This document shows positions 1-64,000 of a stretch of 64,000 nucleotides of DNA, in pieces. The stretch is from positions 9,940-73,939 of the forward strand of contig JANLRZ010000218.1 of the NCBI GenBank assembly GCA_031362155.1, given 5' to 3'. How positions within the stretch are numbered: position 1 is the stretch's first letter; each line of letters starts with the position of its first letter. The stretch is from Acidimicrobiia bacterium. Its GTDB lineage: Bacteria > Actinomycetota > Acidimicrobiia > IMCC26256 > JAENVU01. The position numbers and the translations under genes were made by a program. The notes under the pieces are model-generated. The model worked only from the letters and a program-made list of their open reading frames with translations, did no database searches and was not told where the DNA came from.

Positions 1-2
1 GG

Positions 3-3000
3 CGATACGGCGCGGCCGACGAACCCGCGAGCCTGCCCGCCGAGTTCGATCGCAACAACTACAAGCGCACCAGTTTGCGCGACCCTGCCCTCGCCACCTC
101 GCCGCATCACCTCTGTGGCCAGAAGGGTGCCGCGGTCGACCTCGCCTGGGGTGTCCAGCAGGGACGGCCCGACGTGCGCATCGCCGTCCTCGACTCCGGC
201 ATCAAATGGCGTGACGCCGGCGCCATGGCCGATCTGGCCAACCGCGCCTACTTGAACCGCGGTGAACTCACCCCGCCGTGTGCGGCACCCAGCGGCGACT
301 GCAACGGCGACCGTCGGTTCTCCATCGCCGACTTCGGCGCCATCGCGGACCGCAACGGCAACGGCCTCGCCGATCCCGAGGACCTGATCCTCGATCCGGC
401 CGTATCCAACGGCGTCGACGACGACCACAACAGTTACGTCGACGACATCTCCGGGTGGGACTTCCTCTACGGCGACAACAACGCGCTCGACACCGTCAAC
501 TACGGCCACGGCACCGGCGAGGCCCAGGATTCCACCGCCGCGCCGAACGGGTCGGGCGACGTCGGCACGTGCCCCAACTGCACGTTCATTCCGGTTCGAG
601 TCGGCGATTCGTTCATTGCCGACGGTGGCCGCTTCGCCGCCGGCGTGTTGTTCGGGCTCGACTCCGACGCGGCCGTGATCCAAGAAGCGCTCGGCGGTTT
701 GAACAACCCGCGCCAGGCCCAGCAAGCAATCGACGCGGCCTACCGGCGCGGAGTACCGGTGATCGCATCGATGGCCGACGAGGCGAGCAAGCACCCGAAC
801 CTCCCCAGCTCACTCGAACACACACTCGCCGTGAACTCCGTGCGTGACACCGGCTCGCCCAAGAGCTATCTCGCCCTGAACGGCTGCACCAACTTCGGCG
901 GCCGCACGTTCATCTCGATCCCGTCGTCGTCGTGCTCGTCCGAGGCCACCGGCATCATGAGCGGGGTCGCCGGTCTCGTGATCAGCGAGGCGCGTGACCG
1001 GGGCCTGCACCTCTCCACCAACGAGATCCTCCAACTTGTGCGCACCGCGGCCGACGACGTCGACTTCTCGACCCCGAACTCGGTCGACCCGGCCAACGAC
1101 TACCTCACCGGCTCGACGGTCCGGTACCCGACGACCGCCGGGTGGGATGGCACCAACGGCTACGGCCGCCTCAACGCCTACGAGCTCCTCAAGGCCGTCC
1201 GCGACGACCGCATCCCTCCCGAAGCCGACCTCACCGGCCCCCAGTGGTTCGACGTCCTACCGACGACGGGCACGCTGCGCATCAAGGGCCACGTGGGTGC
1301 ACCCAAGGCGCCGGCGTACTCGTACCGCGTCGAGTGGGCCGTCGGGATGCAGCCTCCGGCCTACCCGGCCACCGACACTTGGCAGGTCGTCGGTGGAGAC
1401 GATCGTCGCACCCGCCCGAAGGACGGCACGCTCGCCCGGTTGGATCTCGCGACGGTCGCGGCCGCGCTCAACGGCGCCGCGGGTCCGCCGGCCGACGCGA
1501 CGACCGGTCGGACCGAAGAAGAGAAGTTCACGGTCCGGATCCGGGTCGTGACCACCGCGATCGGCGGACCGACAGACGGGCTGACCGGCGAATCCCAGAA
1601 GCAGGTCTTCGTCCATGACGATCCCGATCTGGTCGACGGGATGCCGCGACGGGTTCGCGGCGCGGGCACTGCGAGCCCGGTGTTCTACGACCTCGAACCG
1701 GGCGGCGGCCAGGAATTGATCCTCGCCACCGACGACGGCCGCATCCACGCGTACCGCGGTGATCGGTCGGAACTGCCCGGGTTCCCGGTCCGCACCGACG
1801 TCGCCCCGTACTGGGTGGTGGGTCGCACCTCACTCGAAGACGGGATTGTCCCGGCCCGCGGCGCGGTCATGGTGGGCGCGCCGGTGATCGCCGACCTCGA
1901 CGGTGACAGTTCGCCCGACCTCGCGGTTGGCGACCTCGAAGGTCGGGTCTTGGCGTGGGACCGGTGGGGCAACGAACTGCCCGGGTTCGAAAACGTCCGG
2001 ACCGAGTTCGGCTTCTCGCTCGACAGTCCGATCGCCCAGGATTCGGTCAACCGCACGCAACGGGGTTTCGCCAACTCGCTCGCGGCGGCCGACCTCGACG
2101 GTGACCAGAAGCCCGAACTCGTGGGCGCGGCGCTCGACCGCCACGTCTATGCCTGGCACGGCGACGGCACGCGGGTGGCGGGCTTCCCGGTGCTCGTGGT
2201 CGATCCGGCCAAGGTCCAGGCGGTGAACGGCCTCGTCCACAAGGTGACCTTCACCTCGAACTCGGGCGTCGGTGACGGTGGGAACCTGGTCTCCACTCCG
2301 GCGCTGGCCGACCTGACCGGCGACGGTCGTGCCGAGATCATCGTCGGTGCGCAAGAGGAATACGACGAGCCGTTCAACGCGCCCGAGTTCGGTGGCCTCC
2401 CCGGGACGTCGGGCAACTCGCGTGAGTACGTGATCTCACCCGACGGCCGCAATGCGACGAACCCCAATCCGAATCCCGCGCATCCCGATGCCCAGGCGTA
2501 TCTGCCGGGCTGGCCGGTGAGGGTCGGCATGTTCCAGCGCGAGGTGCTCCCCCTCATCGGCAACGGTGTGGCCGCCCAAGCGGCAGTGGGTGAACTCATC
2601 CCGAGTCGCGCGGGCAAGGAGATCGCCTTTGCGTCCGCGGTGGGTCCGATCTACGTCTTCGGTGCCGACGGCCGGTCGGCGCTCGGCCAGGTCGACGGCA
2701 AGGACGTTCCGTTGCACTGGTTCGGTGGTCTGTTCGCGAACGACCCGGCCGGTACCGGTGCACTGCGGAACTCCGAGGATGTCGGCGTCATGCTCGCCGC
2801 GTTCGGTGGCCCGGCCGTGGGCAAGCTCGGCGCGCGGGACCATCTCGACGTCGCCGCGCCGGTGTCGGGGTTGTCGCGCCTGCTCGACACCGCGACTCCC
2901 GAGCTCCAGCTTCCGTCCGACGATCAGCTTGCCGCGTGGGATCCGGTCGACGGCACGATGCGACCGGCCTTCCCTCGGGAGACTCCCGACCTCGCGTTCT

Positions 3001-3305
3001 TCGTCACCCCGGCGATCGCCGACGTCAACGGCGATCAGCGACCCGATGTGATTGCCGGCAACGGCGTGTACACCCTCAGCGGAGTCAGCCCCGATGGCAC
3101 GATTCCGCCGGGGTGGCCCAAACTCACCGGTGGATGGCTCGTGGGCACTCCGGGCCTCGGCGATTGGGATGGTGATGGCACGGCCGAGTTGGCCGTCGTG
3201 CGCCGGGACGGCGTCCTGCTCGTCTGGCATACACCGACCCCGAGCACCCGGCTCCGCCAATGGCCCCGCTTCGGACAGAACGCGGCCAACACCGGATCTC
3301 GGTAG
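3..3305 (+). CDS. Subtilisin-like (S8) serine peptidase fused to a C-terminal FG-GAP/VCBS-type repeat region; the 5' end is probably outside the window
   Basis: ORF track 75..3305. The frame stays open back to nt 3, so the N-terminus or signal peptide is likely upstream. Catalytic-triad contexts are VLDSGI (Asp), NYGHGTGE (His) and SSEATGIMSGVAGL (Ser). FG-GAP-like motifs follow: DLDGDSSPDLAVGD, DLDGDQKPELVGA, DLTGDGRAEIIVGA, DVNGDQRPDVIAGN, DWDGDGTAELAVV. Confidence 0.85.
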   Translation, partial: RYGAADEPASLPAEFDRNNYKRTSLRDPALATSPHHLCGQKGAAVDLAWGVQQGRPDVRIAVLDSGIKWRDAGAMADLANRAYLNRGELTPPCAAPSGDCNGDRRFSIADFGAIADRNGNGLADPEDLILDPAVSNGVDDDHNSYVDDISGWDFLYGDNNALDTVNYGHGTGEAQDSTAAPNGSGDVGTCPNCTFIPVRVGDSFIADGGRFAAGVLFGLDSDAAVIQEALGGLNNPRQAQQAIDAAYRRGVPVIASMADEASKHPNLPSSLEHTLAVNSVRDTGSPKSYLALNGCTNFGGRTFISIPSSSCSSEATGIMSGVAGLVISEARDRGLHLSTNEILQLVRTAADDVDFSTPNSVDPANDYLTGSTVRYPTTAGWDGTNGYGRLNAYELLKAVRDDRIPPEADLTGPQWFDVLPTTGTLRIKGHVGAPKAPAYSYRVEWAVGMQPPAYPATDTWQVVGGDDRRTRPKDGTLARLDLATVAAALNGAAGPPADATTGRTEEEKFTVRIRVVTTAIGGPTDGLTGESQKQVFVHDDPDLVDGMPRRVRGAGTASPVFYDLEPGGGQELILATDDGRIHAYRGDRSELPGFPVRTDVAPYWVVGRTSLEDGIVPARGAVMVGAPVIADLDGDSSPDLAVGDLEGRVLAWDRWGNELPGFENVRTEFGFSLDSPIAQDSVNRTQRGFANSLAAADLDGDQKPELVGAALDRHVYAWHGDGTRVAGFPVLVVDPAKVQAVNGLVHKVTFTSNSGVGDGGNLVSTPALADLTGDGRAEIIVGAQEEYDEPFNAPEFGGLPGTSGNSREYVISPDGRNATNPNPNPAHPDAQAYLPGWPVRVGMFQREVLPLIGNGVAAQAAVGELIPSRAGKEIAFASAVGPIYVFGADGRSALGQVDGKDVPLHWFGGLFANDPAGTGALRNSEDVGVMLAAFGGPAVGKLGARDHLDVAAPVSGLSRLLDTATPELQLPSDDQLAAWDPVDGTMRPAFPRETPDLAFFVTPAIADVNGDQRPDVIAGNGVYTLSGVSPDGTIPPGWPKLTGGWLVGTPGLGDWDGDGTAELAVVRRDGVLLVWHTPTPSTRLRQWPRFGQNAANTGSR

Positions 3306-3373
3306 AGCCTCGCCTACGATCACGGGCCCGCGTCATTCTTGGATCAATCGCTCAGCCCGGAGGCCGTTCAGGC

Positions 3374-3601
3374 ATGGAAATCCGCATTGGTGTCATCCAC
3401 ACGCCGAAGGAGCTCACGCTCGAGACCGAGGCCGACCCCGATTCGGTAGTGAGCTCGATCGAAGCGGCCGTCGCCGCGGGGTCGTCGTTCCTCTGGCTCG
3501 AAGACGGCAAGGGTCGGAAGGTGGGCGTGCCGGCCGACAAGGTCGCCTACGTCGAAGTGATCACCGATGAGGCCGGCCACAAGGTCGGTTTCGGCCGGTA
3601 G
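3374..3601 (+). CDS. Small conserved actinobacterial protein, DUF3107-like
   Basis: ATG at 3374 inside ORF 3260..3601. The 75-aa product MEIRIGVIHTPKELTLETEAD...KVAYVEVITDEAGHKVGFGR fits my memory of the DUF3107 pattern (MEVKIG ... AYVEIG ... RVGFG). It lies directly upstream of the ArsA-like pair. Confidence 0.7.
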   Translation: MEIRIGVIHTPKELTLETEADPDSVVSSIEAAVAAGSSFLWLEDGKGRKVGVPADKVAYVEVITDEAGHKVGFGR

Positions 3602-3621
3602 GTCGGCCCGGCCCTGACGCG

Positions 3622-4584
3622 ATGCAGCCGGATCTGCTCGGGCGCCGACTCCTCATCGTCACGGGGAAGGGTGGGGTCGGCAAGAGCACGATGGCGGCCG
3701 CGCTCGCGCTGGTCGCGGCCAATCAAGGTCAGCGCGTCCTCGTCGTCGACGTCGACGCCAAGGGGACGATCGCGGAGCGGTTCGAGACCGCGCCGATCAG
3801 CTTCACGCCCCGCGAGGTGATGCCGGGGATCTCGCTGATGGCGATGGACACCGAGGCGAGCCTGGCGGAGTACGTCAAGCTGAACCTCAAGATCCCGATC
3901 CTCGGGCGGCTCGGGCCGATGGCGCGGGCACTCGACTTCGTGGCGACTGCGGCGCCCGGCGTCCGCGAGATTCTGACCATCGGCAAGATCTGTTGGGAAG
4001 TGCGCGAGTCGATCGAAGGTCGCGCCGGCTGGGATCTCGTCGTCGTCGATGCCGCGGCAACCGGGCACGTCATAGCGCAACTCGGCGCGCCCGACGCGAT
4101 CAGCGACATGGTCGCGGTCGGCCCGGTGCGGAGTCAGACCGAGTGGATGAGCGACCTGTTGTCGGACCCGGCGGTGACCGCGCTCAACGTGGTCACCACC
4201 CCGGAGGAGATGCCGGTCGCCGAGACGATCGACCTCGTGGGTCGGGCGCGGCGGGAGCTGCAGGTTCCGCTCGGAGTGGTGATCGTGAATCGGGTGCTGC
4301 CGGAGTTGTTCACCCATGCCGACGAATCCATCTTCGATGCGTTGGCCGAACCGTCGGTGCGCGATCGACTCGCCGCCGCCGGCGCGGGCCCCGGCGTCGG
4401 GTCGGTGCTCGATGCCGCGCGGCTAGCCGTCTCGATGCGGCGGAGTCGGGTCCCACATCTCGAGCGGCTGCGTGAGGACGTCGACCTGCCGCTGATGTTC
4501 GTGCCGTATCTCTTCGCCCGATCCCAAGGCCGACGCGAAACCGCGTTGGTCGCCGACGCCTTGACCGCGGAGCTCGGGCTGTGA
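3622..4584 (+). CDS. ArsA/Get3-like P-loop ATPase (first of a pair)
   Basis: N-terminal deviant Walker A VTGKGGVGKST; about 320 aa. The stop overlaps the next start (GTGA at 4581-4584). Confidence 0.8.
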   Translation: MQPDLLGRRLLIVTGKGGVGKSTMAAALALVAANQGQRVLVVDVDAKGTIAERFETAPISFTPREVMPGISLMAMDTEASLAEYVKLNLKIPILGRLGPMARALDFVATAAPGVREILTIGKICWEVRESIEGRAGWDLVVVDAAATGHVIAQLGAPDAISDMVAVGPVRSQTEWMSDLLSDPAVTALNVVTTPEEMPVAETIDLVGRARRELQVPLGVVIVNRVLPELFTHADESIFDALAEPSVRDRLAAAGAGPGVGSVLDAARLAVSMRRSRVPHLERLREDVDLPLMFVPYLFARSQGRRETALVADALTAELGL

Positions 4585-5768
4585 GCGCGCCGAGCTTGGA
4601 GGCGCTGCTCGCGACCAAGGAGATCATGGTGTTCTGCGGCTCGGGCGGAGTCGGCAAGACCTCGGTCACGGCGGCGGCGGGCCTCGCGGCGGCGTCGCGC
4701 CTGGGCGGCAAAGTCCTCGTCGTCACCGTCGACCCCGCGAAACGCCTGGCCGATGCGCTCGGGGTCGAGAGCATCGGCAACGTGGAGCGGCAGGTGCCCG
4801 AATCGGCGTTCACCAGCGCCGGACTGGAGTCGCGGGGCGAGCTGTGGGCGGCGATGCTCGACACGAAACAGAGCTGGGACGCCATCGTGATGCGTCACGC
4901 CCCGGACGAGGAGACCGCGTACCGCATCCTCGACAACCGCCTGTACGACAACCTGACGAGCCGGTTCGTGCAGAGCCACGACTACGTCGCGATGGAGCGG
5001 CTGTTCGAGATCCATCAATCCGGTCGGTACGACCTGATTCTCGTCGACACCCCACCGACCCGGAACGCGCTCGACTTCCTCGATGCGCCGGCCCGCATGG
5101 CCGAGTTCTTCGGCGGACGCCTGCTGCGCTGGCTCACGGCGCCCTACCGCGTCGGTGGGAAACGCGGCGCGCGCATGATCACGATGGCGAGCCGGCCCTT
5201 CTACCAAGTGGCCGATCGCCTGCTCGGGAGTCAGTTCCTCCAGGACATTGCCGAGTTCTTCCTCAACTTCCAATCGATGTACGAGGGCTTCGTCACCCGG
5301 TCGCGCGCGGTCGAGGCGCTCCTGCACGACAAGCGGACGAGCTTCGCGGTCGTGACGACCCTGGAAGACGCGCCCTTGCGCGAGGGTGAACGGTTCTGCG
5401 ACGAGTTGTTGCGCCGGGAGTTCCATCTCGGCGCGTTGGTCCTCAACAAGACGTTGCCCCAGACACTGTTCTCACCGGAGGCCGCTCACGCGGCGCAGGC
5501 ACTGCGTCGCGACGCGGCCGCGATCGCTACCGACCTCGGGCTCCCATCCGAGTTGGACGACGTCACGCGGGTGTTGACCACAATTGGCACGTCGTTCGAG
5601 AACTATGCGGTGGTCGCCCATCGGGAAGCCGAACTCCGCAACGAGCTGTCGCGGCGACCTGATGTCGTGGTCGACGTCCCGACCTTCGCCGACGATATCT
5701 CCGACCTCACGAGCTTGGCTCGGATCGCGAACCGCCTGATGCCGCACGAGGCACCTGATCGACAATGA
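4581..5768 (+). CDS. ArsA/Get3-like P-loop ATPase (second of a pair)
   Basis: Walker A CGSGGVGKTS and ArsA-type DTPPTRNALDFLDAP segment. Translationally coupled to the upstream paralogue. Confidence 0.8.
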   Translation: MSAPSLEALLATKEIMVFCGSGGVGKTSVTAAAGLAAASRLGGKVLVVTVDPAKRLADALGVESIGNVERQVPESAFTSAGLESRGELWAAMLDTKQSWDAIVMRHAPDEETAYRILDNRLYDNLTSRFVQSHDYVAMERLFEIHQSGRYDLILVDTPPTRNALDFLDAPARMAEFFGGRLLRWLTAPYRVGGKRGARMITMASRPFYQVADRLLGSQFLQDIAEFFLNFQSMYEGFVTRSRAVEALLHDKRTSFAVVTTLEDAPLREGERFCDELLRREFHLGALVLNKTLPQTLFSPEAAHAAQALRRDAAAIATDLGLPSELDDVTRVLTTIGTSFENYAVVAHREAELRNELSRRPDVVVDVPTFADDISDLTSLARIANRLMPHEAPDRQ

Positions 5769-7005
5769 CCGCGGCGGCTCGCCGACGGGCGCGGGCGATG
5801 GAACGGTTCGTAGCCTGGTTCGACACCCAGACGGCCAGCAGGATGGTGAGCGTGCCGGACACGAGAAAGGGTGCCCGCAACCCGTAGGCGTCGGCGATCA
5901 ACCCGCCCGCGATTGCTCCGATGGGCATCGTGCCCCAGCCGAGTAGCCGGTACGCGCTATTGACCCGCCCGAGCAGCGCGTCGGGAATCAGTTGCTGGCG
6001 CAGCGACACGGTGAGGACGTTCCACACCAGACCGCCGAACCCGCCGAGGGCCAGGGATGCCGCCACGGCGACGGGCTGGGCCCAGAGCCCCGGCAGCAGC
6101 ATGGACGCGCCGGCCACCGCGATCGCCAAGGTCATGGTGGTGCCGCTTCCCAACCGTCGAGCGAGACGCGGTGCCACCGAGGCTCCGAGCACCGCGCCGG
6201 CCGCCTCGGCGGTGAGGAGCAACCCGAACTGCACGTTCGTGAGGTGGAGCACGTCCTTCGCGTAGAGCACCAGGATCGTCATCGCGGCCACGCCGAGGAG
6301 GTTGATGACTCCGAGTGCGATGGCGAGCGAACGGAGCAGCCGATGGGCGAAGAGCCAGCGCAACCCTTCGCCGATGTCGGCCCGGACCGTGTTCGCCGGG
6401 GTCGACGCCCGGTCGGGACGGAACGAGCCGCGCAAGGTGAGGGCGAGCACGGCCGCGGCGGCGAACGAGGCCGCGTCGATGAGGAACGGTGCCGCGATCG
6501 CGGCCGTGAACAGCCACGCGCCGAGCGGCGGCCCGACGAACTGATTGGCCACGATCTGGGAGCTCTCGAGCCGGCTGTTGGCAGTTTCGAGCTGCTCGTC
6601 GGCGACCAGCGACGGGAGGATCGCCTGCGAAGACGTGTCGAACACGGTCTCGCCGATCCCCAAGGAAAAGGCCACGATCACGAGCAATGGGATCGATGCC
6701 AGGTCAGCGATCAGCGCGAACCCGAGCAGGCCCATGGCCACGAAGCGGAATGCATCGACGACAGCCATCGTGCGGCGGCGGTCGGAGCGGTCGGCGATGA
6801 CGCCGCCGATCAACGAGAAGAGCAGCCAGGGCAGGGATCCGGCGGCGGTGATGAGTGCCACGGTCGTCGGCGAACGCGACAGTGATCGGGCGAGCAGGGG
6901 GAGGGCGCCGAGGATCACGCCGTCACCGAGATTCGAGATGGTGCCGGCCGTCCAGATGCGGGCGAAGTTCCCCCCCAGAGAGCGGCGCGCCATCGGGGGG
7001 AGCAT
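5707..7005 (-). CDS. MFS transporter (12-TMS type)
   Basis: ORF 5707..7089. I prefer the start at Met29 (7005; alternative 6993), just before the first hydrophobic segment. The product is hydrophobic throughout, with an MFS loop motif GGVIADRSDRRR. Its 3' end overlaps the convergent ArsA-like gene by about 60 bp. Confidence 0.75.
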   Translation of the reverse strand: MLPPMARRSLGGNFARIWTAGTISNLGDGVILGALPLLARSLSRSPTTVALITAAGSLPWLLFSLIGGVIADRSDRRRTMAVVDAFRFVAMGLLGFALIADLASIPLLVIVAFSLGIGETVFDTSSQAILPSLVADEQLETANSRLESSQIVANQFVGPPLGAWLFTAAIAAPFLIDAASFAAAAVLALTLRGSFRPDRASTPANTVRADIGEGLRWLFAHRLLRSLAIALGVINLLGVAAMTILVLYAKDVLHLTNVQFGLLLTAEAAGAVLGASVAPRLARRLGSGTTMTLAIAVAGASMLLPGLWAQPVAVAASLALGGFGGLVWNVLTVSLRQQLIPDALLGRVNSAYRLLGWGTMPIGAIAGGLIADAYGLRAPFLVSGTLTILLAVWVSNQATNRSIARARRRAAAVIVDQVPRAASGGSRSEPSS

Positions 7006-7054
7006 ATTGGTTGATTGTCCCGACCGCGCGGGGTGACCGGAATACCCTTCGCAC

Positions 7055-8551
7055 ATGGCCGCCTTTCCCGAGCTCGCGATCCTGCGCACCGAGCTCAGCG
7101 GAGATGCGCTCGCCCATCTCGAACGATTGGCGGTGTCGTGGCGGTTGTTGTCCGACTTGTCGTTCTCGGACCTGTTGCTGTTGGCGCCGCTGGCTCACGA
7201 GGATGGTCATCGGTTCGTCGTCCTGGCCCAGGTGCGGCCGACGACCGGCCAGACGTTGTACGTGCACGACCTGGTCGGGCGGATCGTTGACGAGGTCGAG
7301 CGGCCGGCGCTCGCCCGGTCGTGGCGGCACGCCGAAGTGTTCGAAGGCGACGCCAACATCCTGGGGGGCAAGGAGCGCGTCCGGCTGGAGAGCATCCCCG
7401 TCCGTTACCGCGGCCGCGAGATCGCAGTCCTGGCCCGGGAAGCCCCCACCACGTCGGGTCGCCGGCCCGGTGAACTCGAGCGGTACTACCTCGAGGTCTA
7501 CGACCGCCTGGTCTCCATGGTCGCCCACGGGAGTTTCCCGTTCGCCCGCGAAGAAGTCGAGATCGAGGGTGCGCCCCGAGTTGGTGACGGCGTGATCGTG
7601 CTGGATCCCGACGGGGGCATGCGGTACGCGAGCCCGAACGCCGTGAGTTCACTCCACCGCATCGGCATTCACGCGTACACCTCCGGTGTCCGGCTCGGCG
7701 AGATCGGCTTCGACGAGGCGGCGGTCGACACCGCGGTGCGCGGCCGTCTGCCGGTGATCGAAGAGGTGGAGCGGGACGAAGCGTCGGTATTGGTGCGGGT
7801 GATTCCCCTGCTCGATGCGTGGAAGCCGGCCGGAGCGCTCGTCCTGCTGCGTGACGTCACCGATCTGCGGCGTCGAGACCGCATGCTCATGTCGAAAGAC
7901 GCGACCATCCGCGAGATCCACCACCGGGTCAAGAACAACCTGCAGACCATCGCCTCCTTGCTGCGACTGCAAGGGCGCCGGGTCGACTCTCCCGAGGCGC
8001 GCACTGCGCTGGCGGAATCGGAGCGGCGGATTCGATCGATCGCGATCGTCCACGAGACGCTGTCGCGTGAGGCGCGCGAGTCGGTCGACTTCGGGCAGAT
8101 CATCAAGCAGCTGGTGCGGCTGGTGGAGGAGTCGGTCTCGACCGGCGATGGTGGGCTGCGGTTCGAGGTGGTGGGCGACGCGGGCGAGTTGCCGGGGGAG
8201 TTGGCGACGCCGCTCGCGGTGGTGTTGAACGAACTTATGCAGAACGCGGTGGATCATGCGTTCCCGCACGGTGACGACGACGAGCCGGTGCACGGCCGCG
8301 TGCAGGTGCGACTCGAGCGCAAACCCGGTGTCGTCGATGTCGACGTGGTCGACGACGGAGTCGGGCTCCCGGAGGGCTTCACGCTCTCATCCGGGCAAGG
8401 TCTCGGGATGTCGATCGTGCAGGCGCTGGTCACCGGCGAACTCGGCGGTGAGTTGGACGTGAGTCCCGGCGACAACGGCCAGGGCACTCGGTTCCATGTC
8501 CGGATCCCGTTCGCGACCGCCGCCGCGACCAAAGTGGTGGAACCCAGCTAA
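7055..8551 (+). CDS. pdtaS: PdtaS-type cytoplasmic sensor histidine kinase (GAF/PAS N-terminus, HisKA_2 + HATPase_c)
   Basis: DVTDLRRRDRMLMSKDATIREIHHRVKNNLQTIASLLRLQ is near-identical to the H-box region of M. tuberculosis PdtaS as I remember it. ATP-lid motifs are ELMQNAVDHAF, DDGVGLP and GLGMSIV. It is adjacent to a whiB1-like gene, as in mycobacteria. Confidence 0.85.
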   Translation: MAAFPELAILRTELSGDALAHLERLAVSWRLLSDLSFSDLLLLAPLAHEDGHRFVVLAQVRPTTGQTLYVHDLVGRIVDEVERPALARSWRHAEVFEGDANILGGKERVRLESIPVRYRGREIAVLAREAPTTSGRRPGELERYYLEVYDRLVSMVAHGSFPFAREEVEIEGAPRVGDGVIVLDPDGGMRYASPNAVSSLHRIGIHAYTSGVRLGEIGFDEAAVDTAVRGRLPVIEEVERDEASVLVRVIPLLDAWKPAGALVLLRDVTDLRRRDRMLMSKDATIREIHHRVKNNLQTIASLLRLQGRRVDSPEARTALAESERRIRSIAIVHETLSREARESVDFGQIIKQLVRLVEESVSTGDGGLRFEVVGDAGELPGELATPLAVVLNELMQNAVDHAFPHGDDDEPVHGRVQVRLERKPGVVDVDVVDDGVGLPEGFTLSSGQGLGMSIVQALVTGELGGELDVSPGDNGQGTRFHVRIPFATAAATKVVEPS

Positions 8552-8565
8552 GGATTCAGGACGGG

Positions 8566-8853
8566 TCAGCCGGTCTTCTGATCGGCGAGCCAGGTCTTGC
8601 GGAGTTTCCGGCGTTCCTCTTCCGTGGTGCCGCCCCAGACGCCGGCCTCCTGGTTGGTGGCCAACGCGAACTCCAGACACTGCCCGTGCACCGGGCAGAC
8701 CTGGCAAATCTCCTTGGCCGCGTCGATCTGGTCGAGCGCGATGCCGGTGGCGCCGATGGGGAAGAACAGTTCCGAGTTCGAGTCCCGACACAGCGAACGG
8801 GTGCGCCAATCTTCGGCGTCCCAGTCATGCGTTCGAATCCAGGTCAGTGCCAC
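8566..8853 (-). CDS. whiB1: WhiB-family [4Fe-4S] transcription factor, WhiB1/WblE-like
   Basis: DWRTRSLCRDSNSELFFPIG...AKEICQVCPVHGQCLEFAL...GVWGG has four Cys plus the GVWGG turn, followed by a basic tail. ORF 8566..9012 has no ATG near the conserved N-terminus. I chose the GTG at 8853, so the start is uncertain. Confidence 0.85.
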   Translation of the reverse strand: MALTWIRTHDWDAEDWRTRSLCRDSNSELFFPIGATGIALDQIDAAKEICQVCPVHGQCLEFALATNQEAGVWGGTTEEERRKLRKTWLADQKTG

Positions 8854-9005
8854 TGCGCGCCTTTCGGTCGGTGGCTTGCATGGTTCACAAGCCGGAGTCT
8901 CCGGGCTCACGCCTCGAAGCAGAGATGACGCTACGACCGCGCGAGAACAGGTTGCAAGAGGTCTGACCTGCCATTTTGCAGACGCCGTGCGAATACGCTG
9001 CCCGG

Positions 9006-9719
9006 ATGGCACTTTCCACCCCTCTGATCATCGGCCATCGGGGGGCACCCCGACGAGCCCGTGAGAACACCGTGGAGTCCTTTTCCTTGGCCCGCGAGGA
9101 GGGCGCCGACGGCGTCGAACTCGACGTCCACCTGAGCCAGGACGGCGTCGTGATCGTCCATCACGATGCCGAGATCGACGGATTCGGCATCCTGGCCCAG
9201 CATTCGTTCGCCTCGATCCACGCCGCGTTCCCGTGGGTGCCGACCCTCGCAGCGGTGCTCGACGAGTGTGCCGGCCTCTTGGTGAACGTGGAGATCAAGA
9301 ACTCACCCAAGGATGCGGATTTCGACCCCACCGAGGCGGCCAGTGCGGCCGTGGTGGAGTTGCTCGGGCAGCGGGCCGGGACCGACAACGTGCTGGTCTC
9401 GTCGTTTCATCTGCCGTCGATCGCGGCGGTGCGCCGGCGGGCGCCCGAGATCTCGACGGGATACCTCGCGGTCATCGACCCGCCGCCGGCCGACGCGCTG
9501 GCCGCCGCCGTCGCCGGCGGGCACCGGGCGATCCACCCGTTCTTCGGAGTCCTGGCCGATCAGAGTGCGGCGACGGTGGCCGCGGCCGCTCACGCGGTCG
9601 GCGTCGCGGTGAATGCCTGGACAGTGAACGACCCCGACGAGATGGTGCGACTCGCCGTGGCGGGGATCGATGCGATCATCACCGACGTGCCCGCGATCGC
9701 ACGTGCCGCGCTGCGCTGA
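9006..9719 (+). CDS. Glycerophosphodiester phosphodiesterase (GDPD family, cytoplasmic UgpQ-like)
   Basis: PLIIGHRGAPRRARENTVESF ... GADGVELDVHLSQDGVVIVHHD are the catalytic His/Arg/Glu motifs. Start taken at Met11 of ORF 8976..9719. Confidence 0.85.
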   Translation: MALSTPLIIGHRGAPRRARENTVESFSLAREEGADGVELDVHLSQDGVVIVHHDAEIDGFGILAQHSFASIHAAFPWVPTLAAVLDECAGLLVNVEIKNSPKDADFDPTEAASAAVVELLGQRAGTDNVLVSSFHLPSIAAVRRRAPEISTGYLAVIDPPPADALAAAVAGGHRAIHPFFGVLADQSAATVAAAAHAVGVAVNAWTVNDPDEMVRLAVAGIDAIITDVPAIARAALR

Positions 9720-9785
9720 TTCCCTTGTGGCTCGTGGCTCGTGCTCGTGGCCCGTGCTCGGGGCGTCGGTCAGTCCGTGAGGCCG

Positions 9786-10898
9786 TCAGCCCGTGAGCCC
9801 GGCACACCCGCGCCGGGCATCGAACGCGGCGACGTCGGCGGCGGCCGCATCGCCGGTGAGTAGGCGGGGGATTCCACCCTGGATCCGGGCGGGCAGCCAT
9901 TCGAATCGATCGATGTCTCGACCGGTGACGGTGACGCGCAGCACGCCCGATACTCCGGAGAGTCCCGCCTCGTTGTAGAAGACAAAGTTCCCGAGGCCGT
10001 AATCGACGAGCGCGCTCCCGAGCCGGCCGGCGGTCATCACCCGGTGGGCGTGCGCGCCCACCACGATGTCGGCACCGGCGTCGACGAGGAGGGTCGCCAG
10101 TTCCTGTTGGCGGGGTGACGGGCAGGTCGAGCCCTCCGCTCCCCAGTGCAGGTACACCACGATCGTGTCGGTGGTGGGCCGGGCCGCTCGGATGCCGGCG
10201 ATGAGCCGGTCGACCGCGGTGGTCTTCGTGGACGCGAGCCCGGCCGCGGTGTCGGTGGCGGTCCACGACTCGATGAGCCAATCGTCCAACACATCGGTGG
10301 CGCCGAACACCGCCAGCCGCTGACCCTTCACCTCGGTCGACCACGGCCGGTACGCCTCGGCCGCGTTCGCTCCGATCCCCACCACCGCCAGAGGCGTCGC
10401 TTGCTTCGCCGCCAACGTCTCGGCCAACCCTTCCGGGCCGAAGTCCCGGCCGTGGTTGTTCGCCATCGTCACCACGTCGACCCCGGCCACCCGCAGCGCC
10501 TCGTAGGCGTCGGCAGAGGCCCGGAAGTTGTACTGCTTCGGTTCGGGGCTCCCGCCGGTGGCGATCGCGGTCTCCAGGTTGACCATCGCAACGTCGGCCC
10601 CCGTGAGCGTGGGCGCGATGGGGGCGAACATCCCCGCGGGGTTCGACGAGAGTTGGCTTCGCAGCCCGCCCTCGAAGTGCACGTCCCCACCGAACACGAT
10701 CGTGATGGGGGTTCCACTGCCTCGCCGGGGCCGGGTCGTCGTGGTGGTCGTCGCCACTCGCCGGGTGGTGGTCGAGGTCGATCGGGGCCGGCTGGCGTCG
10801 CGGTCGGCATCGCGGTCGGCGCCGTCCTCACTGATCACGACGGCGGCGGCGACCGCCATGGATGCGGCCACGAGCACGATGAACACAATGCGGCGCAC
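9786..10898 (-). CDS. CapA-family (PGA_cap) membrane-anchored metallophosphoesterase-like protein
   Basis: N-terminal TM anchor MRRIVFIVLVAASMAVAAAVV and a T/R-rich linker. CapA-type motifs follow: FGGDVHFEG, MVNLETAI, VVTMANNHGRDFG, YLHWGAEG, VVGAHAHR. Confidence 0.8.
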   Translation of the reverse strand: MRRIVFIVLVAASMAVAAAVVISEDGADRDADRDASRPRSTSTTTRRVATTTTTTRPRRGSGTPITIVFGGDVHFEGGLRSQLSSNPAGMFAPIAPTLTGADVAMVNLETAIATGGSPEPKQYNFRASADAYEALRVAGVDVVTMANNHGRDFGPEGLAETLAAKQATPLAVVGIGANAAEAYRPWSTEVKGQRLAVFGATDVLDDWLIESWTATDTAAGLASTKTTAVDRLIAGIRAARPTTDTIVVYLHWGAEGSTCPSPRQQELATLLVDAGADIVVGAHAHRVMTAGRLGSALVDYGLGNFVFYNEAGLSGVSGVLRVTVTGRDIDRFEWLPARIQGGIPRLLTGDAAAADVAAFDARRGCAGLTG

Positions 10899-10937
10899 GG
10901 TGACTGACGGTAGTGCGCGTCCGGGACGTTGTTGAGG

Positions 10938-12848
10938 TCAGGCCGAAGACTGGGTGGCGCCGACCCAGCTCTGGTGGAGCGAGGCGTAGACGCCACCGAG
11001 CGCGACGAGTTCGGCGTGCGCACCGTGCTCGACGATCCGGCCGGCGTCGAAGACCAGCACGAGGTCGGCGGCCTCCGCGGTCGAGAGCCGATGGGCGATG
11101 CTGACCGTGGTGGCCGCGGCGGCGACCCGCATCAGCGCCGTGGTCAATGCCCGTTCCGTCTCCGGGTCGACCGCACTGGTGGCTTCGTCGAGGATGAGCA
11201 GCCCGGGGTGGGCGATGTGGGCCCGAGCGAGCGCGACCAGCTGGCGCTCGCCGACCGAGAGACCGTCGCCGCGTTCACCCACCTCGGTGTCGAGGCCGTG
11301 GGGGAGTCGGGCGAGCCAATCATCGAGGCCGAGCTGCACGAAGACGTGCTCGATGTCGCGGTCGGTGGCATCGAGCCGACCGACCCGTACGTTCTCCCGG
11401 ATGGTGGTGTCGAACAGGAAGCCGTCTTGGGGGACGAGCCGGATCGCGCGCCGACGCGACGGTCCGGACACGGTCCGCAGATCGGTGCCGGCGACGGTGA
11501 TCGCCCCGTCGGTCGGGTCGGCGAGGCGACACAGCAGCGAGGCGAACGTGGTCTTGCCCGAACCGGTCTCACCGACGATCGCGACGTTGGTCCCGGCCGG
11601 GATCTCGATCGACACGTCGCGCAGGACCGGCCCACCGGTGCGGTACGAGAAGTCGACGTGGTCGGCCGCAATCGCCAATGGTCCGGCCGGAAGCGTCGCG
11701 CCGTCGGGCTCGTCGGCGACGTCGATCGGAATATCGAGCACATCGAGGACCTTGCGCCACCCGGCGATCGCGGTCTGGGTCTGGTCGATGATCTCGCTGA
11801 TCTCCGCGATCGGGAACAGCAAGAGGTTCATGAGGAACGCGAACGCGACCACGGTGCCCAGATCCAGGCCGAGTTCCACGCCCGAGAACGCCGAGACCGC
11901 AACGACGGCCGCGAGGGCGAGGGAGCCGAACATGTCGCCAACGGGGAACATCAGTGCGAAGTAGCGGCCGGCCTCGCGGTGGGCGAGGTAGAGGTCCTGG
12001 ATCCGGTGGTGGAGCCGGTCGCGAGCCCGCGCCTCGAGTCCGTAGGCGCGAACCGCGGCGGCGCCGGTGATGGTCTCGGAGAACTCGCCGAGCATGTCGC
12101 CGGTGCGCTCGCGCACCTTGTCGTACGCGACGAGTTGGCGGCGCTGGAGGAACCGAAGGATCGGGATGACCGGAATGAACGCGACGATCGTGATGAGCGT
12201 GAGCTGCCACGAGTAGATCGACATGACGACAAGGGTGCCGGTGACGAGCGCGGTGTTGACGACCCAGCTGATCGCGCCCCAGTTGACGAATCGGGCGAGG
12301 GTTTCGATGTCACTCGTCACGCGGGCGACGAGGATGCCGCGCTTGGTCTCGTTCTGTTCGGCCACGCTCAGCCGGTGAATGTGTTCGAACACCCGGACCC
12401 GCAGAGAGAACAGCGCGCCTTCGGCGGCGCGGACGAGACGCAGGTACGTGATCCGCGACAGCACCATCAGGACGAGGACCCCGACGGCGCTCAGGACACA
12501 GGCGGTGATGACGAACGTGGCCCGGAATCCGCTCTGATGCAAGACGCCGCGGTCCAGCACTTGTTGGATCACCACGGGGATGAGGAGGCGGCCCGCGGCG
12601 ACGACCACCGCGAACGCCAGGGACACGAGGATTCCCTCGCGGATCTCGGGCATGACCGCGATGCCCTTGCGCAGAACTGCGAGGCCGCCGGACGGCTGGC
12701 GTTCCTCGTCGGCGCCTTCCGGAGCGGTCTCGTCCGACGACGGTGGCTCGTTGCGATGGGCATGGCTGCGATCGACGAGCTCGTCGAATGCGCTGTCGTG
12801 CGCGGTCTCGGCGAGGGCGTCGAGTGCCGCATCGTGGTTGGTGGTCAC
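10938..12848 (-). CDS. ABC exporter, fused permease + ATPase (half-transporter, partner 2)
   Basis: Six-TMS N-terminal half. Walker A GETGSGKTT, signature LSVGERQ, Walker B LLILDEATSAVD. The GTG start overlaps the upstream stop (GTGA 12845-12848). Confidence 0.9.
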   Translation of the reverse strand: MTTNHDAALDALAETAHDSAFDELVDRSHAHRNEPPSSDETAPEGADEERQPSGGLAVLRKGIAVMPEIREGILVSLAFAVVVAAGRLLIPVVIQQVLDRGVLHQSGFRATFVITACVLSAVGVLVLMVLSRITYLRLVRAAEGALFSLRVRVFEHIHRLSVAEQNETKRGILVARVTSDIETLARFVNWGAISWVVNTALVTGTLVVMSIYSWQLTLITIVAFIPVIPILRFLQRRQLVAYDKVRERTGDMLGEFSETITGAAAVRAYGLEARARDRLHHRIQDLYLAHREAGRYFALMFPVGDMFGSLALAAVVAVSAFSGVELGLDLGTVVAFAFLMNLLLFPIAEISEIIDQTQTAIAGWRKVLDVLDIPIDVADEPDGATLPAGPLAIAADHVDFSYRTGGPVLRDVSIEIPAGTNVAIVGETGSGKTTFASLLCRLADPTDGAITVAGTDLRTVSGPSRRRAIRLVPQDGFLFDTTIRENVRVGRLDATDRDIEHVFVQLGLDDWLARLPHGLDTEVGERGDGLSVGERQLVALARAHIAHPGLLILDEATSAVDPETERALTTALMRVAAAATTVSIAHRLSTAEAADLVLVFDAGRIVEHGAHAELVALGGVYASLHQSWVGATQSSA

Positions 12849-14689
12849 GGCCCCACCTCGATCGGGTCGTCGAGATCGTCGTTGTTGGGGGCGACGCTGT
12901 CGTAGGCCGAGAGCATTGCGACGTACTCGGGGTCGGTGGCGAGGAGTTCGGTGTGGGTGCCGGCGGCGACGATGCGTCCCTGGCTCATTCGCACGATCCG
13001 GTCCGAGAGTTCGACGGTGGAACGCCGATGCGCGACCACGAGCGTGGTCATGTGCAGCTCGCCTCGGAGGGCGTTGAGGATCCGCGCTTCAACCCGAGGA
13101 TCGATCGCGGAGGTCGCATCGTCGAGCACCAAGAACTGCGGGCGGCGGGCCAGGGCTCGGGCCAGCGCGAGCCGCTGGCGTTGTCCGCCCGAGAGCGTGA
13201 CGCCGCGCTCGCCGAGCATTGTGTCGCGCCCCTCGGGGAGATGGCTGACGAACCGCTCGGCTTGGGCGACGCGGAGTGCGGATTCGAGCCGATCGTCGCC
13301 GTGGTCGGTGCCGACCAAGACGTTCTCGCGCACGGTGTCGGCAAAGACGAACGACTCCTGGAAGACCAGGGCCAGCAGATCGCGTCGGGCTTCACGCTGG
13401 AGCCGATCCGGCACCAGGCCGTGCACGCGGATGGTGCCCTGATCGGGCGCATCGAGTCCGACCAGGAGTTCGCACAGCGTGCTCTTCCCGCAGCCGGTCG
13501 GTCCGACCAGCGCAACGATCTCACCGGGAGCGATGGTGAGGTCGATGCCGGCCAACACGGGATCGCCGATCGGATAGGAGAAGTGGACGTCGCGGGCCAC
13601 GACCTCGGCCGGTGTGGAGGGTGGGTCGTCGTGGTCGTGCGGTGGCTCGGCGTGAGGTGCGGCGAGCAGACGGTCGAGCCGTTCGGTGGAGACGACCGCC
13701 CGGGGCATCTCCTCCAGGAGGAATCCGACCACTCGCATCGGGAAGGCCAACAGGGTGAACAGGGCCATCGCCTGGACGACGTCACCGGGCGAGATGACCC
13801 CTTCGGAGATCCGCCAACTCCCGACGGCCAGGATCGCGATGATGCCGAGGTTGGGAAGCGCGTCGAGCGCGGGTTCGAAGAACGCCCGCAAGCGCCCGAC
13901 CTCGATGCGTTCGATGCGGAGCGCATCGGCGGCGACCGAGAGCCGGCGGACCTCGTGGCCTTCGAGGCCGAGCGACTTCACCGCGAGGGCCCCGTCGAAA
14001 CTCTCGTGCGCGATACCGGAGACGTCACCGACGTGGGCCTGCACGGCGGCCGCGGGGCGCTCGACCCGACGGGTGTAGTAGCGGTTGAGCAGCGCCATCG
14101 CGGGGAACAGCACGACGCCGACGAGCGCCAGTATTGGATCGACGGCCACGAGCGCGATCACCGAGAAGATGATGAGGACGAGGAGACCGGTGGAGAAGGG
14201 GAGCGGGTTGACCACTTCGGTCGCCGCCAGCACATCCGCGTCGGCGTGGGCCAGGAGCTGACCCGTCGAGACCGACCGGTGGAACTCCAAGGGCACCGCA
14301 AGGAAGTGGTCCGCGATGTTGCGGCGCAACCAGGCCTGTCCCAGCCACGTGGTCTTGCCCGCGAAGTAACGCCGGGTGATGGTCCCGATGCCGCGCAGGA
14401 GCGCGACGACCATGATCAGGGCCACCCAGGTCCAGGTGGTGGCGCGGCTCACGCCGGTGGAGTTGAAGCTCGGAGTCAGGACCTTGTCGGTGACCCGGCC
14501 GAGCACGAGGGTGCCGAGCACCGAGGCCCCGGCGTAGATGACCGCGCCGACGATCGCGATACAGAACGGCAGCGGATTCAGTTTCACGAACCGCCAGAGG
14601 ACCCGGAGACCGCGGCGGATGACGTGTGCGGGAACACCCTCGGACACCGGGTCGGTCTCGGGGTCGGCTGGGGGTGCGGTGCTGGTCAT
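12845..14689 (-). CDS. ABC exporter, fused permease + ATPase (half-transporter, partner 1)
   Basis: Walker A GPTGCGKST, signature LSGGQRQR, Walker B FLVLDDATSAID. The ATG overlaps the lipid-kinase stop (ATGA 14686-14689). Confidence 0.9.
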   Translation of the reverse strand: MTSTAPPADPETDPVSEGVPAHVIRRGLRVLWRFVKLNPLPFCIAIVGAVIYAGASVLGTLVLGRVTDKVLTPSFNSTGVSRATTWTWVALIMVVALLRGIGTITRRYFAGKTTWLGQAWLRRNIADHFLAVPLEFHRSVSTGQLLAHADADVLAATEVVNPLPFSTGLLVLIIFSVIALVAVDPILALVGVVLFPAMALLNRYYTRRVERPAAAVQAHVGDVSGIAHESFDGALAVKSLGLEGHEVRRLSVAADALRIERIEVGRLRAFFEPALDALPNLGIIAILAVGSWRISEGVISPGDVVQAMALFTLLAFPMRVVGFLLEEMPRAVVSTERLDRLLAAPHAEPPHDHDDPPSTPAEVVARDVHFSYPIGDPVLAGIDLTIAPGEIVALVGPTGCGKSTLCELLVGLDAPDQGTIRVHGLVPDRLQREARRDLLALVFQESFVFADTVRENVLVGTDHGDDRLESALRVAQAERFVSHLPEGRDTMLGERGVTLSGGQRQRLALARALARRPQFLVLDDATSAIDPRVEARILNALRGELHMTTLVVAHRRSTVELSDRIVRMSQGRIVAAGTHTELLATDPEYVAMLSAYDSVAPNNDDLDDPIEVGP

Positions 14690-15600
14690 GGGGTCACGAG
14701 GGTGAGCGCGTCGGGGACGTAACCGATGTCGAGGCGACGGACGTCGCCGAGGTAGTCGCCGTCGACTTGGTAGGGGAATGGTTCGTCGCTGGTGATGGTC
14801 GCCGTGGTCACTCCGTCACGCTGGACGATGTCACGGTGGCGGTGCAAGAGGCGAGGTGAGATCAGCGCGCGGCCCGCGATGCTGAGGATCGAGGGCGCGT
14901 GCCGCGCCTTCACGACGGTGAAGCTCATTGCGGTCGCCAGGCCCGCGGCGGGCGCGACGACGAACGGGGTATGGCCGATGTAGGTATACGGGCTCGTCTT
15001 CGAGATGATGAGCATGGTTCCGCCGTCAATCGTTTCGCCGTCGTCGAGCGTGATCGAGAATCGGCCGCGTGAGTGGTCGTAGGTGCGCAACCAGGTGTCG
15101 AAGGCGGCCACGACGAACAGCGGGTGCGCGGCGTATCGCTTGAAGGCCGCGCGTCGTTCGACGGCTTCCACCACTGCCGCGTCGAAGCCCACGCCGCAGT
15201 GGAAGAGGAAGTGGCGGTCGCCGATGCGGCCGAGCCCGATGCGTTGGAACGAACGCCGCTCCAAGGAGTCGAGGAGGACCGAGGTCGCCTCGACCGGGTC
15301 GTCGGCGATGCCCAGCGTGCGGGCGTAGACGTTGGTCGAGCCGCCCGGCAAGGGCGCGAGCGCAGTGTCGGTCCCGATCAGGCCGTCGGCCGCTTCGTTG
15401 AGCGTGCCGTCGCCGGCGAGCACCGCCACGACCTCAAACCCCTCGGTCGCCGCCCCCCGAGCCAGGCGGGCCGCATGGCCGCGCCGGGAGGTTTCGGCCA
15501 CCTCGAGATCGTGATCCGCGCCCAGGGCCTTCTGGATAACGACCCGCGTGCGAGCCGTGACCGAAGAAGCCGTCGCGTTGACGATGAGGAGGACCCGCAC
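14686..15600 (-). CDS. Diacylglycerol-kinase-family lipid kinase (DAGK_cat)
   Basis: MRVLLIVNATASS ... VAVLAGDGTLNEAADGL (GDGT motif); about 300 aa. First gene of a four-gene minus-strand string. Confidence 0.85.
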   Translation of the reverse strand: MRVLLIVNATASSVTARTRVVIQKALGADHDLEVAETSRRGHAARLARGAATEGFEVVAVLAGDGTLNEAADGLIGTDTALAPLPGGSTNVYARTLGIADDPVEATSVLLDSLERRSFQRIGLGRIGDRHFLFHCGVGFDAAVVEAVERRAAFKRYAAHPLFVVAAFDTWLRTYDHSRGRFSITLDDGETIDGGTMLIISKTSPYTYIGHTPFVVAPAAGLATAMSFTVVKARHAPSILSIAGRALISPRLLHRHRDIVQRDGVTTATITSDEPFPYQVDGDYLGDVRRLDIGYVPDALTLVTP

Positions 15601-15676
15601 AACGGCGCAGGCTACCGGTCGGGTCTGCGAATCCTCCGGGAGTTGCCCGCGATGCCGAGCGCCGAGCGGACGCCGC

Positions 15677-16048
15677 CTACTTGGGCGCGGCCGTGGCGGA
15701 TTGCAGCACCCCGGCGGCGGAAAAGGTTGCCTGGAGCTCGTCGAAGAGGGCGCGCATGTTCTTATTGGTCCGGCTCACCCCGATCGCGCCGCCCAGGTAT
15801 CCGCGTGAGCCTCGCGAGACCCGCACGAGCGACGCGGTTGAATCGGGGATCGAGCCGATGGCGACCTCGACGAGGAAATACTGCGCGAGCGCGCCGGCGA
15901 GCGCGTTGGCCACCTTGTTGCCCCGCTCCGCTCTTCCGCTCCACTCTTCTGTCCATTCCACCCTGAATTTCTTGGCTTCGAGCGCCTGCTGCACGGTGGC
16001 CTTGACGCGAGCGGGATCACCGGTCAGTTGGATCTCGAAGTACTCCAT
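15677..16048 (-). CDS. Hypothetical protein (123 aa)
   Basis: ATG at 16048 (MEYFEIQLTGDPARVKATVQQALE...). The longer ORF 15677..16342 has an Arg/Ser/Pro-rich, non-protein-like N-terminal extension that overlaps the udg promoter region. No family recognised. Confidence 0.5.
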   Translation of the reverse strand: MEYFEIQLTGDPARVKATVQQALEAKKFRVEWTEEWSGRAERGNKVANALAGALAQYFLVEVAIGSIPDSTASLVRVSRGSRGYLGGAIGVSRTNKNMRALFDELQATFSAAGVLQSATAAPK

Positions 16049-16112
16049 TGCCGGCTCCGTTCGGGCTGCCCCGGGCGACCCGGAAGGTGTCGCGGTGCGC
16101 CATGCTGGGTGA

Positions 16113-16805
16113 GTGAAGCCACCGACGCTAGAAGCCCTCGCCCGCGAGATCGCGGACTGCCGGGCGTGTCCGAGGCTCGTGGCGTGGCGGGAACAGGTCG
16201 CGGTCGACAAGCGGGCGTCGTTCCGCGATGAGCAGTATTGGGGCCGACCCGTGCCGGGGTTCGGCGATCCCGATGCCCGGGTGTTGGTGGCGGGACTCGC
16301 GCCCGCCGCCCACGGTGCGAACCGCACGGGACGAGTCTTCACGGGTGATCGGTCGGGCGATTGGTTGTACGCGTCGATGTATCGGAACGGGTTCGCGAAT
16401 CAGCCGACCTCCGTGAGCGCCGACGACGGCCTGGTGTTGCACGGCGCCTACGTCACGGCCGCGGTGCGATGCGCGCCGCCGGCGAATCAGCCGACGCCCG
16501 ACGAGCGGGATCGCTGCCTGCCCTTCTTCGTACGGGAACTGGAACTCCTGCCCGAGGTCCGGGTGATCGTCGCGCTCGGCGCATTCGCCTACCAGGCCGT
16601 TTGGACCACGCTCGCGTCGGCCGACGTCTCGTTGCCCCGGCCGCGTCCGCGGTTCACTCATGGTCTCGAAGTGGTCACCGAGCGAGCAACCATCGTGGGC
16701 TGTTTTCACCCGAGTCAGCAGAACACGTTTACCGGCAAGCTGACCGAACCGATGATCGACGGTGTCTTCGCCCGGGCGCGGGTGCTCAGCGAACCAAGCG
16801 AATGA
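16113..16805 (+). CDS. udgB: Uracil-DNA glycosylase, family 5 (UdgB-like, 4Fe-4S)
   Basis: CRACPRLVAWRE (Fe-S Cys) and the family-5 motif VAGLAPAAHGANRTGRVFTGD (GLAPA rather than the family-4 GE.PG). C-terminal HPSQQN. Confidence 0.8.
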   Translation: MKPPTLEALAREIADCRACPRLVAWREQVAVDKRASFRDEQYWGRPVPGFGDPDARVLVAGLAPAAHGANRTGRVFTGDRSGDWLYASMYRNGFANQPTSVSADDGLVLHGAYVTAAVRCAPPANQPTPDERDRCLPFFVRELELLPEVRVIVALGAFAYQAVWTTLASADVSLPRPRPRFTHGLEVVTERATIVGCFHPSQQNTFTGKLTEPMIDGVFARARVLSEPSE

Positions 16806-17574
16806 GTTCGACGGTTCCGTAGATGATCGCGATGGTGCCGAGCACGCTCGCGACCACGAGTCGTAGCGTGCGGTCGTTGGTTTTGATCGCGAGGTGCGCG
16901 CCGACCCGCGCCCCGGGGATGGCGGTGGCCATCAACGGCAGCGCGTAGAACCAGTTCACGTTGCCGAGGAGTTGGTGGGTGAGGGTGCCGGGAATCGCGA
17001 TGAGACCGACGCACGCGAGCGACGTGCCGATCGCCGATTTGAGGGGCAGGCCCACAATGCCGGTGAAGGCCGGCACCATGAGAATCCCGCCGCCGACACC
17101 AAGGAAGCCGGACAGCAACCCGGCGAGGATACCGATGCCGACGAGTCGGGTGAGGCGCAGGTCGAGGTGCGGTTCGCCATCGCTCGTGGTGCGTTGGGGC
17201 GCGCGGCCCATCGCGGCGGTGCGATAGGCCGTGAAGGCCATGAGTCCGGCGGTGAGGATCATCTGCACGTGGCCCCGGCCGGGGATCACGTCGGAGGCGA
17301 TCGCGCCGAGGGCGGCGCAGGCGGCCCCGGCGAGGCCGGTCCCGAACACCACCCGGCGGACGACCAGACCGTCGCGCTGATACCGCAGCGTGCCCGAGAT
17401 CGACGACGGAATGATCGAGGGCAACGTGCTGCCCACGGCTTGGAGGGGTGTGGCACCGAGCAGCAGGATCGCCGGGGTCGAGATCACCGCGCCGCCCACA
17501 CCGAACACGCCTGACAGCACGCCGGTGAAGAACCCCGCCACGAGGACCAGGACGACGGTGACCAGGTCCGACAT
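16786..17574 (-). CDS. TauE/SafE-family sulfite/anion exporter-like membrane protein
   Basis: Start at ATG 17574 (MSDLVTVVLVLVAGFFTGVLSGVFGVGGAV). It has the internal repeat GFLGVGGGILMVP typical of TauE/DUF81. The upstream 139 aa of ORF 16786..17991 look non-coding. Confidence 0.8.
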   Translation of the reverse strand: MSDLVTVVLVLVAGFFTGVLSGVFGVGGAVISTPAILLLGATPLQAVGSTLPSIIPSSISGTLRYQRDGLVVRRVVFGTGLAGAACAALGAIASDVIPGRGHVQMILTAGLMAFTAYRTAAMGRAPQRTTSDGEPHLDLRLTRLVGIGILAGLLSGFLGVGGGILMVPAFTGIVGLPLKSAIGTSLACVGLIAIPGTLTHQLLGNVNWFYALPLMATAIPGARVGAHLAIKTNDRTLRLVVASVLGTIAIIYGTVELIRLVR

Positions 17575-17616
17575 TGCTCGGGAGGTTAGGGCAGGCCCGC
17601 GTATACCCTGGGTTCC

Positions 17617-18510
17617 ATGACCTCTGCGCTGGCGCTCCACGGGGTGTATCTCCCGCTCATCACGCCCTTCGCGGCCGACGGGTCGGTGGCCCTCGACGCG
17701 GTCACCACCCTCTGCCACGAGTATCTCGACGCCGGTGCCACCGGCATCGTGCCCCTCGGGACCACCGGTGAAAGTTCGGCATTGACCGCCGACGAGAAGC
17801 GGGCGGTTGTCGCCGCGTGTTCCACGGTCTGCGTCGAGCGCAACGCCCAACTCATCGTGGGGGCCGGCACCAATGCGACCGCGACCACCATCGCCGCGGT
17901 CCAGGACCTGGCCGGCACTCCGGGGTTGTCGGGCGTGCTCATCGTCGTGCCGTATTACGTGCGGCCATCCGAAGCCGGCATCGTGGCGCACTTCAAGGCG
18001 GTGGCCGACGCCTCACCCGTCCCGGTCGTGCTCTACAACGTCGCGTTTCGCACCGGTCGCCACCTCTCGGCCGCGGGCGTGCTCGACGCCGCTGTGCATC
18101 CCAACATCGTCGGGATCAAGCAGGCCACCGGCCTCGAAGTCGACACGCTCGAGTTGTTGCGCGACGCGCCGGCCGACTTTGCGGTGCTCGGCGGCGAGGA
18201 CGCCTTCCTGTTCCCGCTCATGCTCATGGGCGCGTCCGGCACGATCTGTGCGTCTGCGCATGTGCTCACCGAACAGTTCGTGTCGATGATCGAATGCGGA
18301 ATCGTCGGCAAGGTCGACGAAGGCCGAGCCCATGCCGAGGCACTGCTTTCCGTCGTGCAGGCATGTTTCGCCGAACCCAACCCCGCGGTGTTCAAGGGTG
18401 TCCTGCACGCCCAAGGTCGGATCCCGACGCCCGACGTCCGGATGCCGCTCACCAATGCGTCGCAAGCCGCGATCGACGCCGCCCTCGCCGCCATCTCCGC
18501 CGCGCGATAA
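17617..18510 (+). CDS. dapA: 4-hydroxy-tetrahydrodipicolinate synthase family (DapA/DHDPS-like aldolase)
   Basis: GTTGES, VVPYYVRP, YNVAFRTG and the Schiff-base lysine context VGIKQATG are all present; 297 aa. Whether it is the housekeeping DapA or a paralogue cannot be decided here. Confidence 0.8.
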   Translation: MTSALALHGVYLPLITPFAADGSVALDAVTTLCHEYLDAGATGIVPLGTTGESSALTADEKRAVVAACSTVCVERNAQLIVGAGTNATATTIAAVQDLAGTPGLSGVLIVVPYYVRPSEAGIVAHFKAVADASPVPVVLYNVAFRTGRHLSAAGVLDAAVHPNIVGIKQATGLEVDTLELLRDAPADFAVLGGEDAFLFPLMLMGASGTICASAHVLTEQFVSMIECGIVGKVDEGRAHAEALLSVVQACFAEPNPAVFKGVLHAQGRIPTPDVRMPLTNASQAAIDAALAAISAAR

Positions 18511-18531
18511 CCGCAGTTCCCCCCTCCACCG

Positions 18532-18583
18532 CGACTTTTTGTCTCCAGGGTTGGGTTTCGACCCACGCGCAGACAAAAAGTCG
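18532..18583 (+). repeat. Perfect 13-bp inverted repeat (A/T-rich stem) enclosing a second 5-bp hairpin, 22 nt after the dapA stop
   Basis: cgactttttgtct (18532-18544) pairs with agacaaaaagtcg (18571-18583). The inner hairpin is tgggt-ttcg-accca (18552-18565). No U-tract follows, so it is not a textbook intrinsic terminator. Confidence 0.6.
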
Positions 18584-18698
18584 GGGTGGCGCGTCACGAG
18601 CCGCGCTCGGGTCCCGAGTCGGAGATCGTCGTGGAGACCCTCGCCGGAATCCGGGCCCGGGCGGCGAGAGTGACCGCGTCTGGCTAGCCCCGGCCCGC

Positions 18699-18811
18699 AC
18701 CGTTTGGCACATGGTGGCGCGCTCACGACCACGAGCCGCCAATCGTCGGAACCCACCGCGACCGTTTGGCGCATGGTGGCGCGCTGAGGACCACCAGCCG
18801 CCAATCGTCGG
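18699..18811. repeat. Two 51-bp imperfect direct repeats (47/51 identical), period 62 bp
   Basis: 18699-18749 accgtttggcacatggtggcgcgctcacgaccacgagccgccaatcgtcgg versus 18761-18811 accgtttggcgcatggtggcgcgctgaggaccaccagccgccaatcgtcgg. Each copy has internal self-complementarity (ttggcg..ggtgg..ccacc..cgccaa). Confidence 0.85.
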
Positions 18812-18812
18812 G

Positions 18813-18836
18813 TTGTCGGGTTGTCGGGTTGTCGGG
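18813..18836. repeat. Tandem 8-mer (ttgtcggg) x3, preceded by a partial unit gtcggg
   Basis: Read directly: ...aatcgtcggg ttgtcggg ttgtcggg ttgtcggg gg. It ends about 58 bp upstream of the cyclase ATG (18895). Confidence 0.85.
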
Positions 18837-18894
18837 GGCGAATGCGACGCGGCGCGTGATCGGCCGACCGCGTCGCGTGCGAGACTCTGGCGCG

Positions 18895-21800
18895 ATGGCT
18901 GAAGCTCGGGTTCGGAACGATCGGTTCGCTCCGTACCTTCCGCGTCTGGTGACGGATTGGCTCCGGCAGGATCCCGACACCTTGGCCCGGGCGCTCGACG
19001 GCAGCGTGGTGTTCATCGACATCTCGGGTTTCACCAAACTTTCCGAAGGCCTTGCTCGCCAAGGCAATATCGGGGCCGAAGAGCTGGCCGCGACGATCGG
19101 TTCGACGTTCACCGATCTCCTCGCGGTGGCCTACGAGCATGGTGGGCGCCTCCTGAAGTTCGGTGGGGACGCGCTGCTGCTGCTGTTCGTTGGCGACGAC
19201 CACGCCGCTCGGGCCGCGTACTCGGCGGTGGGAATGCGCCGGTCGCTTCGTGAACGCGGCGAGCTGAGCGTCCTCGGCCAGAAGGTGCGCCTGCGGATGT
19301 CGATCGGCGCGCATACGGGAACGTTCCACTTCTTCCTGGTCGGCGAATCCCATCGGGAGCTGGTGGTGACCGGGCCCGGTACGAGCGATACGGCCGCGCT
19401 CGAAGGTGCCGCCGACGCGGGGGAGATTCTCATCAGCCCGACGATGGCACGCGAGTTCCGTGCCTCGATCCTGGGCCGCGCGAAGCCGCCGGGGATGTTG
19501 CTGCGGCGCGCGCCGACGCTGGCGGCGGAGCCGACTGGTTACGAGGTGACCCCCACCCCCGAAGACGTCGATCTCACGACCTGCATCCCGCTGGGACTGC
19601 GCGAGTCCCTGCTGGAGAACCGCGGGCCTGAGCACCGGCGAGCGACCATTGCCTTCATTCACTTCGACGGAACCGACGCCCTGATCCGAGATCTTCCCCT
19701 CGAGGAGGTCGGCCAGGCGCTCGACCAACTCGTCTCGATCGTGCAACGAGCCGTGGACCACCACGATGTGACGTTCCTGGCCAGCGATGTCGACCGCGAC
19801 GGAGGCAAGTTCATCCTGGCCGCCGGTGTGCCGACCAGCTCCGGCGACGACGAGCGCAACATGCTGTTGGCGCTCCGCGAGATCGTCGATGCCGCGCCGC
19901 GGATTCCGATTCGCATCGGCGTGAATCGCGGCCCGGTGTTCGCCGGGGACGTCGGGCCGCCGTACCGGCGGACCTACACCGTGATGGGTGATGCCGTGAA
20001 CCTGGCCGCCCGACTCATGGCGCACGCGAGCCCGGGCGAGATTCTCGCAACCCACGACGTCCTCGACCGGTCGCCCACCGCCTTCTCACTCGATGCCGTC
20101 GAGCCGTTCTTCGTGAAGGGCAAGTCCCGGCCGGTCGAGGCGTGGCGGGTCGGGCCGGTGGCGGGCGCGAGAACCGACACGACGACGCTCCGCCTCCCCT
20201 TCGTCGGGCGGGTCGACGAATTGAAACTGCTGCAAGAGGCGCGGGCGGCGGTCGTCTCCGGGACGGGCCGCTTCGTCGAGATCGTCGGAGCGGCCGGGAT
20301 GGGCAAGTCGCGGCTGATCGATGAGCTGCGGGCCACCTGCACCGATCTGATCGTGCGCGGTACCCGCTGTGAGCTCTACGAGTCGACGACGCCGTATTCG
20401 CCATGGCGGGTCATCGTGCGAGAACTCGTGGGGTTGGATCCCGTGCAGCGCGAGCCGACCGACGCCGACCAGCTGATGGAGGTGGTGCGATCGACGGCTC
20501 CCGACCTCGAGCCGTGGGCCCCCTTGCTTGCCCCCTTGGTCGACGTTCGAATAGACGAAACGCCCGAGACCTCACGACTCGAGGGCCAGTTCCGCACTGC
20601 GAAGACGGCCGACGTGGTTCGCGGCCTCGCCCAGCGAATTCTGGCCGGCCCGGTGGTGCTCGTCCTCGAGGACATACAGTGGATGGACGACGCTTCCCAC
20701 GCACTGTTGAAGGCGGTCACCACCGAGATCGAGTCCGTGCCATGGCTCGTCATCACCTCGCGGCGCAACGGCAGGCCCGACGGAGCGGAGGAAAGTGGCG
20801 CGGCGGTCACCCTCACTCTGGGGCCGTTGCACCCCGACGAGGCGGTCGCGTTGGTGAACGGCGCGACCGCGGATGCCCCGATCTCGTCCCAGGACGTCGA
20901 GTTGCTCGCGGAGCGTTCGACCGGGAACCCGCTGTTCCTCACCGAGCTCGTGGCCGCGGCGCGCTCAGCCGGCGGGGTACTGGCCCTCCCGGACTCGGTC
21001 GAGGCGTTGGTGGCGGCGAGCATCGACCGACTCCCACCGCAGGACCGCGATTTGCTCCGCCGGGTGGCGGTGCTGGGCCGATCGTTCCCCGCGGACCTGC
21101 TCGATGCGGTGCTCGATCCCGATGAACTCGACGGCTCGGCGTGGTCGCGCGTGAGTGAGCACTTGATCCGTGAGCCTTCGCGGCTCACCTTCGAGCACGC
21201 GATCGTGCGTGATTCGGCCTACGAGGGACTCGCGTACCGGTCGCGGAAAGAGTTGCACGCGAAGGTCGCCGACGCGATCCGGCGCGACGCCGACGCGAAC
21301 GGCGACGATGCCTCCGAGCTTCTCGGGCTCCACTACTTCCGCGCGGAACGCTTCGAGGAAGCGTTCGAGTACTCGCGCTCCGCCGCCGAGCAAGCTCGGG
21401 AGATCTTCGCGGATCACGAAGCTGCAGAGCTCTACGAGCGGGCGCTCGACGCCGCGCGTCGACTCGATTCCGTGTCGTCGCTGGTGCAGGGCCAGCTGCG
21501 GGAGAGCCTGGGCGACGTCCGGCACCGGTCCGGACGGTTCGCCGAGGCCGAGGTGGCCTTCCGCTCCGCACGCCGGTACGTGACCGAGGATCCCGTCGCA
21601 CAGGCTCGGCTCCAGCTGAAGCGGGCATGGATCAAGGGTTGGCTCGACCGCTATTCGGAAGCGTTGCGGGCCATCACCCGAGGGCTTCGCCTCCTCGAGC
21701 ACTCGACGAGCGATGAGGCACTCCGCCAGCGTGCGCAACTGCTGGCCTGGTACAGCCAGTTCTGTCTTTCCGGTGGCGCGCTCGGCCGCGCCATTCGTTG

Positions 21801-22701
21801 GAGCGAGCAGGCGATTGCCGCGGCGGAGGCCGCGCACGACACGGAGTCACTCGCACACGCGTTCAAAGTCCTGGGTTGGGTGCAGCTGGACCGGGGCGAT
21901 CTCGAGACGACCGCGACTCTGGAGCGAGCACTCATGCTCTACGAGGAACTCGACGACCGGCCGGGCCAGGCGAGCGTGCTGAACCTGATGGGGGGATTCG
22001 CGTACTGGCGCGGCGAGTGGGACGAGGCCCTGGACTTCTACGAGCAGGCCCGGGCGTTGGCGCGCCAGACCGGCAACACGGTGCTGGGCGCATTCTGCAC
22101 GACCAATATCGGCGAGATCGCGCTGGATCGCGGCCAACTCGATGCCGCGACCGCGTTGTTCCAGGATGCGGCGCGGGTGTGGCGGGTCGCCGGCGACCGG
22201 CCCGGCCTGGCGTTTGCGACGTTGCTGCTCGGCCGAGCACGTGGCGGGTCCGGGTACTTCGCCGAGGCCCGCCAGCTCCTCGAACAGGCGCGGGATGAGG
22301 CGCTCGGCGTGGGCTCGCAGGTGGACGCGTTGGAGGCGAATGCCCGGCTCGCTGAGTGCCGGCTCGCCGAAGGAGAGATTGCCGATGCACTCGCGATTGC
22401 CGATGCCGCGCTCACCGACGCGGCCTCGCTGGGTGGCGTCGCCGCCCAGACGCCGCTTCTCCTCCGAGTCAGGGGTCTGGCCCTGGCTTCCCTGGACCGG
22501 CGTGACGAGGCGCGGGTCGCGCTCGAGGCGAGCCTGTCGGCCGCCCGGGCGCGTCACGCGGGTTACGAAATCGCGTTGACCGTGGGTGCCTTGGCCGCGC
22601 TCAGTTCCGATGCGGCCGAGCGACGCGCGCTCGCCGCGGAGAGCCAGGAGATCCTGGCCCGGCTCGGCGTGGTGACCGAGCCGGGTCCTACCGCTCGCTG
22701 A
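18895..22701 (+). CDS. Large signalling protein: two tandem class III nucleotidyl-cyclase homology domains + AAA/STAND P-loop ATPase + C-terminal TPR-like repeats (no HTH seen)
   Basis: ATG 18895 inside ORF 18766..22701. CHD1 has VVFIDISGFTKLSE and LLKFGGDALLLLF. CHD2 has IAFIHFDGTDAL and YTVMGDAVNLAARL. P-loop EIVGAAGMGKSRL. The long C-terminal helical-repeat region is rich in A/L/E/R with repeated Y/W..G motifs. Confidence 0.85.
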   Translation: MAEARVRNDRFAPYLPRLVTDWLRQDPDTLARALDGSVVFIDISGFTKLSEGLARQGNIGAEELAATIGSTFTDLLAVAYEHGGRLLKFGGDALLLLFVGDDHAARAAYSAVGMRRSLRERGELSVLGQKVRLRMSIGAHTGTFHFFLVGESHRELVVTGPGTSDTAALEGAADAGEILISPTMAREFRASILGRAKPPGMLLRRAPTLAAEPTGYEVTPTPEDVDLTTCIPLGLRESLLENRGPEHRRATIAFIHFDGTDALIRDLPLEEVGQALDQLVSIVQRAVDHHDVTFLASDVDRDGGKFILAAGVPTSSGDDERNMLLALREIVDAAPRIPIRIGVNRGPVFAGDVGPPYRRTYTVMGDAVNLAARLMAHASPGEILATHDVLDRSPTAFSLDAVEPFFVKGKSRPVEAWRVGPVAGARTDTTTLRLPFVGRVDELKLLQEARAAVVSGTGRFVEIVGAAGMGKSRLIDELRATCTDLIVRGTRCELYESTTPYSPWRVIVRELVGLDPVQREPTDADQLMEVVRSTAPDLEPWAPLLAPLVDVRIDETPETSRLEGQFRTAKTADVVRGLAQRILAGPVVLVLEDIQWMDDASHALLKAVTTEIESVPWLVITSRRNGRPDGAEESGAAVTLTLGPLHPDEAVALVNGATADAPISSQDVELLAERSTGNPLFLTELVAAARSAGGVLALPDSVEALVAASIDRLPPQDRDLLRRVAVLGRSFPADLLDAVLDPDELDGSAWSRVSEHLIREPSRLTFEHAIVRDSAYEGLAYRSRKELHAKVADAIRRDADANGDDASELLGLHYFRAERFEEAFEYSRSAAEQAREIFADHEAAELYERALDAARRLDSVSSLVQGQLRESLGDVRHRSGRFAEAEVAFRSARRYVTEDPVAQARLQLKRAWIKGWLDRYSEALRAITRGLRLLEHSTSDEALRQRAQLLAWYSQFCLSGGALGRAIRWSEQAIAAAEAAHDTESLAHAFKVLGWVQLDRGDLETTATLERALMLYEELDDRPGQASVLNLMGGFAYWRGEWDEALDFYEQARALARQTGNTVLGAFCTTNIGEIALDRGQLDAATALFQDAARVWRVAGDRPGLAFATLLLGRARGGSGYFAEARQLLEQARDEALGVGSQVDALEANARLAECRLAEGEIADALAIADAALTDAASLGGVAAQTPLLLRVRGLALASLDRRDEARVALEASLSAARARHAGYEIALTVGALAALSSDAAERRALAAESQEILARLGVVTEPGPTAR

Positions 22702-22716
22702 GCGCGATGTTGCGGG

Positions 22717-24723
22717 TCAGCGGAATCGTGGATCGTCGTGGCCGAAGACCTGCCACGTCGTTACCAGGTCGCCGCTGCTGTTGGGCCTCGTGTCGGCCCC
22801 GGCGATGCACCACTTCTCCAACCCGGGAAGTGTTGCCGACGTGACGTTGTCGTTGCCATCGAACTGCGGGTTGATGCACCACTGGACCGGTCGGAAGGTG
22901 TTGTTGCCCGTGGGGTCGTATTCGAGCAGGAGCGGGAACGGACCGACCGGCGCCGTGGTGCTCCCGAAGGAGACGTAGCCCCGGTAATCGACGGCGGCGG
23001 CGCCACTCGGCTGGAACAGGATCGTGCCGTTCGCCGAAGACGCAGCGAGTGCATAGCGCTTGCAGTTGAACGTATCGTCGAGGCGGGTGAACGACCCGGT
23101 CACGGCGCCGTCAGTGGCAGTGACGGTTTCGTTGCTGCAAATGACCCGATAGACGGTCAGGTTCACGGTTGCGGTATTCGAGTTGGCCTGGCCGTCGTTC
23201 GCCTTGTAGGTGAAGGATGCGGGCCCGAAATAGCCGGCGGGCGGGGTGAAGGCGATGGTTCCGTCGGGGTTCGCGACGGCAGTCGCAGTGCTCGGGCTGA
23301 GGTTCCCGATGCTCGTCGGCGTCAACGTGGGGCTGTCGATGTCGGTGTCGTTCCCGAGTACGACGACGTCGGTGGTTGCGTTCTGCGGGACTTCCGCGGT
23401 GTCGTCGTTGGCGACCGGCGGGTCGTTGACCGCCGCCACGCCGACGACGATCGTTGCCGATGAAGTGGTTTGGGCGCCGTTGTCATCGGTGGCTGTGCAG
23501 GTCAGGGTCACCGTGCCGTTGAAGTTGGCGGCGGGAGTGAAGTCGATCGTGCCGTCGCCATTGTCCTGCACCGTGCCACCCGCGGCGCCGGTGCAGCTTG
23601 CCGTCAACGAGGTGCTATCGACGTCGGTGGCGATCGTGATCGTGACCTTCTGGTCTTCGTTGGTCGACGCGTTGCCGCTCTGGGCGACCGGCGCATCGTT
23701 GACCGGGGTCACGGTGATGTTCACCGTGGCGTTGGTACTCGCGATCCCGTCCGACGCGGCGTACGTGAACGAATCCGGACCGTTGTAGTTCAACGCCGGG
23801 GTGTAGGTGTACGCCCCGGTCCCTGCGAGCGCCAGCGTGCCGTGGCTCGGACCGGTGCCCAGCGTCGCAGTCAGGGGGTTGCCGTCGACGTCGGTGTCGT
23901 TCGTGAGGACGTTGCCCGATTTTGCCGTGTCCTCCGGAGTGGTCACGGTGTCATTGGTAGGGCTGGGGGGAGTGTTGGAGAGGTAGAACACGGTGTCGAA
24001 CGCCGGGTTGTTGGCGAAGTCGGCGCTGCCCTCGAGTGACACGGTGCCGACCGTGGTGGTGAGGGTGAGGGTCGTGAAGTTGAACCCGGGCTGCACCGTC
24101 CATTCACAGTTGTCGTTCGGTCCACTGTTCGGTCCGGAGCTGTTCGGCGCCGCGCACGCGTCGGTCGTGTCGCCGGGGCTCGAACTCACGGTGTAGGGAA
24201 CGGTGGTGTCGTAGCCGGGTTCGGCGGCCTGGGCCGCAGTGATCGACGTGCCGGTCAGGAGCGAGTAGTTCACGCTGGTCGAACCATTCGCCAACGTCAG
24301 CGTGACGTTGGCGTTGCCGGTCATCTCGAGGTCGAGGCGCACACCGCTGAACGAGCGCCCGGTCATGCTGGTGCCGGGCTTCAACGTCAGGCTCTCGGTC
24401 GTGTCGACCTGCGAGCAAGGTGTCCCGTTGCCGCCTTGGTTCGAGCGAACCCCCATCGAGTTGTCCGGTCCGAGGCCCGGCGCGGTCGATCCGTTCGACG
24501 CCAGGTCGATCAGAGGTTCGGCCGAGTTGATCCTGCACGAGTTCGAAGCGAGCGTGAGGTTCTGGGTCGTGCTCCCGTACTGGAAGTAGCGGCCGTCGCT
24601 TCCGAGGTGGAGACGCAGTTCGTTCGGCGCGGCGCCGCTGGTCGTGACCGCAACCATCACGCCCGCGGCCGTGGCCACCAGCATGAGCGCAGCCAGCACC
24701 CTGAATCGTTTCCCTGCAAACAC
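22717..24723 (-). CDS. Secreted protein with tandem cadherin-like/bacterial Ig-like (VCBS-type) domains, adhesin-like
   Basis: Signal peptide MFAGKRFRVLAALMLVATAAGVMVAVTTSGAAP. Repeated modules are bounded by NDAPVA / NDPPVANDD, with internal ...D.DG..LT... and F.Y.A.DG motifs. Thr/Asn/Gly-rich. Confidence 0.75.
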   Translation of the reverse strand: MFAGKRFRVLAALMLVATAAGVMVAVTTSGAAPNELRLHLGSDGRYFQYGSTTQNLTLASNSCRINSAEPLIDLASNGSTAPGLGPDNSMGVRSNQGGNGTPCSQVDTTESLTLKPGTSMTGRSFSGVRLDLEMTGNANVTLTLANGSTSVNYSLLTGTSITAAQAAEPGYDTTVPYTVSSSPGDTTDACAAPNSSGPNSGPNDNCEWTVQPGFNFTTLTLTTTVGTVSLEGSADFANNPAFDTVFYLSNTPPSPTNDTVTTPEDTAKSGNVLTNDTDVDGNPLTATLGTGPSHGTLALAGTGAYTYTPALNYNGPDSFTYAASDGIASTNATVNITVTPVNDAPVAQSGNASTNEDQKVTITIATDVDSTSLTASCTGAAGGTVQDNGDGTIDFTPAANFNGTVTLTCTATDDNGAQTTSSATIVVGVAAVNDPPVANDDTAEVPQNATTDVVVLGNDTDIDSPTLTPTSIGNLSPSTATAVANPDGTIAFTPPAGYFGPASFTYKANDGQANSNTATVNLTVYRVICSNETVTATDGAVTGSFTRLDDTFNCKRYALAASSANGTILFQPSGAAAVDYRGYVSFGSTTAPVGPFPLLLEYDPTGNNTFRPVQWCINPQFDGNDNVTSATLPGLEKWCIAGADTRPNSSGDLVTTWQVFGHDDPRFR

Positions 24724-24862
24724 GATTGCCTCCCGAATGCCCGGTGTGAGGGTCTCGACCCTAGGCGTGATGTCCGACCCGGGTCAAAGCGTAATAAACC
24801 CCGAATAGCGGGAATATCAGACATTGGCCAGGTGCTCGAAACGCGCGCGAAATAATACGAAA

Positions 24863-24880
24863 CGAAACGGTTGCGTTTCG
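24863..24880. promoter_or_regulatory. Candidate TetR operator: 7-bp perfect inverted repeat cgaaacg-gttg-cgtttcg in an A/T-rich patch upstream of the MFS-TetR operon
   Basis: Read directly at 24863-24880, flanked by a further acgaaacg half-site (24857-24864) and ttcgaaa. It lies 40 bp upstream of the MFS ATG (24920), which has an aggagga RBS. Confidence 0.45.
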
Positions 24881-24919
24881 AAAGTCGGAGGAGTAGAACC
24901 ATGTGACCCGTCCAGGAGG

Positions 24920-26530
24920 ATGCGTGTGAATCAGGTCGTGGTCGACCCGCTGCAAGAGAAGGCCTATCGCCGGCGGTGGGCGATTCTCGTCGTGCTCTGT
25001 GTCAGCTTGCTGATCATCGTGCTCGACAACTCGATCCTCAACGTCGCCATCCCGACGCTGATCAAGGAACTGGGCGCGACCAACAGCCAGGTGCAGTGGA
25101 TGGTCGACAGCTACACGCTCGTGTTCGCCGGCCTCCTGCTCACCATGGGTGCGATGGGGGACCGGTACGGTCGCCGTGGCGCCCTCCAGGTGGGCTACCT
25201 GCTGTTCGGTCTCGGGTCGCTCGCGTCGGCGTTCGCCACCACCGCGAACCAACTGATCCTGACGCGCGGCTTCATGGGCATCGGTGGCGCGCTCATCATG
25301 CCGGCGACACTCTCGATCATCACCAACGTGTTCCCGCCGCAGGAACGTGGTCGGGCGATCGGAGTGTGGGCGGGTACCGCGGGCATCGGCGTTGCGCTCG
25401 GACCTCTCACCGGTGGGTTCCTCCTCGAACACTTCTACTGGGGCTCGATCTTCCTCGTGAACCTGCCGATCGTCGCGCTTGGGATCGCCGCCGGATTCGT
25501 GCTCATCCCGACGAGTAAGGACCCGAGCGCGCCCCAGCTCGACCCGGTGGGCGCCGCACTGTCGATCGTGGCCTTGGTCGGGATCGTCTACGCGTTGATC
25601 GAAGCGCCGGACATCGGCTGGACCGCGCCCAAGACGCTCGCGGTCTTCGCCGGAGGCCTCGTCGCGCTGGGCATCTTCGTCTGGTGGGAACGTCGATCGG
25701 ATCACCCGATGCTCGATGTGCGGTTCTTCAAGAACCCGCGCTTCAGTGCGGCGAACGCGGCGATCACGCTCACGTTCTTCGCCATGTTCGGTTCGATCTT
25801 CTTGTTGACCCAGTACCTGCAGTTCACCCTCGGATACACGCCCCTCGAATCCGGCATCCGGATGCTCCCGTACGCCGGGACCATGATGGTCGTGGCGCCA
25901 CTCAGTTCGCGCGTGGTAGAGCGGTTCGGGTCCAAGGCCACCATCGCCGTCGGTCTCGGGCTCGCCGGGATCGCGCTCGTGGTCTTCGGCGGGCTGACGG
26001 TCGACTCGGACTACGGCGACATCGTGTGGCGCTTCATGATCCTCGCCGCCGGCATGGGTCTGGTGATGGCCCCGGCGACCGACTCGGTGATGGGGTCGCT
26101 CCCGCTGGCCAAGGCCGGGGTCGGGTCGGCGGTCAACGACACGACCCGTCAGGTCGGTGGCGCACTCGGTGTCGCGATCATCGGCAGTGTCGTGTCATCG
26201 GTCTACGGCAGCAAGATCGCCGACTTCTTTGCCGGTACCTCTGCGCCCGATGCGGCGGTTGAAGGGGCGAAGAACTCGCTCGGCGGTGCCTTCGGCGTCG
26301 CTCAGCAACTTGGCTCGAGCGGTCGGCCGAACGCCCAACAGCTTTCGGCGGAACTGATCGAGACCGCGAACGAGGCGTTCGTCGAAGCGTTCCGCTGGGG
26401 GACTCGGGTCGGCGCGGTCGCACTTGCCATCGGGGTGGTCATCGTCGTCCGGTTCCTGCCCGCGCGTGCCAGTGCCGCGAACATTGCCGAGCAGACCAAC
26501 GACCTCGCGGCAGAGGGCGCAGTCGGGTGA
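24920..26530 (+). CDS. MFS drug/H+ antiporter, DHA2 (14-TMS, EmrB/QacA-like)
   Basis: ATG 24920 preceded by aggagga. Motifs LDNSILNVAIPTL and GAMGDRYGRRG; length about 536 aa, consistent with 14 TMS. The stop overlaps the TetR start (GTGA 26527-26530). Confidence 0.85.
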   Translation: MRVNQVVVDPLQEKAYRRRWAILVVLCVSLLIIVLDNSILNVAIPTLIKELGATNSQVQWMVDSYTLVFAGLLLTMGAMGDRYGRRGALQVGYLLFGLGSLASAFATTANQLILTRGFMGIGGALIMPATLSIITNVFPPQERGRAIGVWAGTAGIGVALGPLTGGFLLEHFYWGSIFLVNLPIVALGIAAGFVLIPTSKDPSAPQLDPVGAALSIVALVGIVYALIEAPDIGWTAPKTLAVFAGGLVALGIFVWWERRSDHPMLDVRFFKNPRFSAANAAITLTFFAMFGSIFLLTQYLQFTLGYTPLESGIRMLPYAGTMMVVAPLSSRVVERFGSKATIAVGLGLAGIALVVFGGLTVDSDYGDIVWRFMILAAGMGLVMAPATDSVMGSLPLAKAGVGSAVNDTTRQVGGALGVAIIGSVVSSVYGSKIADFFAGTSAPDAAVEGAKNSLGGAFGVAQQLGSSGRPNAQQLSAELIETANEAFVEAFRWGTRVGAVALAIGVVIVVRFLPARASAANIAEQTNDLAAEGAVG

Positions 26531-27096
26531 ACGCGGCGGTGGGCGGTCGGCCGCGGAGTGCCGAGGCCGATGCGGCGATTCTCGCGGCCGCGTCCGACGT
26601 GTTCTGCGAGGTGGGATACGAAGGCCTGTCGATGGAGTGTGTTGCGAATCGTGCGGGGGTGGGCAAGACGACGATTTACCGTCGCTACCCGACCAAGCTC
26701 GACCTGGTGATGGCCACGGTCGAACAGCTCAGCGCGGGGACGGTCCTGACCCCGGACACCGGTCATCTCCGGTCGGATCTGATCGCCCTTGGTCAACGCC
26801 TCCACGCGATGTTCACCGAGTCCAACGCGGGCAAGGCCATTCCGATGACGCTGGCCGCGAAGGCGCGCAATCCCGAGCTCGCGGTGGCCCACGAGGCCTT
26901 CGTGCTCGGCCGACGCGCCGCAACGGTCGAGGTCATCCAGCGGGGCATCGATCGGGGCGAGCTGGCTGCTGATGCTGATCCGTGGGTCATTGCCGACCTC
27001 GTCACCGGCGCGATCTTCATGCGGGTCTTCGTGACCGGCCAGGAGGTCACCGACGCCTACCTCGAAGCGATGATCGACCAGGTGCTCGGTCCCTGA
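26527..27096 (+). CDS. TetR/AcrR-family transcriptional regulator
   Basis: N-terminal HTH ILAAASDVFCEVGYEGLSMECVANRAGVGKTTIYRRYPTK. Translationally coupled to the MFS pump. Confidence 0.85.
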   Translation: MNAAVGGRPRSAEADAAILAAASDVFCEVGYEGLSMECVANRAGVGKTTIYRRYPTKLDLVMATVEQLSAGTVLTPDTGHLRSDLIALGQRLHAMFTESNAGKAIPMTLAAKARNPELAVAHEAFVLGRRAATVEVIQRGIDRGELAADADPWVIADLVTGAIFMRVFVTGQEVTDAYLEAMIDQVLGP

Positions 27097-27100
27097 CCGG

Positions 27101-30100
27101 TCAAGAACCGGGGACGTCGGCGAACGCGTCGAGCAACAGGTTCTCCTGTTCCCGGTCATGCACGGTTGAACTCCCGCTCGCGGGGCTCGGTGACGGCGGG
27201 CGCGCGATGTGGCGCAGCCGGGCCTGATCCCGCAGGATCCGATGCAGTTTGCCGTGCACGTAATTCCACGGACCCATGTTGGCCGGTTCCTCCTGGACCC
27301 AGTACACCTCGTTGCACCCGGTGTACTTCTCGGCCAACGCGATGAGCTGCTCCTCCGGCCAGGGGTAGAGCTGCTCGACGCGCACGATCGCGACCGGCGC
27401 GCCCCGTTCGTCGCGGCGATCCAGGAGTTCGTGCGCGATCTTGCCCGAACAGAGCAACACCCGGGTGACCTGCGCGGGATCGATCGTGAGTCGCGGGTCG
27501 TCGAGGATCTCCTGGAAACTGCCCGATGTCAGCGCCTCAACCGGTGAGCGCGTCGCGGGGACCCGCAGGTACTTCTTCGGCGTGAAGCACACCAGCGGCT
27601 TGCGCGACGGCGCGTGGCTCTGGCGGCGGAGCACGTGGAAGTACTGCGCCGCGGTGGTGGGGTAACAGACCCGTAGATTGCTTTCGGCGCAGAGGGCGAG
27701 GAAGCGTTCGATGCGCGCGCTCGAGTGTTCGGGTCCCTGACCTTCGAACCCGTGGGGGAGCAGCATTGCGAGGCGCGCCTGCTGTCCCCACTTGTCTTCC
27801 GCGGCGACGATGAACTGGTCGATGATGATCTGCGCGCCGTTCATGAAGTCGCCGAACTGCGCTTCCCAACCGACCCAGGCTCGATCGTCGGCGACGGCAT
27901 AGCCGTACTCGAAGCCGAGCGCGGCGTACTCGGAGAGCACCGAGTCGTACAGCATCACGGGGGCTTGGTCGTCGGAGATGTGACGGAGCGGGCAGAACTC
28001 GGACTCGTTCTCCGAGTCGACCAACACCCCGTGGCGCTGGCTGAACGTGCCTCGGCGGGTGTCCTGGCCCGAGAGCCGCACCGGAATGCCTTCGAGCGCC
28101 AAAGTGCCGAACGCGAGCGACTCGGCCAGCGCCCAGTCGATCTGGTCGGAGGCGAAATCGGTGGCGCGAGCGCGCAGGATCTTCTCCAGCTTCGGGTTGA
28201 TCGCGAAGTCGTCGGGCCAGCCGACGAGTGCGTCGACGACCTGTTGCAATCGCGCCCGGTCCACGCCGGTGACGACCGCCGATTCCACCTGCTCGCCGAC
28301 GAAGATGTTGACCGGGATGGTCGGCGGACCCGACGCGTGGGTCTCCTCGAAGGCACTGTCGAGGCGGACCTGAAAGTCTTCGAGTGCGGCCTCGGCCTGG
28401 TCGAGGGTGAAGTCGCCGCGGTTGACGAGGGTCTCGGTGTAGAGCTTGCGCACGCTGCGTCGAGCCCGAATCAACTGGTACATCTTCGGCTGGGTGAACG
28501 CAGGTTCGTCGCCCTCGTTGTGGCCGTACCGGCGGTAGCAGACCATGTCGACGACCACGTCCTTGTGGAACCGCTGCCGGAACTCGTAGGCGAGTTGTAC
28601 GACGCGCACGCACGCCTCGGGGTCGTCGCCGTTCACGTGGAAGATCGGCGCTTGGACCATCTTGGCGATGTCGGTCGCGTACACGCCGGAGCGGCCGAGT
28701 TCGGGCGCGGTCGTGAACCCGAGTTGATTGTTGACGACAATGTGGATGGTGCCGCCGACCTCGTAGCCGGGAACCTCCGAGAGGTTGAGGGTCTCGGCCA
28801 CCACTCCCTGGCCCGCGAAGGCCGCGTCGCCGTGCACCAACACGGGCAGCACGTGGCAGCGTTCGCTGTCGTCGATGCGGTCGCCCTTGGCCCGGGCCAT
28901 TCCCTCGACCACGGGGTCGACCGCTTCGAGGTGGCTGGGGTTCGACGCCAGCGACACGCCGATCTGCTTGCCCGACGGCGCGGTGTGGGTTCCGGTTGCG
29001 CCGACGTGGTACTTCACGTCGCCGGAGCCCTGCACCGACGACGCATCGAGCGCGCCTTCGAACTCGCGGAAGATCTGGCCGTAGCTCTTGCCCACCGTGT
29101 TGACCAAGACATTGAGCCGGCCGCGGTGGGCGGTACCGAGCACCATTTCGGCCATGTTGCCGTCGGCCGCGGCGTTCAAGAGCGCGTCGAGCATCGGGAT
29201 CAGGCTCTCGGCGCCTTCGAGGCTGAACCGCTTCTGGCCGAGGTACTTGCGCTGCAAAAATCCCTCGAATGCCTCGGCCGCATTGAGCCGGTCGAGGATG
29301 CGCTGCTGAACGGCAGGGTCGGGCGCCGGGGCGCGTCGTTCGACGTGCTCCTGGACCCATTCCTTGTGCTCGGGTTCCTGCATATGCATGAACTCGACGC
29401 CGACCGAACGGGAATACGCGTCGCGGAGGATGCCGAGAATGTCGCGCAGGGGCATGGTCTTCTGGCCGGTGGTCCCGCCGGCCAGGCTGCCGATCGGAAA
29501 CTCACGATCGAGGTCCCAAATGCTGAGCCCGTAGTGGGTGATGTCCAGCTCCGGGTGGGTGTCGGGCTCGCGCCGGCCGAGTGGGTCGAGGTTGGCGATC
29601 AGGTGGCCACGCACCCGGTACATGTTGATCAGTTGGTGGACGTGGACGACCTTCTCGTTGTGCGCGGCCTCGTCGTCGAGTGGGCTGATGTCGGTGCTCC
29701 ACCGGGCGGGTTCGTAGGGCACCGAGAAGCTCTGGAAGATCCCGTCGTAGAAACCGTCTTGACCGAGCAGGAGATCGTGGATCGACCGCAGGAACTCCCC
29801 GCTCTCTGCGCCCTGGATCACTCGATGGTCGTAGGTGCTCGTGAGCGTGATGATCTTGCTGATGCCGAGGCGGGCGATGGTCTGCGGATCGGCCCCTTCG
29901 TACTCGGCGGGATACCCGATCGAACCGACTCCGAGAATGAAGCCCTGGCCCGGCATGAGGCGCGGGACCGAGTGGACCGTGCCGATCATGCCCGGGTTGG
30001 TGATGGTCCCCGTCGTGCCCGCGAAATCGTCGGGTGTGATCTTGCCGGTGCGGACCTTGCGAATCATCTCCTCGTACGCCGCGAAGAACCCCGCGAAGTC

Positions 30101-30739
30101 GAGCGTGTCGACGCCTCTGAGGTTGGGGACGAGGAGGGTGCGCGAGCCGTCGGATTTTGCGACATCGACCGCGAGCCCCAGGTTGGTGTGATCGTGGCGC
30201 ACGACGACGGGCCCACCGTCGACCACCCCGTAGCCCGATGCCATCGCGGGGACCCGGCGCACCGCTTGGACCGCGGCGTAGGCGATGAGGTGGGTGAAGC
30301 TCACCTTGCCGCGTCCCGTGCGGCTCAGGTGGTTGTTCAGGATCTGGCGGTTGACCTCGAGCAGCTTGGCCGGGACGTTGCGGACCGAGGTCGCCGTCGG
30401 GACGCCGAGGCTCGCCTCCATGTTCTCCACGATGCGCGCGGCCGCGCCGCGGATCGGCTTGGGCTCCTCGCCGTCGAGCACGAGCGGCGCGTTGGTGCTC
30501 GCCCGCTTGGGTTCGCTCGGTGGCTCCTGCCGAATGGTCATCGACGGGGTCGATGGGGTAACCGGCGCCGGTGCGACGTGATCGCCGTTGGTCGGCACCG
30601 GGGTGGCGGCCGGCGCCGAGTAATCGGAGAAAAAGTCCCGCCATGCTGCCGAGACCGACGACGGGTCCGCCTGGTACTGGCGGAACATCTCGTCGACGAG
30701 TCCGGAGTTGGGGCCGAGGTCCTCGAAAGTGTTGGTCAC
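27101..30739 (-). CDS. kgd: Multifunctional 2-oxoglutarate dehydrogenase/decarboxylase E1 with fused E2-like succinyltransferase domain (Kgd/OdhA type)
   Basis: GTG 30739 (VTNTFEDLGPNSGLVDEMFRQYQADPSSVS). E2 catalytic motif TSTYDHRVIQGAESGEFL. E1o/ThDP region includes MGTAHRGRLNVL and HGDAAFAGQGVV; about 1212 aa. The first 54 codons of ORF 27101..30901 look non-coding. Confidence 0.92.
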   Translation of the reverse strand: MTNTFEDLGPNSGLVDEMFRQYQADPSSVSAAWRDFFSDYSAPAATPVPTNGDHVAPAPVTPSTPSMTIRQEPPSEPKRASTNAPLVLDGEEPKPIRGAAARIVENMEASLGVPTATSVRNVPAKLLEVNRQILNNHLSRTGRGKVSFTHLIAYAAVQAVRRVPAMASGYGVVDGGPVVVRHDHTNLGLAVDVAKSDGSRTLLVPNLRGVDTLDFAGFFAAYEEMIRKVRTGKITPDDFAGTTGTITNPGMIGTVHSVPRLMPGQGFILGVGSIGYPAEYEGADPQTIARLGISKIITLTSTYDHRVIQGAESGEFLRSIHDLLLGQDGFYDGIFQSFSVPYEPARWSTDISPLDDEAAHNEKVVHVHQLINMYRVRGHLIANLDPLGRREPDTHPELDITHYGLSIWDLDREFPIGSLAGGTTGQKTMPLRDILGILRDAYSRSVGVEFMHMQEPEHKEWVQEHVERRAPAPDPAVQQRILDRLNAAEAFEGFLQRKYLGQKRFSLEGAESLIPMLDALLNAAADGNMAEMVLGTAHRGRLNVLVNTVGKSYGQIFREFEGALDASSVQGSGDVKYHVGATGTHTAPSGKQIGVSLASNPSHLEAVDPVVEGMARAKGDRIDDSERCHVLPVLVHGDAAFAGQGVVAETLNLSEVPGYEVGGTIHIVVNNQLGFTTAPELGRSGVYATDIAKMVQAPIFHVNGDDPEACVRVVQLAYEFRQRFHKDVVVDMVCYRRYGHNEGDEPAFTQPKMYQLIRARRSVRKLYTETLVNRGDFTLDQAEAALEDFQVRLDSAFEETHASGPPTIPVNIFVGEQVESAVVTGVDRARLQQVVDALVGWPDDFAINPKLEKILRARATDFASDQIDWALAESLAFGTLALEGIPVRLSGQDTRRGTFSQRHGVLVDSENESEFCPLRHISDDQAPVMLYDSVLSEYAALGFEYGYAVADDRAWVGWEAQFGDFMNGAQIIIDQFIVAAEDKWGQQARLAMLLPHGFEGQGPEHSSARIERFLALCAESNLRVCYPTTAAQYFHVLRRQSHAPSRKPLVCFTPKKYLRVPATRSPVEALTSGSFQEILDDPRLTIDPAQVTRVLLCSGKIAHELLDRRDERGAPVAIVRVEQLYPWPEEQLIALAEKYTGCNEVYWVQEEPANMGPWNYVHGKLHRILRDQARLRHIARPPSPSPASGSSTVHDREQENLLLDAFADVPGS

Positions 30740-30768
30740 GGGCCTGAGGCTACAGGCCGGTGTTTCGG

Positions 30769-32130
30769 TCAGCCGCGGAGGAGTTCGGCGGTCTGGAACG
30801 CCAAGTCGAGCGACTGCCGGGCGTTCAGACGGGGATCGCACATCGTCTCGTACCGCTGGTCCAGGTCGGTACCGAGGACCTCGGCGGTCCCGCCCAGACA
30901 CTCGGTCACGTTGTCGCCGGTGAGTTCGACGTGGACGCCTCCGGGCCAGACCCCGGCGGCGCGACAGACCTCGAAGAAGCCCCGTAGCTCGGCCATGACG
31001 TCGTCGAACTGGCGGGTCTTGACCCCGCTCGAGTGCGTAAAGGTGTTGCCGTGCATCGGGTCGCAGGCCCAGACGACGGGCAACCCCGTGTCGCGAACGG
31101 CATCGACCAGCGGTGGGAGCCGATCGGCGACGAGGTCTTTGCCCATTCGGCTGATGAGCATCAGCCGACCGGGTCGCGCGTCAGGGTTGAGGCGCTTGCA
31201 GAGCGCGATCACTTCGTCGGGGCTGCTCGACGGTCCGATCTTCACCCCGATCGGGTTGCCGACCCCGGCGAGAAACTCCACGTGGGCACCGTCGAGCTGG
31301 CGAGTGCGGTCACCGATCCATAGGAGGTGCGCCGAGCAGTCGTACCAATCGTCGGTGAGGGTGTCCTGGCGCGTGAGCGCTTCCTCGTAGTCGAGGAGCA
31401 GCGCTTCGTGCGAGGTGTAGAAGTCGACCTCGTGCAGTTGGAGCTCGGCGTCGAGGTCGATGCCGCAGGCCCGCATGAATCGCAGGGCGCGTTCGATCTC
31501 CGAGGCCACGCTCTCGTACCGGCGGCCCTCGGGGCTGGCGGTGACGAAGTCCTGATTCCACGCATGGACTTGGGCGAGGTCGGCGTACCCGCCCTTGGTG
31601 AAGGCGCGCAGCAGGTTCAGGGTGGAGGCCGACTGGTGGTAGCCGCGCATCAGTCGATGCGGGTCGGGTTGGCGGGCCGCCGCGTCGAAGGCGATGTCGT
31701 TCACCATGTCGCCGCGAAAGCTCGGCAATTCGACGCCGTCGATGAGCTCGGTCGCGGATGACCTCGGCTTGGCGAACTGGCCGGCAATGCGACCGATCTT
31801 GATCGTGGGCACTCCGGCGCCGTAGGTCAACACGACCGACATTTGGAGGATGACCTTCAGCTTGTCGCGAATCGCATTGGCCGAGAACGCACTGAACGCC
31901 TCGGCGCAGTCGCCGGCCTGGAGGACGAACGCCTTGCCCTCACTCGCGAGGGCGAGCGACTCGGTGAGTGTGCGGGCCTCGCCGGCGAACACCAGCGGTG
32001 GGACGGCGCGGAGTTCGCCGAGCACGTCGCCCAGGGTGGGTTCGGGCCAGTCGGGATGCTGGGTGACGGGCCGGGTCCGCCAGGACGCGGGGCTCCACGG
32101 GTGTTCGGGAGTGGGGTCGGTGGGAGTCAT
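30769..32130 (-). CDS. aroG: Class II 3-deoxy-D-arabino-heptulosonate-7-phosphate (DAHP) synthase
   Basis: Typical class II segments are LVFAGEARTL, LQAGDCAE, KIGRIAGQFAKPRS and HGNT. Start chosen at Met10 (32130) to avoid overlap with bpa; 32157 is the alternative. Confidence 0.9.
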   Translation of the reverse strand: MTPTDPTPEHPWSPASWRTRPVTQHPDWPEPTLGDVLGELRAVPPLVFAGEARTLTESLALASEGKAFVLQAGDCAEAFSAFSANAIRDKLKVILQMSVVLTYGAGVPTIKIGRIAGQFAKPRSSATELIDGVELPSFRGDMVNDIAFDAAARQPDPHRLMRGYHQSASTLNLLRAFTKGGYADLAQVHAWNQDFVTASPEGRRYESVASEIERALRFMRACGIDLDAELQLHEVDFYTSHEALLLDYEEALTRQDTLTDDWYDCSAHLLWIGDRTRQLDGAHVEFLAGVGNPIGVKIGPSSSPDEVIALCKRLNPDARPGRLMLISRMGKDLVADRLPPLVDAVRDTGLPVVWACDPMHGNTFTHSSGVKTRQFDDVMAELRGFFEVCRAAGVWPGGVHVELTGDNVTECLGGTAEVLGTDLDQRYETMCDPRLNARQSLDLAFQTAELLRG

Positions 32131-32134
32131 CGGA

Positions 32135-32689
32135 TCAGAGGTACTGCCCGGGTGCACGCTCGGTCATGCCTTCGGGCGCGCCGATCTCGAGGGCGTGACG
32201 GCGCCGCATCTCCTCGAACTGCTGCTGCGCCGTGGCCTGTTGCGTAAACAGCGTTGCTTGAATGCCGTGGAACAGACCTTCGAGCCAGCCGACGAGTTGT
32301 GCCTGGGCGAGCCGGAGTTCGGACTCGCTCGGCGTCGGGTCGTTGAGGGGGAGCGCGACTTCGCGCAGTTCCTGGCGCAGCTCGGGAGAGAGGATGCCTT
32401 CGAGCTCGTGGACCGACCGCTCGTGGATCTCGCGCAAGGCCCGACGGCCGGCGTCGTCGAGCGGGGCCCGGCGAACTTCGTCCAACATCGAGCGCACCAT
32501 CGACGCAATGCGGATGAGCTTGGTCGGGCGCAGCACCTGCTCGTCGAACTCCTCGACGTCCTTCGCCGCCGACGCCGCGTCCGACTCCGCGTTCGGGTCG
32601 AGGGTGTTCGGTTCGAGGGCGTCGGGGTTCGGGGCGTCGCCGTTGAGGACGATGTCGGGCACGACGGGGGCGGACTCAGGACTCGACAT
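32135..32689 (-). CDS. bpa: Bacterial proteasome activator Bpa/PafE
   Basis: ATG 32689. The AQAQLVGWLEGLFHGIQ core and the extreme C-terminal GQYL proteasome-docking motif are both visible, and the N-terminus is acidic and disordered. It closely matches my memory of M. tuberculosis Bpa. Confidence 0.9.
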   Translation of the reverse strand: MSSPESAPVVPDIVLNGDAPNPDALEPNTLDPNAESDAASAAKDVEEFDEQVLRPTKLIRIASMVRSMLDEVRRAPLDDAGRRALREIHERSVHELEGILSPELRQELREVALPLNDPTPSESELRLAQAQLVGWLEGLFHGIQATLFTQQATAQQQFEEMRRRHALEIGAPEGMTERAPGQYL

Positions 32690-32739
32690 TCGGGCAACGT
32701 TACCGGTCGTGCGCTCCGGGAGCCGCAGCGATATCGCTC

Positions 32740-33522
32740 TCAGAACACCGCGGGCGGTGTCCGGCCCACGGCACCGGCGGCCCGGGGGCCCGGAACGTCG
32801 TGGAATCGGTACGGCTCGGCCTCGCGCCCGGGTTGGCACACCCAACACTCGCCGGTGCGGCCAGTGGTCACAATCGTGAAGACCGCATCGGCGATCTGAG
32901 ACGCGGGCATCAGCGGGAAGTCGTTCGCGGCGAAGAGCGCCTTGGTGTCCTCCTTCAAGATATTGGTGTCGGTCATGCCCGGGTTCACGGTGTTCGCCGT
33001 GATGCCCTTCGCCTGCAACGGCGGCGCCACGCTGCGGATGAACCCGGCGACGGCGTGTTTGCTGAGGTCATAGACCGGGTCGAACGGGAACGGGATCAGG
33101 CCCGCGAGTGAGCTGGTTGCGACGATCGCCCCTCCGCCGCGCCGTTCCATGGCGCGGATCGCGGCGCGGGTGCCCCACACCACGCCGTCGACGTTCACCC
33201 GCATGATGCGGTGGTAGACGTCGTCGGCGAGCGTGGTCATGTCGGCCACGCCGATCGCGATCCCGGCGTTGAGGAACGCGAGATCGACCCCACCGAGTTC
33301 GCGCTCGCACGTGGCGAAGGCGGCGTCCACCTCGGCCGACTCGCCGGCGTCGGCGTGCACGAAGGCCCCACCGACCGCGTCGGCGACTGCCTGACCGCTG
33401 ACATCGTCGAAGTCGACGGCGCAGATCGTCGCGCCTTCATGTGCGAACCGTTCCGCGGTCGCCCGGCCGATCCCCGAGCCTGCGCCGGTGATCAGTGCGA
33501 CCTTGCCGTCGAGTGCGCCCAT
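32740..33522 (-). CDS. SDR-family NAD(P)-dependent oxidoreductase
   Basis: [16 protein letters not shown] (TGxxxGxG), NAG, and the catalytic S...YDLSK (YxxxK). Confidence 0.85.
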
Positions 33523-33578
33523 GGTGTGCTCCTTGGTCCGTTGGTCGGCGTCCGGCGTTCCCGGGGTGGATGTGTAGT

Positions 33579-33628
33579 CGAATTTGCAAATTCGAGTTAG
33601 CTATACAGTCATATAGCTAACTCGAATT
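33579..33628. promoter_or_regulatory. Nested perfect palindromes (operator-like) in the divergent SDR / TetR intergenic region
   Basis: 16-bp perfect palindrome cgaatttgcaaattcg (33579-33594), overlapping a 17-bp inverted repeat: aattcgagttagctata (33589-33605), cagtca spacer, tatagctaactcgaatt (33612-33628). The patch is A/T-rich in a GC-rich genome and ends 3 bp before the TetR GTG (33631). Confidence 0.6.
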
Positions 33629-33630
33629 CC

Positions 33631-34293
33631 GTGAAACGGGGATACGTGTCGACAACGATCAGGCCGGGGGCCCGCAAGATTGGACGAAACCAGGTGGCGC
33701 GCATGGGCGCGTCGGTCGCCCGGCGCGAGGGCGTGGACGGGGTCACGCTGCGCAAGGTCGCGGATCGGCTCGGGGTCACTCCGATGGCGCTGTACCGGTG
33801 CTTCGATTCGAGTGAAGACCTCCGGTTGGCGTCGGTCAGCTCCGCGCTCGTGCGGATCCCCGATCCGCCGGCCGCCGGCAGTGTGAGGAGCCGGCTGCGG
33901 GAGTGGGCGCAGGTGGCCCGGCCCCGGCTACGGGTCACCCGCGGCCTTGCGGATGCTTGCCTCGTCGATTGGCCCAAGATGATCGAAGGCTGCCGCATCA
34001 TGGAGGGCCTCCTCCGGGTCGCGGCCGACCACACGACGGATGCCGCGGGTCAGGTGGCGATCGCGAACGCCGTGTTCGTGTATGTGCTCACCCGGGCTAT
34101 CGCCGAACGGGCCGTGCTGGCCCGCGGCCGCCGGCGAACGATTCCGGCCATTGAGCGTCACCCCGAGCGGTTCCCGCATCTGGCGGGGAGCGAAGCTCGG
34201 TTCGCCACGATCGATGTGGATCACCACTTCGCGGTGGGACTCGACGCATTGCTCGACGGTCTCCTCACCACCCGGAAGCCCAGGAACCGATGA
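33631..34293 (+). CDS. TetR-family transcriptional regulator
   Basis: HTH region VARREGVDGVTLRKVADRLGVTPMALYRCF. GTG start at 33631. The stop overlaps the GNAT start (ATGA 34290-34293). Confidence 0.75.
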   Translation: MKRGYVSTTIRPGARKIGRNQVARMGASVARREGVDGVTLRKVADRLGVTPMALYRCFDSSEDLRLASVSSALVRIPDPPAAGSVRSRLREWAQVARPRLRVTRGLADACLVDWPKMIEGCRIMEGLLRVAADHTTDAAGQVAIANAVFVYVLTRAIAERAVLARGRRRTIPAIERHPERFPHLAGSEARFATIDVDHHFAVGLDALLDGLLTTRKPRNR

Positions 34294-34802
34294 CGATCAC
34301 AATTCGAGACTGTGAATCGGCGGATCTGCCCGCGACGGTGGCGATCTTCAACGAACTGATTCCGACGACGACGATCGCCTGGACCGATGTTCTGATCACG
34401 GTGGAGGGTCGGCATCAGTGGTGGGAGCGGCACCGCGCCCGGAGCTTCCCGGTCCTCGTCGCGATCGATGCCGCGACGACCGAGGTAGTGGGAATGGCGA
34501 GCTACTCGGACTTTCGTAACACCGCGGGCTTCGAGGGATACCGATTCTCGGTCGAACACTCGGTGCACGTGCGGGGCGACCAGCGCGGCAACGGCATCGG
34601 TCGCTCGCTGCTCGACGGGCTGATCGATCGGGCGCGCCAGGCAGGGGTGCACGTCATGGTCGGCGCGGTCGACGCCGACAACGTCGACTCACTTCGGTTC
34701 CACGAGCGGATGGGCTTCACCGAAGTGGCTCGGATGCCCGAGGTGGGATGGAAACACGATCGCTGGCTGGACCTAGTGCTGATCCAACGCATCCTGTCTT
34801 GA
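34290..34802 (+). CDS. GNAT N-acetyltransferase (phosphinothricin/amino-acid N-acetyltransferase-like)
   Basis: 170 aa. RGDQRGNGIGRSLL (Q/RxxGxG/A acetyl-CoA motif) and C-terminal FHERMGFTEV. Confidence 0.8.
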   Translation: MTITIRDCESADLPATVAIFNELIPTTTIAWTDVLITVEGRHQWWERHRARSFPVLVAIDAATTEVVGMASYSDFRNTAGFEGYRFSVEHSVHVRGDQRGNGIGRSLLDGLIDRARQAGVHVMVGAVDADNVDSLRFHERMGFTEVARMPEVGWKHDRWLDLVLIQRILS

Positions 34803-34814
34803 CGGAGTCGTTCC

Positions 34815-36236
34815 TCACATCTGGATGACGACCAACCGCTCCTGGGTCATCTCGCGCACCGCGTAGTGGGGACCTTCCTTGGTGTTCCCGCTGTCCTTGA
34901 CGCCGCCGTAGGGCATCTGGTCGGTGCGGAACGTCGGCATCTCGTTCACGGTCACACCGCCGAAGTCGAGCGAGTGGGCGGCGGTCAATGCGGCGCCGAG
35001 GTCGGTGGTGAAGATCGCGGCTTGGAGCCCATACCGGCTGTCGTTGGCGGCCGTGAGTGCTTGGTCGAGCGTCTGGTAGCCCTGGAACCCGATGAGCGGT
35101 CCGAAGACCTCTTGCGAGCAGACCTGCATCGCGGGGAGGACACCGGTGAGCACCGTCGGCCGGAGGACGTCGCCCTCGACCGACCCACCGGTCGCGATCT
35201 TGGCCCCGCCCGCGGTGGCTTCATCGATCCATCCGACGATGCGGTCGCGTTCGCCGGCGTTGATCAACGCCGACACGTTGGTGGCATCGTCCATCGGGTC
35301 ACCGACCACCAGCTGGTCGACCTGGGCGACGACCCGATCGACGAGTTCGTCGCGGATCGAGTCGTGCGCGTACACCCGTTGCACCGAGATGCAGGTCTGG
35401 CCCGAGTAGCCGAATCCACCGGCGACGATCTTGGTCGCGGCGAGTTCGAGGTTCGCATCGGGTTCGACGATGACGGGCGCGTTGTTGCCGAGTTCGAGGC
35501 CGACCTTCTTGCGCGGCGCCCGCCCCTTGATACCCCAGCCCACCTCGGGAGAGCCGGTGAAGGTGATGTAGGCGATGTCGTCATGGTCGACGATCGCGTT
35601 GCCGACGGTACCGCCACCTCCGACCACCACGTTGAGCCAGCCCGGTGGGAGACCGCACTCGTCGATCAAGACCTCGGCCAGGAGGAGCGCGGTGAGCGGC
35701 GTCTGGGATGCGGGCTTGAGCACGACCGGGCACCCCGCCGCGATCGCCGGCGCCACCTTGTGGGCGACGAGATTCAGCGGGAAGTTGAACGGGCTGATCG
35801 CGCCGACGACACCGACCGGAACGCGCAACGTGAAGCCGAACTTGCCGACGCCGGCGTCGTTGGCATCCATCGCGATCATCTCGCCGGTGAGGGTGCGGGC
35901 CTCGACCGCAGAGAACCGGAAGGTCCCGACCGAGCGCGCGGCCTCGACTCGTGCGGTGGTGATCGGCTTGGCCGCTTCGCCGGCGATGGAGCGCGCGAAG
36001 TCTTCGTGTCGTTGCGCGATCCGATCGGCGGCGGCATCGAGGATGGCGGCCCGTTGGTGGGCGGGAAGCGGGGCGCGGGCCGCCGCTTGGGCTGCGGCCA
36101 CGGCCGCGTCGACATGTTCGGCGTTCCCGATCGCGACGTCGCCGAGCGCGGTGCCGTCGAATGGAGAGCGAATGGTCGCGGTGTCGCCGGTGGTGACGCG
36201 GTCGGCGCCGATGCGAAGCGGGTGGAGTTCAGTCAT
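34815..36236 (-). CDS. NAD(P)-dependent aldehyde dehydrogenase
   Basis: KVGLELGNNAP (catalytic Glu), GYSGQTCISVQR (catalytic Cys), FTGS, EVFGP; 473 aa. Confidence 0.9.
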   Translation of the reverse strand: MTELHPLRIGADRVTTGDTATIRSPFDGTALGDVAIGNAEHVDAAVAAAQAAARAPLPAHQRAAILDAAADRIAQRHEDFARSIAGEAAKPITTARVEAARSVGTFRFSAVEARTLTGEMIAMDANDAGVGKFGFTLRVPVGVVGAISPFNFPLNLVAHKVAPAIAAGCPVVLKPASQTPLTALLLAEVLIDECGLPPGWLNVVVGGGGTVGNAIVDHDDIAYITFTGSPEVGWGIKGRAPRKKVGLELGNNAPVIVEPDANLELAATKIVAGGFGYSGQTCISVQRVYAHDSIRDELVDRVVAQVDQLVVGDPMDDATNVSALINAGERDRIVGWIDEATAGGAKIATGGSVEGDVLRPTVLTGVLPAMQVCSQEVFGPLIGFQGYQTLDQALTAANDSRYGLQAAIFTTDLGAALTAAHSLDFGGVTVNEMPTFRTDQMPYGGVKDSGNTKEGPHYAVREMTQERLVVIQM

Positions 36237-36265
36237 CTCGGCAGGATAGATCCTGCCTGCCCGAA

Positions 36266-37276
36266 CTATTCCTCGAACAACACCGAGTCCACGAGGGATT
36301 CGCTCACGAATCCTCCCTGCGGATCGAAGCGGTAGTTCGCCAGATCCTTGCGGAACTCGAGGTTCATATCGGGTGCGCCTTCGCGGTTCTTCTCGACGCT
36401 CATGATGACCCAGCGCTTGAACTGCTCCGCGCGGACCGGGTCATAGGCCAGATGCGACTTCGAGATCGCCACTGCCTTTTCGTTCATCAGAATTGCGATG
36501 TCGGATTCGTGGGCCAATGCGGTCGAGCCCCGCAGGTGGTGGAGCCGGAGCCGGCGACTGGTGAGACCATCGCGATCCGATGCGGCCAACGCAATGACCG
36601 GCACCTCGACCACCATCGCGAGCTCCTTGAGGCGTTCGGTCAGGTGGGTCGTCCGTTCCTCGGTGCTGGCGGTGTTGCCGGTCATCGGGACCTTCTGGAG
36701 GTAATCGACGAAGAGCGCGGTCGGCCCGGATCGGTGCTCCGACACGATGTGCGCGAGCTCCACCACGCCGGTGCGCATGCCCGAGCCCTGGACGAGGTGA
36801 AGCCGCGGCCCGTACGCCTCGAGGCGGTGGAACGCTTCCTCGCCGAGCGGATCAGTGGTGAGCGCGGACGCCGGCAAGGCGCCGAGGGCGACTTCCTGGG
36901 CGATGGTCCGGAGTCGTGTGAGTTCGACGATCTCGTCCGGTCGAGCGAGGCTGCCGAGCTCCATCGCCAAGAGTCGTCCAAGGAGCGAGTGCGGGGAATG
37001 CTCGTAACACACGAAGATTGCGGTGTGTCCCTGCATGGCCATCCACCGCGCCCACTGCAGCGCGGCAACGGTCTTGCCGATCCCGGGCCGGCCGCCCAGC
37101 AGGACGAGGTCCTGAGCCCGGAACCCGCCGTTCAAGACGTCGTCGAGTGGTTGGAAACCCGTTGGAAACTGGACCGAACGTGCCTGTGGCGCGGCGGGGC
37201 CGAGCCCGGCGAGCAGGTCGGCCGCGGTGGCCTTCGCCACGTGGTTGGTCTGGTCTGTCTGTAGGTCGACCATCAT
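36266..37276 (-). CDS. Stand-alone DnaB-C-terminal-domain / KaiC-like RecA-superfamily ATPase, last gene of the Tad operon
   Basis: PTGFQPLDDVLNGG, Walker A GGRPGIGKT, Walker B ALFVDYLQ, LRGSTALAHESDI, VEKNREGAP. It lacks the DnaB N-terminal domain (336 aa). The ATG overlaps the tadC stop (ATGA at 37273-37276). Confidence 0.75.
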   Translation of the reverse strand: MMVDLQTDQTNHVAKATAADLLAGLGPAAPQARSVQFPTGFQPLDDVLNGGFRAQDLVLLGGRPGIGKTVAALQWARWMAMQGHTAIFVCYEHSPHSLLGRLLAMELGSLARPDEIVELTRLRTIAQEVALGALPASALTTDPLGEEAFHRLEAYGPRLHLVQGSGMRTGVVELAHIVSEHRSGPTALFVDYLQKVPMTGNTASTEERTTHLTERLKELAMVVEVPVIALAASDRDGLTSRRLRLHHLRGSTALAHESDIAILMNEKAVAISKSHLAYDPVRAEQFKRWVIMSVEKNREGAPDMNLEFRKDLANYRFDPQGGFVSESLVDSVLFEE

Positions 37277-38193
37277 CCGCCTCCGAGGTTGGTGTTCGCG
37301 ATTCGGACAGCCGCAGGGCCGGCGACGACAACGAAGAGTGCGGGAAGGATGCAGAGCACGACGGGGAAGACGATCTTCACCGGCATCTTCATCGCCCGCT
37401 CTTCTGCCCGGATGCGACGCTTCTCGCGCATTTCGTCGGCCTGGACTCGCAGTACCTGCGCGATCGGGATCCCGTATCGCTCGGCCTGGATGAACGCGTG
37501 GACAAAGGAGCGCAGGTCCTTGACATCAGTGCGCTCGAGGAGCGACTCGAGCGCCCGGTCACGAGTGACACCGATCTGGATGTCCTGGAGCGTGCGACCG
37601 ATCTCCTGGGGCAGTGGTCCGTCGTTCTCGGCGATCTTGGACATCGCGGCCTCGAAGCCCAATCCGGCCTCGACGCAGATCGTGATCTGGTCGAGCACAT
37701 CCGGCAACTCTCGCTCGATCGTTGCCTGCCGATCCTTGGCCCGCAGGTCCATCAGATAGTCGACGGCGAAGTAGCCGATGAAGAAGAGCACCGCCCCGAG
37801 CAGGGCGCTGAGCAGCGATGGGTTGGCGACGAACGCCAACGCCCCGGCGGCGCCCATGACGAAGGCCAGCATGACTTTGACCGTCAGCAGTCGCTCCGTC
37901 GGCCAGGAGTCGGAGAGTCCGGCGAGAAAGGCCCGGCGTTCGAGGTGTTCCATCACGCCCTGGGGCGTGACTCGCCGCGCCCGGGCCACCAGGCGATTCA
38001 TGATCGGCGTCCACACTCGATCCGTGGCCGATTGGGCGAGGGTCGCCTGACGCAGGTTGGTCATCGGCGTGCCGGCATGCGCCAGGTTGGAGCGTGCAGC
38101 GCGGCCTTCGACCTGCATCCCACTGAATGCCCACCACGCCACGGGTGCAGCGGCCGCGATGGCGAATGCAGCGAACCAGATTCCGATTGGCAT
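37273..38193 (-). CDS. tadC: Tad/Flp pilus inner-membrane platform protein TadC (T2SS-F family)
   Basis: ATG 38193 preceded by aggagag. N-terminal TM, a cytoplasmic helical domain (ELPDVLDQITICVEAGLGFEAA, QAERYG) and C-terminal TMs. Positioned after tadB. Confidence 0.8.
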   Translation of the reverse strand: MPIGIWFAAFAIAAAAPVAWWAFSGMQVEGRAARSNLAHAGTPMTNLRQATLAQSATDRVWTPIMNRLVARARRVTPQGVMEHLERRAFLAGLSDSWPTERLLTVKVMLAFVMGAAGALAFVANPSLLSALLGAVLFFIGYFAVDYLMDLRAKDRQATIERELPDVLDQITICVEAGLGFEAAMSKIAENDGPLPQEIGRTLQDIQIGVTRDRALESLLERTDVKDLRSFVHAFIQAERYGIPIAQVLRVQADEMREKRRIRAEERAMKMPVKIVFPVVLCILPALFVVVAGPAAVRIANTNLGGG

Positions 38194-38203
38194 TTGAACT
38201 CTC

Positions 38204-39184
38204 CTAGAAGACGAGACGCGTGATGCGCTTGAGCCACAGCGCACCAACGGTCATGAATCCGGCGGCCGCGATCAGCATCACGACCCCGATCGAATGGGTG
38301 GTGAGCTCGCTGATGTAGGTCGGGTTGAGGATGGTGATCACCAGCAACATCGCGACCGGCAGGATCAGCAGGATGAGGGCCGAGAATCGGCCTTCGGCGC
38401 TGAGGGCCTTGATCTGACGACGGATCCGGTTGCGGTCCCGGATGGTTGCGTAGACGTTGTCCAGAACCTGGGCAAGGTCGCCACCGACCTGGCGGTGGAT
38501 GTCGATGGCCTGCACGACCCAGTCGAAGTCCTCACTCATGACGCGGTCCGCCATGGCCTCCAGAGCCTCGTGGACATCACGGCCGACTCGGGTCTCGACG
38601 ACCAGACGGTGGAACTCTTCGGATGTCGGCGCCTCGGATTCGCGGGCAACGGCATCGAAGGCCTGCATGATCCCGAACCCGGCTCGCAAGCTTCCACCCA
38701 TGAGGGGGAGCGTCTGCTCGAGTTGGTCGGCGAACTTCTCCGATCGGCGATGGGCCAGCGTGGCGAGCCCACTCCGGCACACGACCGGAACCAGTGCACC
38801 CAACGCCAATCCGAGGAGGAGATTGACCAGCGCCGCGGTGACGGCGAAGACCGCGAAGGTCACGGTGGTCGCGAGGACGACGAACTCGCTCGGCCGCATC
38901 GCGATGCCGGCGCGCTCGAGCGCTCGGTTCAGGTTGCTCCCGCGCTCGTTCCGCTCGAGCGACCGCTCCGCGGCTCGGGTGGCGTGTTCCCCCAACGTGG
39001 TGATGACCGAACCGTTGCGAACGCCCTTGATCGACGCGCCGGCGATCTGGCTCCGTGCCGCTCGGGGCGCGAACGCCAGCACGAGTCCGACGAGCAGGCC
39101 GAGGAACAAGACCGCAACTCCGATCCACAGTGCGGCCGAACTCTGGTACCAGGCGGGATCGCTCCCGGTGAAGGCGAGCGTCAT
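38204..39184 (-). CDS. tadB: Tad/Flp pilus inner-membrane platform protein TadB (T2SS-F family)
   Basis: TM - cytoplasmic domain (LEQTLPLMGGSLRAGFGIMQAF, IHRQVGG) - TM architecture. The ATG overlaps the tadA stop (ATGA 39181-39184). Confidence 0.8.
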   Translation of the reverse strand: MTLAFTGSDPAWYQSSAALWIGVAVLFLGLLVGLVLAFAPRAARSQIAGASIKGVRNGSVITTLGEHATRAAERSLERNERGSNLNRALERAGIAMRPSEFVVLATTVTFAVFAVTAALVNLLLGLALGALVPVVCRSGLATLAHRRSEKFADQLEQTLPLMGGSLRAGFGIMQAFDAVARESEAPTSEEFHRLVVETRVGRDVHEALEAMADRVMSEDFDWVVQAIDIHRQVGGDLAQVLDNVYATIRDRNRIRRQIKALSAEGRFSALILLILPVAMLLVITILNPTYISELTTHSIGVVMLIAAAGFMTVGALWLKRITRLVF

Positions 39185-40599
39185 GACCGAACCTTTCGGT
39201 TCGCGGCGACGAGGGTGATCTCCGCAGCGCCGAACAGATGCGCGGGGAGTTCGATGCCGTTGTCACGGAGTCGGTCCGAGAACTGCGGCCGGAGCCCCGT
39301 GCTGATCGGTTGTCCCCGGAAGAAGCCGTGCTCGTCGATGCCCGCGGCGTAGTCGAACTTGTACAGGTCGGCGAGCGTGATCACGTCACCTTCCATGCCG
39401 CAGACCTCGCTGACCTGGGTCACGCGACGGGTGCCGTCTCGCAGGCGGGTGAGGTGGATGATGACGTCGACCGCCGAGGCCACCTGCTCGCGGATTGCTC
39501 GAACCGGTAGGTCCATGCCCGCCATGAGCACCATGGTCTCGATCCGGGCGAGCGCATCGCGCGGCGAGTTGCAGTGGAGGGTGGTCAACGAACCATCGTG
39601 GCCGGTGTTCATCGCCTGCAACATGTCGAGGGCTTCCGCGCCGCGGACCTCCCCGACAATGATGCGGTCCGGCCGCATGCGGAGCGAGTTGCGAACGAGA
39701 TCCCGGATGGTGACCTGGCCCTTTCCTTCAATGTTCGGCGGGCGTCCTTCGAGCCGAACCACGTGTCGTTGCTTGAGCTTGAGTTCGACCGCGTCTTCGA
39801 TGGTGACGACGCGTTCCTCCTCGGGAATGAAGCTCGACACGACGTTGAGCAACGTGGTCTTCCCGGTGCCGGTCCCGCCGCTGATGAGGATGTTGAGCCG
39901 ACCGCTCACACACGCCTCGATCAGCGCGACCATTTCGGGAGTCAGCGTGCGGCGGTCGACGAGGTCGTCGGGGCTGAACGCGTGGTGCGAGAACTTTCGA
40001 ATGGTCAGCACCGGACCGTCCACCGCCAAGGGCGGGATCACTGCGTTGACGCGGGATCCGTCCGGCAGCCGCGCATCGACCATCGGGGACGATTCGTCGA
40101 TGCGGCGCCCGACCTTCGACACGATGCGCTCGATGACCTGACGGAGGTGGTCCTCGGACAGATATCGCGAGTCGGTCAACGTGAGTTGGCCGGCGCGCTC
40201 GACGTAGATGCCGTCGGTCGCGTTGACCATGACCTCGGTGACGGTCGGATCGGCCAGGTAGCGTTCGATCGCGCCCAGACCGAGGACGTCGTCGGTGACC
40301 TCGGCCACGACCCGTGAGCGTTCGGCCGCCGAGAGGGGAAGCTGCTCCGATTCGATGACCCGTCCGATTTCCTGGACGACCAGCGCATCGAGCTGTTGCT
40401 CGGACAGTGACGAGTCGTACAGCCGCTGGCCCATCCGGGCGAAGAGCGCATCCTGGGCTCGGCGCTTCAGCGCGGCGAACGGGTCATGCACGGTGGGCGC
40501 GCTGTCGGATTCCGGCGCGACGTTCCGAGAGTGAGGAAGCGTCGAGAGCGGAGTCGGAGACTCGGCCCGAGCCGCCTTCAGTCGATCCGAGAGGGTCAT
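39181..40599 (-). CDS. tadA: Tad/Flp pilus secretion ATPase TadA/CpaF
   Basis: ATG 40599 overlaps the tadZ stop (ATGA). Walker A ISGGTGTGKTTLLN, Asp/His boxes (RVVTIEDAVEL, IIVGEVRGAEALDMLQAMNTGHDGSLTTLH). The 173 codons upstream in ORF 39181..41118 are out-of-gene. Confidence 0.92.
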   Translation of the reverse strand: MTLSDRLKAARAESPTPLSTLPHSRNVAPESDSAPTVHDPFAALKRRAQDALFARMGQRLYDSSLSEQQLDALVVQEIGRVIESEQLPLSAAERSRVVAEVTDDVLGLGAIERYLADPTVTEVMVNATDGIYVERAGQLTLTDSRYLSEDHLRQVIERIVSKVGRRIDESSPMVDARLPDGSRVNAVIPPLAVDGPVLTIRKFSHHAFSPDDLVDRRTLTPEMVALIEACVSGRLNILISGGTGTGKTTLLNVVSSFIPEEERVVTIEDAVELKLKQRHVVRLEGRPPNIEGKGQVTIRDLVRNSLRMRPDRIIVGEVRGAEALDMLQAMNTGHDGSLTTLHCNSPRDALARIETMVLMAGMDLPVRAIREQVASAVDVIIHLTRLRDGTRRVTQVSEVCGMEGDVITLADLYKFDYAAGIDEHGFFRGQPISTGLRPQFSDRLRDNGIELPAHLFGAAEITLVAANRKVRS

Positions 40600-41813
40600 C
40601 GGTTGTCCTTCCGTCGGCGGAATGTGCCGGTCGTCGGGCTGGGTGGGGTTGGTGCGGCGTCGCCCATCAGGCGCTCCACCAGTTGGGTGAGCGAACGACT
40701 CACTGGCGACTTCTGGGCGCCCTCGAGCAGTGGGATGCCTTGGTTCATGGACAACGGCACCGACCGGGAGCTCGGGATCGAGACGCTGATTTCGAGGCCG
40801 ACAGTTCCCTCGATGTCTTCGGCGGAGAGTCCGACCCGTGCGTCGGCCCGGTTGAGCGCCAAGTGCCGCCGTTGGGTCGTCAAGCCGAGCAGATCGAATG
40901 CCTCGATCTCTTTCCGAACCGCTCGGGCACTCGCGACGTCGGTTCCCGCGACGAGGACGAGGTCGGTGGCGGATTCCATCGCCGCGAGCGTGTTCTCGTC
41001 CAAACCCGCGCCGGTGTCGATGACCACGAACCGGAACTCGCCGGCCAGCAGCGTCAGGATTCGGTGGATGTCCTCCGTGGTGACCAGGTCGGCGCCGGCA
41101 GGAGTGTGCGGTGCGCACAACACATAGGCGCCGCTCGGGTGGGAAGTCAGAAACGCCTTCAGAGTCGTGGCGTCGAGCGCGGCGCCCTGGGCCACGGCAT
41201 CGGTGATGGTGAACTCGGGTGCCAGGCGCATGGCATTGCCGACGTCGCCGAACTGCACGTCGAGGTCCACGATGACGGTCTCGCCGTTCGCAGCGTTCGC
41301 GAGCCCGACGGCGAGGTTCGACGCAATCGCAGTCTTGCCCGCGCCGCCTTTGGGCGAGACGACAGCAATCGTGCGTTGGTCGTTGGTTTCGACGGTCGTC
41401 TCGGCGTGCGTTTGGAGGCGTTCGGCCGTCTCGATCGCGGTGTCGAACGCGGACCGCACGTCGCCGAGGTCTGATGTTGGATCGACGATGTCGCGTACAC
41501 CCGCTCGGAGCGCTCGTCGGTAGAGCTCCGGTGTCGGCGTGGCAACGAGCAGGACACAGAGGTCGGGGCGGGCCCGATCCAGGTCCGTTGCCACCTCGAG
41601 CGCGAGGTCGGTGTCGATCCCCGGGCCGAGGGCGACCACCTGGGCGCGGTGGTCCTCGACGGCTTTCAGTGTCGCGGTTGCACCCTCCGAGCCGGAGATG
41701 GGCTCGGCCCAGGTTGTGAGCTCACCGTTGAGAGTGCCCTCGAAGGAGTCCCGGACTCGGGCCTCCCACGCCGGCTCGCTGGTGGCGAGAAGCATGCGGG
41801 TGGAGGAGCTCAT
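40596..41813 (-). CDS. tadZ: TadZ/CpaE: pseudo-receiver N-terminal domain + ParA/MinD-family ATPase
   Basis: Deviant Walker A VVSPKGGAGKTAIASNLA, DLDVQFGD, FVVIDTGAG. The N-terminal ~120 aa are REC-like. The ATG overlaps the cpaB stop (ATGA 41810-41813). Confidence 0.8.
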   Translation of the reverse strand: MSSSTRMLLATSEPAWEARVRDSFEGTLNGELTTWAEPISGSEGATATLKAVEDHRAQVVALGPGIDTDLALEVATDLDRARPDLCVLLVATPTPELYRRALRAGVRDIVDPTSDLGDVRSAFDTAIETAERLQTHAETTVETNDQRTIAVVSPKGGAGKTAIASNLAVGLANAANGETVIVDLDVQFGDVGNAMRLAPEFTITDAVAQGAALDATTLKAFLTSHPSGAYVLCAPHTPAGADLVTTEDIHRILTLLAGEFRFVVIDTGAGLDENTLAAMESATDLVLVAGTDVASARAVRKEIEAFDLLGLTTQRRHLALNRADARVGLSAEDIEGTVGLEISVSIPSSRSVPLSMNQGIPLLEGAQKSPVSRSLTQLVERLMGDAAPTPPSPTTGTFRRRKDNR

Positions 41814-42622
41814 TTGGTGACCGTGCTCCGCTGCTGAGCGATGGAGGGGGTCTCGGCGACGTCGCTCGGTTCGATGGACAACCAGAGGCGACCGAACTCC
41901 AGGGCGTACACCATCCGCTCGGTGGCGGTCGGGTCCAACGCCAAGGTGACCAGCATCTGACTCGAAGGTGCATTTCCGGGCTTGTTCGTGTCGGCGGTCT
42001 TCTCACCGCTGGTGTCGTCGGAGGTGGTCACGGTGCCCGTCAGCTGGACGTTGGTGACCAGCACCTTGTGGAGGATCAAGCGGGTCGAGCTCAACGACGA
42101 CTTGCCGTCCGCTACGGTCACGCCGTCGATGTTGAGATCGCGACCGGTGTTGTTCTGGTAAGGATCGAACGACGCCAACACCGCGACCCGGGCGCCCGGA
42201 GTGACCACCCCGCCGAGAACCCGTTGCGGGTCGAGGGCGATGGTCGTGCGCAGGAGGCCGGGCGGCACCTGGACATTGGCCCCGGTGGCGGAGAAGTTGC
42301 TCTTGGCGACGAAGCGCGTGCTCAGCACTTGCTCGCCCGCAACCAACGTCGTTCCCGCCACCTTGTTGCCGAGGGCCTTCACGCTCGTCGCCGCGCCATC
42401 AGCCATGACCTTGCGGCTGATCGACTCGAGGCCCACCCGATCGCCGAGCTCTTTGGCGGGGGTGCCGGCCGGAACCGATTCCTTGACGACGAGCACCTTG
42501 ACCAGTGCCTCGCCGGCCTGGGCCCGGTGTTCGGCCGCGTTCACATAGGTGACGATGCCGATCGTTCCGGCCAGCGCGAGAACCACCGCAACGATGAGTC
42601 CCATGATCCTTCGAGTTTCCAC
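41810..42622 (-). CDS. cpaB: Flp pilus assembly protein CpaB/RcpC (SAF domain)
   Basis: N-terminal TM METRRIMGLIVAVVLALAGTIGIVTYV, then a SAF-like region VKVLVVKESVPAGTP...; 270 aa. In the standard position upstream of tadZ. Confidence 0.8.
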   Translation of the reverse strand: METRRIMGLIVAVVLALAGTIGIVTYVNAAEHRAQAGEALVKVLVVKESVPAGTPAKELGDRVGLESISRKVMADGAATSVKALGNKVAGTTLVAGEQVLSTRFVAKSNFSATGANVQVPPGLLRTTIALDPQRVLGGVVTPGARVAVLASFDPYQNNTGRDLNIDGVTVADGKSSLSSTRLILHKVLVTNVQLTGTVTTSDDTSGEKTADTNKPGNAPSSQMLVTLALDPTATERMVYALEFGRLWLSIEPSDVAETPSIAQQRSTVTK

Positions 42623-42652
42623 GGTGCAACCTTTCTAGAACGGTCGTCTGCC

Positions 42653-43639
42653 TCAGCAGGCGCGACGATCGCTGGTATTGGGTGTAAGGGTGTTGACGTC
42701 GCAGATGCGAACGGCGCGGACGAGGGTGTCGATGCCGCTCGTCGCACAGCAGGTGCCGGAGACGACGCCTCTGGTGAAGACGAGGTCGAGGTAGCGCGCC
42801 GCCTGGGCACCGGTCGTCTGGTAACCGACCAACTTGACGAAGACGAAGGCGACGATGTGGAACTGCGCGTTCGAGCCGTTGCCCGTCGCGGTGTCGAACA
42901 CCGGCAGCACGAACGCCTGACCGGAGTTCTTCAGGAAGGTGAGTTCACTGTCGAGACTGTTCGAGAAGGCGCCGGTGTCGCCGGGGAGGTTGGTGCCGAT
43001 CGTCACGAGGCCGGGGTAGCCGTTGAGCGTCCAGTCCTTGATGTCGTTGTTCGAGTTCGATCCACCGTCGAAGTCCTGGATGCCCCAGTTGCCGGGCACA
43101 TTCGTTCCGCATGCGTCGGGTTGCGACTTGCCGTAGGTGATCCGGATCGTCCCCGAGTCTCCGGTCGGGCCCGACGGGTAGTTGAGCCACTGCTGCATCT
43201 GCAGGTTCGAGTTGATGCAGAGTCCGAACGGCCGGAGGTTGTTGACGCCGGTCGGGATGCCCCATTCGGCGGTCGTGATGGCGTGGATCTTCTTGTTGTT
43301 GACGCCGAAGATGCCAGCGAACGCGTAGTCAACGGTGCGGCTGGCATCGACGGTGACGTTCCCCGAGGTGGGGGTGATGTTCGCGGAGCAACTCTCTAGT
43401 GTGGCCGCGGAATAGTTGCTCGAGACGTAGTCGCCGGCTGCTGACGCGCAGCCGACCTTTCCGGTCGCGTAGTCGCCGGCGGAGGCGAGGGCGGCGCCGT
43501 CGGCCGCGGTCACGAGATGGCGCCGGGCGGTCCAGGCCTGGCCCGCGTCGATGGAGAACGCCGCGAACCCAAAGATCAGGACGGAACAGATCGCGACGAT
43601 CACCGCAACTGCGCCACCTTCATCGCGTGCTACTCGCAT
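42653..43639 (-). CDS. TadG-like pseudopilin / Tad_N domain protein
   Basis: ATG 43639 (MRVARDEGGAVAVIVAICSVLIFGFAAFSIDAGQAWTARRHLVTAADGAALASAG) matches the TadE/G-like N-terminal signature. It overlaps the tadE 3' end by 10 nt. Confidence 0.75.
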   Translation of the reverse strand: MRVARDEGGAVAVIVAICSVLIFGFAAFSIDAGQAWTARRHLVTAADGAALASAGDYATGKVGCASAAGDYVSSNYSAATLESCSANITPTSGNVTVDASRTVDYAFAGIFGVNNKKIHAITTAEWGIPTGVNNLRPFGLCINSNLQMQQWLNYPSGPTGDSGTIRITYGKSQPDACGTNVPGNWGIQDFDGGSNSNNDIKDWTLNGYPGLVTIGTNLPGDTGAFSNSLDSELTFLKNSGQAFVLPVFDTATGNGSNAQFHIVAFVFVKLVGYQTTGAQAARYLDLVFTRGVVSGTCCATSGIDTLVRAVRICDVNTLTPNTSDRRAC

Positions 43640-44058
43640 TTGAACTCGCCTTTGCCGGTCAGCGTCACGGTTTGACTGCCCCAGAGTGGGATGTCCAGAT
43701 TGGTGTTGGCCTTGACGGTGACGGTGACCCGTGCGCCCGAGGCCCGGAGGTCGCAGGGGTTCCCGCTGCTCGGGTTGACCGTGACGACTGGCGACTGCGT
43801 CGTCGGCAGCACCCCCGCCAGTGCGGAGGTGACCTTGTCGTTGACGTCGGTCTGGGTGGACTGCGGAAGCGCCGCGACTCGCGCACCCTCGCGGGCGGCG
43901 GCCTGCAGGCCCTGGAGACGGTTGAAGTAGATCGACCACTGGATGATGCCGAAGACCAGCAGGATCAGAATGGGGAGGACGATGGCGAGTTCAACGGCGG
44001 CGGCGCCGCGTTGGTCGCGGTTGCGGCATTCGCGGTTGCGGTGTTCGAAGTGGTGCAT
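43630..44058 (-). CDS. tadE: TadE-like pseudopilin
   Basis: ATG 44058 preceded by aggag. QRGAAAVELAIVLPILILLVFGIIQWSIYF matches the TadE-family N-terminus with a G/A prepilin-type site. Confidence 0.8.
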   Translation of the reverse strand: MHHFEHRNRECRNRDQRGAAAVELAIVLPILILLVFGIIQWSIYFNRLQGLQAAAREGARVAALPQSTQTDVNDKVTSALAGVLPTTQSPVVTVNPSSGNPCDLRASGARVTVTVKANTNLDIPLWGSQTVTLTGKGEFKCE

Positions 44059-44108
44059 CGTCGACTCCTGCGAGGAGGGCTCGTTGCCGAGTGAGAAGAA
44101 GTCCGTCA

Positions 44109-44137
44109 CCCGGTGCTCGCCGAACGCGAGCACCGGG
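44109..44137 (-). terminator. Strong 12-bp perfect GC-rich hairpin between flp and tadE (attenuator/partial terminator candidate)
   Basis: cccggtgctcgc-cgaac-gcgagcaccggg read directly. It lies 15 nt after the flp stop and about 50 nt before the tadE ATG. There is no clean U-tract. Confidence 0.5.
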
Positions 44138-44151
44138 TCGACGGCAACGTC

Positions 44152-44340
44152 CTAGAGGGCGCTGTTGATCTTGGTGAACGCGGTGTTGATCTTGCCGCCG
44201 AGGGCCGCAACGACCGTGACGATGACCGCGGCGATCAACGCAACGATCATTCCGTACTCAACGGCGGTCGCGCCGCGCTCGTCCATGTCGAACTTGGCGT
44301 TCTGAAGCCGAGTCCAAAGTGCAAGGATGCTGTCGCTCAT
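44152..44340 (-). CDS. flp: Flp-family type IVb prepilin
   Basis: ATG 44340 preceded by aagggaga. The 62-aa product is MSDSILALWTRLQNAKFDMDERG/ATAVEYGMIVALIAAVIVTVVAAL, with the Flp motif G-ATAVEYG plus a hydrophobic helix. Alternative start at 44286. Confidence 0.85.
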   Translation of the reverse strand: MSDSILALWTRLQNAKFDMDERGATAVEYGMIVALIAAVIVTVVAALGGKINTAFTKINSAL

Positions 44341-44477
44341 GTGGTTGTTTCTCCCTTGTCGTGCGAGCGGAGTGCCCGCCCCTTCGTTGGGAGCCACTAT
44401 GAGGGAGAGGTTCGGCGTTGCCATCCCCAACATTCGGGAAACGCGACGACAGGGGTCGTTGGCCCCATGCCCGCGGT

Positions 44478-45191
44478 TCAGCGATGCGAGTCGCGCGTGC
44501 GGCGTGGCGACCACTCGGCCCGCTGGGCCATGGCCACCGCGGCGAGCTGGCTGTTGACGCCCAGCTTGGAGAGCAATGCCTTGATATGTGAGCGCACGGT
44601 CGCAACCGACACGAAGCTCTCGTTCGCGATGGTCTCTGCGTTCTTGCCGGCGATGAGGTCTTCGAGCACCTCGGACTCGCGAACCGTCAGCCGTTCGAAC
44701 GGTGCGAGGCGCTCGCCTTCCGCGGCGCGGTGTTCCCGAAGGTCCGCGAGCAAACGTTCGCGGCTACCGGCACTGAGAATGCGACGACCGTCGACGACGT
44801 CGCCGACATGTTCGATCAATCGCTCGAAGGGCTCGCTTTTGCTGATGATGCCGACAGCCCCGGCCTCGACGCATTGCGCCAACGAAATCGGGTTGGTCTC
44901 GCCGGTCAACATCACGACACGGAAGCCGAGTTCGGTGATGGGACGTACGAGATCAAGGCCGAGCCCCGCACTCCCGAGGTCGAAGTCGAGCAGCACAAAG
45001 TGCAGGTCGAGCGAGCGCAGCGACTGCAGGACCGCGTTCGGCTGGAGGTCGTCGACCACGGTCACGTCGATGCCGAGGTTGGCCAGGGCAAACGCCAACG
45101 ACTGGGCAAGGAGTTCGTGGTCCTCGACGATCGCGAGTCGAGCGGCCTCGACCCCGGCATATCGCCCGCCGAGTACTGACGTCCCGGTCAT
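44478..45191 (-). CDS. NarL/LuxR-family response regulator
   Basis: ATG 45191 overlaps the kinase stop (ATGA). REC domain (LAIVEDHELL, VLLDFDLG, VVMLTG, ISKS) plus C-terminal LuxR HTH (LTVRESEVLEDLIAGKNAETIANESFVSVATVRSHIKALLSKLGV). Confidence 0.85.
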   Translation of the reverse strand: MTGTSVLGGRYAGVEAARLAIVEDHELLAQSLAFALANLGIDVTVVDDLQPNAVLQSLRSLDLHFVLLDFDLGSAGLGLDLVRPITELGFRVVMLTGETNPISLAQCVEAGAVGIISKSEPFERLIEHVGDVVDGRRILSAGSRERLLADLREHRAAEGERLAPFERLTVRESEVLEDLIAGKNAETIANESFVSVATVRSHIKALLSKLGVNSQLAAVAMAQRAEWSPRRTRDSHR

Positions 45192-46744
45192 CGGGCGTCT
45201 CGGATTGACTGGTCGAGGTCCTGTTCCACAGATGTCTCTTCGGCACGTCCGGTGATGACCCTGAGCGCGGGTGCCGCCGGAATCGACACTACGAACGCGG
45301 CACCGCCATGGCTCCCGCCCTCGACCCAGAGGTCCCCGTCCTGGCTGCGCACGAGTTTCCTGGCGACCGCAAGCCCGAGGCCACTCCCGAGCTGGTCGGA
45401 TGGATCGACGCGAAATCCACGTTCGAAGACCTGGTCCCAATGGGCGGGATCGATGCCGGGCCCGGAATCCTCGATACGGATCGCGATCTCGTCGAGCTGA
45501 TGCCGAACTGAGATCCACACCGTCGCACCCGGCGCGTACTTCGCGGCGTTGGCGAGCAGGCCTTCGAGCACCTGCGCGATCTCCGCCGGGCGGCCGAGCG
45601 CGAGGGTCGACCGGTCACGGGTGTACTCGATGCGTTGACCGCCGGCCCGGTGGAGATCGATCGTGGGGAGCAACGCGGTCGTGACATCGAACGCTTCAAC
45701 GCCGACGGCATTCGGCGCTTCGTTCACGAGGGTACGGAGTCGACGAATTTCTGCGATGAGTGCGGCCCGCAGGGTCGCCTCGGCGGTGGGGGCGATCGGG
45801 GAGCTCGATTGTGGTTCCCACGTGGCCACACCACCTTCGATCGCCACCACCGTCGATCGCATCTCGTGCAACCGGTCGGCGAACGACTCTTCGACTCGCC
45901 GGTGGTTGGCAGTCTCACGTGCTCGTTCGATCTGCTCGCGCAGCGCTCGCGTCCGGTGGTGGACTGCCGCGCGTACCAGCCCGCCCAGTGCGCCCACGCA
46001 GGCCATGCCCATCGCCGCTATCTCGAACCAGCGGTCCGCCAGCGCTCCGGACGCAGCGTGATCCAAGGCGAGGGGGACGAGTTCCGCGCCGCCGAGTGCG
46101 AGCGCCACCGGGATGATCCAGCCGGCCTCGGCATCCTGACCCGAGTCGCGCTGACGTAAGGCAGCGAGAGCGGCGATGAGTACCCACGCGAGGCCGACGA
46201 TGGCCAACTCCGCGTCATGACGTCCGGGTATCCGTTGGACGACAACGACAGTGGCGAATGCAATCGCAACTCCACTGGCCGCGATCGTCAGTGAACTGGT
46301 CAACCGGATCGACGCGTCGATTTCCGGTCCGAGCACCGCTCGGGCGAAGAGCGCGAGGCTCAGCACGACCGATCCGAGTTCGATGCCGACGCTCGTCGAC
46401 GTCATGAACGGCTGGAGTGCCAACTGTCCGACGCCCAAGACAATCAGACCCCAGCCGCACCACCACCCGCGTGCGACCCCGTCGATTCGCCAGCGCAGGA
46501 TGCAGGCGACACCGGCGAGAAGGGCCAGGGTGGCCGCGATCGCGCCTAGCTCCTCGAGGGTGACGCGACCGACCGTCCACCTCGCATTGCCGGCCACCGT
46601 GATCCAGAGCACGGCGACGATCACGAGGATCACGGAGGGGAGGGCGGCGGGAATGACGAATCGGGCGACGCCGCGACGGTCCGGACCGCGGTACGGCTTC
46701 GGGCGGGTCGGGGATGCAGTGTCCGGATTGTGGCGCGCGCTCAC
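45188..46744 (-). CDS. Membrane sensor histidine kinase (multi-TMS N-terminal sensor)
   Basis: About 8 hydrophobic segments. H-box region FADRLHEMRSTVVAIEG. HATPase motifs LLANAAKYA, DSGPGIDP, GSGLGLAVARKLV. Confidence 0.85.
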   Translation of the reverse strand: MSARHNPDTASPTRPKPYRGPDRRGVARFVIPAALPSVILVIVAVLWITVAGNARWTVGRVTLEELGAIAATLALLAGVACILRWRIDGVARGWWCGWGLIVLGVGQLALQPFMTSTSVGIELGSVVLSLALFARAVLGPEIDASIRLTSSLTIAASGVAIAFATVVVVQRIPGRHDAELAIVGLAWVLIAALAALRQRDSGQDAEAGWIIPVALALGGAELVPLALDHAASGALADRWFEIAAMGMACVGALGGLVRAAVHHRTRALREQIERARETANHRRVEESFADRLHEMRSTVVAIEGGVATWEPQSSSPIAPTAEATLRAALIAEIRRLRTLVNEAPNAVGVEAFDVTTALLPTIDLHRAGGQRIEYTRDRSTLALGRPAEIAQVLEGLLANAAKYAPGATVWISVRHQLDEIAIRIEDSGPGIDPAHWDQVFERGFRVDPSDQLGSGLGLAVARKLVRSQDGDLWVEGGSHGGAAFVVSIPAAPALRVITGRAEETSVEQDLDQSIRDAR

Positions 46745-46844
46745 TGCGTCTCCTCGGGCCAGCGCTCAGAACTCTCCCCGGTGGTATCGACACTGGTATC
46801 GCCGGACCTGAGGACCCGCTGACGGGCCGCCTCGTTCCGCAGGG

Positions 46845-47000
46845 TCGGCGCCGATGCGCGGCATCGGGCGTACTGATCTGGGTGTGCCCTCGGCAGGATT
46901 CGAACCTGCGCACACGGGGCTCGGATTTCGGCGCCGATGCGCGGCATCGGGCGTACTGATCTGGGTGTGCCCTCGGCAGGATTCGAACCTGCGCACACGG
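46845..47000. repeat. Perfect 73-bp tandem direct repeat (46845-46917 and 46928-47000, period 83 bp) carrying the 3' 33 nt of tRNA-Arg plus 40 bp of its 3' flank
   Basis: Both copies read tcggcgccgatgcgcggcatcgggcgtactgatctgggtgtgccctcggcaggattcgaacctgcgcacacgg (checked base by base). Each copy contains the hairpin ccgatgc-gcg-gcatcgg. The repeat edge falls at tRNA nt 40, just 3' of the anticodon loop. Confidence 0.9.
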
Positions 47001-47039
47001 CTCCGGAGGCCGATGCTCTATCCCCTGAGCTACGAGGGC
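46968..47039 (-). tRNA. tRNA-Arg (anticodon CCG)
   Basis: Reverse complement: GCCCTCG TA GCTC AGGGGATA GAGC A TCGGC CTCCGGA GCCGT GTGC GCAGG TTCGAAT CCTGC CGAGGGC A. The acceptor stem is a perfect 7 bp, with a T-loop TTCGAAT and anticodon CCG. There is one U:U at pair 27:43. CCA is not encoded. Confidence 0.9.
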
Positions 47040-47106
47040 GGGAAGGCGGGCGACACTACCAAGCTCGCGGCGCGCGGCTGCGAGCGAAGGTGGTCGGCCG
47101 AGCCGA

Positions 47107-47817
47107 TCAGGCCGGTTCGGTCGGGGTGAGGTGCGCTTCGAGCGAGCGGTTCAGTGCGTGGAGGGTGGCGCGGGCGGCGGCTTCGATCCGGCTCCCGCCG
47201 GCGGCGATCCCGAGGCGCGTGGTGTCGTCGGCATGGACGGAGACCGCGATGACGTAGACGCCGTCGGTGTCCTGATCGGCAAGTTCGTTGGTCCAGTCGA
47301 TCGCGGTGGTCAGGTCGGACGCGAAGGATCGCAGCCCTTCGAGGGTCGCGTTCGCGGCGCCGGCGATGCCCGCGCTCGCTGCGGCCCGGCCGATGATGCG
47401 GCGGCCGCCGAAGGTCAGATGCACTTCGAGTTCGTCGGTGTCGGGAAAGGTCAGGACCGCGAGGAGGCGAATCCGTGACCTCGGCCCGGTGTCGTTCGCC
47501 GACGCTTCGCCGTCAGTGCTGCTCGTCCCCGCGGCAGGAGGGTCGATCACTGCCGGGCCAATGGTCGTCGGCTCCGGAGGGGCGGCGGGGGCGGGCACTT
47601 CTACGGTGCGCCAGCGGACGATCTCGAGTGCGACGGGCTTGTCGGCGTGGCGGTACGCAATGCGCGCCGCTTGCTGAGGGAGGGTCGCCGGCGGTTGGTC
47701 GCCCTGCACCTGGACCTGCACCAGGAGCATGTCGTCGCGCTCGGTGAACCCGGCGGCGCGCACGCCGGGCAGCTTGCGGAGTTCGAGTTCGAGGTCGTCG
47801 AGCTGGGAGGGTTCCAC
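47107..47817 (-). CDS. Hypothetical protein (236 aa), two small domains joined by a Pro/Ala-rich linker; co-operonic with the GGDEF gene
   Basis: GTG 47817, 1 nt after the GGDEF stop, with GAAGGA 7 nt upstream. N-terminal domain LELELRKLPGVRAAGFTERDDMLLVQVQV, linker PAPAAPPEPTTIGPAVIDPPAAG, C-terminal domain RLLAVLTFPDTDELEVHLTFGGRRIIGRAAA.... No family recognised. The N-terminal 128 aa of ORF 47107..48201 are antisense/out-of-frame to the GGDEF gene. Confidence 0.5.
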   Translation of the reverse strand: MEPSQLDDLELELRKLPGVRAAGFTERDDMLLVQVQVQGDQPPATLPQQAARIAYRHADKPVALEIVRWRTVEVPAPAAPPEPTTIGPAVIDPPAAGTSSTDGEASANDTGPRSRIRLLAVLTFPDTDELEVHLTFGGRRIIGRAAASAGIAGAANATLEGLRSFASDLTTAIDWTNELADQDTDGVYVIAVSVHADDTTRLGIAAGGSRIEAAARATLHALNRSLEAHLTPTEPA

Positions 47818-47818
47818 G

Positions 47819-48703
47819 TCAGCGTCCTTCGTGACGAGCAGCTTTGGCCTCGTAGAGGCGCTGGTCGGCCAGGGCGACGAGCGCCTCGGCGCTTTCGGCT
47901 TCGGTGGGACACTGGGCAACGCCGTAGGAGAACGGCGGGCAGCTCCGTTCGCCGACTCGCGATGCGCCGATGCGTTCGAGCAGCGGTGGCACGTCGTCGG
48001 GGTCGGTGCTCGGCAGGATGAGCGCAAACTCGTCGCCGCCGATCCGGGCCGCGTTGTCGCCGAAGCGAAGGACTCGGCGGAATCGCTCGCCGAGGGCCCG
48101 CAGCGCGGCGTCCCCGGCCGGGTGGCCGTCGGTGTCGTTGATCTGTTTGAGGTCGTCGAGGTCGATGAGCACGAGCGTGAACGGCCAGCGGTACCGCACA
48201 CTGCGGGCGGTCGACATCTCGAGCAGCCGGTCGAACGTCCGCCGGTCGAAGAGGCCGGTCAGCGGGTCGTGCCAGGAGTCGTAGCGGAGGACTTCCATTC
48301 GTAACGCCACGACGCAGAGGCTCACGACGAGCGCACCGTCGACCGCCGCCGGATCGAGCGCGGGTTCGGTATAGAGGCCGGGGGCGGCATCGAGGAGGGC
48401 CTCACCGCCAGGATCGTCGAGGGGCTTGCGGCCCGCCCGGAACACCTGTCGGCCCAGCCCGGCTTCGTCGATCACAACCGCCGCGTCGACCAGATCGTGC
48501 TCGGCCACCAAGGTGTCGAGCGCGTGGTAGATGATCGAGAGCCCGCTCTGCGTGCTGGTCAGACTGTTGACCAACTCGCCGCCCAGGCCGGTCACCGCAG
48601 GACCTCCGGCCATGGGGATGAAGAGGTGCTCGTCGGGAAGGGGATCGCCCTCGACAGGCAACAGCGCGGCGAGTCCGCGTCCGAGACCACCCTGTCGTGC
48701 CAC
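47819..48703 (-). CDS. GGDEF-domain diguanylate cyclase with unknown N-terminal domain and a ParB-like N-terminal GLGRGL peptide
   Basis: DPLTGLFDRR, DLDDLKQINDTDGHPAGD, RIGGDEFALIL (intact GGDEF). Start preferred at GTG 48703 (GGGAGG 6 nt upstream), giving M-ARQGGLGRGLAALLP...; ATG 48727 is the alternative. Confidence 0.85.
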   Translation of the reverse strand: MARQGGLGRGLAALLPVEGDPLPDEHLFIPMAGGPAVTGLGGELVNSLTSTQSGLSIIYHALDTLVAEHDLVDAAVVIDEAGLGRQVFRAGRKPLDDPGGEALLDAAPGLYTEPALDPAAVDGALVVSLCVVALRMEVLRYDSWHDPLTGLFDRRTFDRLLEMSTARSVRYRWPFTLVLIDLDDLKQINDTDGHPAGDAALRALGERFRRVLRFGDNAARIGGDEFALILPSTDPDDVPPLLERIGASRVGERSCPPFSYGVAQCPTEAESAEALVALADQRLYEAKAARHEGR

Positions 48704-48960
48704 GAAGTTCCTCCCATTCGGCCCCATCGGCGCTGTCGTGTCACGCTCTGCCGCCCCTACGTGATCAGTGTCGGACCGTTCTGTCCCCGGACCGGCAGCT
48801 TGTGCAGATTATCCGCCACGCGCGGTGCTCGCGTCATCGGTCCTCGGCACTCCTCGCGACCGGACATCCCACGCAGCGGTTCACCACCAAAGGCATCGGG
48901 GCGGAGCGATGGCGTGTGCGATGCTGACCGGCTCCCGCCGCCGACCCAACTGTGTGACTC

Positions 48961-50661
48961 GTGATTGCCGACGATCTTGCTGCCGCGTTGCACGCCGCCC
49001 TCGATCGGGCCGACCTGCCGGTGCCCGCCGGCGGGGTCGAGGTGGTGCCGGCGAAACACCGCGACCACGGAGATTGGCAGACGAATGTCGCGCTGGTGTT
49101 GGCGAAACCGGTCGGCGCGTCGCCCCGAGAGGTGGCCGCCCGGGTGGTCGCCGCGCTCGAGACGGCGATGCCGCCCCACGTCGAACGACTCGACATCGCC
49201 GGCCCGGGTTTCGTCAACTTCTTTCTGGCGCCTACCTGGCTGCACGACGTCGTGCGAGCCGCGGTCACCGCGGGCGTCCGGTTCGGGCACGGCGACGCGG
49301 CGGCGGGTCAGCGCATCAACCTCGAGTTCGTCTCCGCGAACCCGACGGGTCCGCTCCATGCGGGCGGCGGTCGGTGGGTCATGGTGGGCGACGCGATCGC
49401 CAACCTGCTCGCCGCGCAAGGTGCCGAGGTGCACCGCGAGTACTACCTGAACGACGCCGGGTCGCAGCTCGAAACCTTCACGGCCTCGCTGCTCGCCCGG
49501 TACGAAGGGACCGACCCGCCCGAGAATGGCTACCAAGGGGCCTATCTCGTACAGATGGCCGCCGAGCTGCGCGCCGAACTCGGCGACGACGTCACCGCGG
49601 CGCAGGCGCAGGAGTGGGGGTACGCGCAGGTCTTGGCGAGTCTGCGGGGCGATCTGGCGCGCGTCGGTGTGGAGTTCGACACCTGGTTCTCGGAGCGCAC
49701 GCTCCACGAGCGCGGTGACGTGGCCGCGGTGCTCGACGCGCTGCGCGCGGGCGGGCACACCTATGAGAAGGACGGCGCGGAATGGCTGGCGAGCGAGGCG
49801 CTCGGGGACCAACGCGACCGAGTGCTCGTGCGCAGCACCGGCACCACCACCTACCTCACCAACGACCTCGCCTATCACCGCGACAAAGTCGCACGCGGGT
49901 GGGATCACCTCATCGACATCTGGGGCGCCGATCACCACGGCCAGGTGAAGTCACTCCAAGTCGGTCTGCGCGCGCTCGGTCTCGGAACTGATGCCCAGCC
50001 CGAACCGGAGATCATCCTCGGGCAGCTCGTCACCCTCGTGAAGGGCGGTGACGTCGTGCGGATCTCGAAGCGGACCGGCAACATCATCACGCTGGCCGAC
50101 ATCCTCGACGAGGTCGATCCCGATGTCGCCCGGCTCACCTTCCTCTTGCAAGGCATCGACACGGCACAGACGTTCGACCTCGACGTCGTGACCTCGCAGT
50201 CGATGGAGAACCCCGTCTATTACGTGCAGTACGCCCACGCTCGGGTTGCCTCGATCGCCCGCCGCGCCGATGAGGCCGGTATCACCCGGCTGCCGCTCGC
50301 CGACGTCGACCTCACGCTCCTCGTCCACGAACGTGAACTCGACCTGTTGCGCTCACTTGCCGAATACCCCGAGACACTCCGCGCCGCGGCCGAACTGCGG
50401 GCACCGCACCGGCTGACGACCTGGGTCCGTGAGTTCGCGGCGCGCTTCCACGGCTTCTATCGCGACTGCCGGGTCATGACTGACGACGTTGCACTCACCC
50501 AGGCCCGCCTCTGGTTGGCCGAGGCGACCCGGGTCGGGCTCTCGAATGCGCTCGACCTCCTGGGGGTGAGCGCGCCCGATGTGATGGAGCGCCTCGACGG
50601 TGACGGCGACGGTGACGGCGATGCCGACGGCGATGCCGACGGCGAGGATGTGAACGCGTGA
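48961..50661 (+). CDS. argS: Arginine--tRNA ligase, with an unusual acidic C-terminal extension
   Basis: Class I motifs SANPTGPLHAGG (HIGH-like) and ISKRTG (KMSK-like), plus an anticodon-binding DALR region. It ends ...LLGVSAPDVM followed by ERLDGDGDGDGDADGDADGEDVNA. Confidence 0.95.
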   Translation: MIADDLAAALHAALDRADLPVPAGGVEVVPAKHRDHGDWQTNVALVLAKPVGASPREVAARVVAALETAMPPHVERLDIAGPGFVNFFLAPTWLHDVVRAAVTAGVRFGHGDAAAGQRINLEFVSANPTGPLHAGGGRWVMVGDAIANLLAAQGAEVHREYYLNDAGSQLETFTASLLARYEGTDPPENGYQGAYLVQMAAELRAELGDDVTAAQAQEWGYAQVLASLRGDLARVGVEFDTWFSERTLHERGDVAAVLDALRAGGHTYEKDGAEWLASEALGDQRDRVLVRSTGTTTYLTNDLAYHRDKVARGWDHLIDIWGADHHGQVKSLQVGLRALGLGTDAQPEPEIILGQLVTLVKGGDVVRISKRTGNIITLADILDEVDPDVARLTFLLQGIDTAQTFDLDVVTSQSMENPVYYVQYAHARVASIARRADEAGITRLPLADVDLTLLVHERELDLLRSLAEYPETLRAAAELRAPHRLTTWVREFAARFHGFYRDCRVMTDDVALTQARLWLAEATRVGLSNALDLLGVSAPDVMERLDGDGDGDGDADGDADGEDVNA

Positions 50662-51917
50662 GTGGTGTGCCGGACGGGGCGAGCGGGCCCGTCGACCAGA
50701 CGCTCCTGCCCGCGGGTCTGGCCGGTCTGGATCTCGACGCGATCGCGGCGGAGTTCGGGACGCCCACGTTCGTGTACGACGAGGGTCACCTGCGCGCCCG
50801 CTGTCAGGAGTACCTGGCGAACTTCGGCGCCGACCACGTGGCCTACGCGGGGAAGGCGTTCCTGTGCACTGCGATGGTGCGCCTCATTGCCGAGGAGGGC
50901 CTCCATCTCGATGTGGCCACGGGCGGTGAGCTTCACGTTGCGAGGCACGCAGGGTTCCCGGCCGAGCGGTTGGTCTTCCACGGCAACAACAAGAGCGATG
51001 CCGAGATCGCCGCCGCGACCACAGCGGGCGTCGGCCGCATCGTGGCCGACTCGTTCGACGAGCTGGATCGCCTCGAGTCGAGCGGCTTCCGGGGCGACGT
51101 CCTCGTGCGGGTCACGCCCGGAGTCGAAGCGCATACCCACGAGTACATCCAGACCGGCACCGACGACTCGAAGTTCGGATTCACGGTGTCGACGGGCGCG
51201 GCCGCCGACGCCGTCGCCCGGGTCGTGCGGTCGAGCGCACTGCGCTTCGGCGGCATCCACGCGCACATCGGCTCCCAGGTGTTCCGGCTCGATTCCTACG
51301 CGCAGGCGGCGGCGGTCGTCGGCCGGTTCGCCGACGATTGCGAACGCGCCACTGGTGCGGAGATCCCACTGGTGAACCTGGGCGGCGGCCTGGGTGCGCG
51401 CTATCTCAACTCCGACCCGGACCCGTCGGTATCCGAGTACGCCGCGGCGTTGCGGACGGGACTCGGTGACCGCCCGATGATGGTGGAGCCCGGTCGGTCG
51501 ATCGCGGCCGCGGCGGCGCTCACTCTCTATCGGGTTGGGACCGTCAAGACCATTCCCGGTGGCCGTACCTACGTGGCGGTCGACGGTGGCATGAGCGACA
51601 ACCCGCGGCCGGTGCTCTACGGCGCCGGGTACGAGGCTTACCTCGCCGATCGGCCCGAGGCGGCCCGTCCGCTGGCGGTCGCGGTCGCGGGCAAGCACTG
51701 TGAGCAAGGCGACGTCATCGTGCCCGACGGATTCCTGCCCGCCAACGTGGCCGTCGGCGACCTGCTCGTGACTCCGGTCACCGGGGCCTACGGCTACTCG
51801 ATGGCCAGCAACTACAACAAGGTCCCGCGTCCGGCGGTGCTGTTCGTCCGGGATGGTCAAGCTCGGGTCGTCGTACGTCGAGAGACCCTGGATGACCTCA
51901 TTCGTTTGGACGCGTAA
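50658..51917 (+). CDS. lysA: Diaminopimelate decarboxylase
   Basis: TPTFVYDE, YAGKAF (PLP Lys), HIGSQ, GGGLG, EPGRSI, GAYG. GTG overlaps the argS stop (GTGA). Confidence 0.93.
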   Translation: MSGVPDGASGPVDQTLLPAGLAGLDLDAIAAEFGTPTFVYDEGHLRARCQEYLANFGADHVAYAGKAFLCTAMVRLIAEEGLHLDVATGGELHVARHAGFPAERLVFHGNNKSDAEIAAATTAGVGRIVADSFDELDRLESSGFRGDVLVRVTPGVEAHTHEYIQTGTDDSKFGFTVSTGAAADAVARVVRSSALRFGGIHAHIGSQVFRLDSYAQAAAVVGRFADDCERATGAEIPLVNLGGGLGARYLNSDPDPSVSEYAAALRTGLGDRPMMVEPGRSIAAAAALTLYRVGTVKTIPGGRTYVAVDGGMSDNPRPVLYGAGYEAYLADRPEAARPLAVAVAGKHCEQGDVIVPDGFLPANVAVGDLLVTPVTGAYGYSMASNYNKVPRPAVLFVRDGQARVVVRRETLDDLIRLDA

Positions 51918-51947
51918 CTTGAAGGTGCCCGTGCGAGACTCGGTGTC

Positions 51948-53240
51948 ATGAACTCACGTTCCGTCAAAGTCGGGCTGCTCGGATGCGGCCATGTCGGTTC
52001 CGCGCTGGTGCGGTTGATCACCGAGAACGGTGACGCGATCGAAGCGCGTACCGGCGTCCACCTGGAGGTCGGGCGGGTTGCGGTCCGCAACCTCGCTCGC
52101 GACCGGGACGTCGCGTTGCCCGCATCGATCTTCACCCACGACGCCACCGCCGTCGTCACCGACGAAGACATCGACATCGTCGTGGAGGTCATCGGCGGGA
52201 TCGAGCCGGCGCGCGAGTTGATGATCGAAGCGCTCAAGGCCGGTAAGCCCGTGGTCACGGCCAATAAAGAGTTGCTCGCCAACTTCGGCAAGGAGCTCTT
52301 CGAGACCGCGGAAGGGTCCGGCGTCGACCTGCTCTTCGAAGCATCGGTGGCCGGTGGGATCCCGTTGATCCGGCCGTTGCGCGAGTCGCTCGCCGGTGAC
52401 CGCATCCGGCGCGTGATGGGCATCGTCAACGGCACGACCAACTTCATTCTCTCCAACATGGCGGAGTCGGGCGCGTCATTCTCCGACGCGCTCGCCGAGG
52501 CGCAGACGCTCGGCTACGCCGAGCGCGACCCCACGGCCGACGTCGAAGGGTTCGACGCCGCGGCGAAGGCGGCGATCATCGCGACCATCGCGTTCGGTGC
52601 CCGCGTGGTCGCCGGCGACGTCTACCGCGAAGGCATCAGTGAGATCTCCGATGCCGACATTGCCTCCGCCGACGAGTTGGGGTACGCGGTCAAGTTGTTG
52701 GCGGTCGCCGACGAGACCGATCAGGGCATCGCCGTGCGGGTCCATCCCACGATGTTGCCGAAGTCCCATCCACTCGCGTCGGTCCGCGATTCGTTCAACG
52801 CGCTCTTCATCGAGGCGGACGCCGTCGGCGAGTTGATGTTCTACGGCCGCGGTGCCGGTGGGATGCCAACCGCGAGCGCGGTGCTCGGCGATGTCATCGA
52901 CGCCGCGAAGAACCTCGTGAGTGGCGCACGCGGTGCGACGGTGGGCGCCCTGGCCCGGAAACCGATCCGCCCGATCGATGAGGTGGAGAGCCAGTTCTAT
53001 CTGCAGCTCGAAGTGGCCGACGAGCCGGGCGTTCTGGCTCGTATCGCCGAGCAGTTCGGTCAGCGGGGCGTGTCGATCAAGTCGATGCAACAGATGGGGA
53101 TCGGCGATGAGGCTCGACTCATCTTCATCACCCACTCGGCTCGCGAGGCGGACCTGCGGGCGACGATCCATGCGTTGCGTGAAGTAGGTGCGGTCCACAA
53201 GGTTGGTTCGGTCCTGCGGGTCATGGGCGACGAAGGGTGA
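51948..53240 (+). CDS. hom: Homoserine dehydrogenase (with C-terminal ACT domain)
   Basis: [14 protein letters not shown] (NAD fold), [34 protein letters not shown]. The C-terminal ACT-like segment is [18 protein letters not shown]. Confidence 0.93.
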
Positions 53241-54301
53241 GCATGCGCGCGAACGGTTGGCCGGGCCTGATCGAGGCGTACCGCGATCTTCTGCCCGTGA
53301 CGGACACGACTCCCGTCGTCACGCTGCTCGAAGGCAATACGCCCCTCGTGCCCGCGCCTCGGTTGTCGGAGCAGCTTGACCTCGACGTGTTCCTCAAGGT
53401 CGAAGGCGCGAACCCGACGGGTTCGTTCAAAGACCGCGGCATGACGATGGCGATCACCAAGGCGCTCGAGGCCAACGCCAAGGTCGTCGTGTGCGCCTCG
53501 ACGGGGAACACCTCGGCCAGCGCGGCGGCCTACGCGGCGCGGGCCGGGCTCACGTGTGCGGTCGTGATCCCCGAGGGGAAGATCGCGTTGGGCAAGCTCG
53601 CGCAGGCGCTGATCCACGGTGCGGACGTGGTGCAGATTCGCGGGAACTTCGATCAGGCGCTCGACGTCGTGCGTGCCCTCGGCGATGTCGACGGCGTCGA
53701 AGTCGTCAACTCGATCAACCCGTTCCGCATCGAAGGGCAGAAGACCGCGTCGTTCGAGATCGTCGACGTGCTCGGTGATGCTCCCGAGGTGCACTGTCTT
53801 CCCGTCGGCAATGCCGGCAACATCACCGCGTACTGGAAGGGCTACGCCGAGTACGAGACGCTCGGCCACGCGACCCGTCGGCCCCGAATGCTGGGATGGC
53901 AAGCCCAGGGCGCGGCGCCGCTCGTCATCGGTGAGCCGGTCCTGCACCCGGAGACGATCGCGACCGCAATCCGGATCGGCAACCCCGCGAGTTGGGACGG
54001 AGCCATCGCCGCCCGCGACGAGTCGGGTGGCGCGATCGACATGGTCAGCGACGACGAAATCCTCGCCGCGTACCGGTTCCTCGCCAACACCGAGGGGGTG
54101 TTCGTCGAACCGGCATCGGCCTCCTCGGTCGCCGGTCTGATGAAGGCCTCGGCCTTCGGCCTGGTCGAGGCCGGCGAACGAGTGGTCTGCACGGTCACCG
54201 GGCACGGGTTGAAGGACCCCCAGCGCGCCATCGACGAGGTGGCAGTTGGGAGCCCGGTCGACGCCACGCTCGCGGCGGTGGCCGCCGAACTCGGCCTCTG
54301 A
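53237..54301 (+). CDS. thrC: Threonine synthase
   Basis: [26 protein letters not shown] (PLP Lys), [13 protein letters not shown] 53237 overlaps the hom stop; ATG 53243 is the alternative. Confidence 0.93.
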
Positions 54302-54381
54302 CGCCACCCTCGTGTCGGGTCTCCGGCAGGCCGCGCGAGCGGTATGGGACACTGAGCCTTCGTCGGATCAGGAGGCTTCCC

Positions 54382-55167
54382 ATGGCACGACCCACTGCCC
54401 TCATCACCGGTGCATCAGCCGGCATCGGCCGGGCGTTCGCCGAAGGACTCGCGGCGCGCGGCTACGACCTCGTCATCGTCGCCCGCGACACCGCCCGGCT
54501 CGAAGCCCTCGACAAGGAACTCGCGGCGGCGCACGGCACCTCCACTGAGGTCTTGACCGCCGATCTCGGCGACCGGGCACAGTTGGCCGCCGTGGAAGCG
54601 CGGCTGGCCGATGCCGATCGGGCGATCGACCTGCTGGTGAACAACGCCGGGTTCGGCACGATCGGGACCTTCCACGAGTTGCCCGTCGATCGCGAGGAGC
54701 AGGAGATCGCGCTGAACGTGGTTGCACTCACGCGGCTCACCCACGCCGCGCTCGCGCCGATGGTGAGCCGGGGGAGTGGTGGCGTCATCAATGTGTCGTC
54801 GATCGCGGCGTACCAACCGACCCCCACGAACGCGACGTACGGCGCGACGAAAGCGTTCGTGAGCAGCTTGAGCCAGGGCATTCACGAGGAGTTGAAGGGC
54901 ACCGGCGTCAACTGCATGGCGTTGTGTCCCGGATTCACGCGCACCGAGTTCCAGGAACGGGCCGGGATCGATTCGGCCGACATTCCCGACTTCCTCTGGC
55001 AGGACGCGGTGACGGTGGTCGACTACGCGATGAAGGCGTTCGCGAAAGGCAAGGCCGTCTGCGTGCCGGGACTGCTCAACCAGACCACTGCCGGCTTCAG
55101 CGGGACCGTCCCGTCGAGTGTGAGTCGCCGCGTTGCCGGCCTCATCGTGAAGCGTGCTGACAAGTAG
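54382..55167 (+). CDS. SDR-family oxidoreductase
   Basis: ATG 54382 preceded by aggagg. ALITGASAGIGRA, NNAG, S...YGATK (YxxxK). Confidence 0.85.
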   Translation: MARPTALITGASAGIGRAFAEGLAARGYDLVIVARDTARLEALDKELAAAHGTSTEVLTADLGDRAQLAAVEARLADADRAIDLLVNNAGFGTIGTFHELPVDREEQEIALNVVALTRLTHAALAPMVSRGSGGVINVSSIAAYQPTPTNATYGATKAFVSSLSQGIHEELKGTGVNCMALCPGFTRTEFQERAGIDSADIPDFLWQDAVTVVDYAMKAFAKGKAVCVPGLLNQTTAGFSGTVPSSVSRRVAGLIVKRADK

Positions 55168-55179
55168 TGAGTCGGCGAG

Positions 55180-56385
55180 TTACGCGGGGTCGAGGCGGAG
55201 GAGGCCGTCGGAGGCGGAGAGGATGTACAGCTCGTTGTTCTGGTCTTGGCCGAACGAGTTGACGTTCTTCACTGCGAGTCCGAGGTCGATGTCCTCGCCC
55301 TTCACCCCGGGGCCGACGGGCGTGCCGTGCAGGCTGGATCCGCAGAAGTCGGCGAAGAGGTAGGTACCGACCAGGTCGGGGATCTTCGTGCCGCGGTAGA
55401 CGTACCCGCCGGTGATCGAACAGCGGCCGTCGTGCGGGTATTCGAGCACCGGTTCGATGCCACCCTGCGGACGCTCGCCCCGAAACTCGTGCGTGGCCTC
55501 ACGGAGTGGCCACTCGAAGTTGAGCGGTGGAGGAGTGCCCGGTGCGATCCAATCGATTTCTTCCCAGGCGTTCTGGCCGACGTCACCGATGACCAGCGCG
55601 CCGGTCTTGGCATCGAACGAGAACCGCCAGGGGTTGCGCAACCCGTACGCCCAGATCTCGGCCGAGCCCCCGCCGTTCACGTACGGGTTGTCGGTCGGGA
55701 TCGCGGTGGTCCCGCCGATCGGACCGGGATCGATGCGCAGCAGCTTGCCGAGCAAGGTATCGAGCGACTGCCCGTTCCCGCCCGGCGCGTGCCCGGCGCC
55801 GGTGTCGCCCGCGCCGCCACCGTCGCCGGTGCCGATCCAGAGCATGCCGTCGGGGCCGGTCACGAGGTTGCCGCCGTTGTGGTTGCTCTGCGGCTGCTTG
55901 ATCGCGAGCAGTTCGCGGCGACCGCCGCGGTCGGCGGTGCCGTCGGCGCGCATCGGGTACGCGTCGACCCGGGTGTCGCCGTTGCGGTTGGTGTAGTCGA
56001 CGAACATCTGGGTGCCGTCGGCCGAGAACGACATCCCGAGTAACCCGCGTTCGCCGCCGGCCGAAATGGTGTCACGCAAATCGATCACGGGCTTCGGGTC
56101 CAGCGCGCCATCGCGGATGGCGCGCACCCGCCCGACGTGTTCGGTCACGTAGAGCGCATCGTCGCCCGTGCGGACGGCCATCGCGATGGGGTCGTCGATG
56201 TCGGCGACGGGCGTGAGGGTGACGCGGGCGTCGCGCGGGTTGGGCACTGCCGTGGTGGAGGTGGTCGGGCCGGAGGTCGAAGGTGTCGACGTGGAGGTCG
56301 ACCTCGAGCCGGCTCTCGTACTCCCGGAGCCGCAGGCCGCGAGGGCCAGCGCGACGGGAACGACCAGGACCAGGGATCGACGCAT
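55180..56385 (-). CDS. Lipoprotein, PQQ-dependent sugar (glucose/sorbosone) dehydrogenase-type beta-propeller
   Basis: Lipobox LALAAC. SNHNGGNLVTGPDGMLWIGTGDGGGAGD and YGLRNPWRFSFD are typical of the soluble GSDH family. Confidence 0.8.
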   Translation of the reverse strand: MRRSLVLVVPVALALAACGSGSTRAGSRSTSTSTPSTSGPTTSTTAVPNPRDARVTLTPVADIDDPIAMAVRTGDDALYVTEHVGRVRAIRDGALDPKPVIDLRDTISAGGERGLLGMSFSADGTQMFVDYTNRNGDTRVDAYPMRADGTADRGGRRELLAIKQPQSNHNGGNLVTGPDGMLWIGTGDGGGAGDTGAGHAPGGNGQSLDTLLGKLLRIDPGPIGGTTAIPTDNPYVNGGGSAEIWAYGLRNPWRFSFDAKTGALVIGDVGQNAWEEIDWIAPGTPPPLNFEWPLREATHEFRGERPQGGIEPVLEYPHDGRCSITGGYVYRGTKIPDLVGTYLFADFCGSSLHGTPVGPGVKGEDIDLGLAVKNVNSFGQDQNNELYILSASDGLLRLDPA

Positions 56386-56439
56386 TCGGCCACGGTATCG
56401 AGCCGGACGCTTGGCTCAGGGTCACCTACGCTCTGCGCC

Positions 56440-57603
56440 GTGAAGTATGTCGTGCTCGTTCCCGATGGCTGTGCCGATGAACCCGTTGCCGCGCTCGGTG
56501 GGAAGACCCCGCTCGAGGCGGCCCACTTGCCCCACCTGCAAGCGCTCGCTGCGCGCAGTGAGGTGGGGCGGGCTGCAGTGATCCCGGCCGGTCTTCCGCC
56601 CGGCAGCGACGTCGGCAACCTGGCGATCCTCGGGTATGACCCCGAGGTCTTCCACACCGGGCGCGCGCCGATCGAGGCCGCCGCGATGGGCGTGGACCTC
56701 GCGCCCGGCGAGGTGGCCTATCGATGCAATCTTGTGACGATCGACGATGCGGGCACGATGGTCGACTTCGCGGCCGGTCACGTTTCGAGTGAGCAGAGCC
56801 ACCCCATCATCGCCGCGCTCGATGCCGAACTCGGCGGCGGTCGTGACGGTGTGCGGTTCTATCCGGGGGTGGAGTACCGCCACCTCGTCGTGGTGCCGGG
56901 GGAGTGGGCCGAGGCCGAGTGCGTCCCGCCGCACGATCTCACCGCTCGACCTGCGGTCTGGCCCACCGGCGCAGCGGCGAGTCGCCTCCAAGCGCTGATG
57001 AACGCCTCCCGCTCGGTCGTGGCGCGCGTCGCCGCCGACGTGGGTTCCACCGCCACCCAGATCTGGCTCTGGGGTCAGGGCACCAAACCCCAACTGCCGG
57101 ATTTCTCGAATCGCTACGGCGTCACCGGAAGGCTGACCTCGGCGGTCGATCTGGTCCGTGGGCTCGGCGTGCTCGCCGGCATCGAGGTCCTCGACGTCCC
57201 GGGCGCGAGTGCCGGGTTCGACAACGACTACGTCGCCCAGCGCATGGCCTGTATCGATTCGCTGGCCGACCGGGACTTCTTCCTGCTTCACGTCGAGGCC
57301 ACCGACGAAGCCGGTCACCAACAGAACGCCGCGGCGAAGGTCGAGGCCCTCGAAGCATGGGACCGCGACATCATCGGACCCCTGCTCGACGCGCTCCCGG
57401 CCTTCGGCGACTTCCGGATCTTGCTCCTGCCCGACCACGCCACACCAGTCGATCTCGGGACCCACACCTCCGATCCGGTCCCGTATTTGCTGCACGACAG
57501 CGCGTCGACCGTGACCGGTTTGCCCTATACCGAGACGGCCACGCAAGACTGCCCCGCCGTGGCCGCGCATACCCTCCTGGCCCGGATGGTCACATCCGCC
57601 TGA
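56440..57603 (+). CDS. ApgM-family (archaeal-type cofactor-independent phosphoglycerate mutase superfamily) protein; candidate non-orthologous homoserine kinase
   Basis: GTG 56440 (VKYVVLVPDGCADEPV..GGKTPLEAAHLPHLQALA). PGSDVGNLAILGYDP, AYRCNLVT, HVEATDEAGH, LLPDHATP match the ApgM/metalloenzyme family. It occupies the thrB position between thrC and rho. Confidence 0.8.
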   Translation: MKYVVLVPDGCADEPVAALGGKTPLEAAHLPHLQALAARSEVGRAAVIPAGLPPGSDVGNLAILGYDPEVFHTGRAPIEAAAMGVDLAPGEVAYRCNLVTIDDAGTMVDFAAGHVSSEQSHPIIAALDAELGGGRDGVRFYPGVEYRHLVVVPGEWAEAECVPPHDLTARPAVWPTGAAASRLQALMNASRSVVARVAADVGSTATQIWLWGQGTKPQLPDFSNRYGVTGRLTSAVDLVRGLGVLAGIEVLDVPGASAGFDNDYVAQRMACIDSLADRDFFLLHVEATDEAGHQQNAAAKVEALEAWDRDIIGPLLDALPAFGDFRILLLPDHATPVDLGTHTSDPVPYLLHDSASTVTGLPYTETATQDCPAVAAHTLLARMVTSA

Positions 57604-57852
57604 GTTCCGGCCTATGATGGCTCCAGCGCCACCTCGTCGGTACCCCAGCGTTCGTTGGGACCCCGCCAGAGCGACTGCGCCAGCTCGGATTTTCTGAGCT
57701 TTTCTCTTGCCCCGGTGCGGGACCGAACATGGTCGTGACCCCCGGCGAGGTTCGTTCTCATCGCGACGGGTTCGCCCGCTCGCACCCGGACCGGAAATCC
57801 CCCGAGCCGGATTCCAACTTCTGTGGTCCATCGACCCAAGGAGCAACACTTC

Positions 57853-59853
<2,001 letters not shown>

Positions 59854-59928
59854 TCACCACCATCGCCGACCTCGGGAATAGAGAGGGGTTCTCCTTCACA
59901 CAGCCCGAGTTCATAGACTGGACCAATC

Positions 59929-60132
59929 ATGAAGACCGACATTCACCCCACCTACACCGAGTGCAAGGTGCACTGCTCCTGCGGGAACGAGTTCGTCACT
60001 CGTTCGACCGTGTCGGAGCTGCGCGTCGAGCTGTGCTCCGAGTGCCACCCCTTCTACACCGGCAAGCAGAAGCTGGTGGACACCGGTGGTCGGGTCGAGC
60101 GCTTCAACAAGCGGTACGCGAAGAAGAAGTAA
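59929..60132 (+). CDS. rpmE: 50S ribosomal protein L31 (Cys-containing, type A)
   Basis: [22 protein letters not shown]...[12 protein letters not shown]; 67 aa. Confidence 0.95.
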
Positions 60133-60137
60133 GCCCC

Positions 60138-61034
60138 TTGAGTGACCAGCCGCGATACATGGGCGGCCAGGCGGTCGTCGAAGGTGTGATGATGCGCGGG
60201 GTCTCCACGTGGGCGGTCGCGGTGCGCACGCCCGATGGCGAGATCGACGTCGCAGTGCATGACGTTCCCGGCTGGGCCGAGAAGTACAACAAGATCCCCC
60301 TGGTGCGGGGCGTCATGAATCTCGGCGAGTCCATGGGACTCGGGATGAAGGCGCTCTCGTACTCGGCCAACCTGCAAATGCCCGAAGACGAGCGGCTCTC
60401 GGGGACTGCGATGGGGATCACGATGGCGATCTCGGTGTCGTTGTCGATCGGCCTGTTCATCCTCTTACCCGCGTTGGGTGCACGCGGGCTGGGGAGTCTT
60501 TTCGGTGTGACGGGGATCGCGTTCCATGCGCTCGAAGGGGCGTTAGTGCTGAGCCTGTTCCTCGGATACCTGGCGCTGATCGGGCGCATGAAGGAAATCC
60601 GCAAGGTGTTCCAGTACCACGGGGCCGAACACAAGTCGATCGCCGCGTACGAGAACGACGTGCCGCTCACCCCGGAGTCGGCGCAGACCTTCACGACCGC
60701 CCACGTTCGGTGCGGCACCAACTTCCTCCTCACCGTGCTGACGTTGGCGATCATCGTGTACTCGTTCATCGGCCGGCCCGCCATCCCGTATCTGATTCTC
60801 TCCCGAGTGATCTTGATCCCGGTGATCGCCGGCCTGGCGTACGAACTGATCCGGTTCGCGGCGCGCCACATGGATCGGCGCTGGGTCCGCACGATGATGA
60901 TCCCGGGCCTGTCGCTCCAGAAGCTCACAACTCGTGAACCGACCCTCGATCAGATCGAGGTCGCGATCGCGGCGCTGCGCGCAGTGTTCACCGCGGAACA
61001 GTCGGCCGAGGTCGACGCACGCGTCGCGGCCTGA
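60138..61034 (+). CDS. DUF1385-family membrane protein
   Basis: YMGGQAVVEGVMMRG, GAEHKSI, VRCGTNFLL are signatures as I recall them, followed by 4-5 TMS. Start is TTG 60138 (keeps the conserved Y-GGQA N-terminus) or ATG 60159. The upstream part of ORF 59706..61034 overlaps rho and rpmE. Confidence 0.8.
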   Translation: MSDQPRYMGGQAVVEGVMMRGVSTWAVAVRTPDGEIDVAVHDVPGWAEKYNKIPLVRGVMNLGESMGLGMKALSYSANLQMPEDERLSGTAMGITMAISVSLSIGLFILLPALGARGLGSLFGVTGIAFHALEGALVLSLFLGYLALIGRMKEIRKVFQYHGAEHKSIAAYENDVPLTPESAQTFTTAHVRCGTNFLLTVLTLAIIVYSFIGRPAIPYLILSRVILIPVIAGLAYELIRFAARHMDRRWVRTMMIPGLSLQKLTTREPTLDQIEVAIAALRAVFTAEQSAEVDARVAA

Positions 61035-61045
61035 CCGATCTCCCG

Positions 61046-62128
61046 ATGGCCGATCCGATGTTCTCCCGCCTCGCCGAACTCGAGGCGGAGCTGGATCGGG
61101 TCGAGGCCACGCTGGCCGACCTCTACGCGGCGGGGGACCAGAAGGCGGCGGCCGATGCGGGGCGACGTTCGGCGGAGTTGCGGCCGATCGTGGAGGCGTA
61201 CCGCTCGTATCAGACGAACGAATCCGACCTCGCCGAGGCCCACGAGATGGCCGACGCGGAGTCCGACCCGGCGATGTTGGCGTTCCTCAAACAGGAGATT
61301 GCCGACAAGGAAGGCGAACGAGTTCGCCTCGACGCCGAGATCAAGGAACTCCTGATCCCCAAGGACCCCAACGACGGCAAGAACGTGATCGTCGAGATCC
61401 GTGGGGCCGAGGGGGGCGAGGAAGCCAATCTCTGGGCCGGCGACCTGTACCGCATGTACAGCTATTACGCCGACGCGCACCGCTGGAAGACCGAAGTCCT
61501 CTCGAGCCAACCTTCGGACATGGGTGGGTTCCGCGAGATCAGCTTCGTCGTGCGGGGATCCGATGCCTGGTCGCACCTCAAGCACGAAGCCGGTCCGCAC
61601 CGGGTCCAACGGGTGCCGGCCACGGAGAGCCAAGGTCGCATCCACACCAGCGCGGCCACGGTCGCGGTGTTGCCCGAAGCCGAAGAGGTCGACATCGCGA
61701 TCGACCCGAGCGATCTGGACATCGACACGTACCGAGCAACCGGCCCCGGCGGGCAATCGGTGAACACGACCGACTCCGCGATCCGTATCACCCACCGGCC
61801 GACGGGGTTGGTCGTCACGTGCCAGGACGAGAAGAGTCAACTCCAGAACAAGGAGAAGGCGTTCCGGATCTTGCGCTCCCGCTTGCTCCAGGTGGAGCAG
61901 GAGCGCCAGGCGGCGGAGGTGGCCGACGCGCGTCGCAGTCAGGTCGGGGGTGGCGGTCGGTCGGAGAAGATCCGGACCTACAACTTCAAGGAGAACCGGG
62001 TGACCGACCATCGGGTCGGTCTCACGTTGCACAGCCTCGATGCCGTCCTCTCGGGCGACCTCGACCCGTTGGTCCAGCGCTTGATGGCCGAAGAACGTCA
62101 GAGCCAGCTCGAGGATGCGGACTCCTGA
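61046..62128 (+). CDS. prfA: Peptide chain release factor 1
   Basis: RVPATESQGRIHTS (PxT codon-recognition tripeptide = RF1) and GPGGQSVNTTDSAIRITH (GGQ). Confidence 0.95.
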   Translation: MADPMFSRLAELEAELDRVEATLADLYAAGDQKAAADAGRRSAELRPIVEAYRSYQTNESDLAEAHEMADAESDPAMLAFLKQEIADKEGERVRLDAEIKELLIPKDPNDGKNVIVEIRGAEGGEEANLWAGDLYRMYSYYADAHRWKTEVLSSQPSDMGGFREISFVVRGSDAWSHLKHEAGPHRVQRVPATESQGRIHTSAATVAVLPEAEEVDIAIDPSDLDIDTYRATGPGGQSVNTTDSAIRITHRPTGLVVTCQDEKSQLQNKEKAFRILRSRLLQVEQERQAAEVADARRSQVGGGGRSEKIRTYNFKENRVTDHRVGLTLHSLDAVLSGDLDPLVQRLMAEERQSQLEDADS

Positions 62129-62145
62129 ACCTGACGTGGGGTGCC

Positions 62146-63033
62146 GTGTGCGCCGATGCCGAGACGCAGCTCCGCGCATTGGGTGTGCACGATCCGGTCG
62201 CGGAGTCCCGCTGGCTCATCGAGGCGGTGTCGGGCATGAGCCTCGCGGAACAGATCATCGAGGCCGACGGCTTCGCCACCCGACGGGCGACCGCGGAGTT
62301 GGACGCGCTCCTGGCCCGCCGGGCCGCCGGCGAACCGATTCAGTACGTCCTCGGGGCCTGGGCCTTCTGTGGTCTCGACCTCATGGTCGATCGCCGGGTG
62401 CTGATCCCGAGGCCCGAAACCGAGACGGTCGCCGAGATCGCGATCGCTGAGGTCGAGCGGCTCGGTGAGCGCGTCGGCACCGCCGAACCGTGGGCGGGTG
62501 GGCTCACCCACTATGCCGTCGCGGACCTGGGTACCGGTTCGGGCGCCCTCGCCTTGGCGATGGCGGCCTCGTTGCCCGATGCCGAAGTGTGGGCCACCGA
62601 CGTCAGCGAACCGGCGCTGACGGTGGCGCGCGCGAACATCGCAGCGGCGGGATCGCTCGCGACCCGCGTGCGGGTCGGGCACGGTTCGTGGTTCGAAGCG
62701 TTGCCGCCGGAGCTGCGGGGCTCGCTGCTGGTCGTGGTATCGAACCCGCCCTACATCGCAGACCACGAGGTGCTGCCGCACTCGGTCACCGAGTGGGAAC
62801 CGACGAGCGCGCTGTACTCCGGACCGAGCGGGCTCGAGGCCGTGGAGCATGTGGTGACGACGGCCTTCGAGTGGCTCGACGATGCCGGCACGATCGTGGT
62901 CGAACTCGCGCCGCACCAGGCCGAGACGGCGATGGCAATTGCGCGCGCGACCGGGTTCGCCGAGGTGGCGGTGCGGCCCGACCTCGCCGGACATGATCGG
63001 GCGCTGGTCGCTCGGCGCCGACCGGATCGATAG
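62146..63033 (+). CDS. prmC: Release-factor glutamine N5-methyltransferase PrmC/HemK
   Basis: PIQYVLG, LIPRPETE, DLGTGSGALAL (SAM), VVSNPPYI (NPPY). Only the last ~295 codons of ORF 60934..63033 are coding. GTG 62146 was chosen; CTG 62125 is possible. Confidence 0.9.
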   Translation: MCADAETQLRALGVHDPVAESRWLIEAVSGMSLAEQIIEADGFATRRATAELDALLARRAAGEPIQYVLGAWAFCGLDLMVDRRVLIPRPETETVAEIAIAEVERLGERVGTAEPWAGGLTHYAVADLGTGSGALALAMAASLPDAEVWATDVSEPALTVARANIAAAGSLATRVRVGHGSWFEALPPELRGSLLVVVSNPPYIADHEVLPHSVTEWEPTSALYSGPSGLEAVEHVVTTAFEWLDDAGTIVVELAPHQAETAMAIARATGFAEVAVRPDLAGHDRALVARRRPDR

Positions 63034-63043
63034 ATTCGCCCGG

Positions 63044-63274
63044 ATGTCAGCCGATGACTCCACCGATGAACTCGATGTCGACGCGATGCTGGGGCGGTTC
63101 CGCGCTCGTGCCGATGCCGTCCGGGAGCGGCCGCTCCCGCCCGTTGCCGGGCCCCAGCGCGAACAGTTCGTGCGCCAGGCCCAACACGACTTCCAGGACT
63201 ACGCGATGGTGGCCGACGCAACCTGGGAGTTCGTCGACGGCGTCCTGACGTTGCGGATCGATCTCAACCCTTGA
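63044..63274 (+). CDS. Small hypothetical protein (76 aa)
   Basis: ATG 63044 inside ORF 62882..63274. Product MSADDSTDELDVDAMLGRFRARADAVRERPLPP...WEFVDGVLTLRIDLNP. No family recognised. Codon usage looks like that of its neighbours. Confidence 0.4.
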   Translation: MSADDSTDELDVDAMLGRFRARADAVRERPLPPVAGPQREQFVRQAQHDFQDYAMVADATWEFVDGVLTLRIDLNP

Positions 63275-63275
63275 T

Positions 63276-63695
63276 TCAGCGGTCCTCGTCGTAGCGCTCG
63301 TTCGGGTCCAGCCGCTGCAGCACCCCGCGGTCGATCGCGACCCACACCGTCTTGGAGAACGGGTAATACACGACGGGGCCGAGCACGGCGACGGGCACGA
63401 GGATTGCGAGCGCGACCGCGACGGGAATGTGCGGGATCGTCGCGATCAGGATCGACACGAAGATGATGGCGAAGAGGCCGCCCGTCGCGATGATGTTCAC
63501 GGCGAGGGCGCCGGCCCAGTATCCCGATTCGCGTTCGAAGTGGAGTCCGCACCGAGGGCAGTCCGGGATCATCGAGAGGTAGCCCTTGAAGAGGTGGCCC
63601 GATCCGCAGCGTGCGCACCTCTTCGTGAAGCCCCACCAGAAACCTTGTCCTCGGCTGGGTGCGTTGGGTGCCACGATCGGCCAACATAGCGTCAC
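63276..63695 (-). CDS. DUF983-like zinc-ribbon membrane protein
   Basis: CARCGSGHLF...CPRCG (four-Cys ribbon) followed by two hydrophobic helices; 139 aa. Confidence 0.65.
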   Translation of the reverse strand: MTLCWPIVAPNAPSRGQGFWWGFTKRCARCGSGHLFKGYLSMIPDCPRCGLHFERESGYWAGALAVNIIATGGLFAIIFVSILIATIPHIPVAVALAILVPVAVLGPVVYYPFSKTVWVAIDRGVLQRLDPNERYDEDR

Positions 63696-63718
63696 CCTCC
63701 TCTCGGAAAGGCCTCGGA

Positions 63719-64000
63719 ATGGCTGCGTTGGATCTCACCGCGATCGACCATGTGCTCGCGACCACTCGGTCGGTGCGGAAGCGGCTCGACTTCGATCGGC
63801 CGGTCGAACCCGCGGTGATCGAGGAGTGTCTGCGGCTCGCGATCCAGGCACCGACCGGCGGGAACACCCAAGGCTGGCGCTGGATCGTCGTCACCGACGC
63901 GGCGAAGCGCCGCGCGCTCGCCGAGATGTATCGCGAGATCGCGACGCCGTACTTGAAGGCCGGGCTGGGCGAGCCGGGTTCGATGTCGGCGCAGCAGGAA
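63719..64000 (+). CDS. Nitroreductase-family protein, 3' end outside the window
   Basis: Not in the ORF track because there is no stop before the window end. My translation from ATG 63719 is MAALDLTAIDHVLATTRSVRKRLDFDRPVEPAVIEECLRLAIQAPTGGNTQGWRWIVVTD..., which has the typical TRRSVR.F / APSGGN.Q.W motifs. Confidence 0.75.
   Translation, partial: MAALDLTAIDHVLATTRSVRKRLDFDRPVEPAVIEECLRLAIQAPTGGNTQGWRWIVVTDAAKRRALAEMYREIATPYLKAGLGEPGSMSAQQE

Follow-up and report, generated by a model that had tools for sequence, protein, structure and literature searches.

Does a diguanylate cyclase conserved in Acidimicrobiia begin with the peptide by which ParB engages ParA, and if it does, which partner would that peptide reach? 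The question is raised by a minus-strand gene in the window, by which we mean the whole 64-kb stretch of DNA analysed here (64,000 nucleotides). Short N-terminal peptides on partner proteins are the means by which ParA/MinD ATPases place DNA, carboxysomes, chemoreceptor arrays and division sites, and local action is known for c-di-GMP enzymes. Both the coupling of proteins to these ATPases through a peptide and the localisation of cyclases are established, and what appears to be new is a ParB peptide on a class-wide conserved cyclase. An earlier note, made from the sequence of this DNA, had proposed such a peptide and was not aware of a described GGDEF protein carrying it; likewise, we found no published GGDEF protein with a ParB-type ParA-binding motif in open-access papers and bioRxiv.

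Translation start of the cyclase

The coding sequence and the elements preceding it are as follows.

47819..48703, minus strand: coding sequence of the diguanylate cyclase, 294 aa (GTG start at 48703-48701, stop codon TGA at 47821-47819)
48715-48710, minus strand: Shine-Dalgarno (SD) sequence GGGAGG, with a spacer of 6 nt to the GTG
48808..48837, minus strand: match to a sigma-70-like promoter (ATGACG, 18 nt, GATAAT), some 100 nt ahead of the cyclase start

Translated from the GTG at 48703, the N-terminus of the cyclase is MARQGGLGRGLAALLPVEG, also written MARQGGLGRGLAALLP, in the reading frame MARQGGLGRGLAALLPVEGDPLPDEHLFIPMAGGPAV. This start codon and the GGGAGG sequence 6 nt before it are present in the sequence as the earlier note had described them. 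The single sigma-70-like promoter, found where 0.1 were expected, is a consensus match only. An alternative ATG at 48727 would give MGPNGRNFVARQGG, which is eight residues longer, and this codon is not preceded by a ribosome-binding site.

The position of the start was compared across orthologues, which are mostly 293-296 aa long and share the same equivalent start codon. Of 27 orthologous loci, 26 have a start codon (GTG in 25, TTG in one) exactly five codons ahead of the first Gly of GLGRGL, and in 26 an SD-like GGAG/GAGG element is located 3-18 nt upstream of the equivalent start. Five loci (L009, L013, L028, L040 and L053) have an in-frame stop 6-9 codons upstream of the same Gly, which means that the motif cannot be far from the true N-terminus. 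On the comparative grounds of start codons, SD elements and in-frame stops, both the internal-Met start and the ATG-48727 start were rejected. The earlier note had pointed out that translation from an internal Met would leave the peptide out of the protein; the comparison speaks in favour of the peptide, and an internal-Met start of the cyclase seems very unlikely.

Conservation of the N-terminal peptide in the cyclase family

The peptide encoded directly behind the start occupies the first 16 residues of the protein.

48656..48697, minus strand: ParB-type ParA-binding motif, assigned by sequence (R3-P16, RQGGLGRGLAALLP) from orthologue conservation and a ParB-only profile

The ParA-binding motif has been defined as [LIF]G[KR]G[LIF] and reported in the ParB-fold proteins ParB, PadC and KorB (bioRxiv 10.1101/2025.10.10.680097). 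Residues 7-11 of the cyclase, LGRGL, fit this definition and are located on an N-terminus that is predicted to be unstructured. A whole-protein search with the cyclase returned 2,904 matches, and the best 120 of them, 60-89% identical to the query, mostly begin with M/V-x-R-Q-[GS]-G-L-G-R-G-L-A-x-L-L-P; the sequences among these 120 that do not contain the motif are shorter start calls or fragments. In the orthologues from this best 120 whose called N-terminus spans the region, GLGR-x-L is invariant (99/99), and LLP is present in at least 97 of the 99. Arg9, which is invariant in the same set, corresponds to the central Arg/Lys of the peptides of ParA/MinD partners. Within the 64-kb window the GLGRGL codon pattern occurs once, against 0.05 expected. 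The earlier note had regarded loss of the motif in orthologues as fatal to its proposal, and the orthologues instead retain it next to a linker that is hypervariable. As far as the sequences allow us to judge, the N-terminal peptide is a genuine, translated and strongly conserved motif. The cyclase itself is conserved across Acidimicrobiia.

Comparison with the ParB N-termini of Acidimicrobiia

When the 30-aa N-terminus of the cyclase was searched against PDB sequences, the sole match was Thermus thermophilus Spo0J (1vz0, KPSGLGRGLEALLPKTG), a weak one at E 1.2 that was taken as a pointer only. We scanned 185,579 species genomes for GLGRGLAxLLP with a DNA pattern that requires CTN/CGN codons, A at +6 and LLP, and that may miss other carriers, and obtained 72 loci. 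In-frame N-terminal occurrences fell into two classes only: 12 ParB-type N-termini, classed by N-terminal context and a GERR box with Pfam used for L015 alone, and about 25 members of the cyclase family, nearly all labelled Acidimicrobiia. The organisms that carry the cyclase family are mostly uncultured and represented by MAGs. The same motif pattern gave 0 matches in viral contigs. The 11 core motif codons vary almost only at third positions, with 25 distinct nucleotide versions. As the pattern used to choose the scan loci prescribes the first two positions of each codon, the evidence on amino-acid conservation that is free of this bias consists of the 99-protein set together with L001, L002, L075, L076 and the window.

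Among the ParB-type loci, L015 and L033 are Acidimicrobiales rsmG-parA-parB loci, whose ParB N-termini are MERRSGLGRGLAALLPSDPE and MVERRSGLGRGLAALLPSDPE, respectively. The L015 ParB matched the Pfam families ParB_N, HTH_ParB and ParB_C, and the adjacent ParA matched AAA_31/CbiA. The ParB_N model begins at residue 30 of this ParB, so that no ParB family name is attached to the cyclase. In the cyclase, Pfam at E<=0.1 detected just GGDEF and a weak GGDEF_2, and none of ParB_N, HTH_ParB and ParB_C.

All of the 120 best homologues of the L015 ParB carry x-R-R-S-G-L-G-[KR]-G-L-[AGES]-[AS]-L-[I/L]-P, with Lys in 58% and Arg in 42% at the [KR] position. In 119 of these ParBs the motif begins at residue 5-7, as it does in the cyclases, and in the remaining one at residue 4. 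An identical 11-mer, GLGRGLAALLP, is common to 16 ParBs and 54 cyclases among the best 120 of each. To compare the two families by profile, we built a 16-position profile from Acidimicrobiia-type ParB N-terminal peptides only. In the six-frame translation of the window, the cyclase N-terminus was its sole significant match (21.2 bits, E 1.2e-5), while the next best site reached 9.2 bits, and a score of at least 15 bits was obtained for 75 of 120 cyclase orthologues versus 0 of 120 control proteins. The flanks of the motif differ systematically between the families, the cyclases having R-Q-[GS], always Arg, and LLP, whereas the ParBs have R-R-S, Lys or Arg, and [IL]P.

The profile score, the shared 11-mer and the equal distance from the N-terminus bear out the claim of a ParB-type peptide on this cyclase. 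The alignment with ParB N-termini that the earlier note had suggested, carried out here at the level of the same class and not of one genome, supports the claim for the core, which matches same-class ParBs, and not for the flanks (R-Q-G vs R-R-S). The core of the cyclase peptide and its N-terminal distance are indistinguishable from those of the ParA-binding motif of ParBs of the same class.

Domain architecture of the cyclase

Behind the peptide, the following parts were recognised from an AF2 model (mean pLDDT 83.8), family searches and orthologue comparison.

48590..48655, minus strand: variable disordered tether, approximately residues 17-38 (AF2 and orthologue comparison)
48278..48589, minus strand: alpha/beta domain, residues 39-142 (pLDDT 73-94; highly conserved in orthologues)
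47834..48274, minus strand: GGDEF catalytic domain, residues 144-290 (PF00990, TIGR00254, Foldseek)
48056..48067, minus strand: RxxD I-site RFGD, five residues before GGDEF (R213 and D216 invariant)
48026..48040, minus strand: active-site RIGGDEF/GGDEF (GGDEF, residues 222-226, invariant in 52 aligned orthologues)

Residues 1-35 are predicted to be disordered, with pLDDT below 50 at residues 1-26 and 33-35, and the model contains a short one-turn helix at residues 11-14. The peptide, at this low pLDDT, is not packed on the cyclase's own domains. In the orthologues, a stretch of 20 to about 60 residues directly behind the motif is free to vary in both composition and length, and indels there reach about 40 residues. 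The conserved alpha/beta domain closes with a long helix (residues 123-142) that runs into the GGDEF domain. Sequence searches of Pfam and the PDB with residues 36-142 gave no match even at E<=10. With the full-length model, Foldseek matches were dominated by GGDEF domains; the alignments to GAF/PHY-GGDEF proteins had rmsd values of 15-20 Å, and the middle domain was not identified by them. The earlier note had described an uncharacterised domain of about 130 aa at this place; the region indeed has no known family, but it is composed of two parts, a disordered linker of about 20-35 aa and an alpha/beta domain of about 100 aa.

The intact GGDEF domain with its RIGGDEF signature, also reported in the earlier note, was confirmed by PF00990 (E 1.4e-31; 109.9 bits against a cut-off of 23.8) and TIGR00254 (E 5e-33; 114.1 bits against 37.4), and solved GGDEF domains were matched by Foldseek with E 1e-14 and an rmsd of about 2.6 Å. 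D181, D183, K186, N189, D198, R220 and the GGDEF residues 222-226, which we take by analogy with PleD to be metal- or substrate-binding, are invariant in the 52 aligned orthologues. The protein is predicted to be a diguanylate cyclase that looks catalytically competent and product-inhibitable. Its predicted layout, based on the model, is a docking peptide, a flexible tether, a sensor-like domain with a stalk, and a catalytic domain.

Gene X and the conserved two-gene unit

The cyclase gene is closely followed by a second gene, denoted here as X.

47107..47817, minus strand: gene X, 236 aa, with a GTG start 1 nt past the cyclase stop codon

In 27 of 29 loci X is the next gene behind the cyclase, the remaining two being cut by the locus end, and argS lies divergently upstream of the cyclase in 25 of the 29. 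The loci without divergent argS belong to a lower-GC lineage whose cyclases are 49-58% identical, and both the motif and X are kept there. The conserved unit is the cyclase plus X, usually divergent from argS. All 856 homologues of X are unnamed, and X belongs to no Pfam family. In the AF2 model of X (pLDDT 84.6), a Pro/Ala-rich linker joins an N-terminal alpha-beta-beta-alpha-beta domain to a C-terminal (beta-beta-beta-alpha)x2 domain. The latter resembles the leucine- or isoleucine-binding allosteric domain of LeuA/citramalate synthase (Foldseek E 1e-5 to 3e-3), with which a weak Pfam LeuA_dimer match agrees.

Candidate partners of the peptide

Considering the motif, we favour a ParA-class ATPase, above all the chromosomal ParA/Soj, as the protein onto whose ATP-bound dimers the cyclase peptide would dock, and give this reading a probability of about 0.55. 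Some observations count against it. Canonical ParA partners are usually encoded beside their ATPase, and such adjacency to a cognate ParA/MinD ATPase was not found for the cyclase: there is no ParA/CbiA/AAA_31 gene within +/-10 kb of the cyclase in L001, L002, L075 and L076, and only the window has a TadZ, 6 kb off. In addition, the systematic flank differences could mean another partner or function. No parS-like site (TGTTNCACGTGAAACA, <=3 mismatches) was found in the 64-kb window, which therefore gives no sign of a local partition complex.

40596-41813: TadZ-like protein of the ParA/MinD family (PF10609/PF13614/PF01656; deviant Walker A KGGAGKT), 6 kb from the cyclase

The TadZ-like protein of the window is encoded in a full Tad cluster, which comprises TadE/G, RcpC, TadZ, CpaF, TadB/C and a KaiC-like ATPase, and the earlier note had named TadZ/CpaE, for its proximity, as a second candidate after the chromosomal ParA onto which the cyclase may dock, so that c-di-GMP synthesis would be coupled to pilus placement. 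However, the orthologues in L001, L002, L075 and L076, which include proteins 81% and 78% identical, have no Tad cluster in the surrounding +/-10 kb. The gene order of L075 is X, phosphoesterase, histidine kinase, response regulator, KaiC-like ATPase and aldehyde dehydrogenase, with the KaiC-like ATPase directly behind the response regulator, whereas the window has the same flanks and about 7 kb of Tad genes between these two. Against L075, the Tad cluster of the window looks like an insertion at this point, and the proximity of TadZ is thus specific to this lineage. Because the Tad locus is absent beside the four orthologues, the TadZ idea is not supported, and TadZ as a partner by synteny was rejected. 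The motif, furthermore, matches the ParB of the lineage, whose known partner is the chromosomal ParA, and to our knowledge no ParB-type activating peptide for TadZ has been described. We regard a role of TadZ as highly improbable. A less improbable, though still unlikely, partner is another ATPase of the ParA/MinD family, an orphan whose gene lies at some other place in the genomes of Acidimicrobiia and for which the flanks of the peptide would give specificity. The flanks that set the cyclase apart from ParB (R-Q-G vs R-R-S, strictly Arg, LLP) persist family-wide and so leave room for a distinct ParA/MinD paralogue, and a study of cells with multiple ParA/MinD systems describes a dedicated partner for each ATPase (bioRxiv 10.1101/2022.06.09.495121). 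Such an ATPase is nevertheless not conserved within +/-10 kb of the cyclase in the same four loci, and the core 11-mer is the same as that of bona fide ParBs encoded beside parA.

The resemblance to ParB could also be convergent, in which case the peptide would have a role other than ParA binding: it might be autoregulatory, make contact with X, serve as a signal for the membrane or for degradation, or form a tail that binds nucleotides or DNA. This would suit a motif that is short and glycine-rich, the missing ParA gene next to the cyclase, and the presence of a strictly conserved partner X whose function is unassigned. Yet the 11-mer is identical to that of same-class ParBs, is placed at the same distance from the N-terminus and is presented on a disordered tether like theirs; in the pattern-restricted genome scan, only ParB-type proteins and the cyclase family have the motif at the N-terminus; and the AF2 model leaves the peptide unpacked, away from the protein's own domains. 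We consider convergence rather doubtful.

A proposed model for docking onto ParA

The first 16 residues of the cyclase are, in sequence terms, a copy of the ParA-binding motif of the ParB of the same class. We infer ParA binding from this identity of the motif; which ATPase is bound, in which direction control runs and what X does are likewise inferred. A little short of even odds, we would give to the more specific reading that the ParA-binding peptide of ParB has been transplanted onto an enzyme that does not have the ParB fold, with the cyclase acting as a signalling cargo or a regulator of the chromosomal ParA.

The active form of diguanylate cyclases is a dimer. In the ParB system, the central Arg/Lys of the peptide contacts the trans subunit of ParA, and full activation of ParA requires two juxtaposed peptides, as in the closed ParB dimer (PMC12462528). 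We propose that the peptide would dock the cyclase on an ATP-bound ParA-class dimer, most likely that of the chromosomal ParA/Soj on the nucleoid. Since each ParA dimer offers two symmetric peptide pockets and a cyclase must dimerise to work, two cyclase protomers would be brought together or oriented by docking; and since two juxtaposed peptides are needed, cyclase dimers would dock via their two tethered peptides. The synthesis of c-di-GMP would thereby be tied to the ATP-bound, nucleoid-bound state of ParA, and ParA-dependent localisation or promotion of the dimer may gate it. Not exclusive with such gating, a cyclase dimer with two peptides could stimulate the ATPase of ParA and compete with ParB in a signal-dependent manner. 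X, with its ligand-binding fold like the allosteric domain of LeuA, probably modulates or reads out the cyclase.

Comparison with known systems

The closest counterpart in motif is the chromosomal ParB/Spo0J. The cyclase has the same core, GLGRGL-A-x-L-L-P, as T. thermophilus Spo0J (residues 1-20) and M. xanthus ParB (R13), likewise 5-7 residues from the N-terminus and on an unstructured region before the folded domains. Like ParB, the cyclase should be a dimer, so that two peptides could be presented together. In contrast with ParB, the cyclase has no ParB_N (CTPase), HTH or ParB_C domain, and hence no parS binding or CTP clamp would be expected; its body is that of a diguanylate cyclase, its gene does not neighbour parA, the flank is R-Q-G instead of R-R-S, and the central residue is Arg and never Lys.

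The principle of a short N-terminal peptide, basic and hydrophobic, by which a cargo or adaptor engages a ParA/MinD ATPase is also represented by McdB, PomX/PomY, PadC and KorB. The peptides of McdB and PomX are not known to copy the ParB motif, and both proteins are encoded together with their ATPase. Unlike the cyclase, no protein of this group is known to be a second-messenger-making enzyme. PadC and KorB retain the ParB-CTPase fold, whereas the cyclase does not (bioRxiv 10.1101/2025.10.10.680097).

Localisation of a cyclase through a protein partner or through clustering is described for P. aeruginosa DgcP with the polar hub FimV and for the clustering-activated WspR (PMC7033161, PMC3663191). 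The activity or output of these cyclases is localised in a manner comparable to that proposed here, while their recruitment proceeds without a ParB-type peptide or a ParA-class ATPase. SiaD-SiaC likewise consists of a stand-alone GGDEF protein with a helical stalk and a small partner, and its structure 7e6g is among the top structural matches of the cyclase. X differs from that partner in fold, being LeuA-allosteric-like, and is linked to the cyclase here by gene pairing.

Implications

The shared peptide points to a testable connection, not described before, of c-di-GMP signalling with the machinery that positions the chromosome. The analysis also draws attention to an unnamed two-gene module, the cyclase and X, which is conserved across a poorly studied class of actinobacteria. 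If the proposed docking is true, it would provide a concrete mechanism for localised or cell-cycle-coupled synthesis of c-di-GMP and connect chromosome segregation with second-messenger signalling directly at the molecular level. The cyclase would then be a natural case of motif 'transplantation' onto an enzyme, and possibly a signal-dependent competitor of ParB at ParA. In these organisms, either c-di-GMP would be produced at the ParA-ATP/nucleoid system or in time with it, or the dynamics of ParA would be tuned by a signal-responsive cyclase that competes with ParB.

The cyclase middle domain and motif matches elsewhere

Between the ParB-type N-terminal motif (GLGRGLA.LLP) and the GGDEF domain of the diguanylate cyclase lies a conserved, sensor-like domain, for which Pfam and PDB sequence searches returned no match.

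48278-48589, minus strand: sensor-like domain, cyclase residues 39-142

Because PGLGRQVFRAGR within this domain resembles the beginning of the N-terminal motif, truncated cyclase orthologues gave false motif matches. In the genome scan, the motif was also found at internal rather than N-terminal positions of conserved ORFs, in Thermoanaerobaculia/Acidobacteriota (loci L036, L044 and L045) and in Stenotrophomonas (L003, L008, L014 and others). These internal copies read ...GASGLGRGLAVLLPALAL..., which probably lies in a membrane segment, or ...PLGLGRGLALLLPE...; the matches may be due to chance or to a wrong reading frame. Three loci of the cyclase family (L009, L016 and L049) come from MAGs labelled 'uncultured Burkholderiales'. 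The neighbouring genes are of actinobacterial type, so these loci were probably binned wrongly or the MAGs mislabelled.

Tad/Flp pilus cluster, ArsA/Get3-like ATPases and tRNA-Arg repeat

36266-44133, minus strand: complete Tad/Flp pilus cluster
3622-4584, plus strand: ArsA/Get3-like P-loop ATPase (PF02374)
4581-5768, plus strand: ArsA/Get3-like P-loop ATPase (PF02374)
46967-47039, minus strand: tRNA-Arg(CCG)
46845-46917 and 46928-47000: identical copies of a 73-nt direct repeat

The Tad/Flp cluster encodes a KaiC/DnaB_C-like ATPase, TadC, TadB, CpaF, TadZ (with KGGAGKT), RcpC and TadG-like and TadE-like proteins. When the window was compared with L075, a locus carrying a cyclase orthologue, the Tad cluster looked like an insertion of ~7 kb that separates a LuxR-type response regulator from the KaiC-like ATPase. 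The two ArsA/Get3-like genes, neighbouring and overlapping, lie 43 kb from the cyclase, and the Walker A motifs they encode, GKGGVGKS and GSGGVGKT, are deviant; their products are also distantly related members of the ParA/MinD-like superfamily.

The repeat copies are spaced by 83 nt, and the second spans the 3' half of tRNA-Arg(CCG) together with 39 nt of its downstream flank. The repeat may stem from a tandem duplication, represent an att-like remnant or have arisen as an artefact of assembly.

Protein X, downstream of the cyclase

47107-47817, minus strand: X, unnamed protein family

X invariably forms a pair with the cyclase and adjoins it on the downstream side in 27 of the 29 related loci. 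The family has no Pfam entry, and all 856 homologues are without a name. The N-terminal domain is predicted to adopt a ferredoxin-like fold and the C-terminal domain that of the LeuA/citramalate-synthase allosteric domain. X may be a regulator that binds small molecules, or a c-di-GMP effector.
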